A DNA stretch of 38,611 nt, from IMG/VR virus record IMGVR_UViG_3300049201_000022, positions 1-38,611 of that record; one strand, given 5' to 3'. Shown one piece after another: positions 1 through 38,611 of the stretch. Both the position numbers and the translations under genes were made by a program. Each line of letters opens with the position of its first letter. Within the stretch, counting starts at the first letter, position 1. A model generated the notes under the pieces. It worked only from the letters and a program-made list of their open reading frames with translations. It made no database searches and was not told where the DNA came from. Source of the stretch: a virus. Its lineage: Duplodnaviria > Caudoviricetes.

Positions 1-284
1 GCTCGAGCATGGTGGCGCCCGTGTCGCTGGTGGGCGGCATCGGCTCGCCGTGGCTGCTGGGCACCACCATGCTCGAGCGGCGCGGGGGTGTGCTTACCCG
101 CGTGTGCCTCGGCTATCGTGACCTCGCGCTCGGGCTGTACCCGGTCCTGGTGAACTACGTGGACGCGCGCAACGCCACGAGCATCCGGTGGCTGCGGCGC
201 CTGGGCTTTTCCATCGCCGACGAGCCCGTACCGTACGGGCCGAAAGGATTGCCTTTTTACCGATTTGAATTGAGGTCGAAATGA
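1..284 (+). CDS. T7 gp13-like / GNAT-fold virion-associated protein (5' truncated by window)
   Basis: C-terminal NYVDARNATSIRWLRRLGF motif; sits just upstream of the ejection-protein genes. Confidence 0.65.
   Translation, partial: SSMVAPVSLVGGIGSPWLLGTTMLERRGGVLTRVCLGYRDLALGLYPVLVNYVDARNATSIRWLRRLGFSIADEPVPYGPKGLPFYRFELRSK
86..119 (+). promoter_or_regulatory. Putative late promoter (variant box GGGTGTGCTTACCC, 14 nt, TATCGT)
   Basis: 12/14 match to the box found three other times, with the same 14-nt spacer to a -10-like hexamer. Confidence 0.55.
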
Positions 285-511
285 AACTGAAACCCATCTT
301 TACCTGGGACGGCAAGAAGGCCCGCCTGTTTCGCGTCATCTGGAATCGGGGCCGCGTAGGCGACGGCAAAGGATACTCCGCGTTCCTGTCACTCGGCCTT
401 ACGCCACGACTCGCTGCCTTTTCACGGATTGCCAGTTTCCACGAACTGCGCATCACGCTGCTCGGCCTGTCGCTGCATTACCGTCGGAGCTACGGCGGGT
501 ATTTCGTTTGA
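281..511 (+). CDS. Small basic hypothetical protein
   Basis: ATGA overlap with upstream stop; GAGG RBS; visibly lower GC than neighbours. Confidence 0.55.
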   Translation: MKLKPIFTWDGKKARLFRVIWNRGRVGDGKGYSAFLSLGLTPRLAAFSRIASFHELRITLLGLSLHYRRSYGGYFV

Positions 512-520
512 GGTCCGACG

Positions 521-1027
521 ATGTGTAACCCCATGCTGTTCATGGCGGCAGGCGCGGGCGCCAGCGCGGCCGGCGCACAGCAAGCCGCCGAGGCGCAGAA
601 GACCACCCTGCTGTACGACTCGCAGGTGGCCAGCAATAACGCCCAGCTTGCCGAGTGGCAGGCGCAGGACGCGCTCTACCAGGGCGGCGTGCAAGAGCAG
701 GCCATCAAGATGCAGGCCACCGCGCTCAAGTCCACGCAGCGCACGGCCATGGCCGCCAACGGCATCGACACGACCGAGGGCAGTGCCAACAACGTGCTCA
801 CATCCACCGACTACCTGTCGGCCGTGGACGTGAACACCGCGCGCGACAACGCACTGAAAGCCGCGTGGGGCTACCGCACGCAGGGCACCGGCTACAAGGA
901 CGCCGCGGCGAACGCGCGCGCGAGCAGCGACAGCATCAGTCCGGGCAGCGCGGCGTTCCTGTCCCTGCTCGGCAGCTCGGGCCAGGTGGCGAGCACCTGG
1001 TACGCCAGCAAGAAGGCGGGGGCATAA
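521..1027 (+). CDS. Internal virion/ejection protein (T7 gp14-like)
   Basis: MCNP start, Ala/Gly/Gln-rich, AANGID-GS motif, GAGG RBS, position in module. Confidence 0.75.
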   Translation: MCNPMLFMAAGAGASAAGAQQAAEAQKTTLLYDSQVASNNAQLAEWQAQDALYQGGVQEQAIKMQATALKSTQRTAMAANGIDTTEGSANNVLTSTDYLSAVDVNTARDNALKAAWGYRTQGTGYKDAAANARASSDSISPGSAAFLSLLGSSGQVASTWYASKKAGA

Positions 1028-2838
1028 TGCCGCGCGTTCCCGAATACGGCGCCGCGCCGCAGGTTTCCCCGAACGCTCTGCCGGGCGTGCGCCAGGCGCC
1101 CAGCACCAACGCGGCCATGCTGGGCGAAGGCGCCCGGCAAATGGACCAGCTCGGCAAGGGCTTGACCGCCGTGGGCGACGCCACCGCGCGCATCCAGATC
1201 GACATGGCGAACGAGGCCAACGCGGTGCGCGTGGACGACGCGCTGTCGCAGGCCAAGGCCGCCGCGCTCGACCTCACGTTCAACCAGCAATCGGGGTTCT
1301 CGACGCTCAAGGGCGACGCCGCGCTCAACCGGCCGGACGGCAAATCACTCGACCAGGAATACGGCGACAAGCTGCAGCAACGGCTGTCCGAAATCGCCGA
1401 CTCGCTGGGCAACGACGCACAGAAACGCGCGTTCCAGATGCGCGCCAACGACATCACCACCAGCCTGCGCGCGCAGGCCCAGCAGCATGCCAGCCAGCAG
1501 TACCAGGCGTACAAGATGTCCGTGCAGGAAGGCACCGCGAAGACCGCGGCCAACGCCATCGCGCTCAACCCGCTGGACGAGAAAAACGTCACCGAGAACG
1601 TGGCCGAACTCAACCGCGCGGTCTACAACGCCGGCAAGATGTCGGGCCGCTCGGCCGAGGAAATCACCGCGCTGCAGGGCGAGACCGTGAGCCGCGCGCA
1701 CACGGACGCGCTCAAGGTACTGATGGAGCGCGACGACACGACCGGCGCGCAGGCGTATTACGAGAAGTACAAGGACCAGCTTACCGGCCTGGCCCGTGCC
1801 GACATGGGCGAAAAGCTCAAGGTGGCCGGCAACGCACTGGCGGCGACGAAAAGCGCGGACGACCTTTGGTCGCAATTCGGGCCAAAGGCCGACGGCCAGC
1901 CGGTCGAACTCGACAAGATGGAAGCCGCAGCGCGCGAGAAGTACGCCGCGGATCCGCTCAAGGCGAAGGCCACCATTGCCGAGCTGCGCGAGCGCGCTGC
2001 GGCGTTCAACTCGAGCGAGACCGAGCGCGCCGCCGGCAACGTCAACAAGGTCATGCAGGCGTACGGCCAAGGCAAGACCTTGGCTGCGCTGCAGCGCATG
2101 CCCGAGTTCCTGGCCCTGCCCGGCGCCAAGCAGACCGAAATCATCCAGCACGTCTCCGACCGCGCCCACATGCTCATGGTGCGCAGCGAAGAGGACCGCC
2201 GACGCGCCGAGGAACGGCAGGCGCGCCAGTCGTTCGGCGCCTTCCTGGCCTACAGCAACCCCGAGACCCTGGCCGGCATGAGCGAGGCGCAGGTGTCCGC
2301 GCTGCTGCCGACGCTGGGCAACCAGCTCACCGGGCACCTGATGGAGAAGAAGCGCGCGCTGACCAGCGCCGACGCGCGCATGACCGCGTCCATCGACAAC
2401 GAGGACTTCAACCATATCGCCGACGGTATGGGCTTGAAGCCGTACGAGAACAACAAGTCGGAAGACGACAAGCGCGCGCTGGGCGAACTCAAGTACCGCG
2501 TGGAAACGCTCATCGACTTGGCCCAGCGCAACAAGAAGGCGCCGCTGTCGCGCGACGAAAAGCAGGAAGTCATGCGGCAGGAAATGGCGCGCAAGGTTCA
2601 GGTGGACAACTCGTGGTGGTTCGGCAGCACGTCCGTGCCAGTCATCCAGATGACACCCGAGCAGGCGCAGCGTGTCGTCGTGCCGTCGGCCGAGCGCAGC
2701 AAGATCGTGGACGCGCTGCGCACGATGTATCAGAAGAACCCGAACAATCCGGCGTACGCGCCGACCGAGGACAACGTGCGCCGCCTGTACCTGCGCAGCC
2801 AATCGCCGGCCGCCGGCCTGATTCCGAATGCCCGATAA
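1027..2838 (+). CDS. Internal virion/ejection protein (gp15-like), 603 aa
   Basis: TAATG coupling gives start MPRVPEY at 1027 rather than 655; helical Ala/Gln-rich; lies between gp14-like and gp16-like genes. Confidence 0.7.
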   Translation: MPRVPEYGAAPQVSPNALPGVRQAPSTNAAMLGEGARQMDQLGKGLTAVGDATARIQIDMANEANAVRVDDALSQAKAAALDLTFNQQSGFSTLKGDAALNRPDGKSLDQEYGDKLQQRLSEIADSLGNDAQKRAFQMRANDITTSLRAQAQQHASQQYQAYKMSVQEGTAKTAANAIALNPLDEKNVTENVAELNRAVYNAGKMSGRSAEEITALQGETVSRAHTDALKVLMERDDTTGAQAYYEKYKDQLTGLARADMGEKLKVAGNALAATKSADDLWSQFGPKADGQPVELDKMEAAAREKYAADPLKAKATIAELRERAAAFNSSETERAAGNVNKVMQAYGQGKTLAALQRMPEFLALPGAKQTEIIQHVSDRAHMLMVRSEEDRRRAEERQARQSFGAFLAYSNPETLAGMSEAQVSALLPTLGNQLTGHLMEKKRALTSADARMTASIDNEDFNHIADGMGLKPYENNKSEDDKRALGELKYRVETLIDLAQRNKKAPLSRDEKQEVMRQEMARKVQVDNSWWFGSTSVPVIQMTPEQAQRVVVPSAERSKIVDALRTMYQKNPNNPAYAPTEDNVRRLYLRSQSPAAGLIPNAR

Positions 2839-5800
2839 ATACACCGAACTGCTCGAAGGCGGCGCCGCGCCGGCCAATCCCTACCTGGACACGCTGCAGC
2901 GCGACGAGAACGCGCGCGACGCGCAGTTCCGCACCAGCGCCACGCAGGCCATCGACGTGAACCCCGACCAGGTATCGACGCGCCTACGCGTGGCGAAGTA
3001 CCTGGGCGTGCCGCCGCCGGCTGTGGACGCGCTGCCGGCGGACGCCGAGCGCGCCGCGAAGCTCAAGCAACTGGACGAGACCACGCAGGGCGCGCCCGTG
3101 ACGCGCCAGGCGTTCACCGACGCCGACTTCGCACGCCTGGCCCACGACGACGCGGACAACCTGTCGCTGATGGAAAAGGCCGTCGGCGCGCTCAAGTACG
3201 TGGTGAGCGCACCCGACGCCGCGCGCGGCGGCCTGTTCAGCGATGCGGTGCGCGGTGGCCGCGCGCTGGCCTCGGGCATCCCGACATTCAGCGGCGGCTT
3301 CTATGGTGCGCTGGCCGCGCCCGTCGAACTGCTGGGCAACCCGGGCGATGTGGGCGGCTTCCTGCGCGACCTGCAGCACCAGCAGCAGGCCAAGGCGAAG
3401 GACTGGATGGGCGCCGACCCGAACGCGGGGCTGGTCGAGCGCGGCGTCATGTCCGGCTTCCAGTCCGCCGGACAGAACCTCATCACGCTGCCGCTGGGCC
3501 TGGCCAACGGCGTGCGCATGACCGGCGAGCAGGCCATGCTGGCCGCCATGGGTCTCACGACCTTCGGCCAGTCCTACGGCAAGGGCCGCGACGCGGGCCT
3601 CGCGCCCGCGCGCGCGATCCCGTACGCGGCCGAGGACGCGGTGGCCGAGGTCGTCACCGAGAAGTTCATGGGCGCCGCCGGCCTGCTGGGCCAGATCAAG
3701 GCCAACAGTTCAGCCGCCAAGATGCTCATGTACGAGGTCACGAAAGAGGTGCCCGGCGAGGTCACGGCGACGCTGTGGCAGAACTTCAACGAGTGGATGA
3801 ACCTGCACCCCGAGCAGTCGGTCAAGGACTTCCTGGCCGCGCAGCCGGCGGACATGGCCGAAACCGTCATTGCCACGCTGGTGGGCGGCGGCACGCAGAT
3901 CGGCCTCGTGCACGGCGCGCAGAAAGTCGCGGGCCGCGAGCAGCAGGCGCAGCAGGCCGACCGTGGCGCGCAAGCGCTGCAGGGTATCAGCGACCTCGCC
4001 GCGGCGTCCCGCGTGCGCGGGCGCGACGTGTCCACCTTCGAGAACTTCGTGCGCCAGGCCAACGAGGACGGCCCGGTGTCGGACGTGTACGTGTCGGCCG
4101 CCGCCCTGCAGCAGTCGGGCGTGGACGTGAACGCGCTGGCGCAGGCGTCGCCCGCCGTCGCCGAGCAGGTGCAAACGGCCGTCGCAACCGGTGGTGACAT
4201 CCGCATCCCGGTCGAAGAGTTCGCCGGCCGGATCGCCGGCACCGACCTCGCGCAGTCGCTCATCCCGCACCTGCGCACCGAGCCGGGCGGCATGTCGCAA
4301 ATCGAGGCGCAGCAGTTCATGCAGTCGCACGCGGACGAGCTGCACGCGGAAGTCGAGCGCGCCCTCACCGAGCGCCAGGGCGACGACGCGTTCAAGGCGT
4401 CGCGCGACGCTGTCAGCACGCAGATGCTCGAGCAGTTGAACGCGGCGGGCCGCTTCACGCCGGACGTGAACCGCGCCTACGCCGACATGCTGGGCAACTT
4501 CTACGCCGTGCAGGGCGCCAAGGTCGGATTGACGCCCGAGCAGATGGCCGAGCGTTACCCGCTGCAGGTGCGCGCCGAGCGGCTGGTGGGCGCCAAGACG
4601 CTGGACCAGGCGCCGCAGGTTGAAGCGTTCAACGACCTGGGCAGCGGCTTCACCATCGAGGGCGACACCCTCATGCGCCGCGGCGAGGCCGTGGGCGACA
4701 TCAAGCTCGAGGTGGAAAGCGGCGGCAAGGGCACGCCGCACCTGGTCGTGCGCGACATCCGCATCAAGAACAAGGGCAACGGCATCGGCACGATGGCGCT
4801 GGCCGCCATCATGGGTAAGGCGTCGCAGCACGGCCTGCCGGTGGCGCTGACCAGCGAGTCGATGCTGGGCAAGGCGCACCAGAAGCGCCTTCGCGCGTAC
4901 TACCAAAAACTCGGCTTCAAGAAGAACACGGGCGGCGACAAGGTGCCGGGCGTGCGCGAGGAATTCGTGTGGACGCCGCCGAACACGCTGAACCAGGGCC
5001 AGCCCGGCGCGCGCGGTTCGATCACGCTGGGCGAGGACATCACGCAAACGCCCTCGGTCGTCACGCTGCTGCAGCGCGCGGACCTGTCCACGTTCCTGCA
5101 CGAGTCCGGCCACTTCTACCTCGAGGTGCTGTCCGACATGGCCAGCCGCGAGGACGCGCCGCAGGGCGTGAAGGACGACATGGCCGCCGTGCTCAAGTGG
5201 TTCGGCGTGCCGGACCTGGCCACGTGGAACGGCTACGACATCGAGCAGAAGCGCGACCACCACGAGACTTTCGCGCGCGGCTTCGAGGCGTACCTGTTCG
5301 AAGGCCGGGCGCCGTCGGTCGAGCTGGCCAGCATGTTCCAGCGCTTCCGCGCCTGGATGCTCAACGTGTACCGCTCGTTGTCGCAGCTCAACGTGACGCT
5401 GAACGACGAGGTGCGCGGCGTGTTCGACCGCATGCTCGCCACCAGGCAGGCCATCCAGGAAGCCGAGGCCGTGCGCGGCTACGGCGGCCTGTTCGCCAGC
5501 AAGCCCGAATTCATGAGCGACGACGAATGGCTGCGCTATCAAGCGCTCGGCCAGGACGCGACGCAGTCGGCCATCCACGACCTCGAGACCCGTTCGCTGC
5601 GCGACATGCAATGGCTGACGAACGCCAAGGCGCGCAAGATCAAGGAACTGCAGCGCGAGGCCGAGGGCAAGCGCAAGGCCGTGCGCGCCGAGGTGGAAGC
5701 CGAGGTCATGGCCGAGCCGATCAATCTGGCGCGCCGTTTCCTCACGCACGGCGAACTGCCGGACACCGACCGCAACCGCGAGCAGCGCCGCATCATCGAA

Positions 5801-8800
5801 GACGCCGGCATGTCCGGCACGAAGCTCAACCTGGCCGACCTCAAGGAAATGTACGGCGACGGCCCGGCCGCGCCGTGGCGCTACCTGACGACCGGCCAGC
5901 AGGGCATGGCCACGGCCGAGGGCGGCATGCACCCCGACCTCGCGGCCGAAATCTTCGGCTTCACTTCTGGCGACCACCTCGTCCGTGAACTGCTGGCGGC
6001 CGAGAAGCCCGCCGAGAAAATCGAGGGCATCACCGACCAGCGCATGCTGGAACGCTACGGCGACCTGACCGACGAGCGCGCCATTTCACGCGCGGCCGAC
6101 GAGGCGCTGCACGACGAGGCGCGCACGCGCTTCGTGGCCACCGAACTGGCGGCGCTGGAAAAAGCGATGAACGCCCGCGAGGATGCAGGCACCGACGCGC
6201 GCGGCCGGCGCCGCACCGTGGCCACGCTGCCGCGCGCGGCGCGCCAGTTCGCCGAGGCGACCATCGCCCGCCTCAAGGTGCGCAACATCCGGCCGGCGCA
6301 GTACAGTGCCGCCGCCGCGCGCGCCGCGAAGGCCGCCGACGCCGCCTTCAAGAAGGGCGACCTGCAGGCCGCCGCCGTCGAGAAGCGCAACCAGCTCGTG
6401 AACTCGTACGCCGACCGCGCCGCGCACGCCGCGCAGGCCGAGGTGGACAAGGCGCTCGCGTACTTCAAGCGCTTCGACACCGAGGGCACGCGCAAGGCGC
6501 TGGACGCCGAGTACCTGGACCAGATCGACCAGTTGCTCGCGCGCTTCGACCTGCGCAGCGGGCAAACCCTGCGCGCCATCGACCGCCGCAAGTCGCTGCT
6601 GGAATGGGCGGAATCGCAGCGCGAACAGGGCTTCGAGCCGGACATCCCGCCCGAGTTGCTGGCCGAGGCCGGCCGCCAGTCGTACAAGGACATGACCGTC
6701 GAAGAACTGCGCGGCCTGCGCGACACGGTCAAACAAATCGAGCACCTGGCCCGCCTCAAGCACAAGCTGCTCACGGCCAAGGACCAGCGCGAATACGAGG
6801 CCGTGCGCGACCTCATCACCGCGTCCATCGAAGAGCACGCCGGCACGCGCCGCGCCGACACGCGCACGCCGACCACGAACATGGGCCGCGCGATGCAGGG
6901 CATGCGCCGCTTCTTCGCCGCGCACGTGAAGGTCGCGACCTGGGCGCGCATCCTGGACGGCGGCAAGGACGGCGGCCCGGTGTGGGAATACTTCGTCCGC
7001 AGTGCCAACGAGCGCGGCGACATGGAAACGACCATGCGCGCCGAGGCCACCACGAAGCTGTCGGACATCCTCGCGCCCGTGTTCAAGCTGGGCAAGATGG
7101 GCGGCAAGGGCGTGTACTTCGAAAGCATCGGCCGCAGTCTGAACCGCGAGTCGCGCATCGCCATCGCGCTGAACGTCGGTAACCAGTCCAACCTGCAGCG
7201 CCTGCTGGGCGGCGAGGGCTGGACCATGGCGCAGGTGCAGCCGGTGCTGGACTCGCTCACGCGCGAGGAATGGGACGCGGTACAGGCGATTTGGGACCAC
7301 TTCGAGTCGTACCGCCCGCTGATCGAAGCCAAGGAAAAACGCGTGTACGGCAAGGCGCCCGAATGGCTCGAGCCCAGCCCGGTGCAGACCCCGCACGGCG
7401 AGTACCGCGGCGGCTACTACCCGGTGAAGTACGACCCGGCGGCCAGCCAGCGCGCAGAGGAACACGCGGACGCCGAAGGCGCGAAACGCCAACTGCAGGG
7501 TGCGTACACCAGCGCCACCACGCGCCGCTCGTTCACGAAGACGCGCGCCGAGGAAGTACATGGCCGCCCCCTGCTCTACTCGCTGGCCGGCCTGTACTCG
7601 GGCGTCAACGATGTCATCCACGACCTGTCGTGGCATGAATGGTTGATCGACGCCAACCGGTTGCTGAAATCCACCAGCATCGACAGCGCCATCCGCAACC
7701 ACTACGGCCCCGAGGTCAAGGCGCAATTCAAGTCGTGGGCCGCCGACATCGCCGAGGGCGAGAAGTCGTCGGACAACGCGGGCGAGATTGCGCTGGGCAA
7801 GCTGCGCCAGAACGTGAGCGTGGCCGGCCTGGGTTTCAACGTGATGAGCGCGGCCCTGCAGGGTCTCGGCATGACGCAGTCCATCGTGCGCGTCGGCCCC
7901 ACGCACATCGGCCGCGGCATCGTGCAGTACCTCGCCTCGCCCATCGACAGCACGCGCGAAGTGAACGAGAAGTCGGAATTCATGCGCAACCGGGCGCGCA
8001 CGCGATACCGCGAGCTCAACGAGCTGCGCAACCGCGTGCAGGCCGACCTGCCGGCGGCCGACGTGCTCAAGCAGCACGCGTACGTCCTGATGATGCGCTG
8101 CCAGCAGACCGTGGACGTGCCGACGTGGCTGGGCGCCTACGACAAGGCCCTCGGCGAAGGCAACACCGAGGACCGCGCCATCGACCTCGCCGACCAGGCC
8201 GTCATCGACGCGCAGGGTGGCGGGCAGGTGAAGGACGTGTCGGCCATCGAACGCGGCGGCCAGGCGCTCAAGCTGTTCACGGTCTTCTACTCGTTCATGA
8301 ACACCGCATTCAACCTGGGCGTGGCCGAGACCATGACCGAGTCGAGCAAGGCGAAGCTGGCCGCCAAGTACCTGATGCTGTACTCGGTGCCGGCGGTGCT
8401 GGGCACGCTGCTCAAGGACGCCTTGACCCCGGGCGATTCGGGCGACGGCGACGACTGGAAGAAGCTGGCGCAGAAGCTCGTGGCCGCGCAACTCAGCTAT
8501 CTCATGGGCCTGATGGTCGTGTCGCGGGAATTCGGCGAGGCGGCCAACATCGTCACCGGCCAGCGCACCATGGGCTACTCGGGGCCGGCCGGCGTGCGCT
8601 TCGTGGGGGACAGCATCAAGTTCCTCGACCAAGCGCGCAAAGGCCAGTTCGATGACTCGTTCCGCAAGGCGGCCGTGAACATGGCCGGCGACGCGCTGGG
8701 CCTGCCGGGCGCGCAGATCAACCGCACGATCACGGGCACGAAGGCGCTGGCCGAGGGCAAGACGCACAATCCTGCGGCCATCGCCTTCGGCTTCCAGGAG

Positions 8801-8809
8801 AAGCGATAA
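2828..8809 (+). CDS. Large internal virion/ejection protein (gp16-like, polyvalent) with GNAT-like and HExxH domains
   Basis: 1993 aa; KGNGIGT...YYQKLGF GNAT motifs; STFLHESGH zincin motif; precedes tailspike. Confidence 0.75.
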   Translation: MPDKYTELLEGGAAPANPYLDTLQRDENARDAQFRTSATQAIDVNPDQVSTRLRVAKYLGVPPPAVDALPADAERAAKLKQLDETTQGAPVTRQAFTDADFARLAHDDADNLSLMEKAVGALKYVVSAPDAARGGLFSDAVRGGRALASGIPTFSGGFYGALAAPVELLGNPGDVGGFLRDLQHQQQAKAKDWMGADPNAGLVERGVMSGFQSAGQNLITLPLGLANGVRMTGEQAMLAAMGLTTFGQSYGKGRDAGLAPARAIPYAAEDAVAEVVTEKFMGAAGLLGQIKANSSAAKMLMYEVTKEVPGEVTATLWQNFNEWMNLHPEQSVKDFLAAQPADMAETVIATLVGGGTQIGLVHGAQKVAGREQQAQQADRGAQALQGISDLAAASRVRGRDVSTFENFVRQANEDGPVSDVYVSAAALQQSGVDVNALAQASPAVAEQVQTAVATGGDIRIPVEEFAGRIAGTDLAQSLIPHLRTEPGGMSQIEAQQFMQSHADELHAEVERALTERQGDDAFKASRDAVSTQMLEQLNAAGRFTPDVNRAYADMLGNFYAVQGAKVGLTPEQMAERYPLQVRAERLVGAKTLDQAPQVEAFNDLGSGFTIEGDTLMRRGEAVGDIKLEVESGGKGTPHLVVRDIRIKNKGNGIGTMALAAIMGKASQHGLPVALTSESMLGKAHQKRLRAYYQKLGFKKNTGGDKVPGVREEFVWTPPNTLNQGQPGARGSITLGEDITQTPSVVTLLQRADLSTFLHESGHFYLEVLSDMASREDAPQGVKDDMAAVLKWFGVPDLATWNGYDIEQKRDHHETFARGFEAYLFEGRAPSVELASMFQRFRAWMLNVYRSLSQLNVTLNDEVRGVFDRMLATRQAIQEAEAVRGYGGLFASKPEFMSDDEWLRYQALGQDATQSAIHDLETRSLRDMQWLTNAKARKIKELQREAEGKRKAVRAEVEAEVMAEPINLARRFLTHGELPDTDRNREQRRIIEDAGMSGTKLNLADLKEMYGDGPAAPWRYLTTGQQGMATAEGGMHPDLAAEIFGFTSGDHLVRELLAAEKPAEKIEGITDQRMLERYGDLTDERAISRAADEALHDEARTRFVATELAALEKAMNAREDAGTDARGRRRTVATLPRAARQFAEATIARLKVRNIRPAQYSAAAARAAKAADAAFKKGDLQAAAVEKRNQLVNSYADRAAHAAQAEVDKALAYFKRFDTEGTRKALDAEYLDQIDQLLARFDLRSGQTLRAIDRRKSLLEWAESQREQGFEPDIPPELLAEAGRQSYKDMTVEELRGLRDTVKQIEHLARLKHKLLTAKDQREYEAVRDLITASIEEHAGTRRADTRTPTTNMGRAMQGMRRFFAAHVKVATWARILDGGKDGGPVWEYFVRSANERGDMETTMRAEATTKLSDILAPVFKLGKMGGKGVYFESIGRSLNRESRIAIALNVGNQSNLQRLLGGEGWTMAQVQPVLDSLTREEWDAVQAIWDHFESYRPLIEAKEKRVYGKAPEWLEPSPVQTPHGEYRGGYYPVKYDPAASQRAEEHADAEGAKRQLQGAYTSATTRRSFTKTRAEEVHGRPLLYSLAGLYSGVNDVIHDLSWHEWLIDANRLLKSTSIDSAIRNHYGPEVKAQFKSWAADIAEGEKSSDNAGEIALGKLRQNVSVAGLGFNVMSAALQGLGMTQSIVRVGPTHIGRGIVQYLASPIDSTREVNEKSEFMRNRARTRYRELNELRNRVQADLPAADVLKQHAYVLMMRCQQTVDVPTWLGAYDKALGEGNTEDRAIDLADQAVIDAQGGGQVKDVSAIERGGQALKLFTVFYSFMNTAFNLGVAETMTESSKAKLAAKYLMLYSVPAVLGTLLKDALTPGDSGDGDDWKKLAQKLVAAQLSYLMGLMVVSREFGEAANIVTGQRTMGYSGPAGVRFVGDSIKFLDQARKGQFDDSFRKAAVNMAGDALGLPGAQINRTITGTKALAEGKTHNPAAIAFGFQEKR

Positions 8810-8843
8810 GGGTGTGCATACCGGCGGTCCTGAGGGCAACAAT
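8810..8843 (+). promoter_or_regulatory. Putative late promoter (GGGTGTGCATACCG, 14 nt, AACAAT)
   Basis: Exact 14-mer also at 31255 and 33432; intergenic, upstream of tailspike. Confidence 0.65.
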
Positions 8844-8868
8844 GCCCGCAACCTAAGGATCGCCGGAT

Positions 8869-11577
8869 ATGACCGTTTCCACCACTACCCGTAAGGCGGG
8901 GCCGTTCATCGGGAACGGCGTCACCACCGTATTCCCCTTCCAGTTCAAGGTATTCGCGAAGAGCGACCTGCAGGTCGTGCTGGCCGACGCGGCCGGCGCC
9001 GAGACCGTGCTGGACCTGGACGCCGACTATTCGGTGGCGCTGAACGCCGACCAGGACAACAACCCGGGCGGCACCGTCACGTACAGCTACGGCGGCGCGC
9101 TCCCGTCCACGCAGACCCTCACCATCCTGTCGGACGTGCCGCTGCTGCAGCCCACCGACATCCAGAACCGCGGCGGCTTCTACCCGTCGGTCATCGAGGA
9201 CGCGCTCGACCGCGTGACCATCCTGTCGCAGCAGGTGAAGGAACTGCTGGGCCGCGCCATCCGCGTCGCGGTCTCCGATGGTATCAGCGACGCCGAACTG
9301 CCGACTGCTGCCGCACGCGCAAATAAAGCCCTGGTCTTCGACGCCGACGGAAATATCGCCGTGCGCGACGTTACCACCGTCTACTACCCACCCATCGGTT
9401 CGGTTGCCGCAGGCGTAATTGTCGATGACTCGGTGGCCGCGAACGCCGGCATCGACGCCAGCAAGATCAAGTACGTGCCGGCCGGTGTCGGCGCCACGCC
9501 GAACAACGTGCGCGACGAACTGCGCGCGTTGCAACTGGCCGACTACACCGCGCTGCGCGCGTACACCGGCACGCGCCGGTCGGTCTACGTCACCGGATAC
9601 CTGGTCACGGCGGCGCCTTCGGGCATCGCCGGCACGTTCGTGCTGGACGCCACCGACACGACCAGCGCCGACAACGGCGGCACGATCATCGTGGACGCGC
9701 TGGGGCGTCGCTGGAAACGCTCGTTCGTCGGGCCGAAGCATGTGGACTGGTTCGGCGCCAATCCGAGCGGCACCACGAACAGCGACACCGCCATCAACAA
9801 CGCGCTGGCGACGGTGGGCAGCTTCGCCGAAACGTTCCTGTTCTCCAACGGGAACTACAAGCTAGGCAATTCCATCACGACGACCAAGCCCGGCATCATT
9901 CTGCGCGGCGCGTCGCGATACGGCACGTACTTCACGGCGGCCGATGGCTCGACGTTCCCCTTGCTACGCATCGCACACCAGCAGGTCGAAGTCTCGGGCT
10001 TCCTCTTCCGTCCGGCCGCTGGGCAAACGGCGCTGCTCATCTACGCGGGGCGCGCGCATGTCCACAACAACTACCTGCTGGCCGGCTCCAACAACACCGG
10101 CATCGGCATCCTTCTGTCGGACACCAACCCCGACACGTCCGCGTTCGTGCCGGGCGCGTACGGGCACGTGCTCGAAAACAACATCATCGGCGACAGCGGC
10201 TTCGCTTTCGCCAACGGCATCACCGAGAACAGCACGGCCGGTATCCAGGCCACTACGTTCTCGACGAACCGCATTCTGTCGAACCGCCCCATCCAGGTGA
10301 AGCTGGGCGGCGGCAACATGTACATCGCCAACCTGCTGCAAAGCTCGACGGGCGCGCCCACGGGCGTGGGCATTTCGCTGGGCGCGAACGCGAGCGGCGA
10401 AAAGATTTGGGGGAACTACTTCGAGCAGTTCCAGGCGATGATCGAAACGCTCAACGTGAGCACGACGTATCAGATTTTCCACGCCGAGGGCAACCACAAC
10501 GACGCGAACACCGCCGTGGTGGCCGACGCCGGCTCGAAAAACTACGTCATCGAGGACACGATGGGCGGTGTGGTGAACCGCAATGGCTGGTCCACGCGTT
10601 TCACCTCGACCACGTGGGGCGTGAACACGCCGAGCGCGCGCAACACCTTCGGCACCGACACGAACGGCAACTGCTTCATGGGCGCGGCGTCCGGCGCCTC
10701 GCACATCATCAACCGCGTGGGCTCTACCGAGAACACCGTCATCCTGAACCTGCAGGGTGCGGGCGTATCCATCGGCTACTTCCAGGATGCGCGCGGGCTG
10801 GGCATCAACGGTGCGAACACGAACCTTGCCCTGAACAAGAATTCGACCACCAACCGGTCCATCAACGCGGCCGGCACCGTCAACGCCAGTGGTGCCGACT
10901 ACGCCGAATACATGCGCAAAGCCGACGGCTGCGGCGACGTGGCCAAGGGCCAAATCATCGGCATCGACAGCGACGGCAAGGTTATCGACCGCTGGGTGCC
11001 GGCCATCGCGTTCGGCGTGAAGTCTACCGACCCGTGCATGGTGGGCGGCGACACGTGGGGTGTGCACCTGGGCCAGCGTCCGGCAACGCCGATCTATGTG
11101 GAACCGGAATACAAGGGCATGATCCTGGGCCGCAAGCCGGACGAACCGGTGCCGACTGGCGATGCCGAGGTCGATGAGACCACGGCGAAGTTCTACGCGG
11201 CGCGGCTGGCCACGTGGGAATCGGCACGCGCGAAGGAAGAAAGCGACCGCGCGGCGCACGCGCAAGAGCTCAAGAAAGCCAAGGCCGCGTATGACAAAGC
11301 GATGGCGCAGTGGAAGCTCGACACGAAGGCGTACGAGGACGAGCTGGAAGCCGAGCGGCAGAAGGTTGACCGCATCGCGTTCGCCGGTCAGGTGCCCGTC
11401 AACGTGCTGGGCGCCACGCCTGGCCAATACATCGTGGCGGTGCAGGACGGCGACGGCATCAAGGGCATCGCGAAGAACGAAGCCGACATGACCCTCGGCG
11501 AATACATGCGCGCGGTCGGCAAGGTCATCGCCATCGAGGCCGATGGCCGTGCACGCATCATCGTAAAGGTGTCGTAA
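8869..11577 (+). CDS. Tailspike/tail fibre: podoviral N-terminal anchor, beta-helix body, C-terminal Peptidase_G2-like chaperone
   Basis: GNGVTTVFPFQFKVF...EDALDR anchor; VDWFGA..G..D.AIN.AL pectate-lyase-like start; GADYAEY motif near C-terminus. Confidence 0.8.
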   Translation: MTVSTTTRKAGPFIGNGVTTVFPFQFKVFAKSDLQVVLADAAGAETVLDLDADYSVALNADQDNNPGGTVTYSYGGALPSTQTLTILSDVPLLQPTDIQNRGGFYPSVIEDALDRVTILSQQVKELLGRAIRVAVSDGISDAELPTAAARANKALVFDADGNIAVRDVTTVYYPPIGSVAAGVIVDDSVAANAGIDASKIKYVPAGVGATPNNVRDELRALQLADYTALRAYTGTRRSVYVTGYLVTAAPSGIAGTFVLDATDTTSADNGGTIIVDALGRRWKRSFVGPKHVDWFGANPSGTTNSDTAINNALATVGSFAETFLFSNGNYKLGNSITTTKPGIILRGASRYGTYFTAADGSTFPLLRIAHQQVEVSGFLFRPAAGQTALLIYAGRAHVHNNYLLAGSNNTGIGILLSDTNPDTSAFVPGAYGHVLENNIIGDSGFAFANGITENSTAGIQATTFSTNRILSNRPIQVKLGGGNMYIANLLQSSTGAPTGVGISLGANASGEKIWGNYFEQFQAMIETLNVSTTYQIFHAEGNHNDANTAVVADAGSKNYVIEDTMGGVVNRNGWSTRFTSTTWGVNTPSARNTFGTDTNGNCFMGAASGASHIINRVGSTENTVILNLQGAGVSIGYFQDARGLGINGANTNLALNKNSTTNRSINAAGTVNASGADYAEYMRKADGCGDVAKGQIIGIDSDGKVIDRWVPAIAFGVKSTDPCMVGGDTWGVHLGQRPATPIYVEPEYKGMILGRKPDEPVPTGDAEVDETTAKFYAARLATWESARAKEESDRAAHAQELKKAKAAYDKAMAQWKLDTKAYEDELEAERQKVDRIAFAGQVPVNVLGATPGQYIVAVQDGDGIKGIAKNEADMTLGEYMRAVGKVIAIEADGRARIIVKVS

Positions 11578-11792
11578 TGAGCGCACGTATCCCAGTCCTT
11601 TGCACCGTGTGCAACTCGTTCAGGTCGGTCGGCACCTGGTCGGCAGATGAGAAGGTGTGGGAGCAGATACGGGAAACCGCCACCGCCGAACTCGTCCGGC
11701 GTTGCGGCGCCCGAGAAGGTTGCCCGCATCGCTGTGATGGCTGCGCAACAGGCCCACAACCACAACCACAACCACAACCACTACAACCATGA
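11577..11792 (+). CDS. Small Cys-rich hypothetical protein with PQ-repeat tail
   Basis: TAATG coupling to tailspike stop; CxxC pairs. Confidence 0.5.
   Translation: MSARIPVLCTVCNSFRSVGTWSADEKVWEQIRETATAELVRRCGAREGCPHRCDGCATGPQPQPQPQPLQP
11754..11789 (+). repeat. (CCACAA)4 hexanucleotide microsatellite plus degenerate copies
   Basis: Four perfect units at 11754-11777, then CCACTACAACCA. Confidence 0.9.
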
Positions 11793-11805
11793 TCGGCCCC
11801 AAACA

Positions 11806-12171
11806 ATGACCGGCAAAACCAAGGAGCTTTGGCAGATGGAAGCCGAACGAATGGGCGGGCCTGCGCTCGCGGAAATGCTTGGGGGTATGCACGAACTGCA
11901 CCTCGAAAACGGCCGGAAGATCGACGCCATCATCGAGCGCAACCTGGCCGCCGACGCGACCATGGCCAAGCTGGTGGCGGGCTTTCCCGACGGCGACGCC
12001 GAGGCGCACCGCCGCTATCACGAGGCCATCATCGAGCGCATCGAACTGCGCAACAAGATGATCCGCGAAGCGCTGGTCAAGGTCGCCGGTTCCGGCTTCC
12101 TCGCGGGGGCCGCCTGGCTGGCCTACGCCGTGTGGCAGGCATTCATCGCATCCGTTCAAAAAGGTGGCTGA
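11806..12171 (+). CDS. Membrane protein of lysis cassette (holin/antiholin-like)
   Basis: One C-terminal TM (GFLAGAAWLAYAVWQAFI); overlaps endolysin start; start codon uncertain. Confidence 0.55.
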   Translation: MTGKTKELWQMEAERMGGPALAEMLGGMHELHLENGRKIDAIIERNLAADATMAKLVAGFPDGDAEAHRRYHEAIIERIELRNKMIREALVKVAGSGFLAGAAWLAYAVWQAFIASVQKGG

Positions 12172-12655
12172 CGTGAGCTTCGACATGGCGTTCGCGAGCA
12201 TCGCGAAAATCGAAGGCGGCTTCACCGAGCGCGACCGCGCCGCTGACCCGGGCGGCGCGACCAAGTTTGGCATCACGGAACGCGTGGCGCGGGCGTGGGG
12301 CTACAAGGGTGACATGCGCGAACTGCCGCTGGACAAGGCCCGCGCCATCGCGAAGGCGTGGTATTGGGACAAGTACCAGTGCGACCAGTTTGACCCGCGC
12401 ATCGCGTACCAGATCTTCGACACCGCATACAACGGCGGCTACCCGGTGCGCTGGCTGCAGGAATGCGTGGGTGTCGAAGCCGACGGCATCATCGGCGCCA
12501 AGACCATCGCCGCGGTGCGCGCGGCTGACGTGTGGAAGACCATCGCGCTGTTCAACGCCAAGCGCATCGCCTACCTCACCGAGCTGAACAACTGGCCGCA
12601 GAACGCGCGCGGCTGGGCGCGGCGCATCGCGTACAACATCCTCGTGGGGGCATGA
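12164..12655 (+). CDS. Endolysin, glycoside hydrolase family 108 with peptidoglycan-binding domain
   Basis: EGG motif, DPGGATKFGIT, ADGIIGAKT, C-terminal RGWARR. Confidence 0.9.
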   Translation: MADVSFDMAFASIAKIEGGFTERDRAADPGGATKFGITERVARAWGYKGDMRELPLDKARAIAKAWYWDKYQCDQFDPRIAYQIFDTAYNGGYPVRWLQECVGVEADGIIGAKTIAAVRAADVWKTIALFNAKRIAYLTELNNWPQNARGWARRIAYNILVGA

Positions 12656-13182
12656 TGGACTGGAAGGCACTCGTGCAAACCGTGGCGCCGTGGATCGGCA
12701 CCGCGCTGGGCGGACCGCTGGGCGGCGCTGCCGTGTCGGCCATCGGCGACGCGCTGGGCCTGTCGGACAAGAACGAGGCCGCCGTCAAGGCCGCACTGTC
12801 CGGCGCCACGCCCGAGCAGATGCTCGCGCTGAAACAGGCCGACCAGCAGTTCGCGCTGCGCATGCAGGAACTCGGATTCAAGCAGGTGGCCGACATGGAA
12901 GCACTGGCGGCCGGCGACCGCAAGGACGCGCGCGACATGCAGAAAACGACGCGCAGCCCGATACCCGCCGTGCTGTCCATCCTGGTCACCGCCGGCTACT
13001 TCCTCGTGCTGCTGGGCATGATGATGGGCTGGTTGAAGGCCGGCGACAGCCAGGCGTTGCTGCTCATGCTCGGGTCGCTGTCCACCGGCTGGGGCGTCGT
13101 GATGGCCTTCTGGTTCGGCACCACGCGCGGCAGCGAGGTCAAGACCGAACTGCTGGCGCAGGCGCCAGCGCTGGGCAAATAG
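12652..13182 (+). CDS. Holin (3TM/GTA-holin-like)
   Basis: ATGA overlap; APWIGTALGGPLGG, DRKDAR, two C-terminal TMs, FWFG motif. Confidence 0.7.
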   Translation: MMDWKALVQTVAPWIGTALGGPLGGAAVSAIGDALGLSDKNEAAVKAALSGATPEQMLALKQADQQFALRMQELGFKQVADMEALAAGDRKDARDMQKTTRSPIPAVLSILVTAGYFLVLLGMMMGWLKAGDSQALLLMLGSLSTGWGVVMAFWFGTTRGSEVKTELLAQAPALGK

Positions 13183-13228
13183 CCGGACGGGCTCAAGAAC
13201 CGAGTCTGCCGGCGGTAGTATTGGCACC

Positions 13229-13498
13229 ATGCCGATGACGCCGGAAGAACGCCGCAAGCACCTCACGCCCGAACTGCGCAAACACTTCGACAGCGTCGGC
13301 CCGGCGCTGGTCAGTTTCGATGTCAGCAACCACAACTACCGCGCACCCGAGAAGCACAACGCCGCGTTGGCCTGGCTGGAAGAGCAGCGGCGCCGCGAGG
13401 ACCGAAGGTGGTGGACCATGGTTGTGCTGACCACGCTGGGCGTACTGTTCGCCGGCATCGCCGCGTGGTTCGCCTACCTGGCCATCCCTGGCAAATAG
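13229..13498 (+). CDS. Small single-pass membrane protein next to attP
   Basis: C-terminal TM WWTMVVLTTLGVLFAGIAAWFAYLAI; TAGTAT 7 nt before ATG. Confidence 0.65.
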   Translation: MPMTPEERRKHLTPELRKHFDSVGPALVSFDVSNHNYRAPEKHNAALAWLEEQRRREDRRWWTMVVLTTLGVLFAGIAAWFAYLAIPGK

Positions 13499-13740
13499 CT
13501 GCGTTATTCGCGGGCGGGCCGTCGTTGCGAATCAACGACTTGCAGCGCCCGAATAGCGGCGGGAATTACGCAGTTGCGCGCCGGTAAGGTCTTGATAGAA
13601 TTGATGAATCCGTTGACGCGCCGGACAGGCTACGAACCAGGGGGTCGTGGGTTCGAATCCTGCCGGGCGCGCCATCGAATCAAGGACTTACGGTGTCCTG
13701 CTTCTGGACACTGCGTAATTCAGCGGATTCGCGTAATTCA
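13499..13740. mobile_element. attP: tRNA-derived core with arm-type repeats and IHF sites
   Basis: (CT)GCGTWATTC at 13499-13509, 13563-13573 (inverted), 13711-13721, 13731-13739; WATCAANNNNTTR at 13530-13542 and 13678-13690. Confidence 0.85.
13628..13674 (+). pseudogene. 3' fragment of tRNA-Arg(ACG), att core
   Basis: GG-CTACGAA-CC anticodon loop, GGTTCGAATCC T-arm, ends GCGCGCCA; no 5' half upstream. Confidence 0.9.
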
Positions 13741-14225
13741 ATTTGCTCATCTGCCTCATTTTTGGGCATGTGGCAGACGTTGTATTCCGGCGCGAAACGG
13801 GCGATGTAAAGCTGCTCAAGCCGATCCATCACCAGCCCCTCCGCGGCTTGGCACCGAACCCCATCGAACTGCATCGGGCCGCCGTAGTGGCTGGCCACTC
13901 GTGCGGCCAGTGCGTTCGACTTGCCCACGTAGACGATGACGGGGCCGCGCAGCAGGAAGTACACGCCTGTGCGCGGAATTTCCGGCAGGCGCACGATGTT
14001 CGCGGCCGGTACAAGCATGTGGCCCACGTCGGCCGTAGCTTGCAGTTCACTGCCCTTGCGTTGGAATTCCGCGAGCGCGGAGTCGTAGGTTGCGCCCAGC
14101 CGGTATCGCCGCTTGAAGTTCCAGAACATTTCAAGGCCGCGCGGCACCTGGTAGAAGTAGGCGCCATGCTCAAACGACCAGCGGTCGGGTAAGTCAATGT
14201 TCTCGGGTCTACGTGGCCGCGGCAT
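13680..14225 (-). CDS. Integrase arm-binding-domain / GIY-YIG nuclease fusion
   Basis: First 50 aa are 31/50 identical to the integrase N-terminus; GVY..YVG..R..H..E..YN motif set. Confidence 0.8.
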   Translation of the reverse strand: MPRPRRPENIDLPDRWSFEHGAYFYQVPRGLEMFWNFKRRYRLGATYDSALAEFQRKGSELQATADVGHMLVPAANIVRLPEIPRTGVYFLLRGPVIVYVGKSNALAARVASHYGGPMQFDGVRCQAAEGLVMDRLEQLYIARFAPEYNVCHMPKNEADEQIELRESAELRSVQKQDTVSP

Positions 14226-14797
14226 CACGCACCACCTTCCTGGTCGGCCTCGACCTCGATGTCCACGCGCTCGGTGCGGCGCCCGCTGTGGAACTCGGCC
14301 ACGCCAGGCGGCACCGTGTCGTCAATGACGACCGGCAGACCGAGCAGCGTTTTCCCGGTGGGCTGTCGGGCGGCCACCGCGCCGCCGTCCACGAGCCGAT
14401 GCACGTGCAGCTTGCTGCGCCACACCGGTTCGTACAGCGCCTTGTCGCGCTCGCATTCCTCGGCCGTGCTGCGCACCGGGTACTGCAGGACGCGGTGGTC
14501 GTTCTCTTCGAAGAACAGGCCATAGGCCAGCGTGGCCGGCGGCGTGTAGCTGCCCATCCGGTCCAGCGTGTCGCGGATCAGCTTCGCGCACTCGCCGTCG
14601 GCCGGCAGGTTGTTGAGCGCGTCCAGCAGCGCGTTGCGAATTTCCTGGCGCTCGACGCCGTGCGGCGTGGCCATGGCCGGATTCGTGCCGGTGGTGCGCT
14701 CGGTCTTCACAGCCCCGCAGACCTGGCAGCAGTGATGCAGCGGGTGCTCGTCATCGCGCACGTAGCGGTGCGCGCATTCCTTCCTGTTGTCATCCAT
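14225..14797 (-). CDS. Hypothetical protein (N-terminal Cys/His cluster)
   Basis: Same strand as int; stop overlaps next start (GTGATG). Confidence 0.6.
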   Translation of the reverse strand: MDDNRKECAHRYVRDDEHPLHHCCQVCGAVKTERTTGTNPAMATPHGVERQEIRNALLDALNNLPADGECAKLIRDTLDRMGSYTPPATLAYGLFFEENDHRVLQYPVRSTAEECERDKALYEPVWRSKLHVHRLVDGGAVAARQPTGKTLLGLPVVIDDTVPPGVAEFHSGRRTERVDIEVEADQEGGA

Positions 14798-14809
14798 ACA
14801 TCCAACCCC

Positions 14810-15901
14810 TTATCTCAATGGGCGAACCCTTTCCGCCTTCCGCCGGTAAATGCGGTCGGTCGTCCTGCTATCGGCATGAGCGAGCAGCGCCCGCGCATGT
14901 TCTAAAGTCTCGGCATCGCTCGCGCACTTCGCACGCAGGTCGTGCTCGGTGAAGCGCTCGGTGACCTTCGTTTCCTTGAGCACGCGGTCCATGAACCGCT
15001 GCCACATCGAGTCCCACCCGTGGGCCTCGCCGGTTGCTTCGTCCACGTAGCCGGCGCCGTCGCGGTTGCAGAACAACCAGGGCGAGATATGCACCGGCCG
15101 CGCGGCCTCGGCCATCTTCACCGCCTCGCGCAGCTCGGGCGTCCACTCGTAGATGGTCCGCTTGCCGGTGCTGCCCGCCGTCTTGCGCCGCTGAACGTGG
15201 ATGCCGTCGTCCTGGAACTGGCGGCGGGGTTCGAGCCGAAGCAGGTCGCCGCGCGACAGGCCGGTGAGCAGCTTGATGCGCATGTACGCCTGGATGGCCA
15301 GCACGCTGCCCTTCTTGCGCCGGCTGGCCAGCGCCAGGCACTCGACCACTTCCCAATCCTCGACGTAGCGGTCGCGCGGCTTCTCGCCCTCGAGCCGCAC
15401 CTCACCCTTGAACGGGTGCCGGTCGATGTAGCCCCACTCCACGGCCTTCGTGAACGCGTGCGACAGCACCTCGACCTCGCGGTGCGCGACGGTCACGCCG
15501 CCCACCAGCACGCCCTTCTCGTTGCGCTTCTTTACCCGCCGCTTATCCACATACTTGTACACAAGCTGCGGGCGCATTTCGTCCAGCCGCAGCGCGCCGA
15601 ACACGCCGCGAAGCTGGGCCACGTGCCGCACGTTCTCGAGCCGCGTCTTCGGCGCCTTGGTCGGCAGCACCTCGAGCGCGTACCGGTCCAGCAGGTCGGC
15701 GATGGTCTTCGCGTTCTCGTTGCGCCCTACCCGCTCGGCCCACACCTTGTAGGCTTCCGGCAACGTGGTGCCCAGCCGGAAACGCCGCTTGCCGTCCCAC
15801 AACGATTCGAGGCCGCGCGGCACCGAATAGAAGTAGGCGCCATGTTCGTGCGCCCACCCTTTCGGCAGGTGCTTGTTGTGGGCGCTACGCGGGCGGGGCA
15901 T
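14810..15901 (-). CDS. int: Tyrosine integrase
   Basis: HDLR, LLAH, terminal Y (DRIYRR), KT motif; near tRNA-derived att core. Confidence 0.92.
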   Translation of the reverse strand: MPRPRSAHNKHLPKGWAHEHGAYFYSVPRGLESLWDGKRRFRLGTTLPEAYKVWAERVGRNENAKTIADLLDRYALEVLPTKAPKTRLENVRHVAQLRGVFGALRLDEMRPQLVYKYVDKRRVKKRNEKGVLVGGVTVAHREVEVLSHAFTKAVEWGYIDRHPFKGEVRLEGEKPRDRYVEDWEVVECLALASRRKKGSVLAIQAYMRIKLLTGLSRGDLLRLEPRRQFQDDGIHVQRRKTAGSTGKRTIYEWTPELREAVKMAEAARPVHISPWLFCNRDGAGYVDEATGEAHGWDSMWQRFMDRVLKETKVTERFTEHDLRAKCASDAETLEHARALLAHADSRTTDRIYRRKAERVRPLR

Positions 15902-16129
15902 TTAGACCTTGGACCAATCCGGTTCGTTGCTAACGCTTCGCATTTTAGCATTTGCTAACGCGCCGTCAAGCAATTTTTCCACATGCGAACGCAGCACGAC
16001 GAGCGAGCCGTCGGGCCGGGGCCGGTGCTCGATGCCCATTGCGGCGAGCACCTGGCGCTGTGATGCACGGCGGGTACGCCGCGTCAACTGGACGAGTTCG
16101 TCATCGGTGAGGAACATTCCCGAATCCAT
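15902..16129 (-). CDS. Excisionase-like protein (DUF4224-like)
   Basis: FLTDDEL..LT...Q...L..MGI....RPDG..VV pattern; immediately upstream of int. Confidence 0.75.
   Translation of the reverse strand: MDSGMFLTDDELVQLTRRTRRASQRQVLAAMGIEHRPRPDGSLVVLRSHVEKLLDGALANAKMRSVSNEPDWSKV
15942..15969 (-). promoter_or_regulatory. Putative int promoter inside xis, overlapped by operator TTAGCATTTGCTAA
   Basis: TTGACG-16-TAAAAT with TGn extension; palindromic operator at 15945-15958. Confidence 0.6.
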
Positions 16130-16632
16130 GCTGCTGTAATGTTCAGCGCCTCCGACACGGTGTCGTTCACCCTGGCGCGTGACTTGGTGCGCCGCTCGGC
16201 GCTCGTGGTCGGTACTGGCTTAGGCGCGTCGGGCTGACTGCCCAGCGCGTACACACGCACCGGTTGCGGCCCGTTCCTCGAGTTGCGCGGGACCGCGACC
16301 CAGCGCACGACGTACACCTGTTTGGGCTTCGCCTGCCGCAGTTCCTTCACCAGCAGGTTCGTGCGGCAGCGCGACAGGCCGAGCAGCCGCGCGAGCTGCT
16401 GCGTGGTTCGGTCGTTGTCGGCCAGCAATTCAAGGATGCGTGCCTTGCTGCCGTGGGCGGCCTTCGCCTTCTCGCGCGCGATGGCTGCATTGCGCCGGGC
16501 GCGCTTCGCCGCGCTGTGGCGCCCGGCCGCTTCGATCATGCACGCCTTGCACTGCGCGAACGGCGAGCCGTTCGTGCGCAGGTAGAAGCCGTCGGCCAAC
16601 TTAGGCACGCCGCAGCGCGTGCACGTACGCAT
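16084..16632 (-). CDS. Zn-finger plus winged-HTH DNA-binding protein
   Basis: CTRC...CKAC; ILELL..T..QLA.LLGLS HTH; TAATG coupling to upstream gene. Confidence 0.6.
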   Translation of the reverse strand: MRTCTRCGVPKLADGFYLRTNGSPFAQCKACMIEAAGRHSAAKRARRNAAIAREKAKAAHGSKARILELLADNDRTTQQLARLLGLSRCRTNLLVKELRQAKPKQVYVVRWVAVPRNSRNGPQPVRVYALGSQPDAPKPVPTTSAERRTKSRARVNDTVSEALNITAAWIRECSSPMTNSSS

Positions 16633-17123
16633 TACCGCGCCTCGCCCTGCTTGGCCTCGGCCTTGAGCGCTGCGTACGCGATGCAGTCCTCGGCGCTGTC
16701 GGCGTGGTAGCCGGGGCGCTGCCACTGGCGCACGTCCTTGAGCACCTGCAACAGCAGCCAGCCCTCGGCCTCGCTCAAGTCCTGGCCCGTGATGGTGTTG
16801 AACGCGGCGACGGCACGGCCCATGCTGCGCTCGCCCTCGGGCTTGTCGTACTGCTTGCCGCGTTCGGCCATGATGCTGGCCGCTTTGGCCAGCAGGGCCG
16901 GCGCGTCGGCATGCGTGAGCTTCGGCAGCGCGGCGATGTGGTCGGTGAAGTCCACGCCCTGCGCTGCCGCGGCCTCGTTGGCCATGACCTTGACCGCGCG
17001 CTCGATGTCCGCAAGGCTCGGGCACCGGAGCGACGGCCCGTGAAAATCCAGGTGGTACGTGCAGTGCATGCAGTAGCTTTCGCCACCCGGCGCCTGCGAT
17101 CCGCTGTTCGCTTCGAATTTCAT
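16632..17123 (-). CDS. DUF6378-like phage protein
   Basis: AASIMAERGKQYD...LKDVR...HADSAED..AYAAL motif. Confidence 0.65.
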   Translation of the reverse strand: MKFEANSGSQAPGGESYCMHCTYHLDFHGPSLRCPSLADIERAVKVMANEAAAAQGVDFTDHIAALPKLTHADAPALLAKAASIMAERGKQYDKPEGERSMGRAVAAFNTITGQDLSEAEGWLLLQVLKDVRQWQRPGYHADSAEDCIAYAALKAEAKQGEAR

Positions 17124-18517
17124 TTGTTACCTCTTCTCTTCATAGCTTCCAATAACAAGTCCTGCACCTCGCGCTTCGACTCGCGCCGGGCCATAACAAG
17201 CTCGTCCACCGTGTCGCGCGCGATGATGTGGTAGATAAAGACCGGCCTATCGTGGCCGGCCTGTAGCTGGCGCGTCGGCCCGATGCGCTCAATGATTTGC
17301 TGGAACTCTTCTAAGTTCCAGTTGTGGCCGAAGAAGACGAGGATGTTGCCGCCGTCCTGCAAATTGAGACCGTGACCAGCACTCGCGGGGTGGGCGAAAA
17401 GGACAGGGATTTTCCCTGCGTTCCACTGCCGAATCGTATTCGGATCACTGTCAAGCGCACGCCCTTTCGGGAACGCCCGCTGTAGGCGTTGTAGGTCACT
17501 CTTGAAGTGGTAGGCCACCAGGATGGGCGCGCCGGCCGACTCTTCCACAATGTCCTCAAGCGCCTGAATTTTTGCATCGTGTACCTCTTCCCACTGCTCG
17601 CTGTTCTCGCCCACGTAGGCCGCGCCGTTGGCGAGCTGCAGGCACTTCATCGTCCTGGCCGCCGCGCTGAACGCTTCGACCTCGTGCTCGCCGATGACGG
17701 CGAACATCTTTTTCTCCATGTCGTCGTACAGGCGCCGCGCCTTCGCGGGCAGGTCCACGTAGACCGGGCACACGATGGGCTCGCGGATGTCCACGAAGTC
17801 GCGGATGTCGAGCGTCAGGCACAGGTCGCGCAGCGCGTCCTCAATCTGCTGCTGCGCGAACGGCAGCGGCTCGAGGCCGAAACCGTTGTGACCGGTACGG
17901 AACCAGCGCTCGGCGAACGCGGTGAAGCTGCGCCCGAGGCGCTGGCCGCCGTCCAGGAACCACGTCTGCCCCCACAAATCCTGTAGGCCGTTCGGGCTGG
18001 GCGTGCCGGTCAGATTCGACCAGCGCTTGACGTGCTTGTGCGCGACGCGGCCCAGCACCTTGGCGCGCGCCGTGCCCTGCTTCGTGCGGAAGCCCTTGAG
18101 CTTCGTGGACTCGTCGGCCACGACCTTCTCGAAGGGCCACGGGCGGCGCGTCGCCTCGAGGTGGGCGGCCAGCCATGGCAGGTTCTCGTAATTGATCGAG
18201 AACACCGACGCGTTCGTGTTCGCCAGAGCGCGGGCGCGGGCCTTGGCGTCGCCGACGATGGGCTGCACCTCGATGTGCCGCAGGTGGTCCCACTTCTCGG
18301 CCTCGTCCGGCCAGGTGCTCGCGGCCACGCGCAGCGGCGCGCACACGAGCGTCGGGCCGGCCAGCTCGCCGGCCAGGTACATCGCGTCCAGCGCGGTCAT
18401 CGTGGCCGTGGTCTTGCCCAGCCCCATGCCGGCGAACGTGCCGTTGCGCGGCACTTCGATGACGTGGTCGATGATCGGGCCTTGCCACGCCCGGGGGATG
18501 AACTTGCGACGAGTCAC
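17120..18517 (-). CDS. SNF2-family helicase
   Basis: MGLGKT, DES, LTGTP, GHGLNLQ, ERIGPTRQ; GTG start coupled to upstream stop. Confidence 0.9.
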   Translation of the reverse strand: MTRRKFIPRAWQGPIIDHVIEVPRNGTFAGMGLGKTTATMTALDAMYLAGELAGPTLVCAPLRVAASTWPDEAEKWDHLRHIEVQPIVGDAKARARALANTNASVFSINYENLPWLAAHLEATRRPWPFEKVVADESTKLKGFRTKQGTARAKVLGRVAHKHVKRWSNLTGTPSPNGLQDLWGQTWFLDGGQRLGRSFTAFAERWFRTGHNGFGLEPLPFAQQQIEDALRDLCLTLDIRDFVDIREPIVCPVYVDLPAKARRLYDDMEKKMFAVIGEHEVEAFSAAARTMKCLQLANGAAYVGENSEQWEEVHDAKIQALEDIVEESAGAPILVAYHFKSDLQRLQRAFPKGRALDSDPNTIRQWNAGKIPVLFAHPASAGHGLNLQDGGNILVFFGHNWNLEEFQQIIERIGPTRQLQAGHDRPVFIYHIIARDTVDELVMARRESKREVQDLLLEAMKRRGNK

Positions 18518-18741
18518 GCCGCAGACCTCGGCGTGCGCAGCGGGCAATGGTTGCTGTCCACGTCACCGGCATGCAGGCAGCAGTCCGTCGGGTCGCAATC
18601 ACACTGCACGCCGCGCTTCGCACGCGCCTCGGCGTCGAGCTGGCGGTCGGCGCGGCCGGCGGTGACTAGGCACGCCATCAGGGTCATGCCGGCGTACACG
18701 CCCAGCGCGAACAGCACAAGGTTGATAACGAGTTCCATCAC
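18514..18741 (-). CDS. Small protein with N-terminal TM and Cys-rich tail
   Basis: 4-nt overlaps at both ends. Confidence 0.55.
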   Translation of the reverse strand: MMELVINLVLFALGVYAGMTLMACLVTAGRADRQLDAEARAKRGVQCDCDPTDCCLHAGDVDSNHCPLRTPRSAA

Positions 18742-19109
18742 GCCACCCCTTCAAGAAATTTATCAACGGCCTCGATGGAATCGAGGACCACGACCCGCTG
18801 GCCCATCTTGCGCATGCGCTCGTGCTCGCGCGCCTGGTGGGGCTCGGCCACTTCGCCGGGGCGCTTCAACTCCACCCACGCGGACATCGGCGTGTGCAGC
18901 CGGCCGGTGAGCGCCGCGCCCATTGCCTCGCGTACTTCCAGGGCCGTGATGCGGTCGCCGCGCGGCAGGTCGGAATACGCCGGCAGCATCACGATGCGAT
19001 CCGGCGCGCCGCGGCGGCCGATCCACTGCACCTTGCGCACCTCGCCGCCCAGCGCCTTCACGCGCTTGACGAGGTGCTGCTCGACGGTCGATTCACGCAT
19101 CGTTGTCAC
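18738..19109 (-). CDS. VRR-NUC domain nuclease
   Basis: RESTVE, GAPDR, WVELKRPG, Q..EH. Confidence 0.85.
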   Translation of the reverse strand: MTTMRESTVEQHLVKRVKALGGEVRKVQWIGRRGAPDRIVMLPAYSDLPRGDRITALEVREAMGAALTGRLHTPMSAWVELKRPGEVAEPHQAREHERMRKMGQRVVVLDSIEAVDKFLEGVA

Positions 19110-19281
19110 CTGCCCCGGCGAGGTAGCCCAGCCAGAAGAACAGGCCGCACAGGCACGCGGCTTTCAGCACGATGTCCCACGTGAACACGCTGCCCTCTTG
19201 CCATTTGCCTACCTCGAAACCGCACGACACAACAATGAACAGAAGCAGGCCGCCGGCGAGAAACTTGGCCAGTGCGCTCAC
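19093..19281 (-). CDS. Small two-TM membrane protein
   Basis: GTGA coupling; two hydrophobic segments. Confidence 0.5.
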   Translation of the reverse strand: MSALAKFLAGGLLLFIVVSCGFEVGKWQEGSVFTWDIVLKAACLCGLFFWLGYLAGAGDNDA

Positions 19282-19469
19282 GGCCCCACCAGCAGCGTGA
19301 TGACGACAGCGACGGCCGAGACCACAATCACAATCTCGGGCGCGTACTTGCGCAGGCGCGAGCGCGGCACGTGCAGCGTCGCGCCGTGGCCGAACGCTTC
19401 GGCCAACGTGCGGGCCATCTTTTCGCCGCCGTAGTACGGCGCGGTGTGGGTATGCGGATGCTTTTTCAT
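19278..19469 (-). CDS. Small protein with C-terminal TM
   Basis: GGAGG RBS before MKKHPH; ARTLAEAFG motif. Confidence 0.6.
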   Translation of the reverse strand: MKKHPHTHTAPYYGGEKMARTLAEAFGHGATLHVPRSRLRKYAPEIVIVVSAVAVVITLLVGP

Positions 19470-19524
19470 TTTGGTTTTCCTCCCTGGTCTGGTCATCTGG
19501 CCGGCTGCTGCCGACCGTGAGCAA

Positions 19525-19553
19525 ATATTAGCAAACGCTAACGCGTTTAGCAA
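19525..19553 (-). promoter_or_regulatory. Putative sigma70 promoter with operator TTAGCAAACGCTAA
   Basis: TTGCTA-17-TAATAT; operator at 19528-19541. Confidence 0.6.
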
Positions 19554-21704
19554 CTAGTCTTTGCGGTATCGATACGCCTCGAAACCGGCGGCGGCCAGCG
19601 GCAGACCAGCGGCCCACGGCGGATTGGTGGCCATGAGCGCGGACAGGTGCTCGTGCGAGTAGTCGGCGGTGTCCGGTGCTTCCGTGAGCAGTTCGTCGTG
19701 CACCGACAGCACGATGTCGTAGCCCGCGGCTTCGATGGCTGGCATGTTCGACGTGAGCACGTCACGCGCGGCGGCCTGCGTGATGTTCTCGACCAGCTTG
19801 CCGCCGTAGGTCTTGATGCGTGACCACTTCCGGCTGTACTGGTTCACGCCCATGTAGCTGACCGTACCGTCGTCGGCGACCTGCGGCGACGGATAGCACA
19901 GGAACCGGCCCGAGGGCAGGCGGATCCGCAGCCACGCACCGTCGCGGCGCACCAACAGGCGCGGCCGGTCGTGCACGGCGCCCGAGCGCTTCCAGTGGAA
20001 CACGCCCTGTGCTTCGCGTTGGAAGCCGGCGCTGGACGTGTCGATGGTCGTGCCGGGCGAGTCGATGGCGCGCTTGACGGCGTAGCCCACGTCGGTCCAC
20101 AGGTCCGACACGCCCGGGTGCGCGTAGCGCCACGAGCGTTTGAACGACTCGCACACCATCCACGCCTGGTCGGACAGCCCGAACGTGCTGCGGCGCTGTT
20201 TCTTCGTCCAGTCGAGCATGCCGCGCGCCTCTTCCCAAATGTGGTCGGGAATGCTCGAGACCGCGGCGTCGCTCATGGCCTCGATGTCCAGGCCGTACAC
20301 CAGGGCGAACTGCAGGAAGGCGCCGACGCCGCCCTCGTAGCCGAGGCCCAGCTCCATGACCTTGCCGATTTGCCGGCCGTCCTTTGTCACCTCTTCGGCC
20401 GTGATGTTGAAGGCGCGGGCATACGCCAGCTTGTACAGGTCGGCGCCGATGCCGGCGTCGAAGTCGGCGAACGCGGCCAGCTTCCACTTCTCGCCGGCCA
20501 GCCACGCCAGCTTGCGGCCCTCGATGTTCGACAAGTCGGCCACGCACAACTTCTTGCCGGGCCGCGCCACGATGCAGCCGCGCACCGCGTTGTTCGCCAG
20601 TTCCATCACGTTGTCCGTGACGAGGTCTTCGCAGTCCGCTTTCATCGCCTCGATGCCCTGGTCGATGGCGGCCTGCTTGAGCGTCGGGCGCATCATGTTC
20701 TGCGGCTGGAACAGGCGGCCGGCCCAGCGCCCGGTGCGGCTGGCGCCGCAGAACTGCAGCGTGCCGCGCAGCCGGTCGTCCTGGGACACCGCGCGCACGA
20801 GCGTTTTGTATTTGCTGGCGCTGGTGGTCGATGCCTGCAGGCGGATGGCCAGCAGTTCGCGCAGCGCCCACGGCAGGCTCGTGTCCTCGACGCGGCGTTC
20901 CAGCGTGGCCTTGGTCAAGTCGGGCAGGTCCACGCCGTACTCGGCCAGCAGGTGCGCGAGCAGCTTGTCGCGCTGCGTGGCGCGCTGCAGCTCGCCGTTG
21001 GTCAGCTCGACCGTGCGCGCGGCCAGCCGCTTCTGCGCGCGGTCTACGGCGCGGATGGCGGCGCGCGCGAGGTCCAGGTCCATCTGGACGCCGCGCATGT
21101 TGATGGCCTGGTCCAGATGCCACAGCAGCATTTCGCCGCCCTGGTAATTCCAGGTCGGCATCTTCTTGTGAACCGAGCGCATGGACGGGATGTCCTGGAT
21201 GGCGTAGCGCTTGAACGATTCCCACTCGTTCGGGTGCGTGTGTCGCGTCGCGCGCCCGCGTTTCAGGTTCTTGGCTGGCGGCTTGCAGAACAGTTGGATG
21301 AGCGCCTTGCCGTCGAGTTTCTTGTCTTCGTCGGCCACGTTGAAAATCTGGCACAGCGCATCGAGGCCGCCGGGCAGCGAGTGCGCGAGCGCCTGCACGC
21401 GCGTGTCGTACCAGCGTTCGATGGGCGCCGCGTCGTAGACCCACGGCAGCGCGTGCTTGACGACGACGCGGTCGAACATGCCGCCGTTCTGCCACACGGT
21501 CATCACGTCACGGTCGTGCAGTGCGTCGGCCAGATCGCTGGGCGGCTTCGGGTGCGTGGTCAAGTCCCAAAGCTGGGGCTTGTCGTCGTTCAGGGCGTAG
21601 GGGAACAGCATCACCTCGGCCTGCTCGGCGTAGCGGTGCGTGCCGTCTTTCAGGGGAACCGGGCTATATGTCTCCAGGTCGCAATAGAGTTTGTGAGTGG
21701 TCAT
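19554..21704 (-). CDS. Phage family A DNA polymerase
   Basis: DLETYS exonuclease motif, RTGRWAG, DLSNIEGR (A), RQIGKVMELGLGY (B), VHDE (C). Confidence 0.93.
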   Translation of the reverse strand: MTTHKLYCDLETYSPVPLKDGTHRYAEQAEVMLFPYALNDDKPQLWDLTTHPKPPSDLADALHDRDVMTVWQNGGMFDRVVVKHALPWVYDAAPIERWYDTRVQALAHSLPGGLDALCQIFNVADEDKKLDGKALIQLFCKPPAKNLKRGRATRHTHPNEWESFKRYAIQDIPSMRSVHKKMPTWNYQGGEMLLWHLDQAINMRGVQMDLDLARAAIRAVDRAQKRLAARTVELTNGELQRATQRDKLLAHLLAEYGVDLPDLTKATLERRVEDTSLPWALRELLAIRLQASTTSASKYKTLVRAVSQDDRLRGTLQFCGASRTGRWAGRLFQPQNMMRPTLKQAAIDQGIEAMKADCEDLVTDNVMELANNAVRGCIVARPGKKLCVADLSNIEGRKLAWLAGEKWKLAAFADFDAGIGADLYKLAYARAFNITAEEVTKDGRQIGKVMELGLGYEGGVGAFLQFALVYGLDIEAMSDAAVSSIPDHIWEEARGMLDWTKKQRRSTFGLSDQAWMVCESFKRSWRYAHPGVSDLWTDVGYAVKRAIDSPGTTIDTSSAGFQREAQGVFHWKRSGAVHDRPRLLVRRDGAWLRIRLPSGRFLCYPSPQVADDGTVSYMGVNQYSRKWSRIKTYGGKLVENITQAAARDVLTSNMPAIEAAGYDIVLSVHDELLTEAPDTADYSHEHLSALMATNPPWAAGLPLAAAGFEAYRYRKD

Positions 21705-22087
21705 CGAAAGAGCGGTAATTGTTCTGGCTGGTCGAAGAGCTCAAGCTGCTCAGGGCACCAGTTGTTTGTTTTGGCCATGTTCGGGCCGGCGGGAATCGCG
21801 CGCAGGTTGCCATCGACGTGCAGGCCGCATACGCGCGGGTGGTTCAGCGGGATGACGTGGTCCACGTGATGCTTCACGCCCGTGGCCTGCGTGAGCCGGT
21901 CGGCTTCGCGGTACACCTCGCGAATCTTCTTGAAGTCCGCCCACGGCACCGTGGCGCGGATGCGGGCCACGATCCAGTTCGACGCGGCGAAGGACGGCGG
22001 CAGCGACTCGCGGCCGTGCTGGAACAGTCGCACGCGCAGCGCGCGGCAGGCGCGGGCGCCGAAGGAACCGGCCGGCGTTTTAGCCAC
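21701..22087 (-). CDS. HNH endonuclease
   Basis: HHVDHVIPL...VCGLHV..NL......N..K. Confidence 0.8.
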   Translation of the reverse strand: MAKTPAGSFGARACRALRVRLFQHGRESLPPSFAASNWIVARIRATVPWADFKKIREVYREADRLTQATGVKHHVDHVIPLNHPRVCGLHVDGNLRAIPAGPNMAKTNNWCPEQLELFDQPEQLPLFR

Positions 22088-22355
22088 GGTCGGCCTCGAG
22101 TTGGCGGACGCGGGCCTCGGCGGTGCGCAGCTTTTCCACTAAGTCGCGCGTGGTCAGCACCATAGCGTCGATGTGATGGCGTTTATTGCGAATCAGGCCG
22201 TTGTACGCGGCCAGTTCGCGCTGCCAGGCGTTTGCGTACATATCAGCGTCCGCGTTTGCGTCGGCTGCGATCTTCTTGTATTTGGCCGCCTCGGCGCGCA
22301 GCGCGGCCATGTCGCGCATGGCTTCCTGCTCAACGACTTCAAATGGGTGGGTCAT
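22080..22355 (-). CDS. Coiled-coil hypothetical protein
   Basis: ATGA coupling at 22352-22355 (MTHPFE). Confidence 0.6.
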   Translation of the reverse strand: MTHPFEVVEQEAMRDMAALRAEAAKYKKIAADANADADMYANAWQRELAAYNGLIRNKRHHIDAMVLTTRDLVEKLRTAEARVRQLEADRG

Positions 22356-22684
22356 GCTGCTTCCTCGATGTAGCCGCCACCGAATTCGGCGGGGATGTCC
22401 TCGTGGGCGACGCCACGGGCGCGCGCCTGGTTGTAGTAGCCACGCGGGTGCTGGTCGCAAAAGGGATGCGTTACCCGGTGCGGGAAATGCACGCCGCGCA
22501 CCATGTCCACGCCGCTGCAGCCGCACAGCCCGCGGCGGTTGTACTCGCGGCCCTCGATGCGCCAGCCCTTCCGGTTGCCGCACTTCGGGCAGGCCGGAAT
22601 GACTTTGTAGTCGTCGGGGTGCGTGGTGACCACGCGCCGATGGCGACAGGCTTTGTGTTTGCAGCGGACTGAGTACGTGGTCAT
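22352..22684 (-). CDS. Cys/His-rich putative zinc-binding protein
   Basis: CKHKAC, CPKC, CGC, HFPHR..HPFC. Confidence 0.65.
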   Translation of the reverse strand: MTTYSVRCKHKACRHRRVVTTHPDDYKVIPACPKCGNRKGWRIEGREYNRRGLCGCSGVDMVRGVHFPHRVTHPFCDQHPRGYYNQARARGVAHEDIPAEFGGGYIEEAA

Positions 22685-22699
22685 ATGTTCTGTGGCCTA

Positions 22700-22953
22700 T
22701 TCCCGAGCTTTCCGCCTATCCCACTTACGGGCTTCCGACGGTCGAGTCGCTGCACCTCTGTTCTGAAGCGACGCGGGCAGAGGTGCGAAACCAGCTCGGG
22801 CTTTTTCCCGCGCAGCCAACCGCGGGCGGTTTGAGGAAGCCCCCGCTATTCGGTGGTGGGGCCAGGGATCGAACCTGGAACACGAGGGGGCGGCCCTCGG
22901 CGTCTACCAGTTGCACCACCCCACCACCGAATAGCCCTGCCCCGTGGGGCAGG
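22700..22953 (-). ncRNA. Structured intergenic RNA: tRNA-like cloverleaf plus crossing helices
   Basis: Cloverleaf at 22925-22854 in a 17-bp perfect stem; further 6-9 bp complementary pairs over 22702-22842. Confidence 0.65.
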
Positions 22954-22962
22954 ACCGAGGAC

Positions 22963-23541
22963 TTAGGCCAGGTCGTCCATGGCTTCCTCATCGACGCCGA
23001 GGTCTTCGAAGTCGTCCTCTTTCGCCTTGCCGGCGCCGCCGAAGCTGTCGCCGTCCTTGTAGAACTGCACACCCATCAGGCCGCAGCGGATGCCGCTGTT
23101 CTCGCCGTCCTGCGCGTAAATCTCGACCACCGCGTTGACGTAGCAGCCGGCGTACGGGCGGGCGTCGGTCTGTTTCAGCGGGGACTTGTCGCGGTCCAGG
23201 ATCGTGGGCGCGCCGTCGGTTTCCTTGCGGTGGGCGGCCAGGTACATCATCCCGGCGAAGCCGTCGTACTCCTTGAGGTCGCCGTCCAGGTAGCAGAACT
23301 TGTTGCTGTTCGTGCGCATGGCCGCGACCTGCTTGTCGGCCTGGCCGGGCTTCGTCCACTTCTCTTTCGCGGCGGCGATGATGGCGGCTTCGACGGCCTT
23401 GTGATTCGCGCTGCCCGGCTCGACCAGGAAGGTGGCGCTGTGGCGAGCGATGCCCTTGCCCTGGTACTGCTCGGCGGCGCCCGGCCAGATGGAACCGCAG
23501 AAGGCGATGCGGACGTTTGCAAGTTTGACTTTTTGACCCAT
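22963..23541 (-). CDS. ssDNA-binding protein (DUF2815, T7 gp2.5-like)
   Basis: YAGCYVNA, GVQFYKDG, acidic C-terminal tail. Confidence 0.85.
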   Translation of the reverse strand: MGQKVKLANVRIAFCGSIWPGAAEQYQGKGIARHSATFLVEPGSANHKAVEAAIIAAAKEKWTKPGQADKQVAAMRTNSNKFCYLDGDLKEYDGFAGMMYLAAHRKETDGAPTILDRDKSPLKQTDARPYAGCYVNAVVEIYAQDGENSGIRCGLMGVQFYKDGDSFGGAGKAKEDDFEDLGVDEEAMDDLA

Positions 23542-23553
23542 GGTCGTTTCTCC

Positions 23554-23796
23554 TTAAAAGGTGGGGATGGCGTAGCCGTGGCCGCTGCTCGTGGTGACGT
23601 AGTCGTTGAGCGCCAAGGCGGTGAAGAGGTGCGGGTGTTCGCGCTTGATGCGCTTGATGGCCTGGTCCACCGCACGGACACGCGCGAGCGGGTCCGATTC
23701 GGGAACCTTCGTTGCTGCCGCTCGGCGCAACATCGCCTGCGCATCGAGCGGCAGCAGGTTGTGGCAGGAAACAAATTGCGAGGCGTCGTGATTCAT
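23554..23796 (-). CDS. Hypothetical protein
   Basis: Tightly packed in operon. Confidence 0.6.
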   Translation of the reverse strand: MNHDASQFVSCHNLLPLDAQAMLRRAAATKVPESDPLARVRAVDQAIKRIKREHPHLFTALALNDYVTTSSGHGYAIPTF

Positions 23797-23798
23797 GG

Positions 23799-25121
23799 CT
23801 ACACCAGGTCGTCAGCGGTTTCGGTTGTTGCGGGTTGTTGCTCGGGTACTGCGTCGAAGTCGTCTTCGACAGGCGTGATGACCACGGCCGCACGCTTGTC
23901 GTTTTCGGGCGCGACGGACAGGCCGCCCTCGGCTTGCGTGATGAGCGCCTGTAGCTTCGGCCACTGGCGTTCGCCGATGACGCCGGACTTAGCCAGCTTC
24001 TCGGCGGTCGTCGGGCTGATGAGCTTGTAGTCGTACATTTCTTCCTTCTTCAAGCGCATCGCCTTGAGCGCGACCTCGACGGCCTGGGCGTCACCCCACT
24101 GCCGCGCGCCCGCCCTGCCCTTGACCAGCTTGTAGCCGGGCACGGGGCGACCGGCCAGCAGGTCCAGTTCGGCGCGAGCGCGCACGGCCTTGCACCACGA
24201 CTCGATGAAGTCGATTTGCCGCAGCAGCTCGGCGATATGCGGGCCGTCGCTGTTCTCGACGCGCTCGATGGCCGCGCTGATTTGCGGCTCGAGGTCGCGT
24301 GTCATGTCCACGAAGTCGTCGGCCACGGTGTTCAGCGCGAGCTGCGCGGCGGCCGGGCACTTACCCTTGGCCTTGCAGAACTTGCACTGCTTGTCGCCAG
24401 GGGTGAAGTCGTCGGCGGCCGGCGGCTCGGTCTTGCGCACGTCGAACAGGTACATGGCCTTGTCGGCGGCGGGCCGCAGCATGTCCTTGGCCCAGCCGAG
24501 CAGGTCTTCGACTTCGCACTCGTCCGCGTCCACGTGACCGAGGCGGGGCTGGTGGATGCACCACGAAGCCACCTTGTAATCGCCGAGGGCCGAGAACTGG
24601 TCGTAGGCACCGAGCGCGTAAATCATCATCTGCTCGTTGTCCTCGGCGTAGACGCGCACGCCGCGACCGAACTTCAAGTCGTTCACGTCGATTTGCATGT
24701 GCGCGCCCCAATCGACCAGCAGCACCACGTCGCTCGTGCCGAACTGGCCGGACTCGCCGACGAACGCCGAGAAGTCCACGCGGACCTCGACCAGCATTTC
24801 GACCGACACCGCGCCGCGCAGCTTGAACTGCTCGATGCGCTCGTGGATCGCGTCCACGTACGTCTGCACGTGGGTCGCCATGTCCTCGGTGCACTCGACG
24901 GTCTTGTGCGGGCCGACATCAACACGGCGCCCGATGTACGCGGCGGCCGGCTTGTTCTCCGTCAGCGCCCATTCGGCGACCTGGTGGGCGGCGGTGCCCT
25001 CTTCGGCGTAGGCGCCCGCGTTGTCGGGGCAGTCCGCCTCGAGGGCCAGCGAGGCCGCGCAGCGCATCCACTTCGATGCGCCGGACGGCGACAGGCGGGC
25101 GTGTTGTGCGCTGTCGCCCAT
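23799..25121 (-). CDS. Cas4-like PD-(D/E)xK exonuclease (DUF2800)
   Basis: HARLSPS..KW..C, EGTAAH, GTSD, DLKFG, Q...YALG, CKFC....C. Confidence 0.88.
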   Translation of the reverse strand: MGDSAQHARLSPSGASKWMRCAASLALEADCPDNAGAYAEEGTAAHQVAEWALTENKPAAAYIGRRVDVGPHKTVECTEDMATHVQTYVDAIHERIEQFKLRGAVSVEMLVEVRVDFSAFVGESGQFGTSDVVLLVDWGAHMQIDVNDLKFGRGVRVYAEDNEQMMIYALGAYDQFSALGDYKVASWCIHQPRLGHVDADECEVEDLLGWAKDMLRPAADKAMYLFDVRKTEPPAADDFTPGDKQCKFCKAKGKCPAAAQLALNTVADDFVDMTRDLEPQISAAIERVENSDGPHIAELLRQIDFIESWCKAVRARAELDLLAGRPVPGYKLVKGRAGARQWGDAQAVEVALKAMRLKKEEMYDYKLISPTTAEKLAKSGVIGERQWPKLQALITQAEGGLSVAPENDKRAAVVITPVEDDFDAVPEQQPATTETADDLV

Positions 25122-25303
25122 CACAGACCCCCTTTCGGCTGGCCGTAGCGCGTCGCACCGCACTCGCACTTGTAGCCGCCGCGGCACGACAAGGTCATGC
25201 GCGTGCCGCTTGGCCCCTGCGTGATGCTCTTGAACGTCACGTCACGCACGTGCGTCCATTTGTGTTTCGGCCCCAGCGTGCAGGGTTTCGTCTTGGCGAC
25301 CAT
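25121..25303 (-). CDS. Small hypothetical protein
   Basis: 60 aa, coupled to downstream start. Confidence 0.5.
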   Translation of the reverse strand: MVAKTKPCTLGPKHKWTHVRDVTFKSITQGPSGTRMTLSCRGGYKCECGATRYGQPKGGL

Positions 25304-25305
25304 GA

Positions 25306-25860
25306 TTACGCGAGCGCTTCTTCGTCGGCGGCCATCGGGTCGTACTCGCCGGCCAGCGTCTTCTGCGCGAGGTCGTGGAATTCGGCGAACTGCTCGGGCT
25401 TGAGGTCCGGGCCTTTGCCGGCGCCGAAGCGCTGCAGCAGCGCGGTGACGATGTCGCGGCCCCTTTCCTTGGCGATGGTCAGGATGGCCGGCTTGACGTG
25501 GCCGTCGTAGGTGACCTCTTCACCGTCCGAGGAAGGTTGCGCAGCGGTGGTGCTCGAGGTCTTTTCTTGCGCACCGGCCTGCTGGGCCGTGGTTTCTTGC
25601 TTGGCACCAGACTGCGACGAAGCAGTCGCCGCATCCTTTTTTGCTTCGGTCTTCGCCTTGCCTTCGGCCTTCGGCTTCTCGGTCTTGGCTTCGGCAGCGG
25701 CGGCCGGTGCCGAGCTGGCGGCGGGCGCGGTCGGCGTGTCGATGCCGGCGAGGGTGTGGGCGGCGACCAGCGCGCTGGCCAGGTCAGCGGCCTGCGTGGT
25801 GAAGTTGACTTCGTTGTCGCCGAACATGCGACGAACTGCGACGGTGACGAGGTGGGACAT
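25306..25860 (-). CDS. Hypothetical protein with low-complexity linker, first gene of leftward operon
   Basis: AAGGAG RBS; C-terminal LLQRFGA...DLKPEQF motif typical upstream of DUF2800. Confidence 0.7.
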   Translation of the reverse strand: MSHLVTVAVRRMFGDNEVNFTTQAADLASALVAAHTLAGIDTPTAPAASSAPAAAAEAKTEKPKAEGKAKTEAKKDAATASSQSGAKQETTAQQAGAQEKTSSTTAAQPSSDGEEVTYDGHVKPAILTIAKERGRDIVTALLQRFGAGKGPDLKPEQFAEFHDLAQKTLAGEYDPMAADEEALA

Positions 25861-25874
25861 TCTTGACTCCTTCT

Positions 25875-25962
25875 AAAGTTTGCTAACGGGTTTGCCTAAA
25901 CTGCCCGCATAATTTAGCAGATGCTTTAGCGTACGGTCAAGAAATTTTTCACGATGCTAACG
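25875..25962 (-). promoter_or_regulatory. Leftward early promoter with GCTAA operator half-sites
   Basis: TTGACC(25940-25935)-18-TAAATT(25916-25911); TTAGCAGATGCTTT at 25914-25927. Confidence 0.6.
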
Positions 25963-25971
25963 AATACGGGC

Positions 25972-26004
25972 AAAAGAAAAGCCGCCCCGAAGGCGGCTTT
26001 GTTT
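25972..26004. terminator. Intrinsic terminator, likely bidirectional
   Basis: AAAGCCGCC-ccgaa-GGCGGCTTT with A/T tracts on both sides. Confidence 0.85.
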
Positions 26005-26019
26005 GCGGATATGTGGCGG

Positions 26020-26190
26020 TTATCTAAGCCACAGCTCAACGCATTGGACGAGGTTGATGGCTACCATGGCGGCCATCATCCACTGCAGGTGTTTGATGCT
26101 GCGGTGGTTCGATTCGGTGGTCGGCGGTGGGTACAACTCGCCGTGCTCAACGAGGTACTTGATACGCTGGCGGATCACTTCTTGCGGCAT
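26020..26190 (-). CDS. 56-aa protein with C-terminal hydrophobic helix, downstream of repressor (not in ORF track)
   Basis: MPQEVIRQRIKYLVEHGELYPP...WMMAAMVAINLVQCVELWLR; purine-rich RBS; ends just before terminator. Confidence 0.6.
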   Translation of the reverse strand: MPQEVIRQRIKYLVEHGELYPPPTTESNHRSIKHLQWMMAAMVAINLVQCVELWLR

Positions 26191-26204
26191 TGCTTTTCCC
26201 TTCC

Positions 26205-26663
26205 CTACTTCACGAGCCCTATCACTCGGTTAATGAACTTCTCGTCTATCCGGCCGCGCTCTTGCGCGTCCTCGTAGACCATCGCGACCAGCTCGGCAAA
26301 CTTCGCCGGCTGCATTTTGACTCTCGCTTCTTCAAGCGCTGTCGTCAGCAAGGAAATTATTCTCGCCAGGTCGGCAGTGTCCAGAACAGCAGCACGAGCG
26401 GCCGGCACCCCTGGATGGGCGGCATCAAGCCAGCCGGTTGCCAGGTCGAGCTTGGCCTCGATTTGGCGCGCGGTCTTCTCCGTGATGGGCCGGTTGCCGC
26501 TGACCATCTGCGACACGTAGGACGGCCCGGTGTAGCCGAGCTGCTTGGCCAGGTTCGTCGGCCCGTCCCACTGCGCCACCAGCGCCTTGAGATTCTTTTT
26601 CCGTACGTCGTGGATGTCGGCCACGGGGGTGTGCCTGTTGGAGTAGGTAGCGGACGTTAGCAT
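26205..26663 (-). CDS. CI-like HTH repressor lacking S24 peptidase domain
   Basis: R..NL..L...G...LA..LG...SYVSQ...R.I....AR.IE......GWLD pattern. Confidence 0.8.
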   Translation of the reverse strand: MLTSATYSNRHTPVADIHDVRKKNLKALVAQWDGPTNLAKQLGYTGPSYVSQMVSGNRPITEKTARQIEAKLDLATGWLDAAHPGVPAARAAVLDTADLARIISLLTTALEEARVKMQPAKFAELVAMVYEDAQERGRIDEKFINRVIGLVK

Positions 26664-26760
26664 GCTGCCATTGTGAAAGCAACCGCTAATGCGTGCGTGA
26701 CTTACCGCAAATCTTTTGCTAACATCCGCTAAACCAATTTAATCAGGGGGTTAGCGAAAT
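26655..26760. promoter_or_regulatory. Divergent immunity control region with several GCTAA/TTAGC sites
   Basis: AT-rich gap between divergent HTH genes; rightward TTGCTA-16-TTTAAT; leftward CACAAT 6 nt before repressor ATG. Confidence 0.65.
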
Positions 26761-27028
26761 GAAGAAAATAGAAGACCGGCGCCGGCCGCAGCCGATGGCC
26801 GACGTGTACGCGGTGCGCCGCCACAACCTGCTGCTGCTGGTGGACCAGCACCACGGCCGCAAGCAGCTCGGCGAGGCGCTGGGCTACAGCAACGGCTCGT
26901 ACATCAGCCAACTGCTCGGCACGCCGCCCAAGCGCCCGCTGACCGAGACCACCGCCCGCAACATCGAGGCCAAGCTGGGCCTGTCCAGCGGTTGGCTCGA
27001 CATGGTAAGAACCGCGCAGGGTGCGTGA
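26759..27028 (+). CDS. Cro-like HTH protein, paralogue of the repressor N-domain (alternative start 26795)
   Basis: About 35/69 identical to repressor HTH by manual alignment. Confidence 0.75.
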   Translation: MKKIEDRRRPQPMADVYAVRRHNLLLLVDQHHGRKQLGEALGYSNGSYISQLLGTPPKRPLTETTARNIEAKLGLSSGWLDMVRTAQGA

Positions 27029-27444
27029 TGGGCGCGTGCCTTGAACACCGCGGCGCGCGTCACCGTGCCGGATACGGAAAACTGTATTACGGCGGCAAGA
27101 TGCAACTGGCGCACCGCGTTGTGTACGCGCTCGTGAACAGCCTGCCGATGGCCGCTATCAGCGGGCTCGTCGTGCGGCACGACTGCGACAACCCGGCTTG
27201 CATTAACCCCGAGCACCTATCGCTCGGCACGCAGGCCGACAACATCGCCGACGCCATCGCGCGGGGCCGGGCGCGCCACCGCACGCCCGAAGGCGTGGAA
27301 CACCACGCCGCGAAGCTGACAGACGAAGTGGTGCGGGCGATCCGGCAATCCACCGAATCCGCCCGAGTCCTGGGCGAACGCTTCGGTGTGAGTAAGGCGA
27401 CGGTCAAGGATGTGCGAAAGCGCCGGACTTGGCGGCACATCTGA
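27028..27444 (+). CDS. HNH homing endonuclease with C-terminal HTH
   Basis: GYG, AHRVVY, VRHDCDNPACINPEHL..GT..DN; TGATG coupling. Confidence 0.85.
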   Translation: MGACLEHRGARHRAGYGKLYYGGKMQLAHRVVYALVNSLPMAAISGLVVRHDCDNPACINPEHLSLGTQADNIADAIARGRARHRTPEGVEHHAAKLTDEVVRAIRQSTESARVLGERFGVSKATVKDVRKRRTWRHI

Positions 27445-27492
27445 ACCGTCGGCGGGCGTTTAGCAACGTGCTGCCTGGAAATTGAGCATAGG

Positions 27493-27561
27493 AACTTAAT
27501 TTTCTTGAGGAATTAAGTTTCCGGGGTTACACTTCGCTAAAGTCCGCTAACGTGCGTTAGC
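27493..27561 (+). promoter_or_regulatory. Putative promoter of alpA-MTase-primase operon with palindromes
   Basis: TTGAGG-17-TACACT; AACTTAATT-9-AATTAAGTT; GCTAAC..GTTAGC downstream. Confidence 0.55.
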
Positions 27562-27593
27562 GCACAGACAAAAACTAGAAAGCGAGGAACCCG

Positions 27594-27791
27594 ATGGACG
27601 ACCCCATCTTCCGGCCGCGTGACGCGGCCACCTACCTGGGCATCGGTCTCACGATGCTCTACCAACTGGTGAAGGCCGACAAGCTGCCCCGCCCCATCAA
27701 GGTGGGACACCGCGCGAGCGGCTGGCGCCGTTCGGCGCTCAACGAGTACATCAACAGCCGCCAAGCCGCGACAGAAGCGGACGGTGCATGA
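27594..27791 (+). CDS. AlpA-family HTH regulator
   Basis: R..DAA.YLGIG...LY.......LPRPIK.G.RASGW. Confidence 0.8.
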   Translation: MDDPIFRPRDAATYLGIGLTMLYQLVKADKLPRPIKVGHRASGWRRSALNEYINSRQAATEADGA

Positions 27792-28444
27792 GTGCTCTTC
27801 CGAAAATCGCCCTGTTCCTGTTCGATGTGTCCGGCATCGCGGCGAAGCCGTGGCTGGACGCTGGCTATGAATGCTGGTGCGTGGACATCCAGCACCCGGT
27901 TGCGCTCGGCACGGGCGGCATCACGCGCGAGGGCAATCTCGTGAAGGTGCACGCCGACCTGACGCGGCCGTGGCTTCCGCCGTTCGACCGCAGCCGCGTG
28001 GCGTTCGTCGCGGCGTTCCCGCCGTGCGACCACCTCGCCGTGTCCGGCTCGCGCTGGTTCAAGGGCAAGGGGCTGCGCGCGCTGTCGCTGTCGGTCGCCA
28101 TGTTCGCCACGGCGGCCGAGCTGTGCGAGTGGATCGGCGCGCCGTACATCATCGAGAACCCGGTCAGCACGATTTCGTCCTACTGGCGCAAGGCCGATTA
28201 CATTTTCTCGCCTGACCAGTACACCGGCTACCACACCGACGACAACTACACGAAAACCACGTGCCTGTGGACGGGTAACGGGTTCGTGATGCCGGCGCCG
28301 CTGCGCGACGACACGCTCGGGCCGCCGGACGACCGCATCCACAAATGCCCGCCGGGGCCGGAACGCCACAACATCCGCAGCGCGTCGCCGCTGGGATTCT
28401 TCCGTGCGGTGTTCGAAGCCAACGCGGTCGAGGCGCTGGTATGA
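27788..28444 (+). CDS. Compact C5 cytosine DNA methyltransferase-like protein
   Basis: FPPC catalytic motif and IIENP; atypical motif I (FLFDVSG). Confidence 0.6.
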   Translation: MSALPKIALFLFDVSGIAAKPWLDAGYECWCVDIQHPVALGTGGITREGNLVKVHADLTRPWLPPFDRSRVAFVAAFPPCDHLAVSGSRWFKGKGLRALSLSVAMFATAAELCEWIGAPYIIENPVSTISSYWRKADYIFSPDQYTGYHTDDNYTKTTCLWTGNGFVMPAPLRDDTLGPPDDRIHKCPPGPERHNIRSASPLGFFRAVFEANAVEALV

Positions 28445-30672
28445 ACGCCCGCACCAACATCGTGTACGGCGCCACGCCCGCCGATTGGGACACGCTCACG
28501 CTGCTGGCTGGCCTCACCGCCGACCTGCTGCCGGTCGTGTCGAACCCGCACGCCACCATTTCGCCCGATTCCAAGATGAAGGACTTGGGCAAGACGCCGT
28601 CGCGGTACAACGGCAGCGGCCACGTGGCCGGCATCGCAAGCTGGACGCAGTACCAGGCCAGCGACAGCGACATCGCGCGTTGGGCCAAGCAGCCGGACTA
28701 CGGCATCTGTATTCAGACCCGTGACGTGCGCGCGCTGGACGTGGACGTACCGGACCGCGCCCTCGCCACCGCCATTTACGAATTCATCTATCGCCACCTG
28801 GACCCGTCGCATGCGTCCGTGAACCCCCCGCTGCCGATGCGCGAGCGGGCCAACAGCGGCAAGTTCCTGCTGGCCTTCCGCCTGGACGGCGAGCGCAGGA
28901 AGCGCCGCATGAAGGTCGAGGGCGGCATCATCGAGTTCCTGGGCGATGGGCAGCAGTTCATCGCCGTGGGCACGCACCCGAGCGGCGCGCGGTACGAGTG
29001 GGCCGGCGGCCTGCCCGACGACTTCCCGGTGTTGACCATCGAGCAGTTCGACGCGCTGTGGTCCGCGCTGGCCGAGCGCTTCGCCATCGAGCCGGTCGAG
29101 ACCGAGCGGCCGGTGCGCGACGTGACGGCGGCGCCCGGCGGGCTGGCCATCGACAAGCTCGGCGCGATGCTCGAGCACCTGGACCCGAACAGCGGCTATG
29201 ACGACTGGCTCAAGGCCGGCATGGCCCTGCACCACGAGACCAGCGGCGACGAGACCGGGCTGGCGCTGTGGGACGACTGGTCGAGCAAGGGCGCGGAATA
29301 CCCGGGCCACGACGCCTTGGCCGAGAAGTGGGATTCGTTCGGGCGCCACACCGGCAACCAGGTGACGGCGGGATGGCTGCAGCTCACCGCGCGCGCCGCC
29401 GGCTGGACCGAGGACGTGTCGGACGACTTCGACGTGGTCGAGGTGAAGGCCGGCAGCGGCGCCAAGACCGAGCCGCCCCCGCTGCCCAGCTTCGTGCGCA
29501 ACGACAACGGCCAAATCCTCATGACCATGGATAACCTGGTCAAAGCCATCGGCCGCTCGGACATGGTCGGCATGCGGATCGCGTACGACAACTTCCGCGA
29601 CGAGATCATGTACAGCGAGGACGACGGCGAGAACTGGCTGTCGTTCAAGGACGCCGACTACACGCGCCTGCGCATCGCGCTCGAGCGTTGCGGCTTCCAG
29701 CCGCCGAAGAAGGAGAACACGCGCGACGCCGTGCTGCTGGTGGCCGAGCAGAACGCGTTCGACTCGGCCCAGCTTTGGCTGGGCAAACTGGAATGGGATG
29801 GAGTGCCGCGCATCGAGCGCTTCATGTCCACCTATTTCAGCGCCGAGGACACGCCGTACACGCGGGCCGTGGGCCGCTATATCTGGACCGCGCTGGCCGG
29901 CCGCGTCATCGAGCCGGGTTGCAAGGCCGACATGGCCCCCATCCTCGTGGGCGCGCAGGGCTTGCGCAAATCGTCGGGCGTGGCGGCCATCGCGCCGGCC
30001 CCCGAGTTCTTCACCGAAATCAGTTTCGGCGAGAAGGAGGACGACCTGTCCAGGAAGATGCGCGGGCGCCTCGTGGCCGAGCTGGCGGAATTGAAGGGGC
30101 TGGCCTCACGCGACTCGGAATCCATCAAGGCGTGGATGACGAAGCGTTACGAGGACTGGACGCCCAAGTATCGCGAATTCAACACGGTGTTCCCGCGGCG
30201 CCTGCTGTGCTTCGGCACGACCAACAAGCAGGAATTCCTGGTCGATGAGACCGGCCATCGTCGTTATCTGCCGGTGCGGGTCGGACGCGTGGACGTGGAA
30301 GCCATCGGCCGCGACTGCGCCCAGCTATGGGCCGAGGCCCGGGACACGTTCGACCTGGTCGGCGTGGACTACCACGAGGCCGAAACCCTGGCCATTGCCG
30401 AGCACGGCGACTACGTGATGAGCGATGAATGGGAGCCGGTCATCAGATCGTGGCTCAAGCGTGAAGACGATATGACCGAGCAAAAACCTGCGGATCGCAA
30501 ATTCTTGCAGATTCATGAGGTGGCCGAGGGGGCGCTGCGGCTGGACGCAAAAAATTGCAAGCGCGTCGAGGAAATGCGAATCGGCACAGTTTTGCGCGCT
30601 TTGGGCTATACGCGCAAACAAATGCGCGTTGACGGCGCGCGGCAGTGGGTCTACGCGAAAGATGAGGACTAA
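28441..30672 (+). CDS. Primase-helicase: prim-pol, PriCT-2 and VapE/VirE ATPase
   Basis: ALDVD, GTHPSGARYEW, YDDWLKAGMALH..WDDWS, GAQGLRKS Walker A, FGTTN, DETGHRR; ATGA coupling. Confidence 0.88.
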   Translation: MNARTNIVYGATPADWDTLTLLAGLTADLLPVVSNPHATISPDSKMKDLGKTPSRYNGSGHVAGIASWTQYQASDSDIARWAKQPDYGICIQTRDVRALDVDVPDRALATAIYEFIYRHLDPSHASVNPPLPMRERANSGKFLLAFRLDGERRKRRMKVEGGIIEFLGDGQQFIAVGTHPSGARYEWAGGLPDDFPVLTIEQFDALWSALAERFAIEPVETERPVRDVTAAPGGLAIDKLGAMLEHLDPNSGYDDWLKAGMALHHETSGDETGLALWDDWSSKGAEYPGHDALAEKWDSFGRHTGNQVTAGWLQLTARAAGWTEDVSDDFDVVEVKAGSGAKTEPPPLPSFVRNDNGQILMTMDNLVKAIGRSDMVGMRIAYDNFRDEIMYSEDDGENWLSFKDADYTRLRIALERCGFQPPKKENTRDAVLLVAEQNAFDSAQLWLGKLEWDGVPRIERFMSTYFSAEDTPYTRAVGRYIWTALAGRVIEPGCKADMAPILVGAQGLRKSSGVAAIAPAPEFFTEISFGEKEDDLSRKMRGRLVAELAELKGLASRDSESIKAWMTKRYEDWTPKYREFNTVFPRRLLCFGTTNKQEFLVDETGHRRYLPVRVGRVDVEAIGRDCAQLWAEARDTFDLVGVDYHEAETLAIAEHGDYVMSDEWEPVIRSWLKREDDMTEQKPADRKFLQIHEVAEGALRLDAKNCKRVEEMRIGTVLRALGYTRKQMRVDGARQWVYAKDED

Positions 30673-30673
30673 G

Positions 30674-30856
30674 TGTCACTACCGTCACCAACGTGTCATT
30701 ACCTAGGTAGTGACACGTAAGTGCTTGATTCTAGGTCGTTATTCGGGGTGTCACTACCGTCACTACCTACTTTGTTTAAAAGTGTATTACGCGTAGTTCA
30801 GTGGCTCTAGGAGGTTTATAGAAAATCGGTAGTGACAGGTGGTGACGGTAGTGACA
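30674..30856. repeat. Iteron array (GTCACTACC, about 9 copies in both orientations), probable replication origin
   Basis: Direct at 30675, 30684, 30695, 30750, 30759; inverted at 30706, 30828, 30838, 30847; IHF consensus at 30718-30730 (-); AT-rich centre. Confidence 0.8.
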
Positions 30857-30896
30857 GTAATTTTTTGCAGATTCAGATAACGATAAGGGGTGCGCC

Positions 30897-31175
30897 ATGG
30901 GGATGGCTGAAACGGATGTGATGAAACGGCTGGTCGGGGTCAACGACGCAGGGCTGCGCGTGGGCGAGGATCACCAGCGGGCGAAGCTGACCGACGAAGA
31001 GGTGGAACGGATGCGCACGCTGCACGAGAAGGAGCACATTGGCTATGGTCGGCTGGCCCGTATGTTCGAACTCTCGAAGCGCACCGTGGCCAAGATTTGC
31101 CGATACGAGATGCGCAATCAGTCGGCAACGAGGTACAGGACGATTCGCGTGCGCCGGACCGAGACATGCGAATAA
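30897..31175 (+). CDS. HTH DNA-binding protein, candidate late activator
   Basis: GEDHQRAKLTDEEV...YGRLARMFELSKRTVAKI. Confidence 0.7.
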   Translation: MGMAETDVMKRLVGVNDAGLRVGEDHQRAKLTDEEVERMRTLHEKEHIGYGRLARMFELSKRTVAKICRYEMRNQSATRYRTIRVRRTETCE

Positions 31176-31199
31176 CGTGCAAAGTTTTGCAGATTCCTT

Positions 31200-31226
31200 A
31201 GGCCCGCCTCGTGCGGGCTTTTTGTT
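31200..31226 (+). terminator. Intrinsic terminator
   Basis: GCCCGC-ctcgt-GCGGGC then TTTTTGTT. Confidence 0.85.
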
Positions 31227-31254
31227 GTTCGCGTTCCCGGGTTCGCGGGAACCG

Positions 31255-31288
31255 GGGTGTGCATACCGCGTGCTGTGTTCGCTACCCT
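31255..31288 (+). promoter_or_regulatory. Putative late promoter (GGGTGTGCATACCG, 14 nt, TACCCT)
   Basis: Exact repeated box directly upstream of terS. Confidence 0.7.
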
Positions 31289-31298
31289 GCGCAACACC

Positions 31299-31907
31299 AT
31301 GAACCTGAAATTGACCCCTGAAAAAATGACCGCGTTCCTCGCTGCCTTGGCCGAGACTTGCCAAGTTGGCAAGGCCGCTGCCGCAGTGGGCATTTCGCGG
31401 TACACGGCCTACATCTGGCGCAAGAACGACCCCGACTTCGCAGCTCGCTGGGACGACGCCATGCGGGCGGGCCTGCTCGTGCTCGAGGACGAAATGCACC
31501 GACGCGCCATCGACGGCGTGGCCGAGCCCGTGCTACATCAGGGCCAACCCACCTACCTCACCGAGTACTACACCGACGACGAGGGGGAGAAGCGGCAGCG
31601 CGTGCGCGTGGACGAGAACGGCCAGCCCATCCCGATGACCGTGCGCAAGTACAGCGACACGTTGGCCATCTTCCTGGCCAAAGCGCACGACCCGAAGTAT
31701 CGGGACAACAGCAAGCTGGAACTGTCGGGCCACCTCGCACTCGGCACCATCAGCGACGACGACCTCGAGGCCGAGATTGCCGCGCTGGCTGGCCAGATCG
31801 GCCACAGCGCCCTTTCCGCGACCAAGTTGGACCCGACCCACACGGACGAGGCCGAAACGCCGCCAGCGGGCTATACGCAAGCCGATGACTGCGACGACCT
31901 CGTATGA
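31299..31907 (+). CDS. terS: Terminase small subunit
   Basis: FLAALAET..V..AA..VGISR.T.Y.WR..D..FA..WD; RRAIDG; KYSD.L.IFL.KA..P.KY. Confidence 0.8.
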   Translation: MNLKLTPEKMTAFLAALAETCQVGKAAAAVGISRYTAYIWRKNDPDFAARWDDAMRAGLLVLEDEMHRRAIDGVAEPVLHQGQPTYLTEYYTDDEGEKRQRVRVDENGQPIPMTVRKYSDTLAIFLAKAHDPKYRDNSKLELSGHLALGTISDDDLEAEIAALAGQIGHSALSATKLDPTHTDEAETPPAGYTQADDCDDLV

Positions 31908-33480
31908 CCGCAAAGCGCGCGAGCGGCTGCTGTTGCTGCTGCGCGAGAAGGCGCGCCGGTTGCCAATCTGGAAACCGCTGGCCGGGCCGCAGTCGCAGGC
32001 CAAGCAGTCGCGCGCTGACATCGTCGGCTACGGTGGCGCTGCGGGCGGCGGCAAGACCGACCTGGCCGCTGGCCTCATCCTGACCGAAGCCGAGCGCGCG
32101 CTGTTCATGCGCCGCGAGAAGGCGCAGACCGAGGGTGTCATCCAGCGCCTCACGGAAATCCTCGGCAGCACCGACGGCTTCAACTCGCAAAAATCCATCT
32201 GGCGAATCCCGGGCCGCGCGCTGTGCGAGTTCGGTGGCCTGGACAACCCGGGCGACGAACGCAGGTGGCAGGGCCGACCGCACGACCTCAAGGTGTACGA
32301 CGAGGTCACGGAAATGCGTGAGCAGCAGGTGCGGTTCACGATGGGATGGTGTCGAACGAATAACCCGAAGCTGCACGCCCGCGTGCTCATGACCTTCAAC
32401 CCGCCCACCACATCCGAGGGCCGGTGGGTCATCGAGTTCTTCGGTCCGTGGCTCGACAAGCAGCACCCGTTGTATCCGACGCCGCCGGGCGAGCTGCGAT
32501 ACGCGGCCATGCTGCCCGACGGCCAGGGCGGCAGCAAAGACACGTGGGTGGACAGCGACGGCGTGCCGCTCACGGGTGCGCCCTTCGTGCTGGTCGATGG
32601 CCGCGTGGTCTACGACTTCGACCCCGCCGACTACACGCCCGAGCAGATCATCGAGCCCAAGTCCAGGACGTTCATCCCCGCGCGCTTGACGGACAACCCC
32701 TACTACATGGCGAGCGGCTACATGTCCACCCTGCAATCCCTTCCCGAGCCGCTGCGCTCGCAAATGCTGTACGGCGACTTCCAGGCCGGCATCAGCGACG
32801 ACCCGTGGCAGGTCATCCCGACGGCGTGGGTCGATGCCGCCATGGCGCGCTGGAAGCCCAAGGACAAGAAGCCACGCATGGACAGCGTGGGCGTGGACGT
32901 GGCGCGCGGCGGCAAGGACAAGACCGTCATCAGCCGCCGGCACGAGGGCATGTGGTTCGATGAACTGCTCATGTACCCGGGCAAGGAAACCCCGGACGGT
33001 CCGACCACGGCCAGCCACGTCATCGCCAACAGCCGCGACCGCGCGCCGCAGCACGTGGACGTGATCGGCGTGGGCGCATCCGCTTACGACTTCCTCATCC
33101 AGGCCAACCAGCCGGCCATCGGCGTGAACGTGGCCGAGCGCGCAACGCGCAAGGACAAGTCGGGCCGGCTCGGGTTCTCGAACCTGCGCAGCCAACTGTG
33201 GTGGGAAATGCGCGAGGCGCTGGACCCGAACAACAACACGGGCATTGCGCTGCCACCCGACAAGGAACTGGCCAAGGAACTGTGCGCGCCCAAGTGGCGC
33301 CTGCAGAGCACGACCGTGTACGTCGAGTCGCGCCAGGAAATCATCGAGCGCATCGGCGTGTCGCCGGACCGCGCCACCGCCGTCATCCTCGCGAACATGG
33401 ATACGCCGACCTGGGACCGCATGCCGGGCGGGGGTGTGCATACCGCAAACGCGCGCGAATACGATCCCTACGCAAATTGA
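31885..33480 (+). CDS. terL: Terminase large subunit
   Basis: YGGAAGGGKT Walker A, VYDE Walker B, TFNP, GVDVARGG.D, SPDRA. Confidence 0.92.
   Translation: MTATTSYDRKARERLLLLLREKARRLPIWKPLAGPQSQAKQSRADIVGYGGAAGGGKTDLAAGLILTEAERALFMRREKAQTEGVIQRLTEILGSTDGFNSQKSIWRIPGRALCEFGGLDNPGDERRWQGRPHDLKVYDEVTEMREQQVRFTMGWCRTNNPKLHARVLMTFNPPTTSEGRWVIEFFGPWLDKQHPLYPTPPGELRYAAMLPDGQGGSKDTWVDSDGVPLTGAPFVLVDGRVVYDFDPADYTPEQIIEPKSRTFIPARLTDNPYYMASGYMSTLQSLPEPLRSQMLYGDFQAGISDDPWQVIPTAWVDAAMARWKPKDKKPRMDSVGVDVARGGKDKTVISRRHEGMWFDELLMYPGKETPDGPTTASHVIANSRDRAPQHVDVIGVGASAYDFLIQANQPAIGVNVAERATRKDKSGRLGFSNLRSQLWWEMREALDPNNNTGIALPPDKELAKELCAPKWRLQSTTVYVESRQEIIERIGVSPDRATAVILANMDTPTWDRMPGGGVHTANAREYDPYAN
33432..33465 (+). 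promoter_or_regulatory. Putative late promoter (GGGTGTGCATACCG, 14 nt, TACGAT) within terL 3' end
   Basis: Exact repeated box with same spacing. Confidence 0.7.
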
Positions 33481-33521
33481 GGGGCCGCGACCTGGTCCCG
33501 CCGACTTAGGACCAGACCATC

Positions 33522-33806
33522 ATGTGCGAACCGACTACCATCGCGTACGGCGTTGCCGCCCTCGCTGGCGGCTATGCCGCCGCCAAGGCGATGGCGCCGG
33601 ACATCCCGACGCCGCAAGCCACGAGCCCGACCGCGCCACCGGCCAAGCAGGCCGCGGGCAAGCAGCCCGACACCAAGGCCATGGGCGCGGCCAACGCGAA
33701 CGCATCGGGCGTGAACGCCGGCCCGGCGTCCACCTTCCTGACCGGCCCCTCGGGCATCGACCCGTCGCAGCTCACGCTGGGCCGCAATACCCTTTTGGGC
33801 CAATAA
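33522..33806 (+). CDS. Small virion protein preceding portal
   Basis: MC start, Pro/Ala-rich, ST.LTG..G...LG..TLLG C-terminus. Confidence 0.7.
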   Translation: MCEPTTIAYGVAALAGGYAAAKAMAPDIPTPQATSPTAPPAKQAAGKQPDTKAMGAANANASGVNAGPASTFLTGPSGIDPSQLTLGRNTLLGQ

Positions 33807-33809
33807 GGC

Positions 33810-34397
33810 ATGCAGATCATTGAGCGCTGGCTGGCCATCCTCGTAGGGGATAAACAATACTTCACGGGCGAACCGTGCAAGAAGGGTCATGTCGCGCCCC
33901 GCCTCGTGTCGAACTGGACGTGCATGGCTTGCCAAGTGCAAAAGGTCAAGGCGTACCAGGCCGCCAACCCGGACAAGGTGCAAACCTACGCAGACCGCAA
34001 GGAGTACATGGCGGCGTACCGCGCAAAGCATCGTGACCGCTACCAGCGGGTCATCGCTGTTTGGCGCAGCGAGAACAAGGAAGCGCACAGCGAAGTAATC
34101 CGCGCGTGGAAGCAGCGCAATAAGCATCGGTCCGCGTCCTACGAAGCGGCACGCAAAGCGGCCAAGCTGCGCGCGACACCAGTGGGCGCCGACATGGCTG
34201 CTATCCGCGAAATCTATGCGCTCGCCGAGTTCATGACGAAGACCACCGGCGAGCAGCACCACGTTGACCACATCGTCCCACTGATGGGCAAAACGGTTTG
34301 CGGCTTGCACACCGCCGTAAATCTGCGCGTGGTTACGGCCACGGAAAATCTCAAGAAGAATTGCCACACGTGGCCTGATATGTGGGAGGTCGCCTGA
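33810..34397 (+). CDS. HNH endonuclease with N-terminal Zn-binding module
   Basis: [11 protein letters not shown]...CMAC; [17 protein letters not shown]...NL......N..K. Confidence 0.82.
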
Positions 34398-36070
34398 TGG
34401 CTGAGAACGTCACGCGCAATCAATACCTCGCTCGCTGGTCTGCACTCGACAGCGACTTCACCACGTGGCGTTCGCGGTACGAGGACATTTCCCGCAACAT
34501 CCTGCCGGTGTCCGGCCGCTTCTTCGCGGGCGAGCGCAACCGCGGCGACAAGACCTTCAACAAGATTTACGACTCCACCGGCACGCAGGCGTTGAAGACG
34601 CTGTCGGCGGGCCTCATGGCCGGCATGACCAGCCCGGCCCGGCCCTGGTTCCGGTTGTCCACGTCCGACCCCGCGCTCACGAAGTTCGCCCCGGTCAAGG
34701 TGTGGCTGGACGATGTGACGCGCATCCTGCAGGCGATTTTCTCGCGGTCGAACACGTACCGCGCGCTGCACTCCATGTACGGCGAGCTGGGCGCCTACGG
34801 CACCGCTGTGTCCATCGTGGCCGAGGACTTCGACACGGTCATCCACCACTACACCCTGACGGCCGGCGAGTATCGCCTGGCCACGAACTACAAGGGCGAA
34901 GTGGATTGCATGTATCGCGAATGCGAGAAGACCGTGGCCGAACTGGTCAAGGAATTCGGCCGCGAGAACTGCAGCACCAGCGTGGTGAGCGCGTACGACA
35001 GCGGCAAGCTAGACGCAAAGGTGACGATCATCCACGTCATCGAGCCGCGCGCGGACCGCGACCCGACCAAGCGCGACGCGAAGAACATGCCGTGGCGCTC
35101 GGTCTACTTCGAGAAGGCCAGCGACAACACGGACAAGGTGCTGCGCGAGTCGGGCTTCAAGATGTTCCGCGTGCTGGCACCCCGCTGGGAAACCTGGGGC
35201 GGCGACACGTACGGCATCAGCCCGAGCATGGAAGCGCTGGGCGACATCCGCCAGTTGCAGCACCAGCAGCTTCGCAAGGCGCAGGGCATCGACAAGATGG
35301 TGGACCCGCCGCTGATCCTGCCCACGAGTGCGAAGAACGGCATGCACAACTTCCTGCCCGGCGGCACGTCGTACATCGACATGAACGGACCGGGCCAGGT
35401 GCAGACCGCCTACAACGTCAACCTGAACCTGTCCTACCTGCTCGAAGACATCCGCGACGTGCGCGACCGTATCAACGGCGTGTTCTACGCGGACCTGTTC
35501 AAGATGCTGGCGATGAACGACGCGCAGCGCGGGCAGATGACCGCGACCGAAGTGGCCGAGCGCCACGAGGAAAAGCTGCTGATGCTCGGCCCCGTGCTGG
35601 AACGTCAGCACAACGAGCTGCTGGACCCGAAGATCGAACTGACGTTCATGCGCGCGCTCGAGGCGGGCATCCTGCCCGCGCCGCCCGAGGAACTGCACGG
35701 GCACGAGCTCAACGTCGAGTTCGTGTCGATTCTCGCGCAGGCGCAGCGCGCCATCGGCACCAACGGCATCGACCGCTTCGTCATGTCGCTGGGCCAGGTC
35801 GCCGCCGTCAAGCCCGACGTGCTGGACAAGTTCGACGCCGACGAGTGGGCCGACACGTACAGCGACATGCTCGGCGTGGACCCATCCCTCATCGTGGCCA
35901 GCGACAAGGTGGCCATCGTACGCAAGCAGCGCGCGCAGGCGCAGCAGGCCGCCCAGCAGACCGCGATGGCCGAGTCGGCCAGCAAGAGCGCGGCCAACCT
36001 GGCCGGCGCCGACACGGGCGGCAAGAACGCGCTGACCGACGTGATGCACAACCTGACCGGATACACCTGA
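34397..36070 (+). CDS. Portal (head-tail connector, T7 gp8/BPP-1-like)
   Basis: L.AGLM.GMTSPARPWF, YG.SP, MTATEV.ER.EEK..MLGPV; TGATG coupling. Confidence 0.92.
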   Translation: MAENVTRNQYLARWSALDSDFTTWRSRYEDISRNILPVSGRFFAGERNRGDKTFNKIYDSTGTQALKTLSAGLMAGMTSPARPWFRLSTSDPALTKFAPVKVWLDDVTRILQAIFSRSNTYRALHSMYGELGAYGTAVSIVAEDFDTVIHHYTLTAGEYRLATNYKGEVDCMYRECEKTVAELVKEFGRENCSTSVVSAYDSGKLDAKVTIIHVIEPRADRDPTKRDAKNMPWRSVYFEKASDNTDKVLRESGFKMFRVLAPRWETWGGDTYGISPSMEALGDIRQLQHQQLRKAQGIDKMVDPPLILPTSAKNGMHNFLPGGTSYIDMNGPGQVQTAYNVNLNLSYLLEDIRDVRDRINGVFYADLFKMLAMNDAQRGQMTATEVAERHEEKLLMLGPVLERQHNELLDPKIELTFMRALEAGILPAPPEELHGHELNVEFVSILAQAQRAIGTNGIDRFVMSLGQVAAVKPDVLDKFDADEWADTYSDMLGVDPSLIVASDKVAIVRKQRAQAQQAAQQTAMAESASKSAANLAGADTGGKNALTDVMHNLTGYT

Positions 36071-36073
36071 CCC

Positions 36074-36412
36074 ATGGCCACCATCGACAACAACCAGGGC
36101 GGCCAGGCCGGCAACGTCACCTACACGTGGACGCTGGCCAACGGCGACGACGGCAAGCCCGCCAACCACGCCGGCAGCGGCGACCGCACCGTGCAGGTGT
36201 TCGGCACCTTCGGCACGGGCGGCGCGCTCGTCATCGAGGGTTCGCAGAACGGCACGAACTGGAACACGCTGCGCGACGCCTTCGGGCAGAACTTGCAATT
36301 TACTGCGGCCGACCTGCGCGCCGTGGCCGAAAGCCCCGTGTACGTGCGCGCACGCGTGGCCAGCGGCGACGGCACCACGAGCTTGACCGCAATCCTTAGC
36401 ATTCGGAGGTAA
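36074..36412 (+). CDS. Putative virion beta-sandwich protein
   Basis: TVQVFGTFG, IEGSQNGTNW, YVRARV; follows portal. Confidence 0.6.
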   Translation: MATIDNNQGGQAGNVTYTWTLANGDDGKPANHAGSGDRTVQVFGTFGTGGALVIEGSQNGTNWNTLRDAFGQNLQFTAADLRAVAESPVYVRARVASGDGTTSLTAILSIRR

Positions 36413-36416
36413 CACC

Positions 36417-36794
36417 ATGGGTCTGCTCGACCGCTTCTTCAACAAGCCGGCCGCCGATACGCAATCGCTCGTCGTGCCGCAACGTTCCGGCATCCACCAC
36501 GCCACGCTCGCCGACGCCGGCCTGCGCTCGGGCATGTGGGTCACGGGCCGCGATGCCCCGCTCACCGGCATCCTGACCGGCTGCACGTCCGACGGCGTGG
36601 CCGAGGTCACGCTCGTCAAGCCCGACGGCACCACGCAGATGGCGCTCAACGACAAGGACGAGGTGGTGCCGAACATCTGGGCCACATCGGTGGACGCGCT
36701 GCGCCAGGCGTACCTGGACGAGATTCCCGAGCCGCGCCGCTCCAATCCCATCACGCTCGCCCGCCTGGGCTACGTTAAAAGGGCCAGCGCATGA
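36417..36794 (+). CDS. Hypothetical protein
   Basis: GGAGG RBS; packed in operon. Confidence 0.65.
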   Translation: MGLLDRFFNKPAADTQSLVVPQRSGIHHATLADAGLRSGMWVTGRDAPLTGILTGCTSDGVAEVTLVKPDGTTQMALNDKDEVVPNIWATSVDALRQAYLDEIPEPRRSNPITLARLGYVKRASA

Positions 36795-37186
36795 CGATCA
36801 TGGTCCCGAACACGGGCGAGGTCATCGCCCTGTCCTATCTCGTGAACAAGGCCGCGCCCGAGAACCTGGTCTACCGCCTGTTCACGAACAACATCACGCC
36901 GGCCGAGACCGACACGGCGGCCACCTACACCGAGGCGTCGGGCGCTGGCTACGGCGCCATCACGCTCACGGGCGCGAGCTGGTCGGTATCCGCCGGCAAC
37001 CCGAGCACCGCGTCGTACGCACAGCAGACGTGGACCTTTACCGGCGCGCTGGGCGCAACCGTCTACGGCTACTACGTGACGCGCGCCACCACGGGCGACC
37101 TCGTGCTCGCCGAGACCTTCACGTCGTTCACGCCCGCCGCGAACGGCGACAACATCAAGCTCACCCCGACCATCACCGCAGACTAA
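36791..37186 (+). CDS. Putative virion structural/fibre protein
   Basis: Thr/Ala-rich; LFTN..TP, EASGAGY, WTFT, YGYY. Confidence 0.6.
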   Translation: MTIMVPNTGEVIALSYLVNKAAPENLVYRLFTNNITPAETDTAATYTEASGAGYGAITLTGASWSVSAGNPSTASYAQQTWTFTGALGATVYGYYVTRATTGDLVLAETFTSFTPAANGDNIKLTPTITAD

Positions 37187-37189
37187 GCC

Positions 37190-37489
37190 ATGGCCCTCAT
37201 CGACATCTACAACGCCGCGAACAACGCTACTTTTCAGGGGCGATGCCTCGTCGCGGCCTGGACGGCCGCACAGGCAATCGTCAACGAATCGCCCGACACG
37301 CCGGGCCACGTCAACCGCCTCGACTGGGCCACGCGCGTGCTGCAGGACCGCGCGAACATCACCCCGCGCCAGCTCGCCGTGCAGGTGCTTCGCAACCCGA
37401 CCATCGCGCAATCGCCCGACACGGCCACCGACGGCGACCTGCAGTTCCAGGTGAATAGCGTGCTGCCCGACATCATCACCATCGGCTGA
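37190..37489 (+). CDS. Hypothetical (likely virion-associated) protein
   Basis: 3-nt spacing; phage-like codon usage. Confidence 0.6.
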   Translation: MALIDIYNAANNATFQGRCLVAAWTAAQAIVNESPDTPGHVNRLDWATRVLQDRANITPRQLAVQVLRNPTIAQSPDTATDGDLQFQVNSVLPDIITIG

Positions 37490-37490
37490 C

Positions 37491-37970
37491 ATGACGACCG
37501 CGAAGATTACCCAAGGCACGCGCACGCAGTTGTCGGGCGCTGCCGCTGCGATGAACAGCGCGAGCGGCGCCACGGCCACGTTCGTCACGCTCGGCACCAT
37601 CACGCACAACAGCAGCGGCAAGGTGCCCCTGGACTGCCTGGTCGAGCTGTCCGTCACCGCGCCGTCCACCGTGGGCGGCGGCAAGATGGTGTGGCTGTTC
37701 GCGCAGCCCTCGCTCGACGGCACGAACTTCGGCACCGGCCCGACCAGTGGTACGGCGACCACCGACATGCCGAACCTGCGGCTTATCGGCGGACTGCCGA
37801 TGAATTCCAACAACACGCTCGAGCGCGACGTGTTCTCACTCGCGGCGGCGTACCGCGGCAACGTGCTGCCCTTCGCCACCCGCCTTATCGCGTACATCGA
37901 CGTGGGCGCGGCGCTGCCCTCATCCGGCCACGACTGCTACACGATGGACGTGGCCGGCGACCTGACATAA
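37491..37970 (+). CDS. Putative virion beta-sandwich protein
   Basis: Thr/Gly/Ser-rich; SLDGTNF motif resembling that of 36074. Confidence 0.6.
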   Translation: MTTAKITQGTRTQLSGAAAAMNSASGATATFVTLGTITHNSSGKVPLDCLVELSVTAPSTVGGGKMVWLFAQPSLDGTNFGTGPTSGTATTDMPNLRLIGGLPMNSNNTLERDVFSLAAAYRGNVLPFATRLIAYIDVGAALPSSGHDCYTMDVAGDLT

Positions 37971-37973
37971 ACC

Positions 37974-38611
37974 ATGCCGCTGCTACCGCTGACCGCGCGC
38001 TGCACGCAGCAACCCACGCAGGCGCCACAAATCGACTGGTCCAACCCCATCACGCAGGGGTTGGCCTTCGCGTTTGCGCACGGCCCCGCGGCGATGGGGT
38101 GGTCGGTCAACGGGCAAAGTTTCATCCCCTACAGCGCGGCGTCGATGACCCCGACACTCGCGGGCACCGCTGCGAAATCAAACTCGAGCACCAGTCGCGC
38201 GTACCAGATCAGCGGCAACCACGGCATCACGAGCACGAACTACAGCCTGTTCGCGGTCGGCACGGCGTCATCCGGCGTGACGCAAAACGCGATTGACGCC
38301 GACAACAGCAGCCCGCGTTACTTCCAGTTCCGTATCAACGCAAACAAGGTCGAATTCATCCCGTTCAACACGAGCGCGGCCGTCACCGGCCAGCCCGTGA
38401 TTGCCACGGCGCTGACCGCGGCCGAGCTGGCCCGCGGCATCCGAATGGGCGCGACCGCCAGCCCGACGCGCACGGCGGCGTTCCAGAACGGGCAGATTGC
38501 AACAGCCACGCCATCGAGCTTGATTGCACCGACTACGGCGCTGCCGCTTTCCATCGGTGTGCGCGCAACCGGCACGGCCGGCGGCTGGAACACCGGCGGC
38601 CTGGCCATGGT
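37974..38611 (+). CDS. LamG/ConA-like lectin-domain protein (3' truncated; not in ORF track)
   Basis: Open frame from MPLLPL...IDWSNPITQGL to window end; AFQNG and PLSIG patterns. Confidence 0.55.
   Translation, partial: MPLLPLTARCTQQPTQAPQIDWSNPITQGLAFAFAHGPAAMGWSVNGQSFIPYSAASMTPTLAGTAAKSNSSTSRAYQISGNHGITSTNYSLFAVGTASSGVTQNAIDADNSSPRYFQFRINANKVEFIPFNTSAAVTGQPVIATALTAAELARGIRMGATASPTRTAAFQNGQIATATPSSLIAPTTALPLSIGVRATGTAGGWNTGGLAM

Follow-up and report, generated by a model that had tools for sequence, protein, structure and literature searches.

A GIY-YIG nuclease with a lambda-type integrase arm-binding head beside the attachment site of a temperate phage, a predicted att-arm-guided endonuclease

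T4-like phages have free-standing homing endonucleases of the GIY-YIG type (I-TevI/Seg). The phage protein described here, in which an integrase-type N-terminal domain (the head) is fused to a GIY-YIG domain, resembles them in its modular combination of nuclease and DNA-binding domain, in being optional among close relatives, and in lying beside its presumed target, but it is much shorter, the order of its domains is reversed (head first), and it would be aimed at a non-coding site of recombination whose repeats are tunable instead of at a conserved essential gene. Nucleases that act at origins with borrowed specificity are already known from Odn (Gp88), encoded by vibriophage ICP1, and its analogues in coliphages; in Odn, a RepA_N head directs the cut at the origin of a rival (PMC8263062, PMC10448857). 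Like Odn, the fusion begins with a DNA-binding head that derives from a site-specific protein of a mobile element and continues with a nuclease of the GIY-YIG superfamily; unlike Odn, it has the arm-binding domain of an integrase and not RepA_N as its head, a UvrC-like GIY-YIG nuclease without a T5orf172 match in the Pfam scans made, a temperate carrier with the same kind of site beside the gene, and att arms instead of an origin as its presumed target. Destruction of an attP is known from Adi of ICP1, which works through a hijacked recombinase (PMC9638900), and a phage protein leading to the loss of a rival element's attP is also what is proposed for the fusion, but Adi itself is described there as no nuclease and as acting through the serine recombinase of the rival. 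HNH-AP2 (IPA-HNH) homing endonucleases use a related fold (PMC10448857, PMC2904766, PMC10111431) and, like the fusion, combine a nuclease with a DNA-binding domain of the AP2/integrase kind, which is small and made up of a sheet and a helix; among the matches listed in the supplement of PMC10448857, one such protein scores weakly for Arm-DNA-bind_4. Their HNH domain is N-terminal and their AP2 domain C-terminal, with no reported link to att, whereas the nuclease of the fusion is of the GIY-YIG type and C-terminal. What appears to be new is a nuclease with an integrase arm-binding head, of which no description was found in the literature searched; the search covered few subscription papers and returned none on a nuclease guided by such a domain.

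The window, i.e. the whole 38.6-kb virus record analysed here, represents a temperate phage in which the lysis genes are located on one side of attP and xis, int, a 190-aa ORF (orf190), and the fusion gene on the other. Its relevant features are:

13500..13509, minus strand: distal arm site P1, AATAACGC
13530..13542, plus strand: match to the IHF consensus between P1 and P2
13563..13572, plus strand: inverted arm site P2, AATTACGC type
13585..13597, minus strand: match to the IHF consensus on the P side
13628..13674, plus strand: att core of 47 nt, the 3' part of tRNA-Arg(ACG)
13678..13690, plus strand: match to the IHF consensus on the P' side
13712..13721, minus strand: inner P' arm site of a tandem pair, AATTACGC type, 18 nt from the outer site
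13730..13739, minus strand: outer P' arm site of the tandem pair, AATTACGC type
14225..14797, minus strand: orf190, between int and the fusion, homologous to genes in the relatives L205 and L194
14810..15901, minus strand: tyrosine integrase of 363 aa with head residues A17, E19, S26, and R40
15902..16129, minus strand: excisionase (xis; DUF4224, PHROG excisionase)
15942..15969, minus strand: predicted sigma70-like promoter match inside xis, aimed at int and the fusion

The arm sites are designated P and P' by analogy with lambda. Contigs from other sequencing runs diverge at both ends of the core, namely at 13628, where they continue into the 5' half of the tRNA, and at 13674; for the partial tRNA at the core, no ARAGORN call was obtained. 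The four arm sites lie within 240 nt at attP and account for four of the seven arm-type matches of the whole window. Three of the window's four IHF-consensus matches fall inside attP, where 0.19 are expected. A terminator-like site was not found in 13150-16400. The promoter match has a counterpart in lambda, whose pI promoter is likewise placed inside xis. Further observations in the window are an 89-aa ORF (13229-13498) that stops at P1 and has a C-terminal membrane segment, a 26-nt inverted repeat (73%, 13502-13558) that covers P1 and an IHF-consensus site, a P1 site unlike the P1 of three relatives, and, at 22852-22925 of the minus strand, a tRNA-Ala (CGC) of the phage, called by ARAGORN.

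The ATG of the fusion gene overlaps the stop of the upstream ORF and is preceded by a purine-rich, RBS-like stretch. Its GC3 is 0.73, compared to 0.85-0.91 for six neighbouring genes, and that of xis is 0.69. The ORF and its parts are:

13680..14225, minus strand: fusion ORF, 181 aa from the ATG, with head, linker, GIY-YIG domain, and read-through tail
14055..14225, minus strand: integrase-type head, residues 1-57, three strands and a C-terminal helix in a predicted lambda-type arm-binding fold
13776..13970, minus strand: GIY-YIG domain, residues 86-150, with G87, Y89, Y99, G101, R109, H113, E137, and N149
13680..13775, minus strand: non-conserved tail, residues 151-181, read through resident att-arm DNA

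The initial annotation had interpreted this product, encoded in a xis-int operon, as an integrase arm-binding domain fused to a GIY-YIG nuclease. Both domain assignments were upheld by profile searches and fold models, and so was the xis-int neighbourhood, with the qualification that orf190 separates int from the fusion. The N-terminus aligns without gaps to that of the window integrase (31/50 identical residues, BLASTP E 4e-19), the 38-nt stretch of DNA similarity noticed originally is part of a real, longer repeat in the same register (137 nt at 74%, 14089-14225 vs 15765-15901), and the nuclease residues that had been read from the translation are those listed above, which supply the GxY-(9-11)-YxG hairpin, the Arg and His of helix 1, the metal-binding Glu, and the distal Asn of the GIY-YIG superfamily. 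Identity of the fusion head to the head of the neighbouring integrase amounts to 54-63%. The window protein alone matched no Pfam family and, in PHROG, only phrog_1111 (endonuclease, E 0.0016). PF01541 was matched by six of the first seven aligned family members, and PF10544 (T5orf172) was not among the Pfam matches listed for members. A profile of 32 members matched the UvrC GIY-YIG domain with an E value of 3.9e-5, the Arg, Glu, and Asn residues being aligned, and the top nine Foldseek matches of the model of the C-terminal half (pLDDT of the domain 62-82) were UvrC GIY-YIG domains, the best with E 2.6e-4 and a TM score of 0.67 over the target.

The head was modelled from 107 sequences with a pLDDT of 88 (a first model from seven sequences gave about 40) and is predicted to consist of three strands and a C-terminal helix. 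Its top structural matches are to the lambda Int arm-binding domain (PDB 1KJK, 2WCC), but here the head is followed by a nuclease instead of the core-binding and recombinase domains. The top six Foldseek matches were lambda Int N-domain entries, with the isolated arm-binding domain first (E 0.28, TM 0.54-0.62), and VIA-align placed 2WCC first (Z 4.5, rmsd 3.1, 51 aligned residues, 31% identity), followed by lambda Int and Tn916 Int; these fold scores for the modelled head are low, as is usual for a small domain. The arm-binding models of Pfam (PF09003 and kin) matched none of the 107 heads and miss the integrases of the family too, and the head profile retrieved over 150 integrase N-termini. 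Weak matches of this profile to WW domains in PDB sequences (best E 0.007) were taken as chance. Within the reach of profile and fold prediction, the protein is confirmed as a lambda-type integrase arm-binding head joined to a GIY-YIG domain in which all catalytic positions are present. An att-arm-guided nuclease, as predicted originally, is retained as its most likely function, together with the tie to attP, and we would give about an even chance, from sequence and models, to the more specific reading that it is a free-standing, att-arm-guided endonuclease of the homing type.

Proteins combining this head with a GIY-YIG domain form 33 clusters at 90% identity (from 83 proteins returned; one cluster is incomplete), and the catalytic positions are conserved in 31-32 of the 32 full-length members, at a mean domain identity of 48%. 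A full-length fusion was found in none of 80 metagenome loci, 49 genome loci, 401 genomes of one family, and 50,697 annotated phages. In the window, the 3' end of the gene covers, as described originally, both arm repeats and most of an IHF-consensus site, with the stop 5 nt from the core. The encoding of the gene over the attP arm, as it had been put originally, turned out to be incidental: after the catalytic Asn, 30 of the 32 members extend by 4-21 residues to their end and the window protein by 32, and the window tail resembles the resident DNA of a gene-free relative. A functional role for the overlap of ORF and arms was rejected, the tail being non-conserved read-through. The loss of the usual stop, with 32 residues read beyond the Asn, is what might be expected of a one-off, non-functional relic, and an assembly artefact may be considered along with it. 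Both are hardly credible, as intact catalytic residues recur in 33 clusters and segments of the gene with the same sequence as in the window were present in contigs of 8/8 other runs (one with a single-base gap; the studies are perhaps not all independent). At 13769, one low-depth contig of run X10 lacks one base in a T run of the fusion tail, which may be an error.

The head had also been regarded as a duplicate of the head of the window integrase. This origin is not supported: for 33 of 34 fusion heads, the overall nearest relative is another fusion head and not one of the 152 integrase heads, and head identity is correlated with nuclease identity across the family (rho 0.42, reached in 0/2000 permutations). 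A recent copy of the window integrase head was rejected as the origin on account of this closeness and of the covarying halves, and for the same two reasons the fusion is considered to be old. In a FastTree analysis of the 57-aa heads, 25 of the 34 GIY-YIG heads form one clade and the rest three groups, and five heads of Endo VII-type fusions, described below, stand apart. The heads have lost four helix residues that are conserved in integrases (Y51, W54, A55, and R57), and positions 17, 19, 29, and 40 set the window head apart from its two nearest sisters. At the DNA level, the window's own integrase ranks 1 of 138 for codons 1-46 of the window head (0.73), and a local exchange between the two is therefore possible.

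Genomic context was available for 4 of the 33 GIY-YIG clusters, represented by the window and the IMG/VR loci L001-L003; altogether 221 loci were compared, of which 212 have an integrase match. In all four of these loci, gene and tandem P' pair point the same way, and the outer P' site begins 487, 488, 483, and 478 nt past the start codon (window, L001, L002, and L003). The initial annotation had asked whether such genes lie beside att, and in 4/4 loci they do. In L002 and L003 the fusion lies between int and P', and in L001 int is located across the core, yet the fusion still abuts P'. In L003 (6470-6510), the P' pair adjoining the fusion is degenerate and the P-side sites keep the consensus, possibly an escape from the phage's own nuclease. 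Close relatives carry occupied and empty alleles: L205 is gene-free; its integrase is 87% identical to that of the window, its core and P' arms are those of the window, and several of its genes are 75-92% identical at the DNA level. Homology between the two ends at 14238 and restarts about 30 nt outward of P', and the similarity at the junction was equalled in 2/2000 shuffles. Scans with a tandem-arm-pair pattern returned 15 unrelated loci and L205 again. No conserved cut motif or co-conversion tract was shown among the relatives compared, which are too diverged.

The slot between int and P' holds other genes as well. An Endo VII-like ORF occupies the place of the fusion in L194, an HNH gene follows int in L196, and unrelated cargo includes RnlAB, Fic, RelA/SpoT, HNH_2, and others. 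Cargo of a defence-like kind, lying between int and P' and oriented opposite to int, was observed in L006, L088, L137, L158, L129, L070, L048, L126, L132, and L153. In loci of this integrase family, int itself usually extends to P', and some cargo genes end there too. Adjacency to P' alone is weak evidence, because the slot holds unrelated cargo and int or cargo also end at P'. The varied content of the slot, with HNH genes that have no integrase-type head in L174, L194, and L196, would suit a generic mobile nuclease residing in an accessory hot spot, for which a recombined integrase head serves as a loosely specific module and the arms are not the real target. We judge this improbable; the gene of L001 follows the P' pair and not int, and the residues of the heads provide further points on both sides.

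In the integrases of this family, residues of the head covary with bases of the arm, one residue per base, in 65 loci regardless of the tRNA targeted. The comparison started from 100 loci that have a T-loop match; the 65 whose arm pairs agree were used, unresolved pairs and fusion-bearing loci having been left out, and reduced to 40 representatives in 25 clusters. Among the 40 representatives, the top covarying columns were residues 26, 17, 40, and 19 for arm bases 4, 5, 6, and 7 (z of 11.9 for base 4, 7.7 for base 5, 7.9 for base 6, and 6.6 for base 7, from shuffles that ignore relatedness). At residue 26, Q occurs with A at base 4 in 30/30 cases, R with G in 4/4, and S or M with T in 3/3; E or D at residue 19 occurs with G in 8/8, and residue 8 tracks base 4, too. 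A hand code derived from these pairs fits 55 of the 65 training loci and predicted 4/4, 4/4, 3/4, 3/4, and 2/4 bases for five held-out integrases, one of the 4/4 scores being that of the window integrase, whose near-twin L205 was in training. By this code the window integrase reads AATTACGC, as is seen at both P' sites and at P2. The fusion head, with S17 (a residue outside the training set), E19, Q26, and R40, is predicted to prefer AATA(A/G)CGC, one base off three of the phage's own four arm sites; P1 (AATAACGC) is the only site in the window attP that matches this preference. Tandem P' pairs of the predicted type are present in at least 14 other loci associated with several tRNAs:

L043, L044, L123, L124: AATA(A/G)CGC-type tandem pairs, first group
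L006, L048, L055, L068, L070, L072, L126, L129, L130, L132: AATA(A/G)CGC-type tandem pairs, second group
L124, L006: attP of the AATAACGC/AATAGCGC type

A target confined to elements that share the tRNA-Arg, as was proposed originally, is not supported, since the predicted specificity follows the arm type, which is common to several tRNA targets.

The presence of the predicted target as tandem P' pairs in other elements would also be understandable if the fusion were a domesticated anti-competitor nuclease like Odn, which destroys the attP (or attL/attR) of rivals, phages or islands, so that its carrier wins the site or the cell, self-copying being unneeded. A precedent is Odn, in which a nuclease of the GIY-YIG superfamily with a captured RepA_N head cuts the origin of a rival (PMC8263062), and the changes that separate the window head from its nearest two sisters (residues 17, 19, 29, and 40) are such as an arms race would produce. 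We nevertheless consider it unlikely, as such a weapon need not adjoin the carrier's own P' pair, yet 4/4 do, as the heads track the sheet of the resident integrase in 3/5 loci, and as the gene is patchy among close relatives. The homing-type reading and the Odn-like one share the same binding and cutting and differ in the pay-off.

How closely the heads follow their own integrases was assessed by ranking the latter among 152, with rare residues weighted. Over all positions, the ranks were 5, 3, 52, 2, and 138 (window, L001, L002, L003, and L175), and over residues 13-44, a range picked after the alignments had been viewed, they were 1, 1, 104, 1, and 122; non-cognate heads placed these integrases in the top five in 0, 0, 0, 5, and 0 of 38 cases. 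Whether each head is closest to its neighbouring integrase had been asked originally; overall it is not, 33/34 heads being nearer to other fusion heads, and the DNA-reading sheet follows the neighbouring integrase in 3/5 loci. The heads of L002 and L175, which are unlike their own integrases (ranks 104 and 122 of 152), favour the generic mobile nuclease. Against it stand the rare sheet residues shared with the resident integrase in L001 and L003, where the codons of the heads are no nearer to the own integrase than background, and the head of L002, which has different residues and is yet predicted to recognise the arm type of most of its own sites. The head of L001 equals its integrase at all four code positions and lies beside its own matching P' pair, and because of this, discrimination by the head between own and foreign arms is not general.

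The match of the sheet to the resident integrase in 3/5 loci, the predicted transcript shared with int, and the fit of the window P1 to the predicted preference could likewise be accommodated by a regulator of the carrier's own recombination that competes for arm sites or nicks att junctions and thereby biases integration versus excision. Such a role is very improbable: simple competition needs none of the catalytic residues that are kept in 31-32 of 32 members, the helix residues Y51, W54, A55, and R57 have been lost, the fusion gene is absent beside most integrases of the family, and the same head is also attached to a second, unrelated nuclease. The homing-type reading is itself weakened by P1, because this site of the carrier matches the predicted preference of its own fusion.

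The second nuclease is of the Endo VII/HNH-like kind, which carries the same head in 17 clusters among the best 120 matches (named according to PHROG) and a weaker head match in 10 more clusters, again among the best 120. In F-CphI, Endo VII motifs serve in homing (PMC6083498). Other arm domains of integrases are attached to this nuclease family as well: among 54 of its proteins picked by eye, PF12167 was found in three, and PF09003 was above the cut-off in one and below it in three. In L175 such a fusion is placed like the GIY-YIG fusions, ending at P'. Endo VII-like nucleases also bear excisionase-type heads (DUF4224, HTH_17), and excisionase-headed GIY-YIG proteins occur as well. The fusions of these two kinds are:

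L175:6001-6624: Endo VII-type fusion; proteins P0053, P0064, P0069, and P0084-P0096 likewise
L002:6753-7220 and L247:1972-2490: excisionase-headed (DUF4224-like or HTH_17/AlpA-like) GIY-YIG; protein P0081 likewise

The excisionase-headed genes of L002 and L247 begin just past the arm opposite P' and are directed away from the core. In lambda, the Xis sites lie on the arm opposite P'. The attP of L002 is flanked by both kinds of fusion, integrase-headed and excisionase-headed. That GIY-YIG and Endo VII-like domains are found with many heads can be counted in favour of the generic mobile nuclease. A broader proposal is a conflict of temperate phages over attachment sites, in which two unrelated nuclease classes would repeatedly capture integrase (and excisionase) heads, lie against the arm that they recognise, and readjust the code of four residues so as to cut near-cognate attP and spare their own; this is possible and somewhat doubtful. 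If true, integration modules would be exchanged and arm sequences diversified under the pressure of this conflict, which would also offer a natural, readable protein-DNA code for the recognition of lambda-type arms.

In the homing-type reading, the fusion would be co-transcribed with int from the promoter-like site inside xis, and its head would bind a pair of tandem arms in the genome of a co-infecting phage or of a resident prophage. The nuclease might then make its nick or cut on the outward side, at one to four helical turns from these arms, a distance taken from junction positions only, and repair from the carrier genome, via the homology on the int side and the conserved arms and core, would copy the gene in beside P'. 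The carrier may be protected by the replacement of the outward flank with the gene's own 3' end, and in the window phage additionally by Q26 and E8 of the head (S26 and H8 in the integrase), which are predicted to favour A where three of the four arm sites have T. If the fusion is active, it would explain mosaic integration modules and diversifying arms, and competition for tRNA integration sites would become directly testable. The covariation predicts a target for each member of the family and thus a testable recognition code for a DNA-binding domain of 57 residues.

Two further observations were made in the loci compared. An integrase of the window's family is split over two frames in L248 (2440-3494), and ORFs of about 200 aa with a C-terminal GIY-YIG domain behind an unassigned N-terminal one are located directly upstream of xis in elements at tRNA-Ser (L001:8008-8634, L019:1388-1990, and L034:5671-6282).
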